A stretch of 63,895 nt of DNA from Nitrospirota bacterium (GTDB lineage Bacteria > Nitrospirota > Thermodesulfovibrionia > Thermodesulfovibrionales > JdFR-85), in NCBI GenBank assembly GCA_011051565.1, contig DRKX01000005.1:1-63895 (forward strand), given 5' to 3'. Positions 1-63,895 of the stretch are shown one piece after another (within the stretch, counting starts at the first letter, position 1; each line of letters opens with the position of its first letter). The notes below the pieces were generated by a model, which was not told the origin of the DNA, searched no databases, and was given only the letters and a program-made list of their open reading frames with translations. The position numbers and the translations under genes were made by a program.

Positions 1-1221
1 GCGCTGCTCAGGATGCTCAGGGCGAAGGGCCACTCTGACAGCGACTTGATCGCCTCAGGCCTCTGCAGGGAGACCGAGAGGGGCGTGACCGATACCTTCA
101 GAAACAGGATCGTCTTTCCCATATGCAACGTCCGCGGAGAGGTGATCGCCTTCGGCGGACGAACCATCGCCGACGGTGCCTACGGGCCCAAGTACCTGAA
201 CTCTCCAGAGACCATGCTCTTCAAGAAGTCTTCCGAACTCTTCGGCCTCAACCTGGCCGGAGCCGAGATGCGCAGGCGCGGGTATGCGATCATTATGGAG
301 GGGTATCTCGATGTCATCACCGCCCACCAGTATGGGATAAGGAATTCCGTGGCCCCCCTTGGAACTGCACTCACCAGGGCCCAGGCCGAGAGACTGAAGC
401 CCCTGACAAAGAAGGTCCTGCTCGTGTTCGACTCCGACGAGGCCGGCATCAAGGCCTCGGAGAGGTCGCTGTCGCTGCTTTACGAGGCCGGTTTCGTGGC
501 AAAGGTGCTGCTGCTGCCGCCCGGAGACGATCCTGACACGTTCTTGAGGAAGCACGGCCGCGACGCCTTCCGGCGGAAGTTCACGGAGGTCTTGGGACTC
601 GTCGACTTCTTTCTCGGGCTTCCAGGCGAGAGGGTTGACATTGTCAGGTCTCTAATACTTATAATTTCTAAGGTGACCGATGGTATAGTGAGGAGCGACC
701 TGACGAGGGAGGTTTCGGAGAAGACCGGTCTATCGGAACAGTTCCTGAGGGAGGAACTCAACCTGCTGAGAAAGACGCCGGCCCATGTGCGTGACGCAGG
801 AAGCACCTCTCAGCCTATGTCCGCCGAGAGGTTTCTCCTCGGCGTATACCTCTCTTATCCGGAGCATGTCGACCTTATAAGGGAGAGCATCTCTCCGGCC
901 GAGATCGAAGATGAAGAGGTGAGGGCCGTATTCGAGAAACTCTATTCCTTACCCGGTTTGCCGCTCGATGACATCTCTCCGAGGCTCGACGAGCACGAGC
1001 TTTCGGTCGCCACGGGCGCAGCCGTGAGTCTCGACATCGACGGTGACGAGGTTGAAAGGAACATAAAGGACTGCATAAGGACCATCAGGGAGAAGAGACT
1101 GCGCAAGAGGCTGAGGGACCTGGAGCTCGAGATCAGGATCGCAGAGAAGAGAGGCGAGACAGACCTGGTTAATAACCTGCAGGATCAGATGAATCTCTTG
1201 ATCAAGGAGGGGGGCGGATGA
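1..1221 (+). CDS. dnaG: DNA primase DnaG, C-terminal part (5' end cut by window edge)
   Basis: Frame 1 is open from base 1. TOPRIM-type motifs [13 protein letters not shown] and [16 protein letters not shown]. Stop overlaps the rpoD start (ATGA). Classic dnaG-rpoD order. Confidence 0.9.
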
Positions 1222-2777
1222 AGGAATACTTTGACTTCTATGAGGATTCCATCCATGATTTCGACGGTTCGGGGCCGAGACCAGAAGAGACGGACCTGTG
1301 CGAAGAAGAGGAAACCGAGCTCGATGTCACGGATGAGTACGATCCGTTAAGGTCTTACATGAGGGAGATGGGGGCGGTGCCTCTCCTCACGAGGGAGGGG
1401 GAGGTGGAGATCGCCAGAGAGATCGATAGGCGCAAGCAGCAGCTCACCATGGCCACGTTCTCCGTTCCCCTCATCCTGAAAAAGCTGATATCCCTCGGCG
1501 AGCTTATCGAGCGCGGGGAGGCTCCGCTCGCCGAGATAGTGCAGATAGACGGTGACGAGAGCGAGGAAGACCTGCTTTACAAGAAGAGGGAGTTCTTCAA
1601 GCATACCGAGAGGGTGAGGGAGCTCTTCAACGAGAGGATGAAGCTCCTGGGGGAACTGGACAAGGATGGCCGCAGAAAGAAGGAAGGCGCGGATAGGATC
1701 ATTCGGGAATTGAAGAACAACAGGAAGGCGGTCTACGACGAGATCAAGGAACTCAACCTCAAGGAATGCGCCGTCAACACCTTTGCAGACGAATTGAGGC
1801 GGCTGAGCGACATTCTGACCGAAAAACACCGGGAGCTGATGCTCATCAAGAGGAGGCTCAGGAAGAGGAACGTCGTAATCCCGAAAGACGAGGAGGTCGG
1901 CGGTTACCCGGAGAGGATTCAAGACCTGCTCAGGGAGTATTTCCGGAAGCTGAACGATATCACGTCGATGGAGAAAGAGATAGGGATGGAGAACACCGAA
2001 CTCAGGCATGTGCTCAGGGCCATACAGAGGGCCGACAAGACCATACACGAGGTCAAGTCGAGGCTCGTTGAGGCAAACCTGAGGCTCGTAATCAGCATAG
2101 CCAAGAGGTACATAGGCAAGGGCCTCAGCTTCTCCGACCTCATACAGGAAGGCAACATAGGGTTGATGAGGGCGGTGGACAAGTTCGAATACAAGCGGGG
2201 CTACAAGTTCAGCACTTATGCAACGTGGTGGATCAGGCAGGCCATCACGAGGGCTATCGCCGATCAGTCGCGTACGATAAGGATCCCCGTGCACATGATA
2301 GAGACGATCAACAAGGTGACGAGGGCGTCGAGGGAACTCGTGCAGGAGTTCGGCCGGGAGCCCACGGAGGAGGAGATCGCACGCAAGATCGAGATGCCCG
2401 AGGCGAGGGTGAAGGAGATACTGAAGATCGCCAAGGAGCCCATTTCGCTCGAATCCCCCGTCGGTGACGACGAGGACGGCCAGCTCAGGGACTTCATAGA
2501 GGATACCCTGATGTCGTCTCCGCTCGACGAGGCCATTCACGGAGACCTCCGGAGAAACATCGAGAAGGTGCTCATGAGCCTGAACCCGAAAGAGGCCGAG
2601 GTCATAAGGAAGCGCTACGGCCTCGAGGGGGCCAACTTCCCGCACACGCTCGAGCAGGTCGGCAAGGCGATGGAGGTGACACGCGAAAGGGTGAGGCAGA
2701 TCGAGGTGAAGGCCATCAGGAAGTTGAAACATCCCTCAAGGAGCCGGTGGCTCAAGTCCTTCATGGAGAGAGCTTGA
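1218..2777 (+). CDS. rpoD: RNA polymerase sigma factor RpoD (sigma-70)
   Basis: 519 aa. Region 2 [54 protein letters not shown]. Region 4.2 [25 protein letters not shown]. Confidence 0.95.
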
Positions 2778-2819
2778 CCTCGGCACCAAAAGAAATCTAT
2801 AATAAAGGCCGACTTCAGA

Positions 2820-2895
2820 GGGCCCATAGCTCAGCTGGAAGAGCCACCGGCTCATAACCGGTTGGTCCCAGGTTCGAGTCCTGGTGGGCCCACCA
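2820..2895 (+). tRNA. tRNA-Met (anticodon CAT); elongator type, could be lysidine-modified tRNA-Ile2
   Basis: 76 nt cloverleaf folded by hand. Acceptor GGGCCCA/TGGGCCC, anticodon loop CTCATAA with C34 A35 T36, T-loop GGTTCGAGTCC, encoded CCA. Not an initiator: 1:72 is paired. Confidence 0.9.
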
Positions 2896-2985
2896 CTTTA
2901 CACATGAAGACCGCCATGGGCAGGCCGTGACGGCGCCTGGGCGGGATTGTGTCTCGAATAAACGATCGGTTCAGAACCGAGCAGA

Positions 2986-3735
2986 TTGGAGAGAATGAAA
3001 GAGGAACTCAAGCTTCTCGTTGCCCTTCAGGAGATAGACTCCGCAATCCTCCACAAGAGCCGTGAACTGGAGAAGGCACCGGAAGAGATCAGACGCTACC
3101 AGGGACCGCTGAGCGAGTCGGAAGAGGCTTATAGGCGTGAGAAGGAAAAGTACGATGCCGTCGAGAGGAAGAAGAAGGCGAAGGAACTCGAGGTGAAGGA
3201 GGCCGACGACAGGATCGGCAAGCTCAGGTCGAGGATGTCCGATATAAAGACCAACAAGGAGTACCAGGCCCTCCTGAAAGAGATAGAGGCGATCGAGCAG
3301 GAGAAATCCCGCATCGAGGACGACATACTCTACATGATGGAAGAACTCGACGAACTGGCGGGAGGGCTGCGGGAGGCCGAGGGTCGCATAGAACAGGAGA
3401 AGAAGAGACTCGAGTCGCTGCAGCGGGACCTGGACGAAAAGACGGGACTGATCGAGAAGGAACTCGCCGAGCTGAAAGGGCGCAGAGAGGCGGTGGCTTC
3501 CCGGATTCCTTCCGGCGTCTACGCCAAGTACATGGACGTCTTCCGCAAATCCAGCGGACTCGCCGTTGTCGAGGCGAGGGACGAGGTCTGTCTCGGCTGC
3601 TACATGAGCATTCCGCCGCAGGTTTATGTTGAGATAAGGACTTCCGACGAGATTCTTCAATGTCCCCACTGCGGCAGGTTCCTCTACCGCCGCGATGCAC
3701 TGTCTGAAGAGCGGAAGGGTCGCGACAGAGATTGA
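2986..3735 (+). CDS. Coiled-coil protein with C-terminal C4 zinc ribbon (COG1579/DUF164-like)
   Basis: 249 aa. Long Glu/Lys-rich coiled coil, then CLGCYMSIPPQ...CPHCGRFLY. Start is TTG 2986 or ATG 2995. Confidence 0.7.
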   Translation: MERMKEELKLLVALQEIDSAILHKSRELEKAPEEIRRYQGPLSESEEAYRREKEKYDAVERKKKAKELEVKEADDRIGKLRSRMSDIKTNKEYQALLKEIEAIEQEKSRIEDDILYMMEELDELAGGLREAEGRIEQEKKRLESLQRDLDEKTGLIEKELAELKGRREAVASRIPSGVYAKYMDVFRKSSGLAVVEARDEVCLGCYMSIPPQVYVEIRTSDEILQCPHCGRFLYRRDALSEERKGRDRD

Positions 3736-4160
3736 GGTCAAGGAAGAGGCGAGACAGGGAAGCGATGATATTTGCCGACGGTGCCTCGAGCGGCAACCCC
3801 GGTCCGGCCGGTATAGGGGTCGTGGTAGTCGTTGACGGCAGGAAGATCACCATCTCCGAGCCGATAGGCCGGGCCACGAACAACGTGGCGGAGTACACGG
3901 CACTGTTGAGGGGCCTCGAGACCGCAGCCGAGCACGATGCATCGAGGGTGAGGGTGTGCTTAGACTCCGAACTGATCGTCAGGCAGTTGAACGGGCAGTA
4001 CAAGGTGCGTAACAGGGGGCTCCTGCCTTTGTACAGGAGGGTGACGGCCCTCCTCGGCGGGTTCGAAGGTTACACGGTCACGCATATACCGCGTTCGGAG
4101 AACAGCGAGGCAGACTCTCTGGCAAAGAAGGCCGTTCGGAAGAACCCCGGGACCCCATGA
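3732..4160 (+). CDS. rnhA: Ribonuclease HI family protein
   Basis: Catalytic-residue contexts ADGASSGNPGPAGIG, NNVAEYTALL, LDSELIV, NSEADSLAK. TTG 3732 overlaps the upstream stop (TTGA); alternative start ATG 3765. Confidence 0.78.
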   Translation: MRSRKRRDREAMIFADGASSGNPGPAGIGVVVVVDGRKITISEPIGRATNNVAEYTALLRGLETAAEHDASRVRVCLDSELIVRQLNGQYKVRNRGLLPLYRRVTALLGGFEGYTVTHIPRSENSEADSLAKKAVRKNPGTP

Positions 4161-4166
4161 ATATAC

Positions 4167-4572
4167 GGGTGCAGGGCAGGTGAGATGGTCGCTCCGTGAG
4201 CCCTGGGCTTGCGGAGAGGAAAGTCCGGGCTCCGAAGGGCAAGGACAGTGGCTAACCGCCACCGTTCCGTCATGAGTCCGGCTCTGCCGGCTGATGGCGG
4301 TGCAGGGAAAGTGCCGCAGAAAATATACCGCCTGCGCCGGGAACCTCCTGGCGCAGGTAAGGGTGAAAAGGCGGGGTAAGAGCCCACCGCTGCAGGGGCG
4401 ACCCTGCAGGCATGGTAAACCCTGTCCGGAGCAAGGCCATGTAGGTTCCGCCATGAGGGTGGCCCGCCCGAGCGTGCGGAACGGGTAGGCTGCAAGAGCC
4501 TGATGAGTAATCTCAGGCCTCAGATGAATGACCATCACATACAGAACCCGGCTTATTGCCTGCCCTGCACCC
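4167..4572 (+). ncRNA. rnpB: RNase P RNA, bacterial type A
   Basis: Conserved GAGGAAAGTCCGGGC at 4216-4230 and ACAGAACCCGGCTTA at 4541-4555. The terminal P1 stem GGGTGCAGGGCAGG (4167-4180) pairs with CCTGCCCTGCACCC (4559-4572). Internal GGTAAGGGTGAAAAGGCGGGGTAAGAGCCCACC resembles the E. coli M1 RNA core. Confidence 0.9.
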
Positions 4573-4704
4573 ATTCTCGACAGGCCAGGCCGGCCTCGAT
4601 CTCTGACACATCCGGCCTGCTCCTCCTTCCGGCACCACCCGCCCGCTCGTCCGCGATGAAGGCTTGCAGTTTTTTCGGACTCGATCGGCTATAATAAGAA
4701 CATT

Positions 4705-6006
4705 ATGAAAGCGGCAAAGACAGCCGTACTGTTCCTCTTGCTGTTTCTCCCATCGCCTGTACTGCTCTTCTCTGCGGAAGAGGGGGCGGCGGGCCGGGTC
4801 ATGGTCATCACCGTCCAGGGGGTCATAAATCCCGTATCCGCGGAGTTCATGGAGAAGAGCATGGACGAGGCGAGCCGGGCGGGGATGGAGGCCCTCGTGA
4901 TCGAGCTGGACACACCCGGCGGCCTCGATGCCTCGATGCGCTCCATCGTAAAGGCCATAAACCTCAGCGAGGTGCCGGTGGTCGTCTACGTGGCGCCCTC
5001 GGGCGCGAGGGCCGCCTCTGCGGGCGTCTTCATCACGATGGCGGCACATGTCGCCGCAATGGCGCCCGGCACCAACATCGGGGCCGCCCACCCTGTAAGC
5101 ATCGGCGGAAAGATGGACGAGACGATGAAGGAGAAGGCGACGAATGACGCCGTGGCATACCTCAAGTCCATCGCCGAGAGGCGCGGCAGGAATGCCGCAT
5201 GGGCGGAGGACGCCGTGAGGAAGAGCGTCTCGGTGACCGCCGATAAGGCCCTCGAGCTCGGCGTGATAGACGTGGTGAGCAGGGACCTCGACGCACTGCT
5301 TGAAGGCATTGACGGCATGAAGGTGAAGACCACCCGCGGAGAGGTCGAACTCCACACCAGAGGGGCTGAGGTAACGAGGAACCCGATGGGGCTCCGGCTC
5401 AGGATACTTGCAGCCATCAGCAACCCGAACGTCGCATACATACTGATGCTGCTCGGCTTCTACGGCCTCTTCTTCGAGTTCACGAATCCCGGGGCCATAT
5501 TCCCGGGGGTTGTGGGCGGGATATGCCTCATACTCGCCTTCTACGCCTTCCAGACCCTGCCCGTCAACTATGCCGGACTCCTCCTGATAATACTCGCCGT
5601 CATCCTCTTCGTCCTCGAGGTGAAGATAGCATCCGGAGGGGTGCTGACCATCGGCGGTATAATTGCAATGCTCATCGGCTCCATCATGCTCTTCGAGAGC
5701 CCTGCGCCCTTCATCAGGCTCTCCCTGTACCTCGTGGTGCCCGCCGTGCTCGTGACGGCCCTCTTCTTCTCCGTAACCCTCGGCCTTGCGGTGAAGGCGT
5801 GGAGGAGAAAGCCCGTGACAGGGATCGAGGGGCTTGTCGGGCTCGAGGGGATCGCCCATAGCGACATACATGACGACGGCTTGGTGCTCGTCCATGGTGA
5901 GTACTGGAGTGCTTACAGTGACGAGCCGATCGAAAAGGGAGAGAAGGTGGTAGTCGAGTCTGTTTCCGGACTCAGAATAAAAGTAAAGAGGGAGGGACGG
6001 AAATGA
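4705..6006 (+). CDS. NfeD-family membrane-bound ClpP-class serine protease
   Basis: 433 aa. Signal peptide, ClpP-like N-domain ([36 protein letters not shown]), multi-TM middle, C-terminal OB-like domain. ATGA overlap with the following SPFH gene. Confidence 0.85.
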
Positions 6007-6767
6007 TTTTTCCACCGCAGTTCTTGAGCCTTGTCTTTGCAGTGGTCGTGATCCTTTACTTCCTTGCGAGCGCCATCAAGATACTCAAGGAGTACGAGAG
6101 GGGCGTGGTCTTCAGGCTTGGACGCGTCATACCGGTGAAAGGGCCGGGCCTTGTTATAATATGGCCGGTGATCGACAAGCTCGTCAGGGTCAGCCTGAGG
6201 ACCATAACGATGGACGTGCCTTCGCAGGACATCATAACTAAGGACAATGTAACCGTGAAGGTCAATGCAGTGGTCTACTTCAGGGTGATGGACCCGATCA
6301 AGGCTGTGACCGCAATCGAGGACTTCTACTTCGGGACGAGCCAGATAGCCCAGACGACGCTCAGGAGCGTACTCGGCCAGAGCCAGCTCGATGAGCTGCT
6401 CTCCAAGAGGGACGAGATCAACGCCGAACTCCAGCGCATAATAGACTTCCAGACAGAGCCCTGGGGGGTGAAGGTGACGGCCGTCGAGGTGAAGAACGTC
6501 GACCTGCCGGTCGAGATGCAGAGGGCCATTGCAAGGCAGGCCGAGGCCGAAAGGGAGCGGAGAGCGAAGGTTATCCATGCGGAGGGTGAACTCCAGGCCG
6601 CTCAGAAGCTTGCAGACGCCGCCAAGATCATCGCCACGCAGCCGGCGACGCTCCAGCTGAGGTTTCTCCAGACCCTGACAGAGATCGCCTCGGAGAAGAA
6701 CTCAACGGTCATATTCCCGGTGCCGATAGATCTCTTGAGGCCTTTCATCGAAAAGAGGGGCTTGTAA
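6003..6767 (+). CDS. SPFH/band-7 (stomatin/prohibitin-like) protein
   Basis: 254 aa. N-terminal TM, then [13 protein letters not shown]...[17 protein letters not shown]...[15 protein letters not shown], typical of stomatin-like proteins. Confidence 0.9.
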
Positions 6768-6791
6768 CCGGCCGTCCGGGTGCTGGAAGGG

Positions 6792-7772
6792 TTACCACTT
6801 TATGAGTGCCGAGGCCCACGTCAATCCACCGCCGAATGCCTCGAGGATGATGTAGTCTCCCTTTCTCACCCTTCCAGACCTGACCGCCTCGTCGAGGGCG
6901 ATGGGGATGGATGCGGCCGAGGTGTTGCCGTAGCGGTCGAGGTTGATCATCACCCTGTCGAGCCCGAGCCCGAGCCTCTTTGCCGTAGCACTTATGATCC
7001 GGTGGTTCGCCTGGTGAGGGATCAGCAGGGCTATGTCTTCGGGCTCGAGCCTGTGCTCCTTGAGGGTGCTCAGCACCAGTTTTTCCAGGGTCCGCACCGC
7101 CACCTTGAAGGTCTCGTTCCCCCGCATCTTCATGTAGTGGAGCCTCTTCTTCACGGTCTCTTCGGTTGCAGGCATCCGTGAGCCGCCCGCCGGAATGTGG
7201 AGCAGGTCCCACATGGAGCCGTCGGCATTGAGCTTGACGGAGAGTATGCCCCGGTCGCCCTTGTCGGCCTCGAGCACAGCAGCCCCGGCACCGTCGCCCA
7301 GCAGGACGCACGTGCTCCTGTCGGTCCAGTCGGTGATGCGCGAAAGCACCTCGGCGCCGACTACGAGGACCCGCTCGTGCGTGCCGGCCCGGATGAAAGC
7401 GTCGGCTGCAGAGAGTGCATAGATGAAGCCCGAGCATGCAGCGTTTACGTCGAAGGCGGCCGCCTTCTTTGCGCCCAGCTTGTGCTGCAGGATGCAGGCG
7501 GTGGACGGCAGCGGCATGTCCCCGCTGACGGTGGCGACTATTATCAGGTCCAGCTTTCTGGCCTTCAGTCCGGCGGACTTGAGGGCTTCATGTGCCGCCA
7601 TCAGAGCAAGGTCGGATGCGGCCTCCCCCTCTTCGGCGATCCGCCTCTCGCGTATGCCTGTCCTCTCCCTGATCCACTCGTCAGAGGTATCGACCATCTT
7701 CTCGATGTCGAAGTTCGTCAGGACCTTCTTGGGCACATAAAGACCGGTTCCCGTTATCCTCGCCTTTAACAA
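6792..7772 (-). CDS. fabH: 3-oxoacyl-ACP synthase III
   Basis: 326 aa. ITGTGLYVPKKVLTNFDIEKMVDTSDEWIRERTGIRERR, NAACSGFIYAL, FGGGLTWASALIKW. Confidence 0.93.
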   Translation of the reverse strand: MLKARITGTGLYVPKKVLTNFDIEKMVDTSDEWIRERTGIRERRIAEEGEAASDLALMAAHEALKSAGLKARKLDLIIVATVSGDMPLPSTACILQHKLGAKKAAAFDVNAACSGFIYALSAADAFIRAGTHERVLVVGAEVLSRITDWTDRSTCVLLGDGAGAAVLEADKGDRGILSVKLNADGSMWDLLHIPAGGSRMPATEETVKKRLHYMKMRGNETFKVAVRTLEKLVLSTLKEHRLEPEDIALLIPHQANHRIISATAKRLGLGLDRVMINLDRYGNTSAASIPIALDEAVRSGRVRKGDYIILEAFGGGLTWASALIKW

Positions 7773-7836
7773 CGCGCGACTCCTCCAAGAGTGATTCCTT
7801 CGTCTTCACAGCATTGAACCGGCATCCCGACAGAAC

Positions 7837-8865
7837 CTACGCAGAGGCCTTGGCAGCCGGCCTGGAAGGCTTCCTTTTGTTTTTGAGCTCTGTGGATATT
7901 ATCTCGTCCACCCTGATGCGTGCCGACAGGTTCGCCGTCTTCAGGGCATTCTTTATGGCCTTTGACGAAGAGCGGCCGTGGCTTATTATGCACGTGCCCC
8001 TGATACCGAGCAGGGGAGCCCCGCCGTACTCGGCATAGTCGGTCTTCTTCTTGAAGTTCTTCAGCGCCGGTTTCATGAACAGGTAGGCGAGCCGTCCGGT
8101 GGCGATGTCGGCGATCTCCTGTTTCAACATCCGCATGATCGTCTCAGCCAGGCCTTCGCTCACCTTGAGTACCACGTTTCCGATGAACCCGTCGCATACG
8201 ACGACATCCACGCTGCCGCTGAATATGTCCTTGCCCTCAATGTTCCCTACGAAGTTGAGACCCGTACCTTTTATGAGCCTGAAGGCCTCCTTGGTCAGCT
8301 CGTTCCCCTTGGTGTCCTCCTCGCCGATGCTCAGCAGCGCGACCCGCGGTCTCTCCACGCCGAGGACGTTCCTGCAGTATGCATTGCCCATTAGTGCGAA
8401 CTGGAGCAGGTTCGATGCCTCTGAGTCGACGTTTGCCCCGGCATCGATGAGCACGAACGGTCCCTTCAGGGTGGGCATGGTGGTGGCAATGGCTGGCCGG
8501 CTCACGCCCTCGGATGTGCCGAGCAGCAGGAGGGCGAAGGCCATCACTGCTCCTGAATGCCCGGCGCTCACAAAGGCATGGGCCTCTCCCTTCTTGACGA
8601 GCTCGATCCCCTGCCTTATGGAGGAGTCCTTCTTGCGCCTGACGGCCACGGATATCGGTTCGTCCATGGCAATGACCTCTGAGGCGTGCCTGACGGATAT
8701 CCTCTCGGGCGGGTAGCGTTTGTGCCTGAGCTCTTCGGTGATCAGGTCTTCACGGCCGATGAGAACGACCTCGATGTCCTCGGTGTCGTTGACTGTCTCG
8801 ACCGCCCCTTCCACCGTCACGCGGGGTGCATAGTCCCCTCCCATGGCATCAAGAACGATCTTCAT
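7837..8865 (-). CDS. plsX: Phosphate acyltransferase PlsX
   Basis: 342 aa. MKIVLDAMGGDYAP..., SAGHSGAVMA, GAPLLGIRGTCIISHGRSS. Overlaps the rpmF stop. Confidence 0.93.
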   Translation of the reverse strand: MKIVLDAMGGDYAPRVTVEGAVETVNDTEDIEVVLIGREDLITEELRHKRYPPERISVRHASEVIAMDEPISVAVRRKKDSSIRQGIELVKKGEAHAFVSAGHSGAVMAFALLLLGTSEGVSRPAIATTMPTLKGPFVLIDAGANVDSEASNLLQFALMGNAYCRNVLGVERPRVALLSIGEEDTKGNELTKEAFRLIKGTGLNFVGNIEGKDIFSGSVDVVVCDGFIGNVVLKVSEGLAETIMRMLKQEIADIATGRLAYLFMKPALKNFKKKTDYAEYGGAPLLGIRGTCIISHGRSSSKAIKNALKTANLSARIRVDEIISTELKNKRKPSRPAAKASA

Positions 8866-9053
8866 ATTTCAGTCTTTTCGATAACCTCTATGACTTTTCT
8901 GTCATTGTACATGCCGCAACTCGTGCATGCCCGGTGCGGCAGTTTGAATTCCCCGCACTCCGGACACTTGATGAGCGAGGGTATCCTTCCTTTCCAGTTC
9001 GCCCTCCTCCTGTCCCTGCGGCACCTCGTGTGCCTCGACTTGGGATTCGCCAT
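8862..9053 (-). CDS. rpmF: 50S ribosomal protein L32
   Basis: 63 aa. MANPKSRHTRCRRDRRRANWK plus zinc ribbon CPECGEFKLPHRACTSCG. Confidence 0.9.
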   Translation of the reverse strand: MANPKSRHTRCRRDRRRANWKGRIPSLIKCPECGEFKLPHRACTSCGMYNDRKVIEVIEKTEI

Positions 9054-9068
9054 CTTGAAAGCTCCTTT

Positions 9069-9575
9069 CTATTTGGATAGGAGTCTCTTCAACTCCTTCA
9101 GCCTCGGGTCGACGGTTTCATGCCTGCACTCACACCTCTGCAGGTTCAAGTCGGCTCCGCACTCGGGACACAGCCCCTTGCACGCCTCGTCACAGAGCGC
9201 CTTCATGGGCAGGCTCAGTATGAGCTGCTCCCTGACGACCTGGGAGATGTCGATCTCGTCGTTGTCGTAGAAGCCGACGTCGATCTCGTCCCTGGGGACC
9301 TCGTAGGTCTCCTCCCTCGCCACCTCCGAGGACGGATGATACTCGAGGTCGACGTTCAGCGACATGTCCCTGTGGAACCCTATCAGGCACCTGCTGCACT
9401 GAAGCGCGATCGTGCCCTCGATCTCTCCCCGTATCATGACTTCGTCGCCGCGTCTCTCTACGCGGAGATGCGCGGTCACGGGACCTTCCGATTCGAGGAG
9501 AGAGTTGCGGACGATGGTTTCAGAGAAGTCCAGGTCCAGACCCTCTTCTTCTATCTCGGATACGATTATCTTCAT
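9069..9575 (-). CDS. yceD: YceD/DUF177 family protein
   Basis: 168 aa, acidic, Cys motifs CSRCL and CKGLCPECGADLNLQRCEC. Conserved position upstream of rpmF-plsX-fabH. Confidence 0.85.
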   Translation of the reverse strand: MKIIVSEIEEEGLDLDFSETIVRNSLLESEGPVTAHLRVERRGDEVMIRGEIEGTIALQCSRCLIGFHRDMSLNVDLEYHPSSEVAREETYEVPRDEIDVGFYDNDEIDISQVVREQLILSLPMKALCDEACKGLCPECGADLNLQRCECRHETVDPRLKELKRLLSK

Positions 9576-9703
9576 GTCTCCATGTCACCTTGGTTGTTTT
9601 GCTATCCACGGATAGCTGCGCACACTATCTATATATTACCATATAAGTGCGGGGGGAATAAAAAAATTAAAGTGTTTTGATAGACTGAAAGTATACTTTT
9701 TAC

Positions 9704-9732
9704 TTGAAAATATTGTCAAGTAGTTGTAAATT
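9704..9732 (+). promoter_or_regulatory. Sigma-70-like promoter (TTGAAA-17 nt-TAAATT) ending 5 nt before the ATG at 9738
   Basis: -35 TTGAAA 9704-9709, 17-nt spacer, -10 TAAATT 9727-9732. No Shine-Dalgarno between the -10 and the ATG. Confidence 0.4.
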
Positions 9733-9737
9733 ATTAC

Positions 9738-10316
9738 ATGGCTCAGGAGAAGAAATACTGCCTCTGCTGCGGGGAGGACGTACCCTACAACACCGTCATA
9801 CGGAACGAAAGGCGGGAGATCACCTGTGCCTTCTGCGGATTCATACTTGATGCTGACAAGCTCTGGGAGGTCAGGAAGAGGCCTGCCGGTACGTATGCCC
9901 TGATTGCGGAGGACTCGAAGTTCACGAGGACCCTGCTCAGGGAGCTGATACTGAAGAAGTCGCTCTCCAGCGAGGTCATGGCCGTGACGAACGGGCTTGA
10001 GCTCGTCTCGCAGTATTCGAAGCTCCTCTCTCATGATGCCGACGTCAGGTTCGTGATAATCGACCTCAACATGCCGGTGATGGACGGCCTCACTGCTGCG
10101 AGGACCCTAAGGACGCTCGAGGAGAAGAGGAGTGGCAAAAAGGTACCCATCGTCTTTTTCTCCGCCATAAAGGCGGACAAGAACCTCAAGAAGCAGATGG
10201 AAGTCCTCGCCCCCGCCCATTACGTCAACAAGGGGGCCGACTCTGACACGAGGGAGCTCGCCAAACGGGTTGAGGGACTCCTTAAGTTCATCTCACAGCG
10301 CTATCAGGGAGCCTGA
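9738..10316 (+). CDS. Single-domain response regulator (REC) with N-terminal zinc ribbon
   Basis: 192 aa. CLCCGEDVPY...CAFCGF, then the CheY-like ALIAEDSKFTR...FVIIDLNMPVMDG...IVFFSAIK. Confidence 0.8.
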   Translation: MAQEKKYCLCCGEDVPYNTVIRNERREITCAFCGFILDADKLWEVRKRPAGTYALIAEDSKFTRTLLRELILKKSLSSEVMAVTNGLELVSQYSKLLSHDADVRFVIIDLNMPVMDGLTAARTLRTLEEKRSGKKVPIVFFSAIKADKNLKKQMEVLAPAHYVNKGADSDTRELAKRVEGLLKFISQRYQGA

Positions 10317-10359
10317 TCCCTCTGCCGGGAAGTTTCGTAAGGAACCAAGGAGATTGAAG

Positions 10360-10641
10360 GTGGCGAAATGCAGGGCGCATCTCTACATTGAAGGGCTCGT
10401 ACAGGGTGTCTTCTACAGGGCCTTCGTGCGCGAACTCGCCCTCAGGACCGGTCTCAGGGGGTGGGTGAGAAACCTCCCTGACGGCAGGGTGGAAGCGGTC
10501 TTCGAGGGCGCTGAGGAGGACATAGAGAGCGCTGTGAGGGAGTGCCGAAAGGGCCCCCCAGCAGCCCGTGTCACCAATGTTGACGTTACGTGGGAGTCCT
10601 ACAAGGGCGAGTTCAGGGATTTCGAGATAAGGTACTTTTGA
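10360..10641 (+). CDS. acyP: Acylphosphatase
   Basis: 93 aa from in-frame GTG 10360, preceded by AAGGAGA. GLVQGVFYRAFVRELALRTGLRGWVRNLPDGRVEAVFEG is the acylphosphatase signature. The ORF-track start at 10270 overlaps the upstream gene. Confidence 0.85.
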   Translation: MAKCRAHLYIEGLVQGVFYRAFVRELALRTGLRGWVRNLPDGRVEAVFEGAEEDIESAVRECRKGPPAARVTNVDVTWESYKGEFRDFEIRYF

Positions 10642-10648
10642 AGGCCGG

Positions 10649-11611
10649 ATGAGCGGACTGCTTGCGGAGCTTAAAGAGAGGGTGCTCGACGGAGGGGAGA
10701 TATCGGAAGAAGAGGCGCGTCACCTTGTGGACGCCCCCCTCCATTCCCTGTTCGAGGCAGCAACGTCCATACGGGAGCGCTTCAGGGGAGACACGGTCGA
10801 CCTCTGTGCGATCGTCAACGCGAAGTCCGGCAACTGCAGTGAGGACTGCGCCTACTGTGCGCAGTCCACGAGGCACAGGACCGGAATAGACGTCTATCCC
10901 TGGCTCGGCAGGGAAGAGATACTCCGGAGGGCGGAGGAGGCGCGCAGCTCGGGCGCAAAGAGGTTCTGCATCGTCACGAGCGGAAAGAGGCTCTCGCGCG
11001 GAGAGATAGAGTACGTGGCCTCCGCTGTCGGCGGCATACGGCGGATCGGCCTTCTGCCCTGCGCTACACTCGGCCTCCTCGACAGGGAGGACCTCGACAG
11101 GCTGAAGGATGCCGGTCTCGACCGGTTCCACCACAACCTCGAGACCTCCGAGAGCTTTTTCCCGAACATATGTACCACGCACACATACGATGACAAGTTG
11201 AGGACGATCGATGCCGTGAAGCAGGCCGGCCTCTCGCTCTGTTCGGGCGGCATTTTCGGTATCGGAGAGTCGTGGGACGACAGACTCGGCATGGCGTTCA
11301 CTCTGAAGCGGCTGGACGTGGACTCCGTGCCCATAAACTTTCTGATGCCGGTGAAGGGGACGCCGCTGGGCCGTCTTCCCCTGCTTGAGCCGCTTGAGGC
11401 CCTGAGGATCGTCGGCATATACAGGTTCATACTCCCGCAGAAGGAGATAAGGCTGTGCGGCGGGCGGGTGCAGACCCTCGGAGAGTTGAACTCCATGGTC
11501 TTCCTTGCAGGCGCCGACGGCCTCCTGATCGGTAACTACCTCACGATGAAGGGCCGGAGCGCTGATGACGACATCAGGCTGATCGAGTCGCTGGGGCTCA
11601 GATGCGCGTAG
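10649..11611 (+). CDS. bioB: Biotin synthase
   Basis: 320 aa. Radical-SAM CSEDCAYC, plus NLETSESFFPNICTTHTYDDKLRT and SGGIFGIGES. Confidence 0.93.
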   Translation: MSGLLAELKERVLDGGEISEEEARHLVDAPLHSLFEAATSIRERFRGDTVDLCAIVNAKSGNCSEDCAYCAQSTRHRTGIDVYPWLGREEILRRAEEARSSGAKRFCIVTSGKRLSRGEIEYVASAVGGIRRIGLLPCATLGLLDREDLDRLKDAGLDRFHHNLETSESFFPNICTTHTYDDKLRTIDAVKQAGLSLCSGGIFGIGESWDDRLGMAFTLKRLDVDSVPINFLMPVKGTPLGRLPLLEPLEALRIVGIYRFILPQKEIRLCGGRVQTLGELNSMVFLAGADGLLIGNYLTMKGRSADDDIRLIESLGLRCA

Positions 11612-11657
11612 CCGGCCTGCTGAAGTGCAGGGACTCGATGCCGGGGTGCAGCTCTTC

Positions 11658-12449
11658 ATGTACTGGAGCATAAGAATGAGGGCCTCACGCAGCGGGATGC
11701 ACGTCTCCGGTGCTGAGGGCATCTTTGACGAGGGCGAACTGGAGGGCAGGGCGGCCGCTTACCTGAGGCGCGCGCTGCATCACGACCGGGGTGAGCCTTA
11801 CAAGGTGGTGATCACGGTCGAGAGGCTCGAAGAAGAGCCCCTCCTCGTGGGGATGCTCCCGGTGCACGCGGTGGGTGTGCCGGACTATGCTGGGGCATGG
11901 AGGTTCATGGAGGCGGTGCTGAAGTCACTGGGTGTCTCCGCCAGGGCGTTCGATGCCGCAAGGGCGGTCGTCGAGTCCCGGGACGTGATGAGGGGGGCCG
12001 CGCTCGTCAGGGCCCTGAGCGGTGCAAGGGTGGAACCCGACAGTGTCCGAGGTGTGAGGGCCACGAGACTCGGCATGGAGCCGGACCTGATGCAGCGGTT
12101 GAAGGAGCGCCTCGACAGGCTTGGTGCGGACGGCTCCGTCGTCTCCGAGGCGGTCGTGCTCGCCTCGAAGGTGGCATCCTCACCCGGTGTGGTGGCGGAA
12201 CTCTGTGTGTCAGACGACCCCGGCTACACGACCGGTTATATCGCATCGAGAGCGGCCGGTTACATCAGGGTGCCTCATGTAAAGCCTGCTGGTGCAATGA
12301 GTGGAGGCAGGGTCTTCTTCGTTACAGAGGAGTGCAACGTGGTGGATACCGTCAGGTACCTCGAGGAGACCCCGGTCATGGTCGGCACACTCTCAGACAT
12401 ACACGATACGGTCAGCCCTGATGAGTTCATCCGCGGTATTGATCGTTAA
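11658..12449 (+). CDS. bioW: 6-carboxyhexanoate-CoA ligase (pimeloyl-CoA synthetase)
   Basis: SIRMRASRSGMHVSGAEGI and ASKVASSPGVVAELCVSDDPGYTTGYIASR...GGRVFFV match my recollection of B. subtilis/Aquifex BioW. Start is ATG 11658 (GTG 11625 also possible). Confidence 0.85.
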   Translation: MYWSIRMRASRSGMHVSGAEGIFDEGELEGRAAAYLRRALHHDRGEPYKVVITVERLEEEPLLVGMLPVHAVGVPDYAGAWRFMEAVLKSLGVSARAFDAARAVVESRDVMRGAALVRALSGARVEPDSVRGVRATRLGMEPDLMQRLKERLDRLGADGSVVSEAVVLASKVASSPGVVAELCVSDDPGYTTGYIASRAAGYIRVPHVKPAGAMSGGRVFFVTEECNVVDTVRYLEETPVMVGTLSDIHDTVSPDEFIRGIDR

Positions 12450-13275
12450 CCCAGCCTCGGGCTCCTACTCCGAAGAGAGGCTCATGCTCGCCGTGGGGCT
12501 CCTCAGGGAGAGGTTCGGGGAGGTCTCCATACTGCGTACCGGCAAGAGGGGTGATGCCGAGGCCATGGCGAGGGACGCCGCAGCGAAGTCCCCGGAGATG
12601 ATCCTCTCCGTGGGCGGCGACGGCACCTTCAATGAGGTGGTCAACGGCACGGCCTTCACCGACGTACCGGTCGCCTTCGTCCCCGCCGGCACCACCAACG
12701 TCCTCGCCAGGGAACTCGGCTTGCCCGGAGACATCTACGATGCCGTGAAGGAGACACTCAGGGGAAGGCCCGAGTACGTCCACCTCGGCAGGATAAACGG
12801 GAGGTACTTCGTCCTCATGGCGGGCATAGGCTTTGACGGCGAGGCCGTCTGGAGGGTGAAACAGGGCCTGAAGCGCATATCAGGCAAGGGGGCCTACGTG
12901 CTGAGCGGTCTCGGCTGCTTTTTGAGGTACCGTCCCGGAAGGCTCAGGATCGTGATCGATGGAAGGGCATGCGAGGGCTATGGGCTTGTAGCCTGTAACT
13001 CCGGCTACTATGCGGGGAGCTTCAGGATCTGCCGCGGAGCGGGCCTCGGCTCACCCTGCCTGCACGTCTCCGTAATGGAGGGGGGAAGGAGATCGGACCT
13101 CCTGCGATATGTGCTCAGGGTCGTGATCGGCAGGCCTGCGGTGCCGGCATGCGTGGAGGGGAGGAGGATAGAGGTCTACGGAGACGCCCACATCCAGGTG
13201 GACGGTGATTACTTCGGTAGGACCCCGGCGGTGATCACTTTCCATGAGAACGCCCTCAGGCTGATGGTTCAGTAG
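12421..13275 (+). CDS. Diacylglycerol/lipid kinase family protein (YegS/BmrU-like)
   Basis: AVLIVNPASGSY..., GGDGTFNEVVNG, PAGTTNVLARELG. Start ATG 12421; the 12301 extension overlaps bioW. Confidence 0.85.
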   Translation: MSSSAVLIVNPASGSYSEERLMLAVGLLRERFGEVSILRTGKRGDAEAMARDAAAKSPEMILSVGGDGTFNEVVNGTAFTDVPVAFVPAGTTNVLARELGLPGDIYDAVKETLRGRPEYVHLGRINGRYFVLMAGIGFDGEAVWRVKQGLKRISGKGAYVLSGLGCFLRYRPGRLRIVIDGRACEGYGLVACNSGYYAGSFRICRGAGLGSPCLHVSVMEGGRRSDLLRYVLRVVIGRPAVPACVEGRRIEVYGDAHIQVDGDYFGRTPAVITFHENALRLMVQ

Positions 13276-13856
13276 TGCTTCTTCAGCTCCTTGAGGACCT
13301 GTTTCCCGATGTTCTTGAGGGTCTCGAACACGCCCATGCCCTGTGTGGCCACACACTCGAACCAGGGGACCTTCGTGGGATTCAACAGCCTGTCCAGCTC
13401 GGCCACCGGGACGATGTTCGGCAGGTCTCGCTTGTTGTACTGTATGGTGTAGGGGAGCCGGTCGAGCTCGTAGCCCTGGTCGGCGAGGTTGATCTTGAGG
13501 TCCTCGAGGCTCTCGATATTGGCGTCGGTCCTCTCGATCTGCGAGTCGGCCACGAAGACGACCCCGTCCACTCCCTTCAGTATGAGCTTTCTGCTTGCGG
13601 CATAGAAGACCTGGCCGGGCACGGTGTAGAGGTGGAACCTCACCTTGAACCCCTTGATGTCGCCGAGTGCAAGCGGAAGGAAGTCGAAGAAGAGGGTGCG
13701 TTCCGTCTCAGTGGCGAGGGATATGAGTTTTCCCTTCTGCTGGGGGGATGTCTTCCTGTAGATGAATTGTAGGTTTGTGGTCTTGCCGCACAGCCCGGGG
13801 CCGTAATAGACTATCTTGCAGTTTATCTCTCTGGAGGAGTAGTTTATAAAGGACAC
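13269..13856 (-). CDS. mglA: Ras-like small GTPase MglA
   Basis: 195 aa. MSFINYSSREINCKIVYYGPGLCGKTTNLQFIY...RFHLYTVPGQVFY is almost identical to the Myxococcus MglA N-terminus as I remember it. Confidence 0.93.
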   Translation of the reverse strand: MSFINYSSREINCKIVYYGPGLCGKTTNLQFIYRKTSPQQKGKLISLATETERTLFFDFLPLALGDIKGFKVRFHLYTVPGQVFYAASRKLILKGVDGVVFVADSQIERTDANIESLEDLKINLADQGYELDRLPYTIQYNKRDLPNIVPVAELDRLLNPTKVPWFECVATQGMGVFETLKNIGKQVLKELKKHY

Positions 13857-13866
13857 CTAACAACAC

Positions 13867-14352
13867 CTACTTGAAAAGTTGGTCGATATCTTCATCGGTG
13901 ATCTCGGCGAACGGGGACAGTTCAGCCCTCCCCCTGTTCTCTCCGAGGGCCTTCCTGTCCATCTCGTGGAATATCCTCGTCAGCGCTGCCGTGGACTTCT
14001 TGACCCTGAGCCTGACGATCCCGAGGGAGGACCTCTGGTCGAACAGCACCCCCAGGATGACCTTGTTGGCCACGATCGATATGTGGATGTTGTCTCTGTC
14101 CCCTTCGTGGAAGAGGATGGAGAATTCCTTCTGGCCGAGGAGCTTCGCTATGCCGCCTGTGGCGGCTATGTTGCCTGCGGTGAGCGAGGCGAGGGCGGTG
14201 GTGTCTATATTGTGCGTATCACCCGCCGAGGCGATCAGCTGGCCGTTCTTGTCAACGAGAAAGACGAGCTTGGCATTGGCCAGCTGGTAGAGCCTCCTCA
14301 ATTCCTCATCGACCCTCCGGAACTCTTCCTCATACATTACGAAGTCGGACAT
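13867..14352 (-). CDS. mglB: Roadblock/LC7-domain protein MglB (MglA GAP)
   Basis: 161 aa, immediately upstream of mglA. Roadblock-like core AKLVFLVDKNGQLIASAGD...LASLTAGNIAATGGIAKLLG. Confidence 0.8.
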   Translation of the reverse strand: MSDFVMYEEEFRRVDEELRRLYQLANAKLVFLVDKNGQLIASAGDTHNIDTTALASLTAGNIAATGGIAKLLGQKEFSILFHEGDRDNIHISIVANKVILGVLFDQRSSLGIVRLRVKKSTAALTRIFHEMDRKALGENRGRAELSPFAEITDEDIDQLFK

Positions 14353-14444
14353 CTCACTCCCGGACAGACCTTTTTTGGGCCAAAATCATCCATAGTCCTG
14401 TTGTTTTACATTAACAGAACGGGAGATTATTTTCAACCGCAGGC

Positions 14445-15407
14445 TCAGCCCTCTCCCTTGGTCTCGGCCTCTTCACGCCAGCAGGCCTCCTCCCTCAGGA
14501 GGTTCTCCCACTCGCGGTCGACGTTCTCCTGGGCCTGTTTCAGCAGGTCCTGACTGTCCGGTGAGAAGAGGTGTTTGAACCTGCCCTGGGTCTTGAGGAA
14601 CTCGGTGACGGGCTTCTTTTCCTTGGGCTTGTAGTTTATGGTCAGCCTGCCGTTCTCGTATTCATAGAGCGGCCAGAAACAGGTGTCTGCGGCGATCCTG
14701 CAGAGTTCGACCGCGTTGTGCGTCGGGGTCCTCCAGCCGCGGTTGCAGGGGGCGAGTATGTTGATGAAGGCAGGGCCGTCGACATCGAGGGCCTTGCGGA
14801 CCTTTGTCATGAGGTCGCGCCAGTGTGCCGGCGAGGCCTGTGCGGCGTAGGGGATGTTGTGTGCCGCCATTATCTTGGTCAGGTTCTTGCGCGGTTGCTG
14901 CTTGCCGTGTATCACGCTGCCGGCCGGGCAGGTGGTCGTGTTGGCGCCCAGCGGCGTGGCGCTGGAGCGCTGTATCCCCGTATTCATGTACGCACCGTTG
15001 TCGTAACAGATGTATACGATGTCGTGCCTGCGCTCCATGGCGCCGGAGAGGCTCTGAAACCCGATGTCGTACGTGCCGCCGTCTCCTCCGAACGCGATGA
15101 ACTTGATCTTGCGGTCTACCCTTCCCTTCTTCTTCAGGGCCTTGTACATTGCCTCGACCCCCGAGATCGTGGCGGCCGCGTTTTCAAACGCCGTGTGTAT
15201 CCACGGGATCTTCCACGCTGTGTAAGGATAGATCGTGGTCGAGACCTCCAGGCAGCCGGTTGCGTTCGAGGCCACCAGGGGGACTTCAGCGGCGAGCAAT
15301 ACCTGCCTGATCGCTATCGGTGCCCCGCAGCCCGCGCAGAGCCTGTGTCCGCCCGTGAGAAGATCAGCCTTTTTGGAAAGCTCCTTTAGTCTCAGTGGTG
15401 TTGACAT
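14445..15407 (-). CDS. porB: 2-oxoacid (pyruvate):ferredoxin oxidoreductase, beta subunit (TPP-binding)
   Basis: 320 aa. GHRLCAGCGAPIA, FGGDGGTYDIGFQSLSGA, ICYDNGAYMNTGIQRS. Confidence 0.9.
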   Translation of the reverse strand: MSTPLRLKELSKKADLLTGGHRLCAGCGAPIAIRQVLLAAEVPLVASNATGCLEVSTTIYPYTAWKIPWIHTAFENAAATISGVEAMYKALKKKGRVDRKIKFIAFGGDGGTYDIGFQSLSGAMERRHDIVYICYDNGAYMNTGIQRSSATPLGANTTTCPAGSVIHGKQQPRKNLTKIMAAHNIPYAAQASPAHWRDLMTKVRKALDVDGPAFINILAPCNRGWRTPTHNAVELCRIAADTCFWPLYEYENGRLTINYKPKEKKPVTEFLKTQGRFKHLFSPDSQDLLKQAQENVDREWENLLREEACWREEAETKGEG

Positions 15408-15540
15408 CTTTCACTCCTTGGAATCTCGATTTTTGAATCTTGAGTTTTCAATGCAGGAACCTCTGTCCCTCGACTGTGGACCGCTTCAATTCCTGGTATC
15501 AGTATGTCCTGACCGGAAGGTAGAGTCCCGGCGGTAATCT

Positions 15541-16719
15541 CTATTCCCTCACCCCGATGTACTCCTTCAGTGTCGTAGCCTTGCCGGTGTCGGCGATCTC
15601 CACCAGTTCCTTGATCACCGCCTCCGCGTCCTCGGGCATGAAGTCCCTGCCGCCGAGGCCGTATATCCTGTTGATCATCACCGGTGAGGAACCGGACGCA
15701 ATCATGGCCGAGGCGATCTCCATGTACATCGGACCGAAACCGCCGAAGGAGTCGGCCCTGTCGAATACGCCGATCACCCTTGCACTGCCGAGGGCGTCGG
15801 CTACTTCCTCGTAGGGGAACGGCCTGAAGAGCCTCGGCTTCAGGAGCCCCACCTTTATGCCCTTGTCCCTGAAGGCGTCGACGACGTCCTTGGCCGTGCC
15901 GGCCGCTGAGTTGAGCACGACGATCGCGATCTCGGCGTCATCGAGCCTGTAGGACTCGAAGAGTCCGTAGCTCCTGCCCGAGACCTTCTCGAACTCCTTG
16001 GCCACATCGAGCGTCACCTTCTTCGCCCGCTTTATCGCCTCGTGCTGTGCCTTCTTGAACTCTATGTAGTAGTCCGGCAGAACAAGCGGGCCGTACGTGA
16101 CCGGTTTGTCGACGTCGAGGAGGGGATTGGTCGGCTTGAACTCACCGATGAAGTCCCTCACGACCTCGTCGGGAAGGAATTCCATGCTCTCTATGGAGTG
16201 ACTTATGATGAAGCCGTCCATGCATACCATTGCAGGGAGCCTGATCTCCTCGTGCTCGGCGATCCTTACGGCTTGAAAGATGTTGTCGTAGGCCTCCTGG
16301 GCGTTCTCGGAGTATATCTGGATCCAGCTGCAGTCCCTCGATCCCATCCCGTCGGAGTGGTCGCCGTGGATGTTGATCGGGGCCGAGAGCGCCCTGTTCA
16401 CGAGCGCCATCGCTATGGGAAGCCTCATGCCCGCGGCGATATGGAGCATCTCCCACATGAGGGCGAGTCCCTGCGACGACGTCGCGGTCATAACCCTGCC
16501 TCCAGCCGCCGAGGCGCCTATGCACGCGCTCATCGCACTGTGTTCACTCTCGACGGTGACGAGTTCCGTATCCACCACACCGTCTGATACAAAGGATGCG
16601 AACCTCTGCATTATCTCCGTCGACGGCGTGATGGGATAGGCTGCGCAGACGTCCGGGTTTATCTGTTTCATCGCCTCTGCCACGGCCTGGTTTCCTGTGA
16701 TTGCGAGTTTCTTGCCCAT
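15541..16719 (-). CDS. porA: 2-oxoacid (pyruvate):ferredoxin oxidoreductase, alpha subunit
   Basis: 392 aa. TGNQAVAEAMKQINPDVCAAYPITPSTEI, SEHSAMSACIGASAAGGRVMTATSSQGL. Confidence 0.9.
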   Translation of the reverse strand: MGKKLAITGNQAVAEAMKQINPDVCAAYPITPSTEIMQRFASFVSDGVVDTELVTVESEHSAMSACIGASAAGGRVMTATSSQGLALMWEMLHIAAGMRLPIAMALVNRALSAPINIHGDHSDGMGSRDCSWIQIYSENAQEAYDNIFQAVRIAEHEEIRLPAMVCMDGFIISHSIESMEFLPDEVVRDFIGEFKPTNPLLDVDKPVTYGPLVLPDYYIEFKKAQHEAIKRAKKVTLDVAKEFEKVSGRSYGLFESYRLDDAEIAIVVLNSAAGTAKDVVDAFRDKGIKVGLLKPRLFRPFPYEEVADALGSARVIGVFDRADSFGGFGPMYMEIASAMIASGSSPVMINRIYGLGGRDFMPEDAEAVIKELVEIADTGKATTLKEYIGVRE

Positions 16720-16720
16720 T

Positions 16721-17014
16721 TCAGTTGCCCTCCTCTACCATCACGATGGCCTTGTTGCCCTTCTTCCCTGGACACTCGTGCGCGCACACTCCACAGCCCT
16801 TGCAGTGTTCGTAGTCGAAATCACCCCTCTTGCCGTCACTGACCGTGACAGAGGAGTCAGGACAGTATATCCAGCAGAAGAGACACTGTATGCAGTTCTC
16901 CTCTTTCCACTGAGGCCTGAATGCACGCCATGAACCCGTGTTGTACTGTGCCGCATTGCCGGCCTCAGGGATAACAGCACCCATCTCCAGTTCTTTCCAT
17001 CCCTTCAGTTTCAT
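16721..17014 (-). CDS. porD: 2-oxoacid:ferredoxin oxidoreductase, delta subunit (2x[4Fe-4S])
   Basis: 97 aa. CIQCLFCWIYCPD and CKGCGVCAHECP. Overlaps the porG stop. Confidence 0.85.
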   Translation of the reverse strand: MKLKGWKELEMGAVIPEAGNAAQYNTGSWRAFRPQWKEENCIQCLFCWIYCPDSSVTVSDGKRGDFDYEHCKGCGVCAHECPGKKGNKAIVMVEEGN

Positions 17015-17586
17015 CCTTCCTTAACCTCCTCATAGCCTCTCCTGGTCGCTTCAAGGTTGGCCGTGATGATCTTTTCAGAGAATTTACTGCCGAAGCTCCC
17101 CTTCACGTCGTCGAGCAGCGTCTGGAGATCGGTTATACCCGACGCCCGTGTGAGGGCCCCGAGCACGCACGAGTTAGGGAGGGGTCTCCCGATGGTCTCC
17201 AGTGCGATCGTGCTCGCATCGATGGTGAAGAGCTTCTGGGTATCCTTCAGCTTCAGCTTCTTCCTGATCTCTTCGGGCGTCTTGTGTGTGTTGACCACGA
17301 AGATGGCGTCGTCGGGCGTCCCTTCGGTGATGTCGATACTCTCTATGAGGGTTGCATCCATCACGACCACGATCTTCGGATGCGTGACAGGGCAGTGTAT
17401 CCTCAGGGGCTTTGTGCTTATGCGGTTGTAAGCCCTCAGAGGAGCACCGGCCCTCTCGGGGCCGTACTCCGGGAACGCCTGCACGTTCTTGCCGCCGCTC
17501 AGGCATGCATCGGCCAATACCTTGGCAGCAGTGACGGTGCCCTGTCCACCCCTGCCGTGCCATCTGATCTCGATTGTCTCACTCAT
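17011..17586 (-). CDS. porG: 2-oxoacid:ferredoxin oxidoreductase, gamma subunit
   Basis: 191 aa. IRWHGRGGQGTVTAAKVLA...FPEYGPERAGAP. First gene in the gamma-delta-alpha-beta order. Confidence 0.9.
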   Translation of the reverse strand: MSETIEIRWHGRGGQGTVTAAKVLADACLSGGKNVQAFPEYGPERAGAPLRAYNRISTKPLRIHCPVTHPKIVVVMDATLIESIDITEGTPDDAIFVVNTHKTPEEIRKKLKLKDTQKLFTIDASTIALETIGRPLPNSCVLGALTRASGITDLQTLLDDVKGSFGSKFSEKIITANLEATRRGYEEVKEG

Positions 17587-17751
17587 AAAGGACTCCTCCG
17601 TTGATTACGTCTCGGTTTCTGTTCGGAAAATCGACAAGTCTCCCGACCGCCCTATATTCTATTAGATTGAAGATTCTTATTTCAAGGAAATTAGCTGTTT
17701 AACCGCGTTTTGGCCTTTTTTTCTCTGATACTGTTATGATATTTTTTTATA

Positions 17752-19410
17752 ATGCTGAGGGAGCTGAGGATAAGGAACTTCGCGATAGTCGACAGTGTCG
17801 GTCTCTGTTTCAGGGAGGGGCTGAACGTGATAACAGGAGAGACAGGGGCCGGCAAGTCCCTTGTGGTGGACGCCATCGAGCTGGTGCTCGGGGGGAGGGC
17901 GAGTTCCGACTCGGTGAGGGCCGGCGCTGAAGAGGCGTGGATAGAGGCCCTGTTCGAGTCTGCCGGGGGCCCTTTGGTCGAGTCCCTCGGCATCTCGGGC
18001 GACGACGGCGTTATAGTGAAGCGGGTGATATCGAGGTCCGGAAGGAGCAGGGCCTACATCAATGATTCCCTGGTGACCATACAGACCCTCTCGGCCCTCG
18101 GCAGGGGGCTCGTCGACCTCCACGGCCAGCATGAACACCAGAGCCTCCTCTCGTCCGGCGTGCAGAGGAGGCTCGTCGACTCCTTCGGGAGGCTCGAGGG
18201 CCTTGCCGGGGAGGTCTCACGGCTCCACGGCAGGTACCGGCGCCTCGAGGAGACGCTCGGAGACATAAGGGGCAAGGCGAGAGAGCGCGCGCAGAGGATA
18301 GACCTCCTGAGGTATCAGCTCGGCGAGATCGAAGCAGCCGGGCTTGAGCCCGGGGAGGAGGAGAGGCTGCTCGAGGAGAAGTCGGTCCTTTCGAACCTCA
18401 CCCGGCTGAGATACCTCGGCGAGACAGCGTTCTCGCTTCTCAAGGACGACGAGGGGTCGGTCATCGAGAAGCTCGGCATGATAGTCCGTGACGTGGAAGA
18501 ACTCAACCGCATGGATCCCTCGGCTGAAGAGGTGCTCGAGTCACTGAAGGATGCCGAGGCGCTCCTGCACGAAGCAGCCGCCTCCCTCCGCGGCGTCAAG
18601 GAGAGGTACGACTGCGAGCCCGCGAGACTCGAAGACGTGGAGTCGAGACTGGCGCTGATCGAGGACCTGAAGAGAAAGTACGGTGAGACTGAGGCGGAAG
18701 TGCTCGCATACAGGGACAGGGCGGAGGAGGAACTCCATGAACTCGAGGGACTCGAAGAGCGGGGCGCCGGGGTCGAGGAGGAACTCGAAGAGGTCCGTTC
18801 TGTGTTGATGGAGAAGGCCGCCATGCTGAGCGGCATGAGGAAGGAGACGGCCCGGAGGGTGGAAGAGACCATGAGGGATATACTCTCCGGGCTCGCCTTC
18901 AGCCGCCCGGACTTCAGGATAGAGATCACGGAGACGCCGATCTCGCCGAGCGGCATCGACAGGGTGGAGTTCCTCTTCTCCGCCAATCCCGGCCAGCCGC
19001 CGCGTCCACTCGGCAGGGTGGCCTCAGGCGGTGAACTCTCAAGGGTGATGCTCGCCCTGAAGTGCGTGTTCGCGGATGTCGACAGGGTGCCCGTGCTCGT
19101 CTTCGACGAGGTCGATGCCGGTGTCGGAGGGCAGACGGCCGAGTCGGTCGGCGAGAGGCTGAGCCGGCTGTCGGAGAGCCGCCAGGTGATCTGTATCACC
19201 CACCTGCCGCAGATCGCATCGAGGGCCGATTCCCACCTCCTTGTAACAAAGGACGAAGACGCCGGGGGTGTCAGCGTCACGGTCGGCGAACTCGACCGCG
19301 AGGGCCGGGTGAGGGAGATTGCAAGGATGCTGAGCGGCTCCGTGACCGGGGTCTCTCTCAGGCATGCCGAGGACCTGCTGCGGAAGGCCGGGCGGTCTCG
19401 GGGAGGATGA
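17752..19410 (+). CDS. recN: DNA repair protein RecN
   Basis: 552 aa. MLRELRIRNFAIVDS...VITGETGAGKS (Walker A), central coiled coil, SGGELSRVMLALK...VLVFDEVDAGVGG. Confidence 0.93.
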   Translation: MLRELRIRNFAIVDSVGLCFREGLNVITGETGAGKSLVVDAIELVLGGRASSDSVRAGAEEAWIEALFESAGGPLVESLGISGDDGVIVKRVISRSGRSRAYINDSLVTIQTLSALGRGLVDLHGQHEHQSLLSSGVQRRLVDSFGRLEGLAGEVSRLHGRYRRLEETLGDIRGKARERAQRIDLLRYQLGEIEAAGLEPGEEERLLEEKSVLSNLTRLRYLGETAFSLLKDDEGSVIEKLGMIVRDVEELNRMDPSAEEVLESLKDAEALLHEAAASLRGVKERYDCEPARLEDVESRLALIEDLKRKYGETEAEVLAYRDRAEEELHELEGLEERGAGVEEELEEVRSVLMEKAAMLSGMRKETARRVEETMRDILSGLAFSRPDFRIEITETPISPSGIDRVEFLFSANPGQPPRPLGRVASGGELSRVMLALKCVFADVDRVPVLVFDEVDAGVGGQTAESVGERLSRLSESRQVICITHLPQIASRADSHLLVTKDEDAGGVSVTVGELDREGRVREIARMLSGSVTGVSLRHAEDLLRKAGRSRGG

Positions 19411-19476
19411 GATGGGGCCCCTTGATCCGGAAGGAATCCCCGTGATACCATGGTTCGTGTCGGCTCAGGAGGAGGA

Positions 19477-19695
19477 ATGAAGGGCAGGGTGGAGATAGAC
19501 AGGGAGCTCTGCAAGGGGTGCGGTTACTGCGTGATCGCATGTCCCAAGCGTATAATCGGGACGGATTCAGAGTTCAACAAGGCTGGCTACTACCCGGTGA
19601 GGCTGACAAGGCCGGAGGCGTGCACTGGATGCATGCTCTGTGCAGAGGTCTGTCCAGAGGTGGCGATCATGGTCTGGAGGGAAGCGGCGCGGTAA
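19477..19695 (+). CDS. Small 2x[4Fe-4S] ferredoxin (OorD/KorD-delta-like)
   Basis: 72 aa from ATG 19477, preceded by GGAGGAGGA. CKGCGYCVIACP and CTGCMLCAEVCP. Confidence 0.7.
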   Translation: MKGRVEIDRELCKGCGYCVIACPKRIIGTDSEFNKAGYYPVRLTRPEACTGCMLCAEVCPEVAIMVWREAAR

Positions 19696-19697
19696 GC

Positions 19698-20522
19698 TCA
19701 GGTGGCTCTCCTCTTCCTGACGAGCTCGTATATGGCGACCGCAGCGGTTGCCGCAACGTTGAGGCTCTCGGCTTTTCCGTAGATGGGGACCTTCAGGGCT
19801 GAGGCCGCTGCACTGCGTATCTCCGCGCTCACACCCCTCGACTCGTTCCCGAAGACGAGGGCCGCCCGGCCCGGGTAGTCGAAGTCGAAGACCGTCTTTT
19901 CCGCCTCAGGCGCCGTAATGACGACGGGTATGCCGTGGCTCGAGCACCACTTGAGGAAATCCTCCCTGTCAGCCAGCACGATGTCGAGGCTGAATACACT
20001 CCCGGCAGACGCCCTTATCACTTTCGGTGTGAAGGGGTTGGCGGAGCCCTTGAGGGAGACGAATACCCCGAGTCCTGCAGCGTCGCATACCCTGATTATC
20101 GATCCGGTGTTCCCGGGGTCCTGAATACCGTCGGATACGACGACGAGCTCGTCCCTGCCGGGTGAGAGCGCGTCGAGGCCCTTTGCCTCGACCGCACAGA
20201 CCGCGATTAAGCCCTGCGGTGTGACCGTGCCGGATATGCGTGCCATCTGGGGCCTGTCCACGACGAATACAGGTACCGCGAGGCGCGTGAGTCTTTCGAC
20301 AACGGCTGCGTGCCGCTCCTCCTTCAGCACGTCCTCTGTTACGAGTGCCGACTTTATCGCGATTCCTGACCGGAGGGCCGTCTCCACCGGACGCGGGCCT
20401 TCAACCAGTACTTCGCCGCGTGGCTCCTTCAAGGTCGGCGCGTACTTCTCGGGCCTGCTCCTCAGCTTGACGGCCTTCTTCACGGCGGGGTTATGCGGGG
20501 ATCGAAGAGTCCTCGACCTCAT
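19698..20522 (-). CDS. TrmH/SpoU-family RNA 2'-O-methyltransferase (RlmB-like)
   Basis: 274 aa. GIQDPGNTGSIIRVCDAAG, ALVFGNESRGVS, IPIYGKAESLNVAATAAVAIYE. Confidence 0.85.
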   Translation of the reverse strand: MRSRTLRSPHNPAVKKAVKLRSRPEKYAPTLKEPRGEVLVEGPRPVETALRSGIAIKSALVTEDVLKEERHAAVVERLTRLAVPVFVVDRPQMARISGTVTPQGLIAVCAVEAKGLDALSPGRDELVVVSDGIQDPGNTGSIIRVCDAAGLGVFVSLKGSANPFTPKVIRASAGSVFSLDIVLADREDFLKWCSSHGIPVVITAPEAEKTVFDFDYPGRAALVFGNESRGVSAEIRSAAASALKVPIYGKAESLNVAATAAVAIYELVRKRRAT

Positions 20523-21441
20523 TTCTCACGCGCCACTTGATGTAGACGACTATTCCCGGCATGGACCCCACCGTGTAGGCGAGGAACCAGGCAAGGGAGA
20601 TGGATGTGGCCACATCTGCCGGGATGCCCGTAAGACCGAGGAGCATCACGAAGGCACCCTCCCTCACGCCGAGCCCTGATATGGATATCGGTAGGGTGGT
20701 GAGGGTGTTGATTATGGGTATGAAGAGGAAGTACTCGATGAGCGAGGCATCGGCGCCGACACCGACGGACAGGATGTACACGGAGACTATCCCGATGACC
20801 TGTATCAGGACCGACAGGGCGAAGGCCTTCAGGATGACGGCAGGGGAGTGCTTGAGCATCCTGAAGTACTTGTGGACGCGCTTTATGGTCGTGAACCTTT
20901 TACCGATCTTGAGGACGAATATGAAGAAGCTGACGGCTATGAAGATGAGCGCTATTACGGGCACAGCCCACTCGGCACCCGTACCGCGTATCTTGTGTAT
21001 CCCGAAAGGGATGGCCGTAAGCCCGAGGGTGATCATTGCGAGAAACCCCATGTAACGGTCGGCGAAGACCGTTGCGAGTGACAGCGAACCCCTCTCGGTG
21101 TCCTTGTAGAGATAGTACGTCCTCACCGCGTCCCCTCCCACCATGCCCGGCAGGAAGCGGTTGAAGAAGGCCCCCATGAGATAGAGGGAGAAGAGCCTGA
21201 AAGTGCCCAGTTCACCGAAGTCCCCCCCGAGCGGCTTCAGCAGGGTCTTCCACCTGACCGTCGAAGTGAAGAGCGAGAGCAGATAGAGCAGCATCGCCGC
21301 GACGAAGCTCAGGGGGTTCATCTCCTTGAGGGTCAGGTACACCTCCCTGATGCCCGCCTTCCTGAGGACGAAGTAGAGGATGGCGGAACTTATCGATATC
21401 TTCACCAGGAGCGTGAAGAGCTTATTTCTCTTTCCTGCCAA
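20491..21441 (-). CDS. Flippase-like/UPF0104 membrane protein (LPG-synthase TM-region family)
   Basis: 316 aa, polytopic. RWKTLLKPLG...FNRFLPGMVGGDAVRTYYL is typical of this family. Overlaps the GT2 gene by 20 nt. Confidence 0.75.
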   Translation of the reverse strand: MAGKRNKLFTLLVKISISSAILYFVLRKAGIREVYLTLKEMNPLSFVAAMLLYLLSLFTSTVRWKTLLKPLGGDFGELGTFRLFSLYLMGAFFNRFLPGMVGGDAVRTYYLYKDTERGSLSLATVFADRYMGFLAMITLGLTAIPFGIHKIRGTGAEWAVPVIALIFIAVSFFIFVLKIGKRFTTIKRVHKYFRMLKHSPAVILKAFALSVLIQVIGIVSVYILSVGVGADASLIEYFLFIPIINTLTTLPISISGLGVREGAFVMLLGLTGIPADVATSISLAWFLAYTVGSMPGIVVYIKWRVRNEVEDSSIPA

Positions 21442-22429
21442 GTATCTCCTTGATTACGTAGATCGGTTTTTTCTGGCTCTCGTGATAGACCCTCACGAGC
21501 ATCTCGCTTATGAGCCCCATGCCTATGAGCTGAATTCCGACGATTATGAGCAGTATGCTCAGAAGCAGGAGGGGCCTGCCCCCTATGGACTCGCCGAAGA
21601 GTATCTTCCTGGCCGACAGGTAGAGCGAGAGCGTGAAGCCGGTCAGTCCGCACCCGAGCCCCAGGGGACCGAAGAACTGTATGGGCTTCGTGGAGAAGCT
21701 CTGGAGAAACTTCACCGTTATGAGATCGAGCATCACCTTGACCGTCCTTGATATCCCGTACTTCGACTTTCCCCTGAGCCTCGGGTGATGAGTCGTCTCC
21801 ACCTCTGTCACGCTCACGCCGTACCAGCTTGCCACCGCGGGTATGAATCTGTGCATCTCACCGTAAAGCCGCAGACTCTTCACGACCTCACGCCTGTACG
21901 CCTTCAGGGAACAGCCGTAGTCGTGCAGCCTCACGCCCGTGACCCTGCTTATGAGCCAGTTCGCAGCCATCGAGGGGAGCCGCCTGCTCAGGTAGGGGTC
22001 CTTCCGCTCCTTCCTCCAGCCGCTGACGAGGTCGAAGTCGTCTATGCGGGAGAGGAGCTTCGGGATGTCGGCTGGATCGTTCTGGAGGTCGCCGTCCATT
22101 GTTATGATGACGTCACCGCGCGCTACGTCGAACCCTGCTGCGAATGCGGCGGTCTGCCCGAAGTTCCTCCTAAGTATCAGTACGACCGTGCGCTCGTCAG
22201 AGCGCGACAGTTCTTCAAGGAGCACCGGCGTGCCGTCCGTGCTGCCGTCGTCCACGTATATGAGTTCGTAGTCGATCCCGATGGATGAGAGCACACCGGT
22301 CAGTCTCTCGTGGAGCTCTTCCACGTTCTCTTCTTCGTTGTACAGAGGGATTACCACGGAGAGCCTTTTCAGCCAGGCCGGTCTCTCAGAGAGCCTTTCT
22401 TCATTCTGTTCTCTGGTCGAGTTGTTCAA
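21422..22429 (-). CDS. Family 2 glycosyltransferase (polyprenol-phosphate glycosyltransferase, GtrB/ArnC-like) with C-terminal TM helices
   Basis: 335 aa. LSVVIPLYNEEENV, YVDDGSTDGT, ITMDGDLQNDP, two C-terminal TM segments. TTG start. Confidence 0.85.
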   Translation of the reverse strand: MNNSTREQNEERLSERPAWLKRLSVVIPLYNEEENVEELHERLTGVLSSIGIDYELIYVDDGSTDGTPVLLEELSRSDERTVVLILRRNFGQTAAFAAGFDVARGDVIITMDGDLQNDPADIPKLLSRIDDFDLVSGWRKERKDPYLSRRLPSMAANWLISRVTGVRLHDYGCSLKAYRREVVKSLRLYGEMHRFIPAVASWYGVSVTEVETTHHPRLRGKSKYGISRTVKVMLDLITVKFLQSFSTKPIQFFGPLGLGCGLTGFTLSLYLSARKILFGESIGGRPLLLLSILLIIVGIQLIGMGLISEMLVRVYHESQKKPIYVIKEILGRKEK

Positions 22430-22993
22430 TTCGGTTTCCTTTTCCCGCTCGGCGGCCCCGGGATTATGTTCAGAAGAAATAAAGACTTCCTGTACAAACC
22501 GCCTGAAGCCGGTCCGTAGACAAAGGGTCTCTTATTTTACACATTTCATTGCCGCTAAGACAAACGAGGCTGCATAGGCCCAGACTGCGCACCATTAAGG
22601 AGTATTGGAGTGCACGTGTCACAATATGTGAAGTCGATTACTCATGGACGGTGCCGTTTTTCGTCACCACCTGGATGCCTCCAGGTCGATGCGGCAGGAG
22701 AATGCAAACAAATACAGGGTGTTAGCAGGTCCGGGTTCCGGATGTTTTTCAAGGCCTTTTACGGGCGGAACATTATATTTTGTTAATCATTACAGGTGGG
22801 TTGAGCGCGTGACGCGGGAGTGCCCGCCCGTGATGCATCGATGGCGGGCATGGTACTTGCTTGTTGCTATTAGAGCTGCTAATATATAAAAACAGGCAAC
22901 GGGTCGTATTCGCGGTCGTCACCCGGTAACAAACACGGTAGCATGATGGAAGAGTGAAATAACTGCACGAGGGGTGCAGGCTGGGGGCAGAGA

Positions 22994-24238
22994 ATGGAGA
23001 ACATGCAGTCGATAGCGAACATCCTGATATTCATGGCAGCCACTGTGGGTGTCATAAGCGTGGTGATCTACATAATCGGCCTCTTCAGGCAGCCTGACCG
23101 GGAGGAAGAGGAGAAGAACAGGAGAGAGCACTTTGGTACGCTCAGGGAGATATCGCTCAGGGACCAGCGTATCCGGGAGCTCCAGTCCGAAGTACAGCGC
23201 CTCAACGAGCTCAACAGCCGCTACCTCGTCTTCATGTTGAACATCCCCACGGTGGTCATGCACCTCAACTCCACGCTCGAGTTCGACGAGATTGCATCCA
23301 CTATCATCCGGCTGGTGAGGGACATAATAGCCACCGACACGGTCGAACTCTACATATATGACAAGGAGGCGGACCTCCTGAAGAGGGTTTCGCCTGACGG
23401 CAAGGTGGAGGACGGCATGACGTATGCCCTCGGCGAGGGACTGATCGGCAGGGCGGGTCAGCACCGCATGCTCAGGATCAGGGGCCGAGGTGACGAGGGC
23501 TACAGCGGCAAGAAGGACAAGGAGCAGGTGGAGGCGAACATCTACATGGCCGCCCCGATCCACTTCAGCAACCGCCTGCTCGGTGTCATCGGTGCCGGTG
23601 AGATAAAGAACCCGAGCGGTAACGAGGGCAGTCTGCTGAAGATGATCGCCGACATCGCCGGCGTTGCGTTGTTCAACCAGAAGTTCCTCAGCGGTGCTAA
23701 GAAGAAGGCCGAGGTCGACCCGCTGACGGGTCTCTATAACCGCCGCTACTTCTTCCACATGGTCCAGAAGTTCGTCGAAAAGTCGATCCTCGAGGACACC
23801 CCGATCTCGATCTTCCTGTTCGACATAGACAACTTCAAGCACTACAACGACACGAACGGCCACGCGGAGGGCGACAAGCTCCTGAAGGAGCTGAGCGAGC
23901 TCGTGGCGAAGTTTACGCGGAAGACATCCGTTGTCGCACGTTACGGCGGCGAGGAGTTCATAGTGATGCTGCCGGAGATTTCGAGGGAGGAGGCGTTCGT
24001 GTATGCCGAGAGGGTCCGCGAGATGATCGCCTCACACCCGTTCGCCCACAGGGAGAAACAACCCCTCGGGATCATCTCTATAAGCGGTGGGGTTGCGAGC
24101 TTTCCCGCAGACGGCAGGTCGATCCACGAGGTGATCCAGCTGGCCGACGCCGCCCTCTATCAGGCAAAGAGGGAGGGACGCAACCGCATAATCATGCACA
24201 AGCCCTTCATGTTTTCAGACACGTCCTCGGAGGGCTGA
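22994..24238 (+). CDS. Membrane-anchored GAF-GGDEF diguanylate cyclase
   Basis: 414 aa. N-terminal TM, coiled coil, GAF-like middle, DPLTGLYNRRYF...FDIDNFKHYNDTNGHAEGD...RYGGEEF. Confidence 0.9.
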   Translation: MENMQSIANILIFMAATVGVISVVIYIIGLFRQPDREEEEKNRREHFGTLREISLRDQRIRELQSEVQRLNELNSRYLVFMLNIPTVVMHLNSTLEFDEIASTIIRLVRDIIATDTVELYIYDKEADLLKRVSPDGKVEDGMTYALGEGLIGRAGQHRMLRIRGRGDEGYSGKKDKEQVEANIYMAAPIHFSNRLLGVIGAGEIKNPSGNEGSLLKMIADIAGVALFNQKFLSGAKKKAEVDPLTGLYNRRYFFHMVQKFVEKSILEDTPISIFLFDIDNFKHYNDTNGHAEGDKLLKELSELVAKFTRKTSVVARYGGEEFIVMLPEISREEAFVYAERVREMIASHPFAHREKQPLGIISISGGVASFPADGRSIHEVIQLADAALYQAKREGRNRIIMHKPFMFSDTSSEG

Positions 24239-24267
24239 CCCCAAACATCGCCGGCCTTGATTTGACG

Positions 24268-25830
24268 TCACTGTCTTGACGTGTGTCGACGTGTCTGGCC
24301 TCTCAGCCCGAGGCTGTACGCTGTGATGGCTTCGACCAGTGCTTCGACTGTGGCGGTTTCGGGGACGATCTCCACCTTGAGCCCGGCCCTCTCGATCGCC
24401 GCTGCAGTGACAGGGCCTATCGCTGCTATCGTGACGCCGGCAAGCAGGTCTCCGGCCTCATCACCCATCATCTCGCAGAAGTTGGTGAACGTGGCCTCTG
24501 AGGTGAACGTGGCGATGGTGATCCTGCCTTCCCTGAGAAAGCGCTTCATCCGCTTGCCGTGACTTTCGGGCTTGACCGCCCTGTAAGCGACCGGGGTGTC
24601 TATCTCGCCGCCCGCCCCTCTCACCGCCTCGGGGAAGACCTCTCGCGCAGTCTCGGCACGCGGCAGCAGTATCTTCATGCCCCTGAAAGCGCCGGGGCCT
24701 CCGAAGGCGCGTATCAGCCCCTCCGCCCTGAAGCTCTCCGGCACGAGGTCGACCTTGAGTCCGAATCTCCTGACCTCGGCCGCGGTCTTCGCGCCTATGG
24801 CGCATATCTTTATCCCGTAGAGCTCCCTCACGTCCCTGTCGAGGTCGAGGAGTCGCCCGAAAAAAGACCTCACGCCGGCTGCACTGGTGAAGACGATCCA
24901 GTCGTAGTCGCCGACCCTGCCGATGGCGGTGTCGAGCGCCTGCCAGGACTCGGGCGGCACCACCTTTATGGTGGGAAAGACCGTCACCTCGGCCCCGAGT
25001 TCCTCGAGCGGCTCGAACCCGCCGGCGTGCTCGCGCGTGACGAGCACCCTATGGCCGAAGAGCGGTTTCTTCTCGAACCAGTCGAGTTTATCTCTCAACC
25101 TTACCACGTCTCCGACGACGACGACGGCCGGGGGTCTTATCTCGCTGTTCCTCACCGCAGCCGGTATCTCGCCCACGGTCGAGACGATCGTCCTCTGCTC
25201 CGCCCTCGTGCCCCAGCGTATCACCGCAACCGGTGTGTCAGGGGCCTTGCCGTTGTCGATGAGCCTTTGGGATACCTCTTCAATGTTCTTTATCGCCATG
25301 AGAAACACGATGGTGCCGCTGCCTTTTGCAAGGGCGGGCCAGTCGATGCTGCTCTCCTTCTTCGTCGAGGCCTCGTTGCCCGGGACCACCACGAAGGAGG
25401 ATGCGTAGTCCCTGTGCGTCAGGGGAATTCCGGCATAGGCCGGTGCGGCGATGGCAGAACTTATGCCCGGGACCACCTCGAACCTTATGCCTGCCTCTGT
25501 GAGGACCTCTGCCTCTTCGCCGCCGCGTCCGAAGACAAAGGGGTCTCCGCCTTTCAGCCTGCATACATCCTTTCCCTCGAGGGCCTTCTTCACGAGCACG
25601 GCGTTTATCTCCTCCTGGGTCATGTCGTGGCGCCCCCCGCGCTTTCCTGCGTAAATGAGTTCTGCATCACGCTTTATGTAGTCGAGTATATGGACGTTGA
25701 GGTGGAAGTCATAGACGACGACGTCGGCCTTCTGAAGACACCTCAACCCCTTTATCGTCAACAGCCCTATGTCTCCGGGTCCTGCGCCGACGAGATAGAC
25801 CGTACCTTTTGCCTCTTTCATTGTATTCAC
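24268..25830 (-). CDS. cobA/hemD: Fused uroporphyrinogen-III C-methyltransferase / uroporphyrinogen-III synthase
   Basis: 520 aa. N-half VYLVGAGPGDIGLLTIKGLRCLQKADVVVYD...KGGDPFVFGRGGEE (SUMT). C-half is HemD-like (RVLVTRE...). Confidence 0.9.
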   Translation of the reverse strand: MNTMKEAKGTVYLVGAGPGDIGLLTIKGLRCLQKADVVVYDFHLNVHILDYIKRDAELIYAGKRGGRHDMTQEEINAVLVKKALEGKDVCRLKGGDPFVFGRGGEEAEVLTEAGIRFEVVPGISSAIAAPAYAGIPLTHRDYASSFVVVPGNEASTKKESSIDWPALAKGSGTIVFLMAIKNIEEVSQRLIDNGKAPDTPVAVIRWGTRAEQRTIVSTVGEIPAAVRNSEIRPPAVVVVGDVVRLRDKLDWFEKKPLFGHRVLVTREHAGGFEPLEELGAEVTVFPTIKVVPPESWQALDTAIGRVGDYDWIVFTSAAGVRSFFGRLLDLDRDVRELYGIKICAIGAKTAAEVRRFGLKVDLVPESFRAEGLIRAFGGPGAFRGMKILLPRAETAREVFPEAVRGAGGEIDTPVAYRAVKPESHGKRMKRFLREGRITIATFTSEATFTNFCEMMGDEAGDLLAGVTIAAIGPVTAAAIERAGLKVEIVPETATVEALVEAITAYSLGLRGQTRRHTSRQ

Positions 25831-25848
25831 CTCTATGTTCGTCTCTAT

Positions 25849-26814
25849 TCAGATTTCGGGATTCCTTCCGTAGACGCTGTCGAGAATCTCCCTGGCGCCC
25901 CTTGAGAGCAGGTCCTCGGCAAGCCCGATGCCGACAGGCTCTGCGGCATCAGGGCCGCCCTCCTCACGCCCCCTGATGATCCTATCGCCTGAGACGCTTC
26001 CCACGAGGCCATCCAGCACGAGTTTTCCGCTGCTGAGCCTCGCATGGGCGCCGATCGGCACCTGGCAGCCCCCCTCGAGCCTCCGGAGGAAGGCCCTCTC
26101 GGTCCTGACGCACACGGCGGTCTCCTCGTGATTCAGGGGTGCGAGCAGGCCGTTGATGAAAGGGTCTTCGACCCTGCACTCTATTCCCACGGCACCCTGC
26201 CCGATCGCCGGCAGGCTCACCTCGGGCGGGAGCAGCTCGGTTATCCTGTCGTTCCAGCCGAGCCTCTTGATCCCGGCTGCGGCGAGTATCACGGCGTCGA
26301 ACTCTCCTTCGTCGAGTTTTCTCAGGCGCGTGTCGATGTTCCCGCGCAGCTGTTTTATCCTCAGGTCAGGCCTCAAGTTGAGCAGCTGGCACGACCTCCT
26401 GAGGCTGCTCGTCCCGACGACGGCCCCTTCGGGTAGGTGTTCCAACCCCTTGAACCTGAACCCGCCGTCTCCGTCCCGCCGGCTTATGAACGCATCCCGC
26501 GGGTCCTCCCTCCTGCATATGACGGCGAGGTGCAGGCCCTCTGGGAACTCCGTGGGGACGTCCTTCATGCTGTGGACCGCGATGTCGGCCTCGTGCCTGA
26601 GAAGCGCCTCCTCAATCTCCTTGACGAAGAGTCCCTTGCCGCCGACCTTTGCAAGCGGCACGTCGAGTATCTTGTCTCCGGTGGTCCTGATCTTGTTGAT
26701 CTCGACGCTCAGTCCAGGGTGCAGCCGCTCGAGTTCCGACCTCACCCACTCGGCCTGCCACAGTGCCAGCCTGCTTCCCCTCGTGCCTATGATCACCTTT
26801 CTATCTCGATCCAT
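25849..26814 (-). CDS. hemC: Hydroxymethylbilane synthase (porphobilinogen deaminase)
   Basis: 321 aa. [17 protein letters not shown]..., [19 protein letters not shown]. Confidence 0.93.
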
Positions 26815-28075
26815 TGTTCTCCCCTATGCCGTAAAGCCTCCTTATCATTGCGATCAGCATGTCCCTGTCCTCCGTGTCCTCCTTGAGCGCGACCGTCGGG
26901 GGGTGAATGAGCTTGTTCACGACCGCGGAGACGGCATACTCGATCGCCCTTCTCTGTCTCTCGTCCACGTTCCCGAGTCTGTTCATGAGCCTTTCGAGCT
27001 CCGCCTGCTTGATCTCCTCGGCCCTGTTGCGGAGCTCCACTATGGTGGGGACCGAATCGAGCGAGGTCTGCCACTTCAAGAACTTCTCGATCTCCTCCTC
27101 TATGATGGCCTCGGCCCTCTCGGCCTCCTTCTTCCTCCCCTCGACGTTCGAGTCGACGATTCCCTGCAGGTCGTCGACGTCGTACAGGTAGACGTTGTCT
27201 ATCTGGTTTATCTCGGGGTCTATGTTGCGGGGTACGGAGATGTCTATTATGAAGACCGCCCTGTTCTTCCTCCCCCTCATGATCATCTGCATGTCCGACT
27301 TGTGCAGGATGTATGAAGGGGCTCCGGTCGAACAGATGATGATGTCGGTGTTGACGAGTTCCTTGATGAAGTCCTCGAACCTCACGGCCCTCCCGCAGAA
27401 CTCCTTGGCGAGCTCGACCCCCCGCTCGTAAGTCCTGTTAACGACGGTCACGTCCTTAACGCCGTTCTTTATCAGGTGCCTGACGGCCAGTTCCGCCATC
27501 TCTCCGGCTCCAAGCAGCATGAACCTCTTGTCTTCGAGGTCGGCGAATATCTTCTTCGTGAGTTCGACCGCGGCATAACTGATGGAGACCGCGTTCTCGG
27601 CGATCCTCGTCTCTGTCCGCACCCGCTTTGCAACGCTTATGGCCTTCTTGAGGAGGCGGTTGAGGATGACGCCGGTTGCGCCCCTTGAGAGGGCGAACTC
27701 GAATGCGTCCTTCAGCTGGCCCAGTATCTGGGGCTCACCCACGACCATCGAGTCGAGACTCGAGGCGACCCTGAAGACGTGCCTTATCGCGTCCCTGTCG
27801 GCGTAGAAGTAGAGGGAGCCTTCGAGACTCCCTGCGTCTATGGAGTGGAACTCGGAGAGAAAGGCCTTCATGGCGGCGGCGGCCCTGTCCGGGTCTGATA
27901 CGTGGGCATATATCTCCACCCTGTTGCAGGTGGAGAGTATCATGGCTCCCTTGACCTCGGAGAGCCGGAGAAGCCCCTTCAGCCCCGCTTCCAGTCCGGG
28001 GCCGTCGAAGGCGAGTCTCTCCCTCACCTCTACTGGAGCCGTCTTGTGGTTGAGTCCTGTGACTAATACCCTCAT
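26801..28075 (-). CDS. hemA: Glutamyl-tRNA reductase
   Basis: 425 aa from ATG 28075 (ATGA overlap with the upstream stop). [47 protein letters not shown]. The 623-aa track ORF is an out-of-frame upstream read-through. Confidence 0.9.
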
Positions 28076-28893
28076 CTGACGAAAGTGTGAACTCCCTTGA
28101 GCAGCAGATTTACTCCGAAAAACGTGAAGATCACCACGGAAAAGCCGAAGATCGAGAGTATGGCGGCCTTCTTGCCCCGCCAGCCGGCCGTCAGCCTCAC
28201 GTGTAGGACGAGGGCGTAGATCAACCATGTGATCAGAGACCAGACCTCCTTGGGGTCCCAGCGCCAGTAGCTCCCCCATGCGCTCTCGGCCCATAGGGCG
28301 CCCGTGATTATCGCGAGCGTCAAGAGTGGAAACCCGAGCGTTATCAGCTTGTAGCTCACCTCGTCGAGTATCTGGAGGCTCGGCAGCCTGTTGGAGAGGC
28401 TTCCCAGTCTCTTCCTCTTGATGAAGTGCTCCTGCACGAGGTACATCACCCCTATGCCCGCGGCCAGGGCAAAGGCTGCGTCTCCCAGGAAGGCCAGCGC
28501 CGTATGAATGCCGAGCCAGTAGCTCTGGAGCATCGGGCTTACGGGTTTTATCTCGCGCGGCAGCACCGACGAGGAGAGCATGAGTATGAAGACCACGGGC
28601 ATTATGAACGAGCCGAGCAGCCCTATCCTGTACCTGTACTCGATGAAGAAGAAGAGCAGCACTATGCACCACGAGAAGAAGGAGGATGCCTCGTGCATGT
28701 TCGTCACCGGTATGCGCCCGGACAGGAGGCTGACCGCGATGTTGGCCGTGTGGAGGGCAAAGCCGACGGCGGCAAGGACGAGCATGATTCTGGTCGTGGC
28801 CCTGCTCCCCCTGAAGAGCTCCACGACACCGACTATCGTCGCCGCAAAGTAAAAGGTCAGGGCGAGTTCAAAGAGTATAACCATCAGAAACAA
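28072..28893 (-). CDS. Cytochrome c assembly family membrane protein (CcsA/HemX-like)
   Basis: 273 aa, polytopic. Trp-rich haem-handling motif WAESAWGSYWRWDPKEVWSLITWL. Sits directly upstream of hemA, as B. subtilis hemX does. Confidence 0.8.
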   Translation of the reverse strand: MFLMVILFELALTFYFAATIVGVVELFRGSRATTRIMLVLAAVGFALHTANIAVSLLSGRIPVTNMHEASSFFSWCIVLLFFFIEYRYRIGLLGSFIMPVVFILMLSSSVLPREIKPVSPMLQSYWLGIHTALAFLGDAAFALAAGIGVMYLVQEHFIKRKRLGSLSNRLPSLQILDEVSYKLITLGFPLLTLAIITGALWAESAWGSYWRWDPKEVWSLITWLIYALVLHVRLTAGWRGKKAAILSIFGFSVVIFTFFGVNLLLKGVHTFVR

Positions 28894-29663
28894 CCGAGTT
28901 CACAGCCCGTGATCTTTATGCCGAGTTCGTCGGCCAGCCTGCCGACCTCGCGATAGGACACCCCGGCCTCTTCGGCGATCTTCCTCGCCGTCCTGCAGGA
29001 GATCCTTTTGTCCTTCGCAAGCCGGATGAGTTCCCCCTCCGGGGATGAGGCGGCCTCTGCAGCCGCTTCTTCGCCCGGCGCGGCTGAACGTGCCCCTGTG
29101 TCCCTCATCCCTACTTTATCCATGACGATCTCTCCGAGCCTGCGGAAACACGCCCTCTCCTTGACGCTCAGACGGATGATCCCGCTCTTGCCCTCAGCCG
29201 TCTGAGCGAGGGTTGTCGTGTCCGGGGCGGGAACGTCGTCTTGGTAGATTACGATATCGGCCTTGTCGAGAACCCTCTGAGCCGAGGGCTTCAGTCTTCC
29301 GGAGTCCTTTCCAAAGACAAATATTACAATATCGGGCGACAAAAACTCAATCGGCGCGTTTCCCTCGATCACTATGCCTTTGCAATGAGCGAGCATGCCG
29401 ACGGCCATGTCGATAGACTCTTCCAGTGCCGAGTCGGGTGCCTGGATCCAGAGCACGTCGGCGGCACCGGCACGCCTGAGGCGCGATGTGTCCTTGTCAT
29501 CAGCGGCCGCCGGGTTCCGGCTCACGGATGTGTACAGTGCCGTCCTCGAATACTTTATCGCACACCACGAACCGCCGAGGAGCCGCAGGAGGTTTTCGGC
29601 CACGGTGGTCTTTCCGCATCCGCCGTGTGCTCCACCGACACATATTATGGGTTGCCTGTCCAC
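28884..29663 (-). CDS. P-loop NTPase (MobB/CbiA-like N-domain) with C-terminal HTH-like, Cys-tailed segment; function unknown
   Basis: 259 aa, GTG start. Walker A GGAHGGCGKTT, Walker-B-like GIVIEGN, Ala/Glu linker. The C-terminus RISCRTARKIAEEAGVSYREVGRLADELGIKITGCELGCF ends the protein. Confidence 0.5.
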   Translation of the reverse strand: MDRQPIICVGGAHGGCGKTTVAENLLRLLGGSWCAIKYSRTALYTSVSRNPAAADDKDTSRLRRAGAADVLWIQAPDSALEESIDMAVGMLAHCKGIVIEGNAPIEFLSPDIVIFVFGKDSGRLKPSAQRVLDKADIVIYQDDVPAPDTTTLAQTAEGKSGIIRLSVKERACFRRLGEIVMDKVGMRDTGARSAAPGEEAAAEAASSPEGELIRLAKDKRISCRTARKIAEEAGVSYREVGRLADELGIKITGCELGCF

Positions 29664-29755
29664 TCTGTTGACTATTTTAACGCATTACGGGGTGATAAGT
29701 CAGAAGGCGCTTCACTAAAGTTTCAGCGTCTTCAGCCGATAAATAAGAAGAGTCC

Positions 29756-30607
29756 ATGTTCGTAATAATCGGAATAGCGGTCGTTCTCGGGGCCGTTGTC
29801 GGCGGCTACCTCATGGAGCACGGCAACCTCAGCGTCCTGATCCAGCCGGCGGAGATCGTCATCATATTCGGCGCCGCAATCGGCTCGCTCATCATAGCTG
29901 CGCCTCCAAAGGTCCTATCCATGATACTCAAGAGCCTGGGAAAGCTCTTTTCATCCGGGGGCATGGGGAAGTCCGGCTACCTCGAGCTCATGAGCCTGCT
30001 CTTCAACATATTCTCCAAGATACGCAAGGAGGGGCTCATATCCATAGAGACGGACATAGAAAACCCCAAGAAGAGCCCCCTCTTCTCGAAGTACAAGGCC
30101 GTGATGTCGAATCATCACGCGGTCGGCTTTCTCTGCGACAACCTGAAGGTCATAATCTCCACCAACGTCCCGCCGCACGAACTGGACGCACTCATGGAAC
30201 TCGAGACGGAGACCCACCACCACGAGGCGATGACGCCGGCACACAGCATAGCGAGGGTCGCAGACGCACTGCCGGGGCTCGGCATCGTTGCGGCGGTGCT
30301 CGGGGTGGTGCTGACTATGGGAAAGATCAGCGAGCCTCCCGAGGTCCTCGGTGAAAGCATAGGCGCGGCACTGGTTGGCACGTTCCTCGGCGTCCTCATG
30401 TGTTACGGGTTCGTCGGCCCCATTGCGACCAATATAGAGTCCAAGGTCAAGGAGGACGGGATCAGTTTTCAGGTGATAAGGGTGGCACTCGTCTCCTTCG
30501 TCGGCGGCGCCGCCCCACAGATGGCGGTGGAGTTCGGCAGGAGGGCGATCCCGACCTCCGACAGGCCGTCCTTCAATGAGCTCGAAGAGGCGGTGAGGAA
30601 GAAATGA
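29756..30607 (+). CDS. motA: Flagellar-type stator protein MotA (MotA/TolQ/ExbB channel family)
   Basis: 283 aa. MFVIIGIAVVLGAVVGGYLMEHGN..., four TM segments, ALVGTFLGVLMCYGFVGP, typical of MotA. Confidence 0.88.
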   Translation: MFVIIGIAVVLGAVVGGYLMEHGNLSVLIQPAEIVIIFGAAIGSLIIAAPPKVLSMILKSLGKLFSSGGMGKSGYLELMSLLFNIFSKIRKEGLISIETDIENPKKSPLFSKYKAVMSNHHAVGFLCDNLKVIISTNVPPHELDALMELETETHHHEAMTPAHSIARVADALPGLGIVAAVLGVVLTMGKISEPPEVLGESIGAALVGTFLGVLMCYGFVGPIATNIESKVKEDGISFQVIRVALVSFVGGAAPQMAVEFGRRAIPTSDRPSFNELEEAVRKK

Positions 30608-30626
30608 ACGCGCGCGGGGTGAATGT

Positions 30627-31427
30627 ATGAAAGACTCGAAGATAATAATAAAGAAGGTGAAGAAGGTCGAGGGCGGTCATCACGGTGGAAGCTGGAAGGT
30701 GGCGTATGCGGATTTCGTGACCGCCATGATGGCCTTCTTCCTACTGCTTTGGCTCGTCACCATGGTGTCGCCGGAGAAGCGGGCGAGGGTCGCGGCATAC
30801 TTCAAGTACTTCAGCATCTTCGAGAAGGGCGGGACCTCCTTCATGGAGAAGTCCAGCGAGATGTTCAGTGAATCGGGCGCGACCGCTGACAAGGCCTTCG
30901 CGGACTATTACGGGACCTTCGGGTCGAGCACCATGACCCCCGAAACACTCAAGGAGGCCATAAGAGAGGCCGTGGAGACCATGCTCGGCGACATCAAGGA
31001 CCAGATACTCGTCAAGATTGTGAAGGAGGGCGTGAAGATAGAGATCATCGACAAGAACGGCAGCTCGATGTTTCCGATCGGCAGCGCCGAGTTGACTCCG
31101 AAGGCGAAAGAGATACTGAAGGTGCTGGCCGACAACATAGGCGACATAAACAACAAGCTCTTCATAGAGGGGCATACGGACTCATATTCGTACTCGTCGA
31201 ACAGCAACTACACCAACTGGGAACTCTCCGCCGACAGGGCGAACGCCGCGAGACGCCACCTTGAAAGGCTCGGGATATCACCCGACAGGATAGTTCGTGT
31301 CGTCGGTTATGCGGACAAGGACCCCCTCTTCACCGACAGTCCGCGTGACCCCAAGAACAGGAGAATAAGCATAATAATTTTGTTCCCGGAAAGCAGAAAG
31401 CCTCACGCGGGGAAAACAAAAAAATAA
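30627..31427 (+). CDS. motB: Stator protein MotB (OmpA-like peptidoglycan-binding C-domain)
   Basis: 266 aa. GGSWKVAYADFVTAMMAFFLLLWL (conserved Asp in TM), C-terminal GHTDS...NWELSADRANAARRHL. Confidence 0.85.
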   Translation: MKDSKIIIKKVKKVEGGHHGGSWKVAYADFVTAMMAFFLLLWLVTMVSPEKRARVAAYFKYFSIFEKGGTSFMEKSSEMFSESGATADKAFADYYGTFGSSTMTPETLKEAIREAVETMLGDIKDQILVKIVKEGVKIEIIDKNGSSMFPIGSAELTPKAKEILKVLADNIGDINNKLFIEGHTDSYSYSSNSNYTNWELSADRANAARRHLERLGISPDRIVRVVGYADKDPLFTDSPRDPKNRRISIIILFPESRKPHAGKTKK

Positions 31428-31579
31428 CCATTCGATTTTTTTGCTTCTTACGCGCGCAGCTCCGGATGTTCCCCGCAGTAAAAAAAAACGAATATAAACA
31501 AGACGTTCCGGTCTCCCTCCAAAGACAAAACCAAGTCTGCAAGCCGACTATCGCCCACCCACGGCAGTAAAAAAAAACA

Positions 31580-31609
31580 TTGCAAAAAACTTTTTGGGTG
31601 TAGTATAAT
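31580..31609 (+). promoter_or_regulatory. Near-consensus sigma-70 promoter (TTGCAA-18 nt-TATAAT) with upstream A9 tract
   Basis: -35 TTGCAA 31580-31585, -10 TATAAT 31604-31609. An A9 run at 31569-31577 abuts the -35. About 70 nt upstream of the cytochrome gene ATG at 31684. Confidence 0.45.
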
Positions 31610-31683
31610 CCCTCTGGCAATATTGGTCCCGGATACATCTATGGTGCATTACAACAGTGGACAAAAATTCAAGGAGAAAAAAC

Positions 31684-32430
31684 ATGAGATATTTTAACAT
31701 TAACCTTAAAGGCGACGGCGGTCGTGGAACGATAAAAGATGTCGATTGCGAGGCTCGGAAAAGGAACGTCTGGCTGGAAGTGTTGGCCGAACAGGCGAGG
31801 TCCCTCGGAGTGTTCGCGATCGTTGTCGCGGTCTTGGTTTCCTTTGGCTTGCCGGCGTGGGCTTCAGAGGACGGTAATGGCGCAGCCGCCGCCGTCAGGG
31901 ATGACGACATCCCGAAGTTCTTCGTGCCGCCGCCGCCGTTCTCCGAGGGTATATTTCCCTGCTCGCAGTGCCACGCCGACATGGTCGTTAACAAGAAGCG
32001 GAGGAAGCTCTACTATCATACCAATATACAGAAGATGTTCAACCATGCGGAGAAGCAGAGGTGGTGCCTCGACTGCCACAACCCCGACGACAGGGACAAG
32101 CTGAGGCTCGCAAGCGGAAGGCTCATCACCTTCGAGGAGTCGTATTATCTGTGCGGCCAGTGTCATGGAACGATCTTCCGTGACTGGAAGGCCGGGGTGC
32201 ACGGCAAGAGGACCGGGATGTGGAACGGGAAGAAGGAGTACCGCCTCTGCGTTCACTGCCACAATCCTCATTCACCGAGGTTCAAGCCTCTCAAGCCCCT
32301 GCCGCCGCCCATAAAGCCCTCTGACATAAAGTACAGGAGGCTGTCTCCGGATGAGATACCGCCAAATCCGTTGAACAAGATTTTTCCACTAAAAACAGAT
32401 TCGAGGAGTAAAGATGCCAAAGGAAATTAA
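31684..32430 (+). CDS. Membrane-anchored/secreted tetrahaem cytochrome c
   Basis: ATG 31684 preceded by AAGGAG. Hydrophobic N-segment LGVFAIVVAVLVSFGLPAWA. Four CxxCH: CSQCH, CLDCH, CGQCH, CVHCH. Confidence 0.8.
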   Translation: MRYFNINLKGDGGRGTIKDVDCEARKRNVWLEVLAEQARSLGVFAIVVAVLVSFGLPAWASEDGNGAAAAVRDDDIPKFFVPPPPFSEGIFPCSQCHADMVVNKKRRKLYYHTNIQKMFNHAEKQRWCLDCHNPDDRDKLRLASGRLITFEESYYLCGQCHGTIFRDWKAGVHGKRTGMWNGKKEYRLCVHCHNPHSPRFKPLKPLPPPIKPSDIKYRRLSPDEIPPNPLNKIFPLKTDSRSKDAKGN

Positions 32431-33337
32431 AGGACATAGCTTATCCAGACCGATCAGCCGCAGGGGGTTCCTGAAGGGTACGGCGCTGGGGCTCGCCTCC
32501 ACGGCGGTGCCCTTCGCCAAGGCGGACGCCTCCTTCTGGGACGCCTACTTCCAGAAGCATTTCAGGGAGATGAACGAAGACGAGCTCAGGGAAGTGATAA
32601 AGAGGCTCGAGAAGGAATACGCCGAGGAGTACGACACGAAGTTCAACATCAAGACCACGAAGGCCATGCCGGGGACGCTCTTCGGCTACGGACTCGACCT
32701 CTCGCGATGCATAGGCTGCAGGAGGTGTGTCTATGCGTGTGTTAGGGAGAACAACCAGTCGAGGGACCCACAGATACACTGGATAACGGTCCTGAGGTTC
32801 AAAAAGGGCGAGAAGTGGATCGACCTCGAGGAGTCGGAGAAGTACTACTATCCTGAGGCGGTGCCAGAGGAGGGCTACTTCTACATGCCGGTGCAGTGCC
32901 AGCAGTGCGAGAACCCGCCGTGCGTCAGGGTGTGCCCGACTCAGGCGACCTGGAAGGAGCCGGACGGAATAGTGGTGATCGACTACAACTGGTGCATCGG
33001 CTGCCGCTACTGCATGGCGTCGTGTCCGTACGGCGCAAGGCGCTTCAACCTTGCAAAGCCGAGGATCCGCAAGGAGGAGCTCAACCCAGAATCGCACTAC
33101 CTCGGCAACAGGCCCCGTTACAAGGGCGTGGTGGAGAAGTGCATATTCTGCGTGCAGAGGACGAGGGCCGGCAGGTATCCCGCATGTGTCGAGATATGTC
33201 CAGTCGGTGCCAGGAAGTTCGGTAACCTGCTGGACCCGAAGAGCGAGATCAGGTACTGCATCGAGAACAAGAGGGTGTTCCGGCTGAAGGAAGACCTGAA
33301 CACGTATCCCAAGTTTTATTACTTCTTTGCGACATAA
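32414..33337 (+). CDS. Tat-exported 4x[4Fe-4S] ferredoxin-type subunit (NrfC/PsrB/DsrO/ActB2-like)
   Basis: 307 aa. Twin-arginine SRRGFLKG. Cys clusters CIGCRRCVYAC, CQQCENPPCVRVCP, CIGCRYCMASCP, CIFC...CVEICP. Confidence 0.88.
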   Translation: MPKEIKGHSLSRPISRRGFLKGTALGLASTAVPFAKADASFWDAYFQKHFREMNEDELREVIKRLEKEYAEEYDTKFNIKTTKAMPGTLFGYGLDLSRCIGCRRCVYACVRENNQSRDPQIHWITVLRFKKGEKWIDLEESEKYYYPEAVPEEGYFYMPVQCQQCENPPCVRVCPTQATWKEPDGIVVIDYNWCIGCRYCMASCPYGARRFNLAKPRIRKEELNPESHYLGNRPRYKGVVEKCIFCVQRTRAGRYPACVEICPVGARKFGNLLDPKSEIRYCIENKRVFRLKEDLNTYPKFYYFFAT

Positions 33338-33361
33338 TAATTCTGAGGAGGAAGGGTTGCC

Positions 33362-34585
33362 ATGTATGCTTTGGTGAGAAACTTTTTCACGGCTTTGAGA
33401 CATATCGCGAGAGGCGGCAAGTGGTATTACATCTGGCTGGCTTTTCTGTCGTTCTTCATTGTTGTTGGGGCTGTCGCATACATCAGACAGCTGCACACCG
33501 GGCTCATCCTGACCGCCATGAGGGATCAGGTCTCCTGGGGGTTCTACATATCCAACTTCACGTTCCTCGTCGGTGTCGCGGCGGCTGCGGTCCTACTCGT
33601 CGTGCCTGCATACGTGTACCACTTCAAGCCGATCAAGGAGATCGTCCTCTTCGGAGAGCTCCTCGCCATAACGGCCATTATAATGTGTATTCTCTTCATC
33701 ATGGTCGACATGGGGAGGCCTGAGAGGGTCTGGCACCTCCTGCCCATCGTGGGGACCATGAACTTTCCGTCTTCGCTGCTCGCCTGGGACGTCGTTGTGC
33801 TCAACGGCTATCTCGCCATAAACTTCCTCATATCTTTTTACGTCCTGTACAAAATGTCGCACAGCAAGGAGTACAGCATCCAGCTGATCAAGCCCTTGAT
33901 CATGATCTCGATCCCGTGGGCCATCAGTATCCACACGGTTACGGCCTTCCTCTACAACGGCCTGTCGGCCAGGCCTTTCTGGAATGCGTCGATCCTGGCT
34001 CCGAGGTTCATCGCATCGGCGCTCTGTTCGGGGCCGGCCCTCATGATACTCATATTCCAGATCATAAGGAAGGTCTCCAAGATAGAGATAGACAACAGGG
34101 CCCTGTTCAAGATAGCCGAGCTGATAGCATACGCGATAGGGCTGAACCTCTTCCTCTTCGGAGCGGAGTTCTTCAAGGAGTTCTATTCCGGAAGCATACA
34201 TCTCGCACCCATGGAGTACCTCTATTTCGGCCTCAAAGGCAAGACGACCCTGGTGCCCTGGATGTGGGCGGCGCTGCTCTTCAATATCACGGCGTTCCTC
34301 ATCTTCCTGAGTCCGCGGGCGAGGGAGAACTTCCTGACCCTGAACATAGGGTGCGTCCTTGTGATAATCGGGGTCTTCATAGAGAAGGGTATGGGACTTG
34401 TCATACCTGGCTTCGTCCCGGGAGTGCTTGGAGAGATATACGAGTACTCGCCGACGTGGACGGAGAAGAGCGTCACCTTGGGCATATGGGCTGCAGGCGC
34501 GATGATATACACGCTGCTGTTGAAATTCGCCGTGCCGATTTACACGGGCGAGCTCAGGTTCATATCCAAGCCCGGCACGGAGTGA
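33362..34585 (+). CDS. NrfD/PsrC-family polytopic quinone-interacting membrane subunit (DsrP/ActC-like size)
   Basis: 407 aa with about 10 hydrophobic segments. Follows the NrfC-like gene by 24 nt, with a GAGGAGGAAGG RBS. Confidence 0.85.
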   Translation: MYALVRNFFTALRHIARGGKWYYIWLAFLSFFIVVGAVAYIRQLHTGLILTAMRDQVSWGFYISNFTFLVGVAAAAVLLVVPAYVYHFKPIKEIVLFGELLAITAIIMCILFIMVDMGRPERVWHLLPIVGTMNFPSSLLAWDVVVLNGYLAINFLISFYVLYKMSHSKEYSIQLIKPLIMISIPWAISIHTVTAFLYNGLSARPFWNASILAPRFIASALCSGPALMILIFQIIRKVSKIEIDNRALFKIAELIAYAIGLNLFLFGAEFFKEFYSGSIHLAPMEYLYFGLKGKTTLVPWMWAALLFNITAFLIFLSPRARENFLTLNIGCVLVIIGVFIEKGMGLVIPGFVPGVLGEIYEYSPTWTEKSVTLGIWAAGAMIYTLLLKFAVPIYTGELRFISKPGTE

Positions 34586-34606
34586 TCCAGGTCTTGAACT
34601 TTCTTG

Positions 34607-34634
34607 TTGACATCCTGGATTGTGTTGCTATATC
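34607..34634 (+). promoter_or_regulatory. Possible internal promoter (TTGACA-16 nt-TGcTATATC) ahead of the Rieske gene
   Basis: Perfect -35 TTGACA 34607-34612. Extended -10-like TGC TATATC 34626-34634. Lies in the 106-nt gap after the NrfD-like gene. Confidence 0.35.
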
Positions 34635-34691
34635 ATTTTTTTACAACGTGCCGATCGAATCAACGTGCCCGGATCGTGTGGGGGTGTATGG

Positions 34692-35102
34692 ATGAAGAGA
34701 CGCAAGTTTTTGAAGTCATTACTCGCCCTGCTGGGCTCTACGACGCTTGTATCCTTTGCCTATCCTCTGGTCAGGTTCATCGCGCCGCCCAGCAAAAAGG
34801 CGGAGGTTAAGCGTCTCAGCCTCAGTAAAGGCGATATCCCTGCAGGTGAGGCCAGAGAGGTCGTATTCAACAACACGCCTGCGATCGTCATCAACAGGCC
34901 GGGTAAGGGTTATATAGCCCTCTCCAAGGTCTGCACTCACCTGGGGTGTCTCGTAGAGTTCAACAAGGAGAAGGCGAGGTTGATCTGCCCATGTCATGCC
35001 GGCGAGTTCAGTCTTGACGGAAAGGTCCTTTCAGGACCACCCCCGAAACCCCTTACAGAGTTTCCACTGCGTGTGGAGGGTGAGTCCATCATAATAGGTT
35101 AG
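34692..35102 (+). CDS. Rieske [2Fe-2S] protein
   Basis: 136 aa from ATG 34692. MKRRKFLKSLLALLG (Tat-like anchor), CTHLGC and CPCHAGEF boxes. Confidence 0.88.
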   Translation: MKRRKFLKSLLALLGSTTLVSFAYPLVRFIAPPSKKAEVKRLSLSKGDIPAGEAREVVFNNTPAIVINRPGKGYIALSKVCTHLGCLVEFNKEKARLICPCHAGEFSLDGKVLSGPPPKPLTEFPLRVEGESIIIG

Positions 35103-35164
35103 GAGAGAGCCGCCGTGCGGGTGTGTGCGGCGCGGACAAAAATTTTTTCCAGAGCGGAGACTTT

Positions 35165-36259
35165 ATGTGGCGAAGGATAAAGAAGGGTCTCGAAGTAAGA
35201 ATCGGTCTTGAGGACCTCGTCAATACTAAGCTGAAGAGGTACACCGTCCCGAGAAACACCAATATATTCTATACCCTCGGTGGAGTTGCACTTGCGGCGT
35301 TCATCATTCAGGCGCTCACCGGGTTCTTTCTCCTGATATACTACGTGCCGCATTCCGACCACGCCTTCAGGAGCGTACAGCAGATAATGACCTCTGTGCC
35401 GTTTGGATGGCTCTTCAGGCTTATGCACGTGGTCGGAGCAAACCTCATAGTCGCGGTTGTCTTTCTACACATGCTCTCGGTCTTCTTCATGGGAAGCTAC
35501 AAGAAGCCGAGGGAGTTGACATGGATCGCAGGCTGGCTCATGCTCCTTGTGGTCCTCACGTTCAGCCTGAGCGGCAACCTCCTGCCGTGGAGCCAGTTGA
35601 GTTACTGGACCACCACCGTGGTCACCGCCATGCCGACTGCATTTCCGTACGTGGGTGACTACATTGCCAATGTACTCAGGGGCGGCGAGTTCGTCTCAGG
35701 AGTGACGTTGAACAGGTTTTTTGCCCTCCATGTGGCGCTTCTGCCCCCGGTTTTCGTCCTCTTCCTGGTGGTGCACATATTCCTCATAAGGAGGATCGGG
35801 CTGTCGTCGCCGCCGTTCGGGGAGCAGACCGCAGGGTCCGGTGAGTGGAACGAATACAGGCATGTGAGCTACCCCGACGGCTATTCCTTCTATCCCTACT
35901 TCGTGCTGAAGGAGCTTTACATGGTGCTGGCGTATCTCGTGGTAATGTTCTTCGTCATCACCTTTGTCCCGACGCTCTTCCTGCCCCAGGGGGCGAACAT
36001 ACCGGCCGATCCACTGAAGACCCCCGCCTACATAAAACCGCAGTGGTACTTTCTCGCCCCATACCAGATGCTCAAGCTCATTCCGAACAAGTTCCTCGGT
36101 ATAAGCATACAGCTGCTGCTGCTGGCGATGTTCATATTGTGGCCGTTCTTTGATACCGGCAGGGAGCGGAACATATTGAAGAGGCCGCTTCTTCTCGTTG
36201 CATTCCTGGCATCGCTGCTTCTGTGGATTGTTTTGACCGTATGGGGGAGGACCTCATGA
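35165..36259 (+). CDS. Cytochrome b (b6-like N-half fused to subunit-IV-like C-half)
   Basis: 364 aa from ATG 35165. NIFYTLGG, YKKPRELTWI, LPWSQ, LRGG align with my recollection of cytochrome b6. His pairs are spaced H-x13-H (helix B) and H-x14-H (helix D). The C-half carries PQWY. Confidence 0.88.
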   Translation: MWRRIKKGLEVRIGLEDLVNTKLKRYTVPRNTNIFYTLGGVALAAFIIQALTGFFLLIYYVPHSDHAFRSVQQIMTSVPFGWLFRLMHVVGANLIVAVVFLHMLSVFFMGSYKKPRELTWIAGWLMLLVVLTFSLSGNLLPWSQLSYWTTTVVTAMPTAFPYVGDYIANVLRGGEFVSGVTLNRFFALHVALLPPVFVLFLVVHIFLIRRIGLSSPPFGEQTAGSGEWNEYRHVSYPDGYSFYPYFVLKELYMVLAYLVVMFFVITFVPTLFLPQGANIPADPLKTPAYIKPQWYFLAPYQMLKLIPNKFLGISIQLLLLAMFILWPFFDTGRERNILKRPLLLVAFLASLLLWIVLTVWGRTS

Positions 36260-37116
36260 GATACTCCGTAATGATACTGTTGCTGTCGGCTGCCGTCTTG
36301 ATTGGAGCATCGATGACCGGTGCGAATTACAGGGACATTTTTGGGAAGGAGTTCCTCACCAAGCCGTGGGCCGGCGGTCAGGTCAAAGAGAGTGTTTGCA
36401 TCAGCTGCCATACCTCCGACATCATAAAGCCTGAATACCGTGACATTCCGCAGGAGTGGAAGCAGAGCTGGCACTACCAGAACAACGTCTCCTGCAAGGA
36501 CTGCCACGGCGGGGATCCCGATGATGCAGAGGCGGCCATGTCGCCCGAGAGGGGGTTCATCGGCACCCCCGACTACGCCGAGATCCCACAGGTGTGCGGC
36601 AGGTGTCATATAGGCATACTCAAGAACTATCTCGAGAGCGGACACGGCAGGGCCCTCAAGGCCTCGAAGACCGGGCCGAACTGTGTGACCTGCCACGGCT
36701 CTCACAATATACAGAAGGCGAGCATAAAGATCATCAACGAGGCACGGTGCTCGAGGTGCCACTCTTATGAGAGGGCCAAGGTCATGAAACAGGCGCTCTT
36801 CCTCACGGAGAAGAAGATAAGGGACATCGACGAAGACCTCAAGCGACTGAAGCGTGCCGGTGTCTTTACCGACGAGGAGGACAAGACCCTCTTCCGCACC
36901 CATGTCGAATATCGCACGCTCTTTCATACGGTCAATGTCGAGCTTGTCAAGAAGAGTACGGACAAATTCGCAAAGAAGCTGGGTCTCATCGAGGACAAGA
37001 TAGATAAGACCTTCAGGGAGCTCGAGTTCCGGAGGAACTTCTCCGCCTTCTTCATGATGTTGTTCACTGTCATGGGAATCGTGGTCTTCATGCTTTCAAG
37101 GACGTACAAGGATTAA
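36256..37116 (+). CDS. Pentahaem cytochrome c with C-terminal membrane anchor
   Basis: ATG 36256 overlaps the cytochrome b stop (ATGA). Signal peptide, CISCH, CKDCH, CGRCH, CVTCH, CSRCH, helical region, then TM FSAFFMMLFTVMGIVVFML. Confidence 0.8.
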   Translation: MRYSVMILLLSAAVLIGASMTGANYRDIFGKEFLTKPWAGGQVKESVCISCHTSDIIKPEYRDIPQEWKQSWHYQNNVSCKDCHGGDPDDAEAAMSPERGFIGTPDYAEIPQVCGRCHIGILKNYLESGHGRALKASKTGPNCVTCHGSHNIQKASIKIINEARCSRCHSYERAKVMKQALFLTEKKIRDIDEDLKRLKRAGVFTDEEDKTLFRTHVEYRTLFHTVNVELVKKSTDKFAKKLGLIEDKIDKTFRELEFRRNFSAFFMMLFTVMGIVVFMLSRTYKD

Positions 37117-37322
37117 GACCGGACTGAGTGGCGGACAGCGGTTACCTGAGGCGGCCGATTCCCTGCCGCCTGGCAGTAGAGACGAGATCACCTCCAGACA
37201 TCCCACCGTACAGGCCATCGTGCAGAGAGGCAGGGGGCGGCCTGTGTGCCCCATGATCTGCTCGATGTGTAGGTCAGCACTTGTAGAAGATAGAGACCGG
37301 GCTTGAAAGGAGCATGTATAGT

Positions 37323-38507
37323 ATGTTCAGGTTGCGTTTTCTTACAGCCGGAGAGTCCCACGGGCGGGGACTCACGGGAATCATCGAGGGTATCCCCGCC
37401 AATCTGCCGCTTTCTCCCGACTATGTAACCCGCCAACTCGCCAGGAGACAGGTGGGTTTCGGGCGCGGCGGGAGGATGAGGATCGAGGCGGACAGGGTTG
37501 AATTCATCGCGGGCATCAGGTGGGGGGTCACGATCGGCTCACCTGTGGCGCTATACATCGAGAACCGGGACTGGGAGAACTGGCAAGGCGGCATGTCCCC
37601 CCTGCTGGAAGACAGGGGGACCGTCCCCCCGGTCACGAGACCGAGGCCCGGGCATGCCGACCTGCCTGGTGCGAAAAAGTACGGTCAGGACGACATAAGG
37701 AACATACTCGAGCGGTCCTCGGCAAGGGAGACGGCAATGCGTGTCGCAGTGGGAGCGGTCGCGAGGCGCCTCCTCGAGGAATTCGGCATTACCGTCGGCA
37801 GCTTCGTCACATCTATAGGCAGTGTCTCGATGAGGGTCGATCCCTCTACGCTGACAGGAGAGGACCTCCAGAGGCTCTTCACAGACGCCGAATCCTCTGA
37901 TCTTCGCTGCCCCGACCGGGATGCCGCGGGCCGGATGAGGGATACTGTAGAGCAGGCGATGAATGGGGGGTATTCACTCGGGGGCACTTTCATAACATAT
38001 GCCGCCGGGGTGCCGGTCGGCATCGGCAGTCATATTCAGTGGGACAGGAGGCTCGACAGCCGTCTTGCGCACGCCTTCATGGGCATACAGGCCATAAAGG
38101 GGATTGAGATAGGTGAGGGGTTCGAACTTGCCTCCAGGCGCGGCTCAGAGGCGATGGACGAGATTTTTCCGGCACCTGGGTCGAGCCGCACAGGCTCGGT
38201 CCTCAGGAAGACCAATCATGCCGGTGGGATCGAGGGTGGCATGACGAACGGGATGCCGGTGTTGGTCAGGGCGGCCATGAAGCCGATTCCGACCCAGCGC
38301 AAGCCCTTGATGTCAGTAGACATTCTCACCGGCGAACCCTTCGAGGCGGCTTATGAACGGTCCGACGTCTGCGCCGTCCCTGCAGCTGCGGTCATTGGAG
38401 AGGCCGCCATGTCACTCGTGATAGCGGATGCCTTTCTGGAGAAGTTCGGCGGCGACAGCTTGGAGGAGACGAGGAGAAACTACGAGAACTATCTGGCGGG
38501 GTTGTAG
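37323..38507 (+). CDS. aroC: Chorismate synthase
   Basis: MFRLRFLTAGESHG..., RPGHADL, SSARETA. ATG 37323 has better spacing to the AAGGAG (10 nt) than ATG 37314 (1 nt). Confidence 0.92.
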   Translation: MFRLRFLTAGESHGRGLTGIIEGIPANLPLSPDYVTRQLARRQVGFGRGGRMRIEADRVEFIAGIRWGVTIGSPVALYIENRDWENWQGGMSPLLEDRGTVPPVTRPRPGHADLPGAKKYGQDDIRNILERSSARETAMRVAVGAVARRLLEEFGITVGSFVTSIGSVSMRVDPSTLTGEDLQRLFTDAESSDLRCPDRDAAGRMRDTVEQAMNGGYSLGGTFITYAAGVPVGIGSHIQWDRRLDSRLAHAFMGIQAIKGIEIGEGFELASRRGSEAMDEIFPAPGSSRTGSVLRKTNHAGGIEGGMTNGMPVLVRAAMKPIPTQRKPLMSVDILTGEPFEAAYERSDVCAVPAAAVIGEAAMSLVIADAFLEKFGGDSLEETRRNYENYLAGL

Positions 38508-38643
38508 ACAATTCCTCCGTAAATCCGATATAATCGTGCACCGTACTGCGCGTCCGACGGCAGGCGTTATGATACGGGCCGCACCGTCGGATGCCTGAAG
38601 CAAAACGAGCAGCGCTATATATAATCAATTGACTGACCTCCTG

Positions 38644-39156
38644 ATGAAGAACATCGTACTAACAGGTTTCATGGGCACCGGAAAGACCGCCGTCGGGCGG
38701 GAGCTGGCACGCAGGCTCGGCATGCGGCTCGTCGAGCTCGACGAGGAGATCGAGAAGGCCGAGGGCATGACGATAAAGGAGATATTCAGCCGTTACGGCG
38801 AGTCATACTTCCGAGACAGGGAGACCGAGACCGTAAAGCGGTTCGCGGGCGGGGAGAACCTGGTCATATCCACAGGCGGCGGCGTAGTGCTGAGGAAGCA
38901 AAACATGGAGGCCCTCAGGGAAAACGGTATAATCGTCTGCCTTAAGGCTTCGCCCGAGACCATACTGAAGCGGACCGGTACTTCGGGTGAACGGCCGCTT
39001 CTGAACGTGGATGAGCCTCTCGAAAAGATCCGGGACCTGCTTGCTTACAGGCGGCCTTTCTACGAAGAGGCCGATATCATGGTCGAGACCGATACACGTA
39101 CGCCGGCGGAGGTTGCAGAGGAGATCGTCAGGAGGATAGAGGAGTTGAACGGATAG
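38644..39156 (+). CDS. aroK: Shikimate kinase
   Basis: MKNIVLTGFMGTGKTAVGRELARRLG, FRDRETE, GGGVV. ATG 38644; the track start 38629 is TTG. Confidence 0.9.
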   Translation: MKNIVLTGFMGTGKTAVGRELARRLGMRLVELDEEIEKAEGMTIKEIFSRYGESYFRDRETETVKRFAGGENLVISTGGGVVLRKQNMEALRENGIIVCLKASPETILKRTGTSGERPLLNVDEPLEKIRDLLAYRRPFYEEADIMVETDTRTPAEVAEEIVRRIEELNG

Positions 39157-40698
39157 ATGAAGAGAGAGCAGTGGAGGAGTCAGTTCGGTTTCCTGCTTGC
39201 CGCCGTGGGCTCTGCCATAGGGCTCGGAAACATATGGCGCTTCAGTTACATGGCGTACAACTACGGCGGGGGCGCCTTCCTTATCCCCTACTTCACTGCC
39301 CTGCTGACGGCCGGGATACCCCTGCTCATACTCGAGTTCGCCGTCGGTCACGAGCGCATCGGCTCTGCCCCGCTCGCCTATGCCAAGATCAAGAAGAACT
39401 GGGAATGGCTCGGGTGGTGGGCCGTGACGTTTGTGATGTTCGGCATAGTGCTCTACTACATGGTCATAGTCGCCTGGTGCCTCAACTTCTTCCTCCTCTC
39501 CTTCAACCTCGGCTGGGGTGCGGACCCGAACACCTTCTTCTTCAAGGAATTTCTCGCCCTGAGCGACTCGCCCTCCGAGATAGGCCAGATAAGGACTCCG
39601 ATATTCTTCGCGCTCCTCGTCATCTGGTTCATAAACTGGCTCATAGTCTACAGGGGCGTGCAGCGGGGGATCGAGCTCGCCAACAAGATATTCATGCCCC
39701 TCCTCTTCGTCCTGACCACCGTGCTCGTCTTGTGGTCCCTGACGCTTGAGGGTGCGATGTCGGGTGTCCGCGCGTACCTGACGCCGGACTTTTCCATACT
39801 TTCTGATCCAAAGGTGTGGATAGACGCCTACAGCCAGATATTCTTCACCCTGAGCCTCGGCTTCGGCATCATGATAGCCTATGCGAGCTATCTCCCCGAC
39901 AAGGCGAACATCACGAGGGGGGCGCTGCTGACTGCCTTCATAAACAGCGGCTATTCCCTCTTTGCCGGATTCGCCGTCTTCTCCGTGCTCGGCTTCATGG
40001 CCGCCTCAAAGGGTGAGCCACTCTCCGAGGTCGTCTCACAGAGCATTGGACTCGCCTTTGTTGCGTACCCGAAGGCCGTCAGCCTCATGCCCGGAGGCAA
40101 CATATTCGGCGCGATATTTTTCCTCTGCCTCGTGGTCGCGGGCCTCTCGTCCTCCATATCGATAGTAGAGGCGTTCACCTCGGCGATGGTCGACAAGTTC
40201 GGGATCAGGCGCAGGCGCCTGATAACCATCGTCTCCATTTTGGGGTTCTGCGGCTCTGTCTTGTTCACCACACAGGCGGGGCTGTTGTGGCTCGACATAG
40301 TGGATCACTTCCTGACCCACTACGGGCTGATCGTCGTCGGCATATTCGAGTGCATACTGGTGGGCTGGTTCTTCAGGATAAACGTCCTGAGGCAGCATGT
40401 CAACAGGATCTCCTCCATCAAGCTCGGTCCGTGGTGGGATGTTATCATCAAGTACTTCGTCCCCCTCGTGCTCGGAATAATACTCGTCGGAGACCTCTAC
40501 AGCGAGGTCAGGAAGCCCTACGGTGGATACTCCTGGACATCCCTCATACTGATCGGCAGGGACTGGGTGCTCCTGACCCTTGTGGCCGCATTCGTCATCG
40601 CCTCGAGGCCGTGGAAGACCGGACATCACAAGACAGAGGGCAGGAACAAGGAGCTGAAGCACGCCGGGACTTCCGGTTCTGCCTCGCAATCCGGCTGA
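39157..40698 (+). CDS. Sodium-dependent transporter, SNF (neurotransmitter:sodium symporter) family
   Basis: 513 aa. WRSQFGFLLAAVGSAIGLGNIWRFSYMAYNYGGGAFLIPY is the NSS signature. ATG directly abuts the aroK TAG. Confidence 0.9.
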   Translation: MKREQWRSQFGFLLAAVGSAIGLGNIWRFSYMAYNYGGGAFLIPYFTALLTAGIPLLILEFAVGHERIGSAPLAYAKIKKNWEWLGWWAVTFVMFGIVLYYMVIVAWCLNFFLLSFNLGWGADPNTFFFKEFLALSDSPSEIGQIRTPIFFALLVIWFINWLIVYRGVQRGIELANKIFMPLLFVLTTVLVLWSLTLEGAMSGVRAYLTPDFSILSDPKVWIDAYSQIFFTLSLGFGIMIAYASYLPDKANITRGALLTAFINSGYSLFAGFAVFSVLGFMAASKGEPLSEVVSQSIGLAFVAYPKAVSLMPGGNIFGAIFFLCLVVAGLSSSISIVEAFTSAMVDKFGIRRRRLITIVSILGFCGSVLFTTQAGLLWLDIVDHFLTHYGLIVVGIFECILVGWFFRINVLRQHVNRISSIKLGPWWDVIIKYFVPLVLGIILVGDLYSEVRKPYGGYSWTSLILIGRDWVLLTLVAAFVIASRPWKTGHHKTEGRNKELKHAGTSGSASQSG

Positions 40699-40779
40699 CC
40701 AGAGCCGGACCCCACAAGATTGCTCCGGAAGCGGCTTAATGTTATGAGGTGACCGAGCCCCTCCAGGCACTGCCGTGGT

Positions 40780-41811
40780 CTAAGTGAACAGGGCCCCCTG
40801 TATCAATAAGGAGAGCATCACGCAGAAGATCAGGCCGATGCCTCCAGAGAGCGCCGTGATTCTGTCCGCCAGTGCCCCGTCATCGAGCCCGATACCTGCC
40901 CCGCCGTCTCCGATGAACGGTTTTTCGATCACCACGCCTCCATAGGATGAGGGTCCGCCGAGCCGTATCCCGAGCGCTCCGGCCATGGCCGCCTCCGGCA
41001 GGCCGGCGTTCGGGCTTGAGTGCTTCCTTCCATCGCGCAGCATTATGCCCAGTGCCCTTGAAGGACTCACCTTGCGTGCTGCGAATGAGAGCAGGGCGGC
41101 AGCGAATATGATGATCCAGGCCGTGAGCCTTGCAGGTATGTAGTTGGCCAGGTCGTCGAGCCTTGCCGCTGCATATCCGAAATCGATGTACCGCTCGTTC
41201 TTGTAACCGAGCATCGAATCCATCGTATTCACCGCCTTGTACGCCATGGCGAGCGGGAGCCCGCCGACGGCGAAGTAGAAGAGCGGAGCGATCACGCCGT
41301 CCGAGAGGTTCTCGGCGAGTGTCTCCACGGTCGCCCTCAGGACACCGTCACTGTCCAGTCGCTCGGTGTCCCTGCCCACGATATGGCGGAGCCGTCCCCT
41401 CGCAGAGTCGATATCCGAGCGCCTGAGTTCAGCGAGCACGTCTCCGGCGGATTCCCTCAGACCCCTGAGCGCTATGGTCAGGGACCCGGCCGTTGCAATT
41501 ACCATGTCGCTTGCAGGGGCGACATTCAAGACTGCGAGGTCACCGAACGCGGAGCATACCGCTTGAGTGAAGAGGTATGCCGCGATATAGGCAGTCCCCA
41601 CCACAACGGCGACGAGCACGCCGCCAGAGAGCTTTTCACCGGCGGGGCTGCGGGCATGCCTTCTGAGCAGGCCTTCAAGCCGGGAGATGTACTTGCCGAT
41701 GCACCTTATCGGGTGGGGCATCCACTCCGGGTCGCCTATCAGCGAATCCAGCAGAAAGGCCAATACAAGCTGTGCAGGAACTCCTCCGAACACCATAACC
41801 ATCTCTCCCAT
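40780..41811 (-). CDS. cbiB: Adenosylcobinamide-phosphate synthase CbiB/CobD
   Basis: 343 aa. FLLDSLIGDPEWMPHPIRCIGKYI, SPNAGLPEAAMAGALGIRLGG. Confidence 0.88.
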   Translation of the reverse strand: MGEMVMVFGGVPAQLVLAFLLDSLIGDPEWMPHPIRCIGKYISRLEGLLRRHARSPAGEKLSGGVLVAVVVGTAYIAAYLFTQAVCSAFGDLAVLNVAPASDMVIATAGSLTIALRGLRESAGDVLAELRRSDIDSARGRLRHIVGRDTERLDSDGVLRATVETLAENLSDGVIAPLFYFAVGGLPLAMAYKAVNTMDSMLGYKNERYIDFGYAAARLDDLANYIPARLTAWIIIFAAALLSFAARKVSPSRALGIMLRDGRKHSSPNAGLPEAAMAGALGIRLGGPSSYGGVVIEKPFIGDGGAGIGLDDGALADRITALSGGIGLIFCVMLSLLIQGALFT

Positions 41812-42054
41812 CCTTTTGCGCGATTCTCGGGTCGTTATATTTTAGCCGATTGCGATGGGACCTTTCCCGGCGTAAAGGTATTTTTCCCATCAATAATCTC
41901 TCCTGCTCGAGTATAATGTACATAGTGAGGGGTGCTGCGGCGTCGAGTGACGGACATGCAGCTGCCCGATAGCCACGCGAGAAACAAGGATGCCGCGGCG
42001 AGGACGGGCTTCTCTCTTGAAGCCCGGAAAAAAGGAGAAGAAGGAGGATTCATC

Positions 42055-42366
42055 ATGGCGCACACGATCGGCAGTTACAGTGTACTTTTCTATGGTAGTC
42101 CCTCAGGCTACCAGACCAACCGAGCCCAGATACAGCTGAAGGATACGGGCGGAAACGTCGTTGCCTGGATCAGGTTCAATGATCCGGGACAGTTCTTCGA
42201 GGACGACTATGAGAGCGGAGGCATTATCCGTATGCATCTGCCTTCGTCCATGTTCGAGAACGTGATCGACGTGCTGAGGAACGAAAAACCCGTCTACATC
42301 TACTTTACTGCAGGCCGGGCGTTCCTCGGAACGAGCTCAGAGCCGATAGGTGAAGGCGAAGGGTGA
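42055..42366 (+). CDS. Hypothetical small protein (103 aa)
   Basis: ATG 42055 preceded by AAGGAGAAGAAGGAGG. No family recognised. The track ORF from 41932 lacks an RBS. Confidence 0.5.
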
Positions 42367-42436
42367 GAGAGACTGGAGGGCCTTCCAGCCGGGAATACTT
42401 TCTGTGATGGTGAAGCAGATACACAAGGAGGGCTTT

Positions 42437-42853
42437 ATGAAGAGCTATCGCAAGGAACTCTGGTTCGAGGTGCCCACCCGGAGGGCCTTCATCAACATCA
42501 CCCGGGATGTGGAGGCCTGTCTCCGAGAGAGCGACATCAGGGAGGGGCTGGTGCTCGTGAACGCCATGCACATAACGGCCTCTGTTTTCATAAATGATGA
42601 CGAGCCCGGGCTTCACCACGACTACGACGTCTGGCTCGAGAAGCTCGCTCCGCACGAGCCCGTGTCGCAGTACCGCCACAATGTGGGCGAGGACAACGCA
42701 GACGCCCACATGAAGCGCCAGATCATGGGCAGGGAGGTAGTGGTTGCCGTGACGAACGGGGCCCTCGATCTCGGTCCTTGGGAACAGATATTCTACGGAG
42801 AGTTCGACGGCAGGCGTAAGAAGAGGGTGCTCGTAAAGATCATCGGGGAGTGA
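42437..42853 (+). CDS. yjbQ: YjbQ/UPF0047 family protein (secondary thiamine-phosphate synthase-like)
   Basis: 138 aa from ATG 42437 (AAGGAGG RBS). [41 protein letters not shown]...[22 protein letters not shown]...[14 protein letters not shown]. Confidence 0.85.
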
Positions 42854-42861
42854 ATCGTGTC

Positions 42862-42937
42862 TGGAGGCGGCGGCCGGATTCGAACCGGCGCATAAAGGTT
42901 TTGCAGACCTCTCCCTTAGCCACTTGGGTACGCCGCC
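42862..42937 (-). tRNA. tRNA-Cys (GCA)
   Basis: 76 nt. GGCGGCG acceptor, loop CTGCAAA, GGTTCGAATCC T-arm, U73 discriminator, encoded CCA. Confidence 0.93.
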
Positions 42938-43022
42938 GTATGTTTAAGTGGAGCGCATGCAGGGATTTGCAATGCGACTCCGGTCAATACTGATGCCTCT
43001 GCCGGTTCTCTCTTTCTTTAAA

Positions 43023-43098
43023 TGGAGCGGGCGACGGGATTCGAACCCGCGACCCCAACCTTGGCAAGGTTGTGCTCTACCAGCTGAGCTACGCCCGC
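43023..43098 (-). tRNA. tRNA-Gly (GCC)
   Basis: 76 nt. GCGGGCG acceptor, loop TTGCCAA, GGTTCGAATCC T-arm, encoded CCA. Confidence 0.93.
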
Positions 43099-43192
43099 GC
43101 AATCGCGCAATCTCTCCGAGATTCACCAGAACGGCCTTCGGCAACGGGAAGAGTCTTCGGTCAACCGGCATCCGCGCACTCAGTGCATTATG

Positions 43193-43456
43193 TCAGTTGG
43201 TCCTCTTCTCCGATTCGAGGGAGTCGAGGATCTTCAAGAGGTGCTCGGTCTCCCTCCTGTACTCCTCGAGCTCGCTGACCCGCCTGTCGAGCTCATGAGA
43301 CTTGTACTGCAGCATAAGGGTCATTTCCTGGAGCTTCTCGTCATAGAAGGTCTTTACGTGTTCGAGTTCGGTCTGCAGATGCCTGCACCTGTTCCTGTAA
43401 CGGAACAGGTTTCTCGTATCCCTTATCCTCTTTGCCAGAAAGGAGATAGCCCTCAT
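43193..43456 (-). CDS. Hypothetical 87-aa coiled-coil protein
   Basis: Only an ORF with heptad-like charged sequence (LQTELEHVKTFYDEKLQEM...VSELEEYRRETEHLLKIL). No family recognised. Co-directional with the tRNA pair. Confidence 0.35.
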   Translation of the reverse strand: MRAISFLAKRIRDTRNLFRYRNRCRHLQTELEHVKTFYDEKLQEMTLMLQYKSHELDRRVSELEEYRRETEHLLKILDSLESEKRTN

Positions 43457-43529
43457 GGCTATAAAAATATCATAAACCCGTCTGCCGTGTCAATTGCTAA
43501 AAAGGCCTTTTTATGTTTAAAATAATCCG

Positions 43530-45026
43530 ATGTATCCGGATTACGAGACATTTCTGAGTTTGACCGGTGCCGGCAACTTGATCCCGGTATACAGAGAGAT
43601 ACTTGCAGACATGGAGACCCCGGTCTCGGCCTACCTGAAGCTCAGCGCAACTCCTTCCTTCCTGTTCGAGAGCGTCGAGGGCGGGGAGAAGTGGGGAAGG
43701 TACTCCTTTCTCGGCATATCGGTGAGGAGGGTGATCCGTGCGAGGGGAAACAGCATCGAGGTTGTCCAGGACGGCGAGACGGTGAAGGAGTCGGAGTATG
43801 AGGATCCCCTCGACGCCCTGAAGGAGGAACTCTCCCTCTACAGGCCGGTCGCGGTCGAGGGACTGCCCGGGTTCTACGGCGGACTCGTCGGTTATATAGG
43901 GTATGAGACGGTGAAGTACTTCGAGAGGGTGCCGGACAGGGAGAAACCGACCCTCGGTCTTTCAGACATGTACTTCATGATACCGGACATCGTACTGGTA
44001 TTCGACAATCTCAGGCAGAGCCTCAAGATAGTCTGTCCCGTGCATGTCGAGGGCTCTCCTGAGGCGGCTTACAGGGAGGCGGCGGGAAAGATCGATGCCG
44101 TGATGGAGAGGCTGGGGTCCGTTCGCCCGGCTTCCGGCTCCAAGGCGAGTCCCAGGCCTCGGAAGAGGGACTTTGTCTCTTCGTTCGGCCCCAGGGAGGC
44201 CTTCGAAGAGGCGGTCAGGAAGGCGAAGGAGTACGTCCGGGCCGGCGACGTCGTGCAGGTGGTCGTATCGCAGAGGTTCGGGCGTGAATGCGCGGCGGAC
44301 CCGTTCGACATTTACCGTGCCCTGAGGGTCGTGAATCCGTCGCCCTACATGTATTTCATGGATACGGGCGAGGCGCGGATCGTGGGCTCTTCCCCGGAGA
44401 TTCTCGTGAGGCTCGATGGGAGGCGCATCGTGTTGAGGCCCATCGCCGGCACGAGAAGGCGGGGGCGGAGCGAGGACGAGGACAGGGCGCTCGAGAAGGA
44501 ACTGAGGGAGGACCCGAAGGAGGTCGCCGAGCACATAATGCTGGTGGACCTCGGAAGGAACGACGTCGGACGGGTTGCAGAGACCGGCAGTGTGAAGGTC
44601 ACCGAGCTGATGTCGGTCGAGCGCTACAGCCACGTGATGCACCTGGTGTCGAACGTCGAGGGCATGCTCAGGGAGGGGCTCGATGCCTTCGACGTGTTCA
44701 GGTCCTGCTTTCCTGCGGGGACCGTCACCGGGGCGCCGAAGGTGAGGGCAATGGAGATCATCGATGAGCTCGAACCCGTCAAGAGGGGGCCGTATGCCGG
44801 AGCCGTCGGTTATTTCGGGTATTCAGGGAACACGGATACCTGCATTACGATCAGGACCATCGTGGTCAAGGACGGCAGTCTCTACGTGCAGGCTGGCGCG
44901 GGAATCGTCGCCGACTCCGTGCCCAGCAACGAGTACACGGAGACACTCAACAAGGCCCTCGGTATGATGAAGGCCGTCGAGATGGCAGAGAACGGGCTTC
45001 GGACGGCAGCGGATTGTGCTGACTGA
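43530..45026 (+). CDS. trpE: Anthranilate synthase component I
   Basis: 498 aa. LFESVEGGEKWGRYSF, IAGTRRRG, GAPKVRAMEIIDELE, GAVGYFG. Confidence 0.93.
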   Translation: MYPDYETFLSLTGAGNLIPVYREILADMETPVSAYLKLSATPSFLFESVEGGEKWGRYSFLGISVRRVIRARGNSIEVVQDGETVKESEYEDPLDALKEELSLYRPVAVEGLPGFYGGLVGYIGYETVKYFERVPDREKPTLGLSDMYFMIPDIVLVFDNLRQSLKIVCPVHVEGSPEAAYREAAGKIDAVMERLGSVRPASGSKASPRPRKRDFVSSFGPREAFEEAVRKAKEYVRAGDVVQVVVSQRFGRECAADPFDIYRALRVVNPSPYMYFMDTGEARIVGSSPEILVRLDGRRIVLRPIAGTRRRGRSEDEDRALEKELREDPKEVAEHIMLVDLGRNDVGRVAETGSVKVTELMSVERYSHVMHLVSNVEGMLREGLDAFDVFRSCFPAGTVTGAPKVRAMEIIDELEPVKRGPYAGAVGYFGYSGNTDTCITIRTIVVKDGSLYVQAGAGIVADSVPSNEYTETLNKALGMMKAVEMAENGLRTAADCAD

Positions 45027-45084
45027 TGCAGTGATGAGCCGTCCTGCATGATCCGCCGGAAATATTTATGACTGGAGTGTAGGC

Positions 45085-45666
45085 ATGCTGCTTATGATCG
45101 ACAACTATGATTCGTTCACCTACAACCTCGTTCAGTACTTCGGTGAACTCGGCGAGGAGGTGAGGGTCTACCGTAACGACCGGATAACGATCGAGGAGAT
45201 AGAAGCTATCGATCCGGACAGGATAGTCATATCCCCGGGGCCGTGCACACCGAGGGAGGCCGGCATCTCCATAGAGGTCATACGCCGTTTTGCCGGAAAG
45301 AAACCCCTGCTCGGCGTCTGTCTCGGCCACCAGTCCATAGGTGCTGCATTCGGCGGCGATATAGTCAATGCGCCCCGGCTGATGCACGGAAAGACGTCCC
45401 TCATATACCATGACGGCAGGACCGTGTTCGAGGGACTGCCCAACCCGTTCGAGGCCACCCGTTACCACTCCCTTGTGATCAAGAGGGAGACGCTGCCCGG
45501 GGTGCTCGAGGTGAGCGCCTGGACGAAGGAGGGTGAGATAATGGGGGTGAGGCACAGGGAGTATGTGGTGGAGGGGGTGCAGTTCCACCCCGAGTCTATA
45601 CTGACGACGGTGGGCAAGGACCTGCTCAGGAATTTTCTCAAGCTGGGCGGCGGGCATCCTCAGTGA
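45085..45666 (+). CDS. trpG: Anthranilate synthase component II (glutamine amidotransferase)
   Basis: 193 aa. [33 protein letters not shown]. Confidence 0.92.
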
Positions 45667-45706
45667 GAACCCTTTGTATCAACGAACCGCTCAACAGGAG
45701 GACGAC

Positions 45707-46723
45707 ATGATAAGAGAGGCGATCAACCTTCTCGTTCAGGGCATCAATCTCTCGGAGTCGGAGATGGCAGAGTGCATGCGGGAGATAATGGAGGGGAGGG
45801 CTACAGACGCCCAGATCGGAGCCTTTCTCACCGCTCTTAGGATAAAGGGTGAGACCGTGGAGGAGATAACCGGCGCGGCAAGAGTCATGAGGGAGAAGGC
45901 GGCAAGGATAGACGCGCCCGAGGGCGTGGTGGACACCTGCGGCACCGGAGGCGACATGGCCCATACTTTCAATATATCGACCACCGCGGCCATCGTTGTG
46001 AGCGCCTGCGGCGTGCCCGTTGCCAAGCACGGCAACAGGTCGGTATCGAGCATGTCCGGCAGCGCAGACGTGCTCGAGGCCCTGGGGGTCAAGATAGACC
46101 TCTCACCCGAGAAGGTCCAGGAGTGCCTGTTCGAGACGGGCTTCGGCTTCCTCTTCGCCCCGGTCTTCCATCCGGCAATGAAGTATGCAGTCGGGCCGCG
46201 AAGGGAGATGGGTATAAGGACCGTGTTCAACATACTCGGCCCGATCACCAACCCTGCGGGGGCAAAGAGGCAGACTGTCGGTGTCTTCACGGACAGGCTC
46301 ACCGAGCCCCTTGCCTGGGTCCTCGGCAACCTCGGCGCCGAGGACGTGATGGTGTTTCACGGCGAGGACGGGCTCGACGAGATAACGATCACCGACGGCT
46401 CGAAGGTGAGCCGGTTCAGGAACGGGACCGTGGAGAACTTCATTTTGTCCCCCGAGGACTTCGGCTTCGAAAGGGCCCCTGTCGAGGCCATATCAGGCGG
46501 GGACGCCCGCAGGAACGCCGAATACACCATGGAGGTCCTCAGGGGTGAACCCGGTCCGAGAAGGGATATAGTGATAATGAACGCCTCGGTCACACTGATG
46601 GTCTCGGGGAGGACGGACGACTTGAGGGAGGCCGCAGCAGCGGCGGCCGAGGTGATAGACTCGGGAGAGGCGCACAGGAAGCTCGAGGATATAGTGAGGA
46701 CCACGCAGAGGCTTGCATCTTAG
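45707..46723 (+). CDS. trpD: Anthranilate phosphoribosyltransferase
   Basis: ATG 45707 after CAGGAGG. DTCGTGGD, VAKHGNRSVSS, FNILGPITNPAG. Confidence 0.92.
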   Translation: MIREAINLLVQGINLSESEMAECMREIMEGRATDAQIGAFLTALRIKGETVEEITGAARVMREKAARIDAPEGVVDTCGTGGDMAHTFNISTTAAIVVSACGVPVAKHGNRSVSSMSGSADVLEALGVKIDLSPEKVQECLFETGFGFLFAPVFHPAMKYAVGPRREMGIRTVFNILGPITNPAGAKRQTVGVFTDRLTEPLAWVLGNLGAEDVMVFHGEDGLDEITITDGSKVSRFRNGTVENFILSPEDFGFERAPVEAISGGDARRNAEYTMEVLRGEPGPRRDIVIMNASVTLMVSGRTDDLREAAAAAAEVIDSGEAHRKLEDIVRTTQRLAS

Positions 46724-46780
46724 CGGGTGCTGCTTCATGGAAATGCACGTAAGCGCAGAATGGCCGGAGGGGATGATTCG

Positions 46781-47701
46781 ATGGGCGTCAGGGTTGCAGT
46801 GATAGGTGCGGGATATCTCGGCAGGCATCACGCGAGGGTCTTTTCAGAGATCGAGGAGGCCGAACTCGTCGGCGTAGTCGACGTCGACCGGGATCGGGCC
46901 GGAGAGATTGCGCGCCTGTACGGGTGCCGTGCCTTCACAGATTTCAGGGAGGTGTTTCCCCATGTGGACGCCGTCAGCATAGTGACCCCCACCAGCGTGC
47001 ATCACGATATTGCGATGAACTCCCTGAGGGCGGGAAAGGACATCCTTGTCGAAAAACCGCTCACCCCGACGGTGGAGGAGGCGGAAGAGCTCATCGCCGA
47101 GGCTGACAGGACCGGCAGGATCATTCAGGTGGGGCACCTCGAGAGGTTCAACCCGGCGGTGCTGTATGTTGAGGGCAGGATCGAGAGGCCCAAATTCTTC
47201 GAAGCAGAGAGACTCTCCCCCTTCCAGGGCCGCGGAACGGACGTGGATGTTACCCTTGACCTAATGATACACGATATTGATATCATACTATCCCTCTGCC
47301 GGAGCCCTGTCACGGATGTGCGGGCCGTGGGCGCTCGGGTCCTCACCGGCAGGCTCGATGCCGTTAAGGCATGGCTCGAGATGGAGAACGGGACGAAGGC
47401 TCTCGTCACCGCAAGCAGGGTCTCCACTGAGAAGAGGCGGGTTCTCAAGGTCTTCCAGGACTCTGGATACATGATGCTCGACTATCAGGACCTCGAGATC
47501 CAGACTCACCGGAGAACACCGGCCGGTGCCATTGCAAGGGAGGACATAAGGTTGGACTACAGGGAGCCGCTCAAGGAGGAGCTGCGGGACTTTGCGCTCT
47601 GTGTCATGGACGGAAGGGAGCCGAGGGTGACCGCCCGCGACGGACTTGAGGCGCTCAAGGTGGCGATAGAGATTAATGGAAAGATAGAGGAGACGATATG
47701 A
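46781..47701 (+). CDS. Gfo/Idh/MocA-family NAD-dependent oxidoreductase (GnnA-like UDP-GlcNAc 3-dehydrogenase candidate)
   Basis: ATG 46781 after GGAGG. Rossmann VAVIGAGYLGRHHA, LVEKPL. Sits upstream of a DegT aminotransferase and lpxB. Confidence 0.8.
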   Translation: MGVRVAVIGAGYLGRHHARVFSEIEEAELVGVVDVDRDRAGEIARLYGCRAFTDFREVFPHVDAVSIVTPTSVHHDIAMNSLRAGKDILVEKPLTPTVEEAEELIAEADRTGRIIQVGHLERFNPAVLYVEGRIERPKFFEAERLSPFQGRGTDVDVTLDLMIHDIDIILSLCRSPVTDVRAVGARVLTGRLDAVKAWLEMENGTKALVTASRVSTEKRRVLKVFQDSGYMMLDYQDLEIQTHRRTPAGAIAREDIRLDYREPLKEELRDFALCVMDGREPRVTARDGLEALKVAIEINGKIEETI

Positions 47702-48792
47702 TTCCAATGGTCGATCTGAAGGTCCAGTACGAGGCCCTGAGGGATGAGATTCTCGAACAGATTACCGAGGTGCTCGAAAGCAGCAGATACATACTCGGCC
47801 CGAAGGTGGAAGAGCTCGAGAAGGAAATAGCCGCATACCACGGTGTGAGGGAGGCCGTCGGGGTGGCCTCCGGGACCGATGCCCTCAACCTCAGCCTGAA
47901 GGCCCTCGGCATAGGAGAGGGTGACGAGGTGATCACCACTCCGTTCACGTTCTTTGCCACTGTCGAGGCGATCATATACCAGGGGGCGAGGCCGGTTTTC
48001 GTCGACATCGATCCCGAGACATTGAACATCGACCCCGGGAAGATAGAGGAGAGGATAACCGAGAGGACAAAGGCCATACTCCCGGTGCACATGTTCGGGA
48101 TGCCTGCCGACATGGAGAGGATAACCGAGATCGCCTCGAGATACAACCTCTTCGTGGTCGAGGACTGCGCTCAGTCCTTCGGCGCCCACATCCGGGGAAG
48201 GAAGACCGGGAGCTTCGGCGATGCAGGATGCTTCAGTTTCTATCCGAGCAAGAACCTCGGTGCCTACGGCGACGGCGGGCTCGTCACCACGGACGACGCG
48301 AAGATCGCCGGGAGGATGAGGGTCCTCAGGAACCATGGCTCAGAGAAGGGATACATCCACCACTCGATAGGCCTTAACAGCAGGCTCGACGAGATCCAGG
48401 CGGCGGTGCTCCTGGTGAAGTTCAAGAGGATCGACCACTACCTCACGCTCAGGAGGGAGAAGGCGCGCTTCTACACCGAGCGGCTCTGCTCCACTGTGCA
48501 GTGCCCTGCGGAGCGGAACGGCTTTCACCATGTCTATCACCAGTACACGATAAGGAGTCCGCTAAGAGACAGGATAAAGTCCTACCTCTACGAGCAGGGG
48601 ATATCTTCGGTCATCTACTATCCCGTTCCGCTGCACCTGCAGGACGCCCTGAAGGGGGCCGGTTACTGCAGGGGTGACTTTCCGGTTGCTGAGAGGGCCT
48701 CGCGGGAGGTCCTGTCGCTACCGATATATCCCGAGATGGAGAGGGCAGACCAGGAGAGGGTCTGTGAGGCCGTCAGGAAGGCGGTTGCGTGA
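47698..48792 (+). CDS. DegT/DnrJ/EryC1/StrS-family PLP aminotransferase (GnnB-like candidate)
   Basis: 364 aa. ILGPKVEELEKEIAAYHG, DCAQSFGA, SFYPSKNLGAYGDGG. ATGA overlap with the upstream gene. Confidence 0.85.
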   Translation: MIPMVDLKVQYEALRDEILEQITEVLESSRYILGPKVEELEKEIAAYHGVREAVGVASGTDALNLSLKALGIGEGDEVITTPFTFFATVEAIIYQGARPVFVDIDPETLNIDPGKIEERITERTKAILPVHMFGMPADMERITEIASRYNLFVVEDCAQSFGAHIRGRKTGSFGDAGCFSFYPSKNLGAYGDGGLVTTDDAKIAGRMRVLRNHGSEKGYIHHSIGLNSRLDEIQAAVLLVKFKRIDHYLTLRREKARFYTERLCSTVQCPAERNGFHHVYHQYTIRSPLRDRIKSYLYEQGISSVIYYPVPLHLQDALKGAGYCRGDFPVAERASREVLSLPIYPEMERADQERVCEAVRKAVA

Positions 48793-48817
48793 GAGGCCCG
48801 AAGGCCGACCTTCGGCA

Positions 48818-49960
48818 ATGAACGGCGGTATATTCATAATAACGGGAGAGCCTTCCGGAGAGCTTTACGGTGCACTGCTGGCGAGGGCCTTGAGGTCTCT
48901 GAACGGGGACCTCCACATCTGCGGTGTCGGGGGCGAGCGGATGAGGGCCGAAGGGGTGGACCTCCTGGCGGGCATCACCGGTGCCTTCGGCCTGATCGAG
49001 GCCGTCTCGTCTGTAGGAACCCTCAGGGAGGTCTTCTCGAAGATAAAGGATGCACTCAGGCGGGAGAGGCCGTCCGTGGTAGTCCTCATAGACTTCCCCG
49101 ACTTCAACCTGAGGGTGGCGCGGGAGGCCAAGTCACTCGGGATCAAGGTGCTCTACTACGTGAGCCCACAGGTGTGGGCATGGCGCAGAAAGAGGACGAG
49201 ACGGATAACGGAACTCTCCGACAGGATCGCTGTTGTCCTTCCGTTCGAGGAGAAGATATACAGGGAGGCAGGGGCGGACTGTGAGTTCGTGGGCCACCCG
49301 ATAATGGAGGAGATAGAGAACACGAAGGGCGGCCGCAGCTTCATAAGGGAGAGCCTCGGTCTGGAGCCCGACAGGGAAGTACTCGCCCTGCTGCCCGGCA
49401 GCAGGAGGCATGAGCTGAAGAGGCTCATGCCCCTGTTCGCAAGCGTGGTGGAGCGGTTCAAGGTAGCCCATCCCGGGTTTCAGTACGTCCTCCCCATGGC
49501 CCCGAACCTCTCCTCCGCCGACTTTCAGGAATGGACCGGCATACTCGACGGCCTCGGCGTCAGGACCGTAAGCGGCATGTCCACCGAAGTGCTTTCCGCT
49601 GCTGATCTCGCCCTCATAGCATCGGGAACCTCGACGCTTCAGGCCGCACTGTGCGGTGTTCCCATGGTAGTGGTGTACAGGCTCTTTCCCCTCACCTACC
49701 TCCTGGGAAGGCTGCTCGTCAACGTGAAGTATATAAGTCTCGTCAACCTGCTGCTGGACAGGGAGGTCGTCAAGGAGCTGATCCAGTACAGGGCCGACAC
49801 GGACAACACCGTCAGGGAACTGGATCGGATAATCAGAGACGACGGGGTGAGGCGGTACATGGCGGAGTCCTTCGGGGAGATAAGGGCGCTTTACGAGGGC
49901 CGGAGGGCCTCTGAGAGGGTCGCGCAGATGGTGGCCGAGATGTCGGGGTGGGGCCGGTGA
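48818..49960 (+). CDS. lpxB: Lipid-A-disaccharide synthase
   Basis: ATG 48818. IFIITGEPSGELYGALLARAL, IDFPDFNLRVA, YYVSPQVWAWR. Confidence 0.9.
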   Translation: MNGGIFIITGEPSGELYGALLARALRSLNGDLHICGVGGERMRAEGVDLLAGITGAFGLIEAVSSVGTLREVFSKIKDALRRERPSVVVLIDFPDFNLRVAREAKSLGIKVLYYVSPQVWAWRRKRTRRITELSDRIAVVLPFEEKIYREAGADCEFVGHPIMEEIENTKGGRSFIRESLGLEPDREVLALLPGSRRHELKRLMPLFASVVERFKVAHPGFQYVLPMAPNLSSADFQEWTGILDGLGVRTVSGMSTEVLSAADLALIASGTSTLQAALCGVPMVVVYRLFPLTYLLGRLLVNVKYISLVNLLLDREVVKELIQYRADTDNTVRELDRIIRDDGVRRYMAESFGEIRALYEGRRASERVAQMVAEMSGWGR

Positions 49961-51231
49961 CGAGGGCCTTCGACCTCATGTGCGCGGCTTACAGCCTCTT
50001 CTATGCCTCAGCCCTCACTCTCCTGCTGCCGGTCCACTGCATGAAGAGGCCCCGCCGACTGAGAGGCAGGTGGCTGAAGGAGAGGTTCGGCTTCGTACCC
50101 GGCCGGGGAAGGGCGGGGGAGAGGCCCCTGGTCTGGATCCATGCGGTCTCGGTCGGTGAGGCCATGGCAGCAAGGCCGCTGATCGAGGGGGTGAGGCCGG
50201 AAGCCGATGTCGTCGTCTCCACTGTGACGGATACGGGACAGAAGGTCGTGCGCGACTTCTTGACGGCCGGGGAGGAGTGCATTTACGTGCCATTCGACAC
50301 GCCCTCCGCAACCAGGAGGGCGACCGGCCGCATAAGGCCTGACATGCTCGTGATCATGGAGACCGAACTCTGGCCGAACCTGATCAGGACTGCCCGGGCT
50401 GAGGGTGTTCCCATACTTGTGGCCAACGGAAGGATATCCGATGCCTCTTTCTCGGGCTACAGGAGGATGAGGTTCTTTGTGAAGGGGATGCTCGCGATGG
50501 TGGACTCCTTCTGCATGCAGACCGAGAGGGATGCCGAGAGGATAAAGGCCCTCGGCGCCCCTCCGGAGAGGGTGCGGGTGACCGGCAATCTCAAGTTCGA
50601 TATCAGCCCGCCTGCAGGTGTCCCCAGCTGGTGCGGTGAACTCGGCAGGCCGGTGTTGGTGGCAGGAAGCACCCACGAGGGCGAAGAAGAGATTATCCTC
50701 GATGCGTTCAACTCCATAAAGGGGCGCTTCCGGGGAGCTACTCTCGTCGTTGCACCGCGTCACCCCGAGAGGTTTTCAGAGGTCGAGCGGCTCTTGCGGG
50801 CGAGGGGGGCCGACTTCGCCAGGATATCGGGCGGTGCCGTGAGGGGAAAGGACGTCGTCCTCCTCGATACAATAGGAGAACTGCACTCTGTCTACGGGTG
50901 TGCGGACATATGCATAATCGGTGGAAGCCTCGTGCCGAAGGGCGGGCACAACCTGTTTGAGCCGGCCTCGTGGGCGAGGCCGGTGGTGTGCGGCCCTCAC
51001 ATGGAGAACTTCCCGCTCGCCCGAGAGTTCATAGAGAGCGGTGCCGCTGTCGAGGCCGGGGCGGACGAACTCGCCGGGATCCTGGATGGCTTGCTCTCGG
51101 ATGCCGACCGTGCAAGGGAGATCGGCAGGAGGGCCGGCCTGCTCCACGCAGAGAACTCCGGGGCCGTCCTGGAGACGGTCGGTGAGGTAAAGAGGCTCCT
51201 CAGGGCGTCAGGCAGGGATGCCGCCGCCTGA
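49948..51231 (+). CDS. waaA: 3-deoxy-D-manno-octulosonic acid (Kdo) transferase
   Basis: 427 aa. WIHAVSVGE, ETELWPNLI, GGSLVPKGGHNLFEP. GTG 49948 overlaps the lpxB stop; ATG 49978 is an alternative. Confidence 0.9.
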   Translation: MGPVTRAFDLMCAAYSLFYASALTLLLPVHCMKRPRRLRGRWLKERFGFVPGRGRAGERPLVWIHAVSVGEAMAARPLIEGVRPEADVVVSTVTDTGQKVVRDFLTAGEECIYVPFDTPSATRRATGRIRPDMLVIMETELWPNLIRTARAEGVPILVANGRISDASFSGYRRMRFFVKGMLAMVDSFCMQTERDAERIKALGAPPERVRVTGNLKFDISPPAGVPSWCGELGRPVLVAGSTHEGEEEIILDAFNSIKGRFRGATLVVAPRHPERFSEVERLLRARGADFARISGGAVRGKDVVLLDTIGELHSVYGCADICIIGGSLVPKGGHNLFEPASWARPVVCGPHMENFPLAREFIESGAAVEAGADELAGILDGLLSDADRAREIGRRAGLLHAENSGAVLETVGEVKRLLRASGRDAAA

Positions 51232-52338
51232 AGAGGGACCGCCTTCGTGTTGCAGAGCCTTCATGAGGGCTCTCGAGAAGTTGTCGACCAGGAAGGGGTT
51301 GAACTCGGTGCCTGAACCCTCCTTCATCAGAGCGATGATCTCCTGTATCTGCCAGTCCCGCTTGTAGGGCCTTCGGCTCCTGAGGGCGTCGAAGAAGTCC
51401 GAGGTCGCGATTATCTGGCTGCAGAAGTGTTGTTTCCTTTCGCCGGCGTTGAGTGAGGGGTAACCCTTGCAGTCGTATCTGAGGTGGTGCTCGAGCGCCG
51501 CGATTGGGGCGAGCTGTGTAAGGCCGTCGATCTTCGCGAGGTACCTGGCGCCGTGGAGGGTGTGCAGCTTTATCTCCTCCCACTCCTTCTTGTCGAGCTT
51601 GCCCTTCTTCTCGAGGATATCCTTGGAGATGAACAGCTTGCCCACGTCGTGGAGAAGGGCCGCTATTCCGATGTCGTGCAGTAAGTCGTCCCTCGCACCG
51701 AGTGACTCGGCCTGGAACATCGAGAGTATAGCCACGTTGGTGGCGTGCGTGTAGGTGTATTCACTGTATGCCTTTACAGGGCTTATCAGCTTGAGTATGT
51801 TCGCCTCGCGCTTGAATGTGACGATGAAGTTTACGACGATCTCCTCGAGTCCCGATACGCTGATCCGCCTGTAGGGTGATATGCTGTGATATATCTCCTT
51901 CACCCGCTCGACCTGCTCCGACGTTAGGACCTCGCCGTCACCCTTGATCTTGTACTTGCTCGTCCTGACGTCTATTATTCCGGTCTTTATATGAGGATAC
52001 GGCTTGAGTTCACTCTCGGGATCGCTCAGGTCGGCTATGAACTGCCTGAGTTCCGCATAGGTGACGCCCTTCAGGAAGTCGATGCGCGATATCCCCTTCC
52101 TCTTTAGCCTCTTTATGAAGCTCGTCCCGTGATGTCCCATGTTCCTTGCCGGCGTCTTGTTCACGACGAGGTGATCCTCGACCACCATTATCTCGAGACT
52201 CTCTCGCTCGGTCAGAAGCCCGTTGAGGGTGTCGAGGGACTTCTTCGTCAGGTTCTCCACGGATACGTGCTCCTTGGAGTAGAGGGAGCAGTTCGATATG
52301 GCGGACATCAGTGTCGAAATAAAGGTCTTTGCAAACAC
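51208..52338 (-). CDS. HD-GYP domain protein (putative c-di-GMP phosphodiesterase) with N-terminal sensor-like domain
   Basis: 376 aa. THATNVAIL, AALLHDVGK, HTLHGARYL, HHLRYDCKGYP. Confidence 0.85.
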   Translation of the reverse strand: MFAKTFISTLMSAISNCSLYSKEHVSVENLTKKSLDTLNGLLTERESLEIMVVEDHLVVNKTPARNMGHHGTSFIKRLKRKGISRIDFLKGVTYAELRQFIADLSDPESELKPYPHIKTGIIDVRTSKYKIKGDGEVLTSEQVERVKEIYHSISPYRRISVSGLEEIVVNFIVTFKREANILKLISPVKAYSEYTYTHATNVAILSMFQAESLGARDDLLHDIGIAALLHDVGKLFISKDILEKKGKLDKKEWEEIKLHTLHGARYLAKIDGLTQLAPIAALEHHLRYDCKGYPSLNAGERKQHFCSQIIATSDFFDALRSRRPYKRDWQIQEIIALMKEGSGTEFNPFLVDNFSRALMKALQHEGGPSSGGGIPA

Positions 52339-52341
52339 TCT

Positions 52342-54507
52342 TCAGTTGCTCCTTGCCTCTTTTATTCTCATCGAATCGTGCCTTATGCGCTCGTTCTTCG
52401 ACTTGAGCCCCTTCTCAACGAGGTCCCGTACATGCTCGTAGGGGTAATACCTGAGAGACCTGTATATCGCCTCTTTCAGCCGCTCGACGGCGTTCTTGAA
52501 GAGGATACTCCTCGTAGAGAGCGCCTTCCTGACGGCGTCGAGCGCCTGGGGGTCGCCTATCTGTCCGAGCGCCCTCACGATGGGTATCTTTTCATAGATG
52601 TCCTTGCCGGTGATGCCTTTCTTCCTGAGCATCTGTATCAGGTCTGGCACCAGCTCCTTCACCTTGTAGATGCCGGCCAGGGCTACGGCCTGCTCCACAA
52701 GTTCCCTGTTCTCCGAGTGGAGGTAACCCCGCAGGGCGTTGACCCCGTAGGCGTCGCCTTCCTTCAGGAGGCACTTGATCGCCTCGAAGCTCACCTTCGG
52801 GTTCTCGTGGTGACAGTAGGGCCTAACATGGGGAAGCACTTCCTTGGAGCCGCACTCGTTCAGAATGTGCAGCATGTTCCTCTTCACGAACCACCTGCTG
52901 TCGCTTATGTGCTTTATGGCGGCAGGTATAGCCTTGTCACCGAAGTTGGTTATCAGGCTTATCAGGAAGTGCCTGATCGACTGCGACTCCTCGACAACGA
53001 GCGCTTCGATCAGCGGCTCTATGATGCGCTCTCCGTAATAGTCGCACAACTGTTGGGCGTCCTCCCTCGCCTGCCTGCCGATGATCCTGAGCGACTCTAT
53101 GAACTGCGCAATGAACTCGGCCGACTTGTAGTACTTGATGGCTTCCAAGCTTATGTCCGGGAACTTCTTTTTCGATATGTTCGCCTCGATGACCCTGAAT
53201 ATCTTCAGGACCTGGCCGTACTGGCCGGTCTCTATGAACTGTGCTGCCTCGTCCTTGATAGTGTTTATCAGATACTCGTATTCGTCTTCGGCTATTATGT
53301 CCGAGCTGATGAGTTCGAGCATCGTCTGGTTGAAATAACGCTCCACAAGCTCGTCGCTGCATGACTTTCTCAGCTCCTCCAGCTCCTTTGATGCGACCTC
53401 GGATACGTCGAACCAGAGTACCCTCTCGATCTCCTTCTGGTAGACGTCGGTCACGTAGGACTCGAAGTCTCCCTTGCCCAGGAGGGTTACGACGTCGGGG
53501 GAGAGGAATATGTCGTCGGCTATGATGCTGTCTCCGAACGTGGTGTCCTCGGAGCCGAGCTGGTAGAACTTCGAGAACTTGTCGAGCAGGTTCTTCAGGG
53601 CCGCCGGTATGGTGACCTGCTGTTCGTCTATGGTGCTCAGCAGCTCGATGATCTTGTCCACTGATATCTCCCTGAGGGCACGCTCAGTGGACCTGATGTC
53701 AGTGGTGACGTTGTTGATTGCGGACGAGAGGAACTGCCTCTTCAGCTCGGGCCTGAGCTTGCTGATGAAGTCAATGAGCCGTGCCAGTTCCCCGCTCGAG
53801 AAGGCCTTCTTTGCAGACCTCTTCATGTACGTGTTGATCACCCTCTCACAGCCCGCTTCCTTTATCTTGCCGGGGTCGGTCTCGTTGAGCATCTCGGCGA
53901 GCGTCTCCGGTGGGATATTCTGAATCACGTCCGAGGCACCGTCCGTCTGCAGGGTGCCGTCGAGGAGCCCGCGCACATAGCGCTCCCACAGGCCCGGACC
54001 GGCCGTCCCTCCAGCCGCACCACCGTCTCCTTGCTCTGTCATGCCTTCACCGAAAGAGAAGGCGTCGTAGTCTATGAAGCCTACATCGATGTGGAGCAGG
54101 CCATACCCGTCGAGTATCTCCTGGAGCGCCTCTGGTGTCAGTTCCTTCGTGTCCACGGAGAGGAAGCTGAGAAACTTGTAGAGTTCATCCCTCGTCAGGC
54201 CGGCCCGTAATGTGACGGAGGCGATGTTCATTCCGCTTATGTGGAGGGCGAACTCCCTGAAGGCGGTATTCTTCTTGTCGAGAGTGCTGTCGTCGATCAT
54301 GATGGTGTCTTTTGCAACGGCGAAGGTTATCGTGGGTCTCACCTCGAAGAGCCGTTCGAGGCTGTCGAAGGCCTTGTCCAGCGACTTCTCGACCGAGGGA
54401 TGACCGGGGGGATAGATGTTTACGTTACGGCGCGAGACGTTTAATTCGAAGATGGCCTCACTGAGCAATCGGGCGTCAAGGGGAAGTATTTCCCTGTCGT
54501 CAGCCAT
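52342..54507 (-). CDS. Large HEAT-repeat protein (721 aa) with N-terminal domain paralogous to that of the downstream HD-GYP protein
   Basis: C-terminal third carries PBS-lyase/HEAT-like repeats (AIPAAIKHISDSRWFVKRNMLHIL, VRALGQIGDPQALDAVRKAL). Stop is 3 nt before the HD-GYP start. Confidence 0.7.
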   Translation of the reverse strand: MADDREILPLDARLLSEAIFELNVSRRNVNIYPPGHPSVEKSLDKAFDSLERLFEVRPTITFAVAKDTIMIDDSTLDKKNTAFREFALHISGMNIASVTLRAGLTRDELYKFLSFLSVDTKELTPEALQEILDGYGLLHIDVGFIDYDAFSFGEGMTEQGDGGAAGGTAGPGLWERYVRGLLDGTLQTDGASDVIQNIPPETLAEMLNETDPGKIKEAGCERVINTYMKRSAKKAFSSGELARLIDFISKLRPELKRQFLSSAINNVTTDIRSTERALREISVDKIIELLSTIDEQQVTIPAALKNLLDKFSKFYQLGSEDTTFGDSIIADDIFLSPDVVTLLGKGDFESYVTDVYQKEIERVLWFDVSEVASKELEELRKSCSDELVERYFNQTMLELISSDIIAEDEYEYLINTIKDEAAQFIETGQYGQVLKIFRVIEANISKKKFPDISLEAIKYYKSAEFIAQFIESLRIIGRQAREDAQQLCDYYGERIIEPLIEALVVEESQSIRHFLISLITNFGDKAIPAAIKHISDSRWFVKRNMLHILNECGSKEVLPHVRPYCHHENPKVSFEAIKCLLKEGDAYGVNALRGYLHSENRELVEQAVALAGIYKVKELVPDLIQMLRKKGITGKDIYEKIPIVRALGQIGDPQALDAVRKALSTRSILFKNAVERLKEAIYRSLRYYPYEHVRDLVEKGLKSKNERIRHDSMRIKEARSN

Positions 54508-54584
54508 GAACTAATTTTAACATAAAACCGGAGAGTGTACAAGCATTTTCATCACGCCGGGCGGGCCGGCGTGATGTGCTGTGC

Positions 54585-55604
54585 TTAACCGATCAGTCTC
54601 TCGGCGATCTGAACGGCGTTCAGGGCGGCTCCTTTCCTGAGGTTGTCGGCAACGATCCACATGTTTATGCCGTTTTCGACCGACTCGTCCTCCCTCACCC
54701 TGCCGACGTAGACCTCGTCCTTGCCGGCGAGCTCGACGGGCATAGGGTAGACGTCCTTCTCGGGCGCATCGAAGACCACGATGCCCGGGAAGGCTGCAAG
54801 CATAGCCCTGACGTCGTTGGCGGTGAGCTTCTTCTCGGTCTCCACGTTGACGCTCTCGGAGTGACACCTGAAGACGGGGACCCTCACGGTCGTGGCCGTC
54901 ACCCTTATGGAGTCGTCGCCGAGTATCTTTCTGGTCTCGTTGACCATCTTCATCTCTTCCTTGGTGTAGCCGTTGTCGAGGAACGAGTCGATGTGGGGCA
55001 GCACGTTGAAGGCTATCTGGTGCGGATAGACCTTGCACTCCACGGGCTTGAAGCTGAGCATGTCCGTTGTCTGCCTGAGCAGCTCGTCCATAGCCTTCTT
55101 GCCCGTTCCCGAGACCGACTGGAAAGTCGTGACCACCACCCTCTTTATCCTCGCGGCGTCGTGGATCGGCTTGAGCGCCACCACCATCTGTATGGTCGAA
55201 CAGTTAGGGTTTGCGATTATGCCCTTGTGACGCTCGATGTCGCCGGGGTTGACCTCGGGGACCACGAGAGGCACCTCCGGGTCCATCCGCCAAGCGGACG
55301 AGTTGTCGATCACCACGCAGCCCGAGCGTGCCGCCACCGGCGCCCATCTCTTCGACCTCTCTCCGCCTGCCGAGAAGAGGGCGATGTCGACCCCCTCGAA
55401 GGAGTCCTCCTTGAGGGTGTTCACCACGATGGACCTGCCCCTGAAATCTATCCGCTTGCCCGCGGACCTCTCCGATGCGAACGGCAGCAGTTCCTCGACA
55501 GGGAACTTCCTCTCGTCGAGGATGGATATCATCTCTTCTCCGACCGCTCCGGTCGCACCCACAACGGCCACCCTGTATTTCTCTTTCTTTTCAAGCATCT
55601 TCAC
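54585..55604 (-). CDS. asd: Aspartate-semialdehyde dehydrogenase
   Basis: 339 aa. VAVVGATGAVGEEM, IANPNCSTIQMV, SVSGTGKKAM. Confidence 0.93.
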   Translation of the reverse strand: MKMLEKKEKYRVAVVGATGAVGEEMISILDERKFPVEELLPFASERSAGKRIDFRGRSIVVNTLKEDSFEGVDIALFSAGGERSKRWAPVAARSGCVVIDNSSAWRMDPEVPLVVPEVNPGDIERHKGIIANPNCSTIQMVVALKPIHDAARIKRVVVTTFQSVSGTGKKAMDELLRQTTDMLSFKPVECKVYPHQIAFNVLPHIDSFLDNGYTKEEMKMVNETRKILGDDSIRVTATTVRVPVFRCHSESVNVETEKKLTANDVRAMLAAFPGIVVFDAPEKDVYPMPVELAGKDEVYVGRVREDESVENGINMWIVADNLRKGAALNAVQIAERLIG

Positions 55605-55712
55605 TGCTCCTCTGTCTTTGATTTTTCAATAGTCCTGCTTGGGGTCATCGTCATCGCCGGCCGGTCGAGAGGGCTCTCGAACATGCCCCTGACCCCACGG
55701 CGTATCGTCCTG

Positions 55713-56810
55713 CTATAGTCGCCCGACGTAGTCTGCAACGAGGTCGCCCACCTCGGAAGTACTCATGCCCATCCTCCCTGCGGCGAGGCTCTTTATGTGC
55801 TTGCCGGTCACCTCCATCACCGCCTTCTCCACCATGGCGGCCGCAGCATCCTCGCCGAGGTGCTCGAGCATCATGCCGCCTGCGCATATTGCGGCGAGGG
55901 GGTTTATCACGTTCTTGCCCGTGTATTTCGGTGCTGAGCCACCGATGGGTTCGAACATGCTGACGCCTTCGGGGTTGATGTTGCCTCCGGCGGCTATCCC
56001 CATTCCGCCCTGTATCATGGCGCCGAGGTCTGTTATGATGTCTCCGAACATGTTGTCCGTCACGATCACGTCGAACCACTCCGGGTTCTTCACGAACCAC
56101 ATCGTTATCGCATCCACGTGGGCGTAATCCGTCTCTATATCCGGATACTCGCCCGCCACCTCGTCGAACGTCCTCTGCCAGAGGTCCCACGCGAAGGTGA
56201 GGACGTTGGTCTTCCCGCAGAGCGTGAGCTTCTTGGCCTTGTTCCGCTTCCTGCAGTAGTTCAGCGCATACCTTATGCACCTTTCCGCACCGAGCCTGGT
56301 GTTGACCGATTCCTGGATCGCGACCTCGTTCGGAGTACCCCTCCTCAGGAAGGCCCCGCCGCCCACGTACAGGCCTTCCGTGTTCTCTCTGACCACCACG
56401 AAGTCTATGTGCTCCGGCCCCTTGTCCTTGAGGGGACAGTCGACGCCGGGGTAGAGCTTTATAGGCCTGAGGTTTATGTACTGGTCGAGCTCGAACCGGA
56501 GTCTCAGCAGTATGCCCCTCTCGAGGATTCCCGGCTTTACGTCCGGGTGTCCGATGGCCCCGAGATATATGGCGTCGTGCTTCCTGAGTTCTTCGATGAC
56601 GCCGTCGGGAAGCGTCTCGCCGGTTCTCAGGTACCTGTCTCCGCCAAGGTCGTAGCGGGTGAAGTCGAGCTTGAAGCCGAACCTCTCCGCCGCCGACTCG
56701 AGGACCTTTATTCCTTCCCTGACCACCTCAGGGCCTGTTCCGTCACCTGCAATGACGGCGATGCTGTAAGAATTCGACATGGTTTCAGAACTCCCTTCGT
56801 CTTGATTCAC
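55713..56810 (-). CDS. leuB: 3-isopropylmalate dehydrogenase (isocitrate/isopropylmalate dehydrogenase family)
   Basis: 365 aa. [44 protein letters not shown]. Confidence 0.85.
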
Positions 56811-56878
56811 GGCTGAACGGAAGATGAAAACTCATGTATAATATCATAAACCATTTCAAACTTTGAAGGAGGACGAGA

Positions 56879-58519
56879 ATGGGGGTGAAGAGCGCCGAGG
56901 ATTGCTGGAAGACGATTCAGAAGGACCTGAAAGCGGATCTCCTGCCGGAGATAGAGAGGTTTGCACGCGAGAACGATGCACCCGCCCGGATCGTGTTCGG
57001 CACGTCGGGCTGGAGAGGGGAGATCGGGACGGACTTCACTTTTCACAACATCAGGGTGGTCACCCGGGCGATCATCGAGACACTCAAGACGGACGACCCG
57101 GGCCTGAGGGAGGCCCTGGGCATCAGGGACTTCGGAGACGTCCGGCAGAGGGGCGTGATCGTTGGGCACGACAACCGTTTCCTCGGGCCGGAGTTTGCAC
57201 GGGAGGTCATGGGGATGCTCGCCTCGGAGGGGATGAGCGTGTACTACGCAGGCGAGACGACCACGCCGGAGATTTCCGCCTCGATAGTCATGCGCAACGC
57301 GGCCTGCTCCATCAACATCACACCCTCTCACAACCCGGCCAACTACTCCGGCCTCAAGTTCAACCCCTCGGACGGCGGTCCGGCCGGCTCGGAGATAACG
57401 GACGTGATCCAGGCCGAGGCGAACGCACTGATGCAGAAAGGCGGGGTCGAGGCCGCCGGAGGCAGTGCCGAGGGTATAGATTACGAGGCGGTGGATACCA
57501 CCGGTCTCTACATCAAGTATGTGAGGAGCCGCGGCACGCTGGATCTCGAGAGGATCAGGGATTTCGTCGCCGGGGGCGACTGCATCGTTGCGGTCGATCA
57601 CGTCCACGGCGCCACCCGTGGGCGGCCCGAGAGGCTGCTGGGCGGTGAGGCAAAGGCGCGCGGTAAGCTCGTCCTGCTCAGGACCGAAGACGACTTCCTC
57701 TTCGGCGGGGTGGCTCCGGAGCCGTCGGCACGCAACATGGAGGGTGTCGAGCGGGTCCTCGGCTCAAGCAGTGCACGCTTCAGGCTCGGCGTGATCATGG
57801 ATCCCGACGGCGACAGGATCAGGTTCGCCGACCATACGATGCAGATACCGATGAACTATTTCGGCGCCATGGCCCTCCACTTCCTGCACGTCCACAAGGG
57901 AATCGAGGGTGTCGCCGTCAAGTCCGTGGGGACGAGCAACTTCGTCAACGCGATTGCCGAGAGGCACGGTGTCACGGTGCGCGAGACGAAGGTCGGGTTC
58001 AAGAACTTCCGCCCCTACCTGCTGCCCGGTGCGCCCGAGCGGGCGATCGTAGCCTTCGAGGAGTCCGACGGTATCTCGGGCTACAACCATACACTCGAGA
58101 AGGACGCCCTCTTCGCCCTCCTGCTCGCGATCGAGATGATCGCGACCACTGGAAAGAACCTCGGCGAGTACCTCGAGGAACTCATGGACGAGTACGGCCG
58201 TTACTATCCCGACCGTTCCGGGATCGAGGTGGACCGTTCCCTCGTGGGTGAGCCCCTGAAGAGGAAGCTTGAGGTAATCAGCGAGAGATACCCGCCGGGC
58301 AGTACGATACAGATCGGAGGCAGGCCGATGAAGGTCAGGGACCTGATAACCGTCGACGGCACGAAGATAGTGCTCGAGGACGGCTCCTGGCTTATGATCA
58401 GGCCCTCGGGCACAGAGCCGAAGGTGAGGTTCTACATAGAGGCGAGGACCATCGAGGAGAAAGACGCCATATTCGAGACAGCGGCACGTCTGACCGAGGA
58501 GGCGATTTCGGCCCGGTGA
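56879..58519 (+). CDS. pgm: Phosphoglucomutase/phosphomannomutase family protein
   Basis: 546 aa. FGTSGWRG, ITPSHNPANYSGLKFN, DPDGDR, RPSGTEPKVRFY. Confidence 0.88.
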   Translation: MGVKSAEDCWKTIQKDLKADLLPEIERFARENDAPARIVFGTSGWRGEIGTDFTFHNIRVVTRAIIETLKTDDPGLREALGIRDFGDVRQRGVIVGHDNRFLGPEFAREVMGMLASEGMSVYYAGETTTPEISASIVMRNAACSINITPSHNPANYSGLKFNPSDGGPAGSEITDVIQAEANALMQKGGVEAAGGSAEGIDYEAVDTTGLYIKYVRSRGTLDLERIRDFVAGGDCIVAVDHVHGATRGRPERLLGGEAKARGKLVLLRTEDDFLFGGVAPEPSARNMEGVERVLGSSSARFRLGVIMDPDGDRIRFADHTMQIPMNYFGAMALHFLHVHKGIEGVAVKSVGTSNFVNAIAERHGVTVRETKVGFKNFRPYLLPGAPERAIVAFEESDGISGYNHTLEKDALFALLLAIEMIATTGKNLGEYLEELMDEYGRYYPDRSGIEVDRSLVGEPLKRKLEVISERYPPGSTIQIGGRPMKVRDLITVDGTKIVLEDGSWLMIRPSGTEPKVRFYIEARTIEEKDAIFETAARLTEEAISAR

Positions 58520-58524
58520 GGCGG

Positions 58525-60576
58525 TCACCTTCTGAGAGACCGGCGCTCCGCGCGCACTGCGGCACCATTGCCGAGACGCCCCCCGGGGTTGTCCCTTTCG
58601 CAGTCCATGGATTCCCGTTCGGTGTCCGGTCCCTCTGTGGAGGCCTTCTTTTCGGGTTTGAACACTATGACCCCGAGTGGCGGGAGGGTGACCTCCAGCG
58701 AGTAGGGGCGGCCGTGCACCGTATCGTCCACCGCCTCGACCCCGCCGAGGTTGCCGACGTCCGAGCCGCCGTATATTGCGGAGTCACTGTTCAGTATCTC
58801 CCTGTAGTACCCGGGCTCGGGCACGCCGACCAGATACCTGTAGCGCGGCACCGGCGTGAAGTTGCAGACGAAGACGAGGAAGTCCTCGGGGTCTGCAGCC
58901 CTCCGGATGAAGGACAGCACGCTCTGTTCAGCGTCTGAGAAGTCGATCCACTCGAATCCCTCCTGCCTGAAATCGACCTCGTAGAGCGGGGGCTCCGTGG
59001 TGTAGAGGAGGTTGAGGTCCCTGACGAACCGCATGAGACCCCTGTGGTAGTCCCCTTCGTCGAGGAGGTTCCACTGCAGCTCCGAGTCGTGGTTCCACTC
59101 CCACCACTGGCCGAACTCTCCTCCCATGAAGAGGAGTTTCTTGCCGGGATGCCCGTACATGAAGCCGTAGAGCGTGCGGAGGTTCGCGAACTTCTGCCAC
59201 ACGTCTCCGGGCATCTTGTCCAGGAGCGCCCTCTTCCCGTAGACGACCTCGTCGTGGGAGAGCGGGAGCACGAAGTTCTCGGAGAAGGCGTAGATGAGCC
59301 CGAACGTCAGGTTGCCGTGGTGGTACTTCCTGAAGACCGGGTCCTTGGAGAAGTACTCGAGCGTGTCGTGCATCCAGCCCATGTTCCACTTCATCGTGAA
59401 CCCGAGTCCTCCGAGGTATGTCGGCCTCGACACTCCAGGCCACGCCGTGGACTCCTCGGCGATGGTTATGACACCGGGAAAGTGCAGGTGCACGACCTCG
59501 TTGAACTTCTTCAGGAAGTCTATGGCCTCGAGGTTCTCGTTGCCGCCGTATATGTTGGGGACCCATTCGCCGTCGCGTCGCGAGTAGTCGAGGTAGAGCA
59601 TCGATGCCACGGCATCGACCCTCAGGCCGTCGATGTGGTACCTGTCGAGCCAGAAGTAGGCGGATGCCTTGAGGAAGTTGGCGACCTCGTGCCTGCCGTA
59701 GTTGAAGATGAGCGTGCCCCATTCCCTGTGCTCTCCCTTGCGCGGGTCTTCGTATTCATAGAGACAGGTGCCGTCGAAGAACCTCAGGGCATGGTCGTCC
59801 CTCGGGAAGTGCCCCGGTACCCAGTCGAGTATAACGCCTATGCCAGCCTGGTGACACGTGTCGACGAAGTACATGAAGTCCTCCGGCGTGCCGAACCTGC
59901 TCGTTGGGGCGAAATACCCGGTGGTCTGGTAGCCCCAGGATGCATCGAGCGGGTGCTCGGTGACCGGGAGCAGCTCGATGTGGGTATAGCCGAGGTCCTT
60001 CACGTAGGGTATCAGCTCGGCGGCAAGCTCCCGGTACGTGAGAAAGCCGCCGTCGGGCTTGCGCCTCCAGGAGCCGAGGTGCACCTCGTATATGTTCAGG
60101 GGCCTCTGCAGGTAGTCGGTCCGGCTCCTCGCCTCGAGCCACTCGCCGTCGTTCCACCTGTAGCGGTTGATGTCGTAGACGATGCTTGCGGTCTTGGGCC
60201 TCACCTCTGAGTAGAAGGCGTAGGGGTCGCTCTTTATCCTGATGACGCCGTTAATCCTGGACTTGATGTGATACTTGTACAGTTCACCCTCGCCGATGCC
60301 GGGGACGAAGAGCGTCCAGACCCCGGAGGGGCCGGGCGGCGAGAGCCTGTCGGCCGTGGGGTCCCAGTTGTTGAAGGAGCCGATGACGCTGACCTCCTTG
60401 GCGTTGGGGGCCCAGAGCGCGAAGTGAACACCCTTTCTGCCGTTGATCTCGACGACGTGGGCGCCGAGCTTTTCGTATATCCTTAGGTGGTTTCCCTCTC
60501 CGAAGAGGTAGAGGTCGTAGTCGGTGAGGAAGGAGTCCCCTCGTGTCACGCTGTCTCTATCTTTCTGCGCGTCCAC
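58525..60576 (-). CDS. glgB: 1,4-alpha-glucan branching enzyme
   Basis: 683 aa. [52 protein letters not shown]. Confidence 0.93.
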
Positions 60577-61043
60577 TCCACCAGTCCTCCTGCCTTGATG
60601 AGTTCCTGCATGAACGGCGGGATGGGTCTCGCCCGGTACTCTTCGTTCCTGGTGAGGTTTCTTATGAGCCCCGAGTCTGCATCAATCTCTATCTCGTCGC
60701 CCTCCTGTATCTTCTCCGATGCCTCCGGCGACTCGAATATCGGGAGCCCTATGTTGAAGGCGTTCCGGTAGAATATGCGCGCAAAGCTCTTCGCCACCAC
60801 CGCCTGTATGCCGGCCGCCTTGATGGCGATCGGTGCGTGCTCGCGTGACGAGCCGCAGCCGAAGTTCTTGTCAGCGACTATGATGTCGCCGGACTTCACC
60901 TTGCCCGGGAACTCGGGGTCTGCGTCCTCCATGACGTGTTTTGCGAGCTCGACCGGGTCCGACGTGTTCAGATAGCGTGCAGGTATGATGGCATCGGTGT
61001 CTATGTCTGATCCAAACCTCCACGTCCTGCCCCTTATCAACAT
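60546..61043 (-). CDS. leuD: 3-isopropylmalate dehydratase small subunit (short, archaeal-type LeuD)
   Basis: 165 aa from ATG 61043 (GGAGG 9 nt upstream). [31 protein letters not shown]. The stop lies 31 nt inside the called glgB start. Confidence 0.85.
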
Positions 61044-61096
61044 GACGGCAAACCTCCTTTCAATACGTTCTGGCACGCGGTATGCGACCGGCTGAC

Positions 61097-61861
61097 TTAT
61101 TTTACATCAAATCCGCCGGTATTTGCTCCCGGCCTTCCGCCTTCCGCGATCACACGCTCCACCCGGCTGCATATGCCGTGGATCATGCCGGCCTCCCAGG
61201 GCGTGAGCCCCGAGCGGCCGAACAGGTGTCTCAGGTTTCGCATTATCCGCTCTTCGAGGTTCCTGTCGCCCCTCGGTATGTAGCCGAGCAGCCTGAGGGT
61301 CTTCCTGATGTGTTCGAAGAGCGGTTGCATCTCTTCGTAGGGGACGAACCTCGGGCTTTCGGTCTCGAGCCTCTGGCATGCAAGCTCGTATGCCACGAGG
61401 AGAACCGCCTGAGCAAGGTTCAGCGATGGCGCCTCTGCGGCGGTCGGTATGTAGACGAGGAACCCGCAGCGCTCCACCTCCTCGTTGGTGAGCCCCCTGT
61501 CCTCCCTGCCGAAGAGTATGGCGACCCTGTTTCTCCCGGCAGCCTTCACGATCTCCGCGGCCCCCTCCTTGAGGCTCAGGAACAATCCCCGCTTCTTGCC
61601 AATCCTTCTCGATGTGCCGACTACGACGGCCTTTCCCCTGAGCGCTTCGTCGACGGAGTCGAAGACCGCAGCCTCCTTCAACACGTCCGTGGCGTGACAC
61701 GCGAGCCAGAGATCGTGCCCCCGGGTATGGTTTGCTGGCGGGTTGACGAGCTCGAGGTTTGAAAACCCCGTATTCTTGATGGCCCTCGCTGCGGCCCCTA
61801 TGTTGCCGGACTCCCTGGGGGCTACCAGTGTGAAGTATATGTTGTCTTTCCAGTCTGGCAT
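61097..61861 (-). CDS. trmJ: TrmJ/LasT-type SpoU-family tRNA 2'-O-methyltransferase
   Basis: 254 aa. LVAPRESGNIGAAARAIKNTGFSNLELVNP, ILFGREDRGLTNEE, PSLNLAQAVLLVAYEL. Confidence 0.85.
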   Translation of the reverse strand: MPDWKDNIYFTLVAPRESGNIGAAARAIKNTGFSNLELVNPPANHTRGHDLWLACHATDVLKEAAVFDSVDEALRGKAVVVGTSRRIGKKRGLFLSLKEGAAEIVKAAGRNRVAILFGREDRGLTNEEVERCGFLVYIPTAAEAPSLNLAQAVLLVAYELACQRLETESPRFVPYEEMQPLFEHIRKTLRLLGYIPRGDRNLEERIMRNLRHLFGRSGLTPWEAGMIHGICSRVERVIAEGGRPGANTGGFDVK

Positions 61862-62088
61862 TTATCGGCCGTGGATGCGCTCGTTGAATCGAGCCGGTTG
61901 TATTTTAACATTTAAGGGCGGCAAAATAGATGCGGTTTGTTGTATAATTATAACCGAAACCGGGCGGTTCCTATAGTGAATGCCGGCCTCCAGCATGAAT
62001 TATGACGGGAGGAAGGAGGGCCGTATCACGTCTCCTTGGGTACCCGACGACCACATAAACCGCCCGCTCGACGCACGTTTGCTGATCA

Positions 62089-62164
62089 GCCGGGGTAGCT
62101 CAGCTGGTAGAGCAGCTGATTCGTAATCAGCAGGTCAGGGGTTCGAGTCCCCCCCCCGGCTCCA
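62089..62164 (+). tRNA. tRNA-Thr (CGT)
   Basis: 76 nt. GCCGGGG/CCCCGGC acceptor, loop TTCGTAA, GGTTCGAGTCC T-arm, encoded CCA. Confidence 0.93.
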
Positions 62165-62233
62165 CCTTGACAAACACCTGCATGGCGACGACGATGAAAG
62201 TCAACTACAATCAACGATTCTGAAGGAGGAGCT

Positions 62234-63193
62234 ATGGGACAGTTAGGGATGGATCTGAACAGGTTTATCCTCGAGGAGGAACGGAGATACTCTTACGCCA
62301 CGGGTTCGTTGTCTCTCGCCCTTACGGCTATCGAGTCGGCCACGAAGATAATCGCCTCGCATGTACGCATGGCGGGGCTGGCCAACATACTCGGAAAGGC
62401 GGGAAAGGTGAACGTCCAGGGGGAAGAGGTGCAGAAACTGGACGAGATGTCGAACAACATGATGATCCGCCACCTCGCCGACAGCGGGCAGTTCTACGCC
62501 CTCGCCTCCGAGGAGCTCGACGACGCCATATTCCCGGAGAAGGGCAGGGACGGCAAGTACATAATAGCCTTCGATCCCCTGGACGGCTCATCCAACATCG
62601 ACGTGAACGTCAACATAGGGACGATATTCTCGATCCACAAGAAGGTCAGCGGGACGGTCGAGGACTTCTTCCAGGAGGGATACAAGCAGGTTGCGGCAGG
62701 CTACATAGTCTACGGTTCTTCCACCATGATGGTCTACTCCACCGGAAACGGGGTGAACGGTTTCACCCTCGACCCTGCTGTGGGACTCTTCCTCCTCTCT
62801 CATCCGAACATGAGGCTTCCCGAGCGGGGCAAGACGTACTCCATAAACGAGTCCAACTATCCCGGATGGGAGGACGGCCTGAGGAGATACATAGATTCCC
62901 TCAAGCAGAAGGGATACACGGCGAGGTACATAGGCTCCATGGTCGCCGACGTGCACAGGACCCTGATAAAGGGCGGAGTCTTCGCCTATCCCGCGGACAG
63001 CAAGAACAAGAGCGGCAAGCTGAGGCTGCTCTACGAGGCCTCCCCGATGGCCTTTCTCATAGAGCACGCAGGCGGCAAGGCGACGACCGGAAAGGAAGAC
63101 ATACTGAAGGTCAAGCCCGAATCGCTCCACCAGAGGGTCCCCCTCTTCCTCGGCAGCAGTGCCGACATCGAAGACCTGATGGGCTGCCTATGA
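62234..63193 (+). CDS. fbp: Fructose-1,6-bisphosphatase class 1
   Basis: 319 aa. FDPLDGSSNIDVN, GSMVADVHRTL, GGVFAYP, LRLLYEASPMAFL. GAAGGAGG RBS. Confidence 0.93.
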   Translation: MGQLGMDLNRFILEEERRYSYATGSLSLALTAIESATKIIASHVRMAGLANILGKAGKVNVQGEEVQKLDEMSNNMMIRHLADSGQFYALASEELDDAIFPEKGRDGKYIIAFDPLDGSSNIDVNVNIGTIFSIHKKVSGTVEDFFQEGYKQVAAGYIVYGSSTMMVYSTGNGVNGFTLDPAVGLFLLSHPNMRLPERGKTYSINESNYPGWEDGLRRYIDSLKQKGYTARYIGSMVADVHRTLIKGGVFAYPADSKNKSGKLRLLYEASPMAFLIEHAGGKATTGKEDILKVKPESLHQRVPLFLGSSADIEDLMGCL

Positions 63194-63242
63194 CGGCGGC
63201 CGAAGGCGGAGTGATGATGATCCACGGGGAGACCGCGGCGTC

Positions 63243-63895
63243 ATGATAAACAGGGAGAGAGTCCTCAAGTTCTTCAGCACCTGCAGCCGCCCCATGAGCT
63301 TCAAGGAGGCCGCCGCCCAGATGAAGCTCACCCCCAAGGAGTCGAGGCTCCTCAAGAAGATACTCCGGAGCGCGGTCAGGAGCGGCGAGCTCATAATGAC
63401 CCGCAAGGGCAGGTACGGGACACCCGAGGAGATGAGCCTTGTGAGGGGCTACTTCGAGGCGCACAGGGACGGCTACGGTTTCGTCATCCCCGAGGACCCC
63501 GGACAGCGGGACGTGTTCGTGCCTTCAAAGGCTACGCTCGGGGCGATGGCCGGCGACAGGGTGATCGTGCGGATCGAGAATCCGAGGAAGAGGGACGGAA
63601 GGATTCTCAGGATAATCGAGCGCGCCCAGACGAGGCTGGTCGGGACCATTGAGATCTCCAAGGGGACGTCGTTCGTCCGGCCAAAGAGGAGGGACATGCC
63701 GTTCGACATATATGTCGCGCCGAAAGACCGGAGGAACGCCCGAAACGGCGACATGGTCGTCGTGGAGATACTAAGCTATCCCACCGACAAGCGGCCCCCC
63801 TCGGGAAGGGTCGTCAAGATACTGAAGAAGCCCGAGGTTCCCGCAGAGGAGGTCGAGTCGATAATCGACGAGTTCAACCTGCCGAGGAAGTTTCC
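63243..63895 (+). CDS. rnr: Ribonuclease R, N-terminal part (3' end cut by window edge)
   Basis: My own translation from ATG 63243, open to the window end (not in the ORF track). MINRERVLKFF...GRYGTPEEMSLVRGYFEAHRDGYGFVIPED...GDRVIVRIE...GDMVVVEI, an HTH plus OB/cold-shock N-terminus typical of RNase R. Confidence 0.85.
   Translation, partial: MINRERVLKFFSTCSRPMSFKEAAAQMKLTPKESRLLKKILRSAVRSGELIMTRKGRYGTPEEMSLVRGYFEAHRDGYGFVIPEDPGQRDVFVPSKATLGAMAGDRVIVRIENPRKRDGRILRIIERAQTRLVGTIEISKGTSFVRPKRRDMPFDIYVAPKDRRNARNGDMVVVEILSYPTDKRPPSGRVVKILKKPEVPAEEVESIIDEFNLPRKF

Follow-up and report, generated by a model that had tools for sequence, protein, structure and literature searches.

Geobacter sulfurreducens Cbc4 (CbcS-CbcT-CbcU, GSU0068-0070) is built from an integral membrane subunit, a 4x[4Fe-4S] protein and a membrane-anchored tetrahaem cytochrome that has four bis-His haems and an N-terminal anchor with a linker, and it has been proposed to link menaquinone with periplasmic cytochromes; cbcS mutants grow like the wild type (bioRxiv 10.1101/2025.04.14.648717). 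In cable bacteria and other Desulfobulbales, the 'DsrOhPh-tetrahaem' locus lies apart from dsrMK; it was formerly called a candidate alternative complex III and has a proposed role in electron transfer linking the quinone pool with periplasmic cytochromes (PMC13047784). Qrc is described as an electrogenic cytochrome c3:menaquinone oxidoreductase (PMC6303296, PMC13059093). Modules of this kind and Rieske/cytochrome b modules have each been proposed as menaquinone:cytochrome c oxidoreductases (PMC7327174; PMC13047784; bioRxiv 10.1101/2025.04.14.648717). Here we describe a locus in which one module of each kind lies beside the other.

Composition of the two gene trios

The window, the whole 63,895-nucleotide (64-kb) stretch of DNA analysed, carries six co-directional ORFs at 31684-37116 of the forward strand (Table 1), each preceded by a Shine-Dalgarno-like sequence. 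ORF, motif and Pfam checks bore out the first-pass annotation on their starts, stops and every motif that it had listed, and the NrfD, Fer4_11, Rieske, Cytochrome_B and Cytochrom_B_C profiles all matched in the expected genes. The six genes are real and encode two separate, previously recognised kinds of membrane electron-transfer module, here Module A (g1-g3) and Module B (g4-g6). Their order recurs in two independent assemblies (L164 and L001), and the window locus is therefore not an assembly artefact. The host is a Thermodesulfovibrionia-like Nitrospirota bacterium that comes from hydrothermal-vent metagenomes.

Table 1. Genes and promoter candidates of the locus (window coordinates)
Feature	Position	Strand	Basis
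g1, tetrahaem c-type cytochrome, CbcS-like / 'tetrahaem' of DsrOhPh loci	31684-32430	+	CxxCH motifs, Pfam
g2, Tat-exported periplasmic ferredoxin-like protein, DsrO/QrcC/PsrB-like	32414-33337	+	Tat motif, Cys clusters
g3, haem-less NrfD-family membrane subunit, DsrP-like	33362-34585	+	Pfam NrfD, NCBIfam DsrP
g4, Rieske [2Fe-2S] protein, twin-arginine N-terminal anchor	34692-35102	+	Rieske motifs, Pfam
g5, cytochrome b with 7 TM segments, unsplit; N half b6-like, C half subunit-IV-like	35165-36259	+	Pfam, motifs
g6, pentahaem c-type cytochrome, C-terminal TM anchor	36256-37116	+	CxxCH, TM segment
Sigma-70-like promoter candidate before g1	31580-31609	+	TTGCAA-18-TATAAT, 10/12 consensus matches
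Sigma-70-like promoter candidate, g3-g4 spacer	34607-34636	+	TTGACA-18-TATCAT, 11/12 consensus matches

The composition first reported for the locus also stood: two quinone-linked modules and nine c-type haems (four in g1, five in g6), with neither a catalytic subunit nor a cytochrome c1/f. The ORFs scanned elsewhere in the window are housekeeping genes, as are the flanks of the locus by synteny with L164, and neither a molybdopterin or other catalytic subunit nor a donor or acceptor enzyme was found in the 64 kb. The window also lacks the NapC-like cytochrome and the additional NrfD trio found with the pair in most relatives, and the window locus may therefore be a reduced form of the relatives' cluster.

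In Module A, g1 has its CxxCH motifs at residues 93, 128, 157 and 189 and one hydrophobic segment (about residues 33-62) that would serve as an N-terminal anchor or signal. It matches Pfam Cytochrome_C7 and Paired_CXXCH_1, four CxxCH are found in 66 of 67 homologues, and the family, with more than 5000 members, is annotated as hypothetical. Four further His (112, 121, 173 and 196) are invariant in the homologue alignment, which implies four bis-His haems. The His/Cys haem of DsrJ-type cytochromes depends on a conserved extra Cys; no such Cys is conserved among g1 homologues, which rules out a DsrJ-like assignment, and a profile search of g1 with the DsrJ model gave no match. The Tat motif of g2, ISRRGFLKG, accompanies four Cys clusters (Pfam Fer4_11, 3.5e-21; TAT_signal, 1e-3); the protein scores 184 bits against NCBIfam DsrO (cut-off 200) and 146 bits against QrcC, and the solved structures closest to it are those of ArrB, PsrB and the C-terminal portion of ActB. 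The g3 protein (Pfam NrfD, 2.8e-38), with 10 hydrophobic segments consistent with about 10 TM helices, reaches 425 bits against NCBIfam DsrP, above the cut-off of 350, and only 54, 37 and 21 bits against QrcD, TtrC and NrfD; its solved relatives are the ActC chains of alternative complex III alone, at about 1e-13. The g1-g2-g3 order is retained in nearly all of 80 g3-centred metagenome loci, making Module A a conserved unit.

In Module B, the Rieske protein g4 (Pfam Rieske, 5.6e-14; best solved relative the Chlorobaculum Rieske domain 8hn2_A, 8.5e-21) carries CTHLGC and CPCHAG, and a twin-arginine start, MKRRKFLK, that was missing from the first-pass list. Its box II, CPCHAGEF, lacks the 'SY' typical of high-potential forms, and Gly occupies the 'S' position in every one of the 20 commonest box II motifs listed among homologues of the family. 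Lack of 'SY' is a mark of low/mid-potential Rieske proteins (PMC11874023, citing ten Brink 2013). Cytochrome b g5, with seven hydrophobic segments (Pfam Cytochrome_B, 3.3e-52; Cytochrom_B_C, 1.1e-16), contains NIFYTLGG, has Thr where b6f has the haem-ci Cys, and bears the Qo motif PQWY at residue 292; its haem-ligand His (H88-x13-H102 and H189-x14-H204) are all invariant in 90 homologues. Its earlier description as b6-like holds in part, but among solved structures it comes closest to the unsplit Aquifex bc1 cytochrome b (6kls_B, 1.1e-67), against 6e-53 for solved b6 and 1e-11 for solved subunit IV, and the NCBIfam b6 model gives 208 bits, under its cut-off of 325.

The start of g6 overlaps the g5 stop (ATGA), and the protein combines a signal-like N-terminal segment, five CxxCH and the C-terminal TM segment, features kept in 84 of 85 homologues for the five CxxCH and in 85/85 for the TM segment. 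Conserved distal residues (H73, H130, H150, H224 and M95) point to bis-His ligation of four haems and His/Met ligation of the fifth. In Module B this protein replaces cytochrome c1/f; cytochromes c1 and f are each anchored by a single C-terminal helix, as g6 is. The Rieske-cytochrome b-pentahaem trio was found in 80/80 related genome loci, which come from Nitrospirota, Desulfobaccales, Geobacterales, Dadabacteria and Riflebacteria, with g6 directly after cytochrome b in 78; the other two contigs stop inside cytochrome b. Module B is thus a conserved unit as well. The literature found reports no purified member of this pentahaem subtype.

Linkage and transcription of the trios across genomes

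Each module is widespread alone, for instance in Geobacterales, Desulfobaccales and many NrfD loci, so that neither requires the other, and the six genes do not form a single conserved unit: each trio is an independent evolutionary module. Close relatives tend to keep both together. The trios are linked in 13/17 informative loci with cytochrome b identity of at least 54% and in 10 of the 13 with g3 identity of at least 68%, counts derived from tblastn hits and from a neighbour-joining tree, over loci that are not phylogenetically independent; in three further loci (L165, L166 and L167) there was likewise linkage to an NrfD module. The first-pass annotation had named trios unlinked in most relatives, or separately transcribed, as findings that would tell against its grouping, and the results do so in part: each trio often occurs alone and most linked relatives have convergent trios, yet the close relatives are mostly linked.

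Linked loci fall in two clades of the tree, and the trios are arranged in them in different ways. The window order is seen in L164, L001 and L091, a reversed co-directional order in L011, L016, L081-84, L161 and L166, and convergent trios, the commonest arrangement among linked relatives, in L003-5, 9, 12, 14, 17, 18, 23, 85, 93, 96, 99, 103 and 167. Such relatives often add a NapC-like cytochrome and another NrfD trio; a Desulfobulbaceae MAG holds a nine-gene co-directional cluster (C2-F2-N2-Rieske-cytb-c5-g1-g2-g3) with gaps of 75-112 bp, and NrfD trios flank the Rieske/cytochrome b trio on both sides in loci of the Desulfobulbaceae type and in some from Nitrospirota. Adjacency outlives at least three rearrangements in the Nitrospirota clade and the Desulfobulbaceae-type clade, and for this reason is probably not accidental. 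Subunit composition, cofactor motifs and the trios as conserved, separable units are observed features of these loci.

The trios converge in most linked relatives, which precludes their co-transcription there, and in the window each trio may have its own promoter, judging by two candidates that are consensus matches only. The candidate ahead of g1 is conserved in L164 (locus 93%-related); the one in the g3-g4 spacer keeps its -35 and -10 boxes in the window and in both L164 and L001, the two closest relatives with this gene order, while the sequence between the boxes diverges. No terminator-like site was found between g3 and g4, and a search for RNA runs that cover the region found none.

Interpretations of the persistent adjacency

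Persistent adjacency in shuffled order suggests that the modules work together; it does not follow that they form one six-subunit machine. The reading we prefer, tentatively, is that they are two separate inner-membrane complexes cooperating in one menaquinone/periplasmic-cytochrome respiratory branch, each connecting the menaquinone pool with periplasmic multihaem cytochromes. Quinone measurements in Thermodesulfovibrio islandicus show menaquinone, and anaerobic Nitrospirota genomes encode the futalosine (MK) pathway (PMC11874023). In Module A, electrons could pass from the tetrahaem cytochrome through the four-cluster FeS protein to the NrfD quinone site, or in the opposite direction; acting like Qrc, the module would take them from low-potential periplasmic cytochromes and reduce menaquinone, with proton uptake via NrfD. 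Module B would re-oxidise menaquinol through a Q cycle, and its pentahaem cytochrome would hand electrons on to acceptors of higher potential, either periplasmic or extracellular, with the NapC-like and MtrC-like cytochromes seen in relatives as candidate partners. Jointly the two would make a menaquinone loop that runs from periplasm to periplasm and generates proton-motive force. We infer these directions of electron flow in both modules. Against a cooperating loop stand the many genomes with one trio alone and the 64-kb window without a partner enzyme, and loss of the Qo glutamate could instead reflect altered or reversed Qo chemistry.

Rather less probable are parallel alternative menaquinol oxidases for different acceptor potentials, as with Geobacter ImcH/CbcL/CbcBA, placed together within an electron-export gene island, with the Rieske/cytochrome b module used at high acceptor potential and the NrfD module near the thermodynamic limit. 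Geobacter inner-membrane oxidoreductases have been assigned to potential windows (bioRxiv 10.1101/2025.04.14.648717), and the same reading gains from the conserved promoter-like site of each trio, the separate transcripts of convergent trios, the occurrence of each module alone, the MtrC-like and NapC-like multihaem cytochromes that adjoin the cluster in relatives, and a Crp/Fnr-like regulator gene between the modules in one relative, L020. Redundancy alone, however, leaves two correlates of linkage unexplained: the Qo glutamate is missing in 16 cytochromes b, all from linked loci, and all seven C-terminal CBS-domain fusions on the NrfD subunit (7/7) lie in loci that also hold Rieske/cytochrome b. 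The short gaps of the nine-gene cluster suggest co-expression in Desulfobulbaceae-type loci, and the all-bis-His haems and FeS clusters of Module A fit menaquinone reduction equally well. That the six proteins assemble physically into a single supercomplex, joined by the second NrfD trio in loci that have one, and that the anchored pentahaem and tetrahaem cytochromes carry electrons between its Rieske centre and its FeS/NrfD quinone site, strikes us as improbable. The neighbourhood kept through rearrangements, the tethering of both cytochromes near the membrane surface and the Rieske/cytochrome b trio set between two NrfD trios speak for it; yet a direct wire from Qo back to another menaquinone site gives no net redox reaction unless a second quinone species or an outside partner takes part, no gene fusions joining the modules were found in the loci examined, and the modules occur alone in many genomes and are most commonly convergent, hence transcribed separately.

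The Qo motifs bear on a further reading, to which we give little credence, in which the linked Rieske/cytochrome b has altered or reversed Qo chemistry and drives pmf-dependent menaquinone reduction from mid-potential periplasmic donors, the NrfD module serving the opposite direction. Carboxylate-free motifs (PQWY, PAWY and PPWY) are confined to the 16 linked cytochromes b, against 0 of about 64 unlinked ones, but the losses amount to about three independent events and PEWY is retained in nine linked loci. Beta- and gammaproteobacterial bc1 complexes with PVWY are ordinary forward quinol oxidases, which also counts against reversal. PVWY is their usual Qo motif; carboxylate-free motifs have been tied to acidophiles and an APWY clade to proposed reverse operation, in a source that does not discuss PQWY itself (PMC4122944). 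Incidental adjacency of unrelated respiratory complexes that share a region or were co-transferred is similarly doubtful, as is its variant in which g1-g3 are the JOP part of a canonical DsrMKJOP. The autonomy of both modules fits it, as does the 73-76% identity of g3 to Desulfobulbaceae/Desulfobulbales proteins, which suggests lateral transfer of the region, and g3 does exceed the DsrP cut-off. Against it, adjacency persists through three different rearrangements in two separate cytochrome b clades, and distant Rieske/cytochrome b genes (26-37% identity) likewise adjoin g3-like NrfD genes in L131, L134 and L136; for the variant, no dsrM/dsrK-like genes occur among the scanned window ORFs or the annotated flanks of the examined loci, and g1, with its four bis-His haems, is not a DsrJ.

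Comparison with described systems

No characterised complex with these six subunits was found, in agreement with the first-pass annotation, nor was a published description of this linkage. The earlier comparison with Geobacter Cbc clusters was apt for the first trio: judged by published descriptions, Module A is of the Cbc4 / 'DsrOhPh-tetrahaem' type, and its three-part architecture appears identical to that of CbcSTU, for which no adjoining Rieske/cytochrome b is reported. The Desulfobulbales locus shares a Tat-signal DsrO homologue, an NrfD homologue resembling DsrP and a tetrahaem cytochrome with bis-His ligation throughout; it differs in a small TMH1 gene, unique to cable bacteria, and its authors describe no Rieske/cytochrome b adjacency (PMC13047784). 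QrcABCD and ActABCDEF resemble Module A in that a quinone subunit of the NrfD type, without haem, is combined with a four-cluster FeS protein and a multihaem cytochrome on the periplasmic side, whereas the window has no molybdopterin-like QrcB/ActB domain, no ActD/ActE and a single NrfD subunit, and its QrcC and QrcD model scores lie far under their cut-offs.

Methanoperedenaceae genomes also encode bc-type and NrfD-FeS-multihaem-type clusters, both read as routes from quinone to multihaem cytochromes; these are archaeal and unrelated in sequence at close range, and the pertinent part of the source lists the two types separately (groups 1-5) and makes no mention of adjacency (PMC7327174). Cytochrome b6f and the 'green clade' share with g5 the x14 His spacing in helix D, a total of seven helices and a C-terminal half like subunit IV, but g5 is unsplit, has Thr at the haem-ci Cys position and lies in a locus without cytochrome f. 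The Rieske/cytochrome b complexes of anaerobes, among them the unsplit seven-helix form of Geobacter and the Thermodesulfovibrio enzyme placed in trees, match Module B in having a Rieske protein and a four-His 7-TM cytochrome b, with a multihaem cytochrome replacing c1/f (PMC3509893; PMC2825233). Geobacterales loci carry a trio of the g4-g6 type at 44-49% cytochrome b identity; Module B of the window stands apart from these complexes in its Qo motif, PQWY and not PEWY, and in its linkage to NrfD-type modules.

Gene content and surroundings of the locus

All six co-directional open reading frames (ORFs) that the first-pass annotation had placed in this locus are present as it described them, with inter-ORF gaps of −17 to +106 nt and a Shine-Dalgarno-like sequence preceding each. 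They make up two periplasm-facing modules, each with its full set of cofactors and a membrane subunit that interacts with quinone: Module A (g1–g3) combines a tetrahaem cytochrome c, an FeS protein and an NrfD-family subunit, and Module B (g4–g6) a Rieske protein, a cytochrome b and a pentahaem cytochrome. No catalytic subunit lies near g1–g6, as had also been claimed, and the ORFs scanned elsewhere in the 64-kb window are housekeeping genes (DnaG, RpoD, FabH, PlsX, a pyruvate:ferredoxin oxidoreductase subunit, enzymes of tryptophan and lipid-A biosynthesis, and similar).

Features of the locus, its flanks and related loci
Feature	Location	Strand	Description
g1	31684-32430	+	four CxxCH; single N-terminal hydrophobic segment
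g2	32414-33337	+	307 aa; ISRRGFLKG; four ferredoxin-type Cys clusters
g3	33362-34585	+	407 aa; ~10 TM segments; Pfam NrfD 2.8e-38
g4	34692-35102	+	Rieske: CTHLGC, CPCHAG; Pfam Rieske 5.6e-14; twin-arginine start MKRRKFLK
g5	35165-36259	+	unsplit 364-aa cytochrome b; 7 hydrophobic segments; Pfam Cytochrome_B 3.3e-52; H88-x13-H102, H189-x14-H204, NIFYTLGG, PQWY at 292
g6	36256-37116	+	five CxxCH; signal-like N-terminus; C-terminal TM helix; start overlaps g5 stop (ATGA)
haem/assembly genes	24268-29663	-	uroporphyrinogen methyltransferase/synthase, porphobilinogen deaminase, glutamyl-tRNA reductase, CcsA-type cytochrome c assembly gene, unannotated ~260-aa gene (by L164 synteny)
stator-like pair	29756-31427		motA/motB-like, directly upstream of g1; kept in L164
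g4–g5 spacer	35103-35164		possible 9-bp GC-rich hairpin, A5T6 ~10 nt later; z = -0.57 vs shuffled
MtrC/MtrF-domain gene	L161:9824-11944		706 aa; flanks cluster in Desulfobulbaceae MAG; none in window
NapC/NirT-like gene	L014:8123-9211		362 aa; flanks cluster, as in many Nitrospirota; none in window
regulator-like ORF	L020:859-2042		Crp/Fnr-type-looking (translation, by eye), between g3-CBS fusion and Rieske gene; Thermodesulfovibrionales MAG
tandem trios	L003:9556-14367		Rieske-cytochrome b-pentahaem trio twice; Nitrospiraceae MAG

Relatives of the window cytochrome b are labelled Nitrospirota or Thermodesulfovibrionales. The nearest loci in other assemblies are L164, with g3 93% identical and the same flanks, and L001 ('Bacterium BMS3Bbin07'), with cytochrome b 82% identical; both share the six-gene order, so the window arrangement is not an assembly artefact. 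By synteny with L164, the upstream flank carries haem-biosynthesis and cytochrome c assembly genes and motA/motB, and the downstream flank aroC, aroK and a sodium symporter. The haem-related neighbours suit the theme of a nine-haem locus. The motA/motB-like pair might encode either a stator left on its own or an energiser of the Tol/Exb kind; no other flagellar genes were seen among the window ORFs inspected.

Linkage, gene order and transcription signals

Each trio is conserved in its own right. Sampling a single genome per species, a scan for cytochrome b relatives gave 80 loci, distributed over Nitrospirota, Desulfobaccales, Geobacteraceae/Desulfuromonadales, Dadabacteria and Riflebacteria; the Rieske gene directly precedes cytochrome b in 80/80, and a g6 homologue follows it in 78, the remaining two contigs ending inside cytochrome b. 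Module B is a conserved unit of an already known kind. Module A is likewise a conserved unit, separable from Module B, and the order g1-g2-g3 is kept in nearly all of 80 loci (56–78% identity) from a g3-centred metagenome scan.

Linkage of the modules was counted only where flanking DNA sufficed to judge. Among cytochrome b-centred genomes of at least 54% identity, 13 were linked and 4, all Desulfobaccales-type, were unlinked; below 54%, none was linked and 22 (Geobacterales and others) were unlinked. The g3-centred metagenome loci gave 10 linked and 3 unlinked at 68% identity or above, and 0 and 17, respectively, below that value. Three more loci from the cytochrome b list (L165, L166, L167) are all linked to an NrfD module, and two loci found through g1 matches (L168, L169) contain g1–g3 with no Rieske/cytochrome b within 10 kb. 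On a neighbour-joining tree of cytochrome b, the linked loci fall into two clades, a large one of Nitrospirota and a separate one of Desulfobulbaceae type, with the unlinked Desulfobaccales placed between them. Distant Rieske/cytochrome b genes (26–37% identity; L131, L134, L136) also adjoin g3-like NrfD genes.

The window order recurs in L164, L001, L091 and L020. It is reversed but co-directional in L011, L016, L081–84, L161 and L166, and the modules are convergent in L003–5, L009, L012, L014, L017, L018, L023, L085, L093, L096, L099, L103 and L167. The six genes are therefore not an indivisible unit, as the modules occur apart and gene order varies among relatives. Their neighbourhood is nonetheless maintained far beyond chance adjacency. 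No fusions between modules were found in a Rosetta-stone test, the seemingly long ORFs being start-codon artefacts in GC-rich DNA.

Most relatives have a further cytochrome c-FeS-NrfD trio as well as a multihaem cytochrome of NapC/NirT type, both of which were searched for in the window and are absent. A Desulfobulbaceae MAG displays nine co-directional genes (trio 2, Rieske-cytb-c5, g1-g2-g3) with gaps of 75–112 bp, followed by an MtrC-like cytochrome. The MtrC/MtrF-domain and NapC/NirT-like cytochromes are candidate redox partners. Beyond the tandem trios of L003 lie convergent g3-g2-g1, the additional NrfD trio and a gene of NapC type. A Nitrospirota-type cluster (NapC-like, g4–g6, g1–g3; 54–77% identity) occurs in a MAG labelled Betaproteobacteria (L016, JBLMWN010000146.1), explained either by misbinning or by lateral transfer.

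The 106-nt g3–g4 spacer holds the region's best sigma-70-like match (TTGACA-18-TATCAT, 11/12), with both boxes kept in the window, L164 and L001 and differing bases between them. A second promoter candidate, upstream of g1, is kept in L164. No terminator-like structure was found between the trios, and folding of the g3–g4, g4–g5 and post-g6 spacers was no better than that of shuffled controls. From these signals we infer that each trio may have its own promoter, with read-through possible. The g4–g5 hairpin might conceivably tune the Rieske:cytochrome b ratio, or mean nothing. The ORF of L020 whose translation looks Crp/Fnr-type might serve as a regulator dedicated to the Rieske/cytochrome b trio. 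Sequencing runs containing the region included no RNA; they look like DNA, several being labelled hydrothermal-vent metagenome.

Quinone-site traits and candidate mechanisms

The two His pairs of g5 for binding haems bL and bH (H88/H102 and H189/H204) are kept without exception across 90 homologues. Thr in NIFYTLGG occupies the position of the b6 haem-ci Cys, and the family's listed motif variants all have Thr or Ser there. In the pentahaem cytochrome, five CxxCH are found in 84/85 complete homologues and a C-terminal TM helix in 85/85. From the conserved distal residues (His73, His130, His150, His224 and Met95), four of its haems are probably bis-His and the fifth His/Met. A lone C-terminal helix also anchors cytochromes c1 and f, and this shared anchoring makes g6 a plausible topological stand-in for c1/f. 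All family motifs listed for Rieske box II follow CPCH[A/G]G.. and have no 'SY' signature, which a passage of PMC11874023 citing ten Brink et al. 2013 gives as the mark of high-potential Rieske proteins.

The quinol-oxidation (Qo) motif is PEWY in 74 of 90 cytochromes b. The remaining 16 lack the glutamate, with PQWY in the window, L001 and L164, PAWY in 12 and PPWY in 1; in g5, the position of the motif is conserved and the carboxylate is lost. All 16 come from g1–g3-linked loci in approximately three independent clades, and none of the ~64 unlinked cytochromes b has lost the glutamate. A related cytochrome b on a 3.8-kb contig (P0004, 79% identical) has LQWY and so also differs at the initial Pro, which most members keep. 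Accepted superfamily members include natural variants (PVWY, PDWY, PAWY among others), and carboxylate-less motifs have been tied to acidophiles and the APWY clade to proposed reverse operation; PQWY is unmentioned there (PMC4122944).

A second trait concerns the NrfD subunit. Seven of 97 g3 homologues (L005, L012, L020, L085, L134, L136, L167) carry a CBS-pair domain at the cytoplasmic C-terminus, and a Rieske/cytochrome b is present in every one of these seven loci; the window g3 has no such extension. CBS domains of other transporters and channels sense adenine nucleotides, and by analogy the fusions hint that an NrfD-CBS module may be gated by energy status. The Qo and CBS patterns are suggestive of co-adaptation, with few independent events and counts made without phylogenetic correction.

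We infer that the modules are separate complexes that cooperate, and we tentatively favour, at somewhat less than even confidence, a menaquinone loop in which Module A reduces menaquinone and Module B oxidises menaquinol. Module A would act in a Qrc-like manner, passing electrons from low-potential periplasmic cytochromes to menaquinone, with proton uptake via the NrfD subunit; passages of PMC6303296 and PMC13059093 describe Qrc as an electrogenic cytochrome c3:menaquinone oxidoreductase. Module B would oxidise menaquinol through a Q cycle and, via its anchored pentahaem cytochrome, deliver the electrons to acceptors of higher potential in the periplasm or outside the cell. Thermodesulfovibrio islandicus contains menaquinone, and the futalosine (MK) pathway is found in anaerobic Nitrospirota genomes (PMC11874023).

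The main rival to this loop, that both modules are quinol oxidases serving different acceptor potentials, has precedent in a proposal for Geobacter inner-membrane cytochromes (bioRxiv 10.1101/2025.04.14.648717); we consider it unlikely. Lower still we place a direct physical wire joining the two quinone sites, a very doubtful arrangement that needs an external partner for any net reaction. Reversed or altered Qo chemistry, on which the glutamate-less motifs bear, is to our minds just as improbable, and we give similarly little credence to incidental adjacency, set against the linkage counts, or to a Dsr role, set against the missing dsrM/dsrK. A more elaborate proposal lies between the quinol-oxidase reading and these three, and is improbable: an undescribed, laterally mobile super-cluster of Module B with one or two tetrahaem-FeS-NrfD trios and often a NapC-like cytochrome, found in Thermodesulfovibrionia-type Nitrospirota and some Desulfobulbaceae. 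Its partners would be co-adapted, through loss of the Qo glutamate and nucleotide-sensing CBS domains on NrfD, and would run a coupled menaquinone loop or supercomplex with a non-standard, possibly reversed or gated, Q cycle.

How anaerobes limited to low-potential menaquinone that exchange electrons with periplasmic multihaem cytochromes conserve energy is poorly understood, and is relevant to sulfur cycling, metal respiration and electron export of the cable-bacteria type. Conserved linkage, Qo loss and CBS fusions together yield the testable hypothesis of a functional pairing between NrfD-type and Rieske-type quinone modules. Such a pairing, if real, would amount to a compact respiratory chain with both entry and exit, and would give functional context to orphan Cbc4 / DsrOhPh-tetrahaem complexes.

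Relation to known complexes

Each module is of a known kind; the new element is their conserved, rearrangement-tolerant linkage with its associated Qo and CBS traits. No published description of the linkage was found in full-text literature searches; an earlier account is possible, key subscription reviews lying outside their coverage. Both module types are widespread in metagenomes, the cytochrome b, g3 and g1 queries each matching >5000 database entries, and neither is biochemically characterised in its present form.

Judged by its Rieske boxes with both disulphide Cys, two His pairs and adjacent anchored cytochrome c, g4–g6 is a predicted Rieske/cytochrome b (bc1/b6f) complex. The closest solved cytochrome b to g5 is the Aquifex bc1 subunit (1.1e-67), with b6 and subunit IV scoring lower, and g5 falls under the NCBIfam b6 and ExtP cut-offs; the earlier label 'b6-like' is consequently only partly right. 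Assignment to b6f proper was rejected, as the cytochrome b is unsplit and neither a ci Cys nor cytochrome f is present. The closest solved Rieske to g4 is a Chlorobaculum domain, and a sequence search of solved structures with g6 returned no significant relative. Rieske/cytochrome b is known in Thermodesulfovibrio, with an unsplit seven-helix version in Geobacter (PMC3509893), and c1 is replaced by multihaem cytochromes in deltaproteobacteria (PMC2825233).

For Module A, four CxxCH were found in 66/67 g1 homologues, along with four further invariant His and no additional conserved Cys; the invariant His point to four bis-His haems. The g1 and g3 families are very large, and most members bear the annotation polysulfide reductase NrfD or hypothetical; Nitrospirota and Desulfobulbaceae alike contain relatives at 73–78% identity. 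The sole solved relatives of g3 are ActC chains of alternative complex III (~1e-13). No significant relative of g1 emerged from a sequence search of solved structures, and its AlphaFold2 model (41-sequence alignment) was too poor to use (mean pLDDT 56, <50 over much of the haem domain).

g3 exceeds the NCBIfam DsrP cut-off (425 vs 350 bits), and g2 scores 184 bits against a DsrO cut-off of 200, in an alignment covering only part of g2. Canonical DsrJOP (DsrMKJOP) was rejected: g1 has no DsrJ match and does not resemble that trihaem protein with its His/Cys haem, and dsrM/dsrK are absent beside g1–g3 in the window, L161, L164, L168 and L169. Alternative complex III comprises ActB with a molybdopterin-like domain, the NrfD-like ActC and ActF, ActD, and the monohaem ActE. 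It was likewise rejected, since g2 has no such domain, the window has one NrfD gene, and ActD/ActE are missing, although two NrfD trios do occur in relatives. QrcABCD possesses a molybdopterin-like QrcB and a hexahaem QrcA, whereas g1–g3 has no QrcB gene and g1 is tetrahaem; this assignment was rejected too, with QrcC (146 vs 400) and QrcD (54 vs 570) scores far under cut-offs.

By published descriptions, the predicted features of g1–g3 (a bis-His tetrahaem cytochrome, a Tat-exported four-cluster FeS protein and a haem-less NrfD, with adjoining genes and no dsrMK beside them) fit the Cbc4 / DsrOhPh-tetrahaem type. g3 is 73–76% identical to MAG proteins labelled Desulfobulbaceae or Desulfobulbales, and g1–g3 matches the 'DsrOhPh-tetrahaem' locus of cable bacteria and other Desulfobulbales, formerly a candidate alternative complex III (PMC13047784). 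It also matches Geobacter Cbc4, composed of CbcS (an anchored bis-His tetrahaem cytochrome), CbcT (4x[4Fe-4S]) and the membrane subunit CbcU (bioRxiv 10.1101/2025.04.14.648717).
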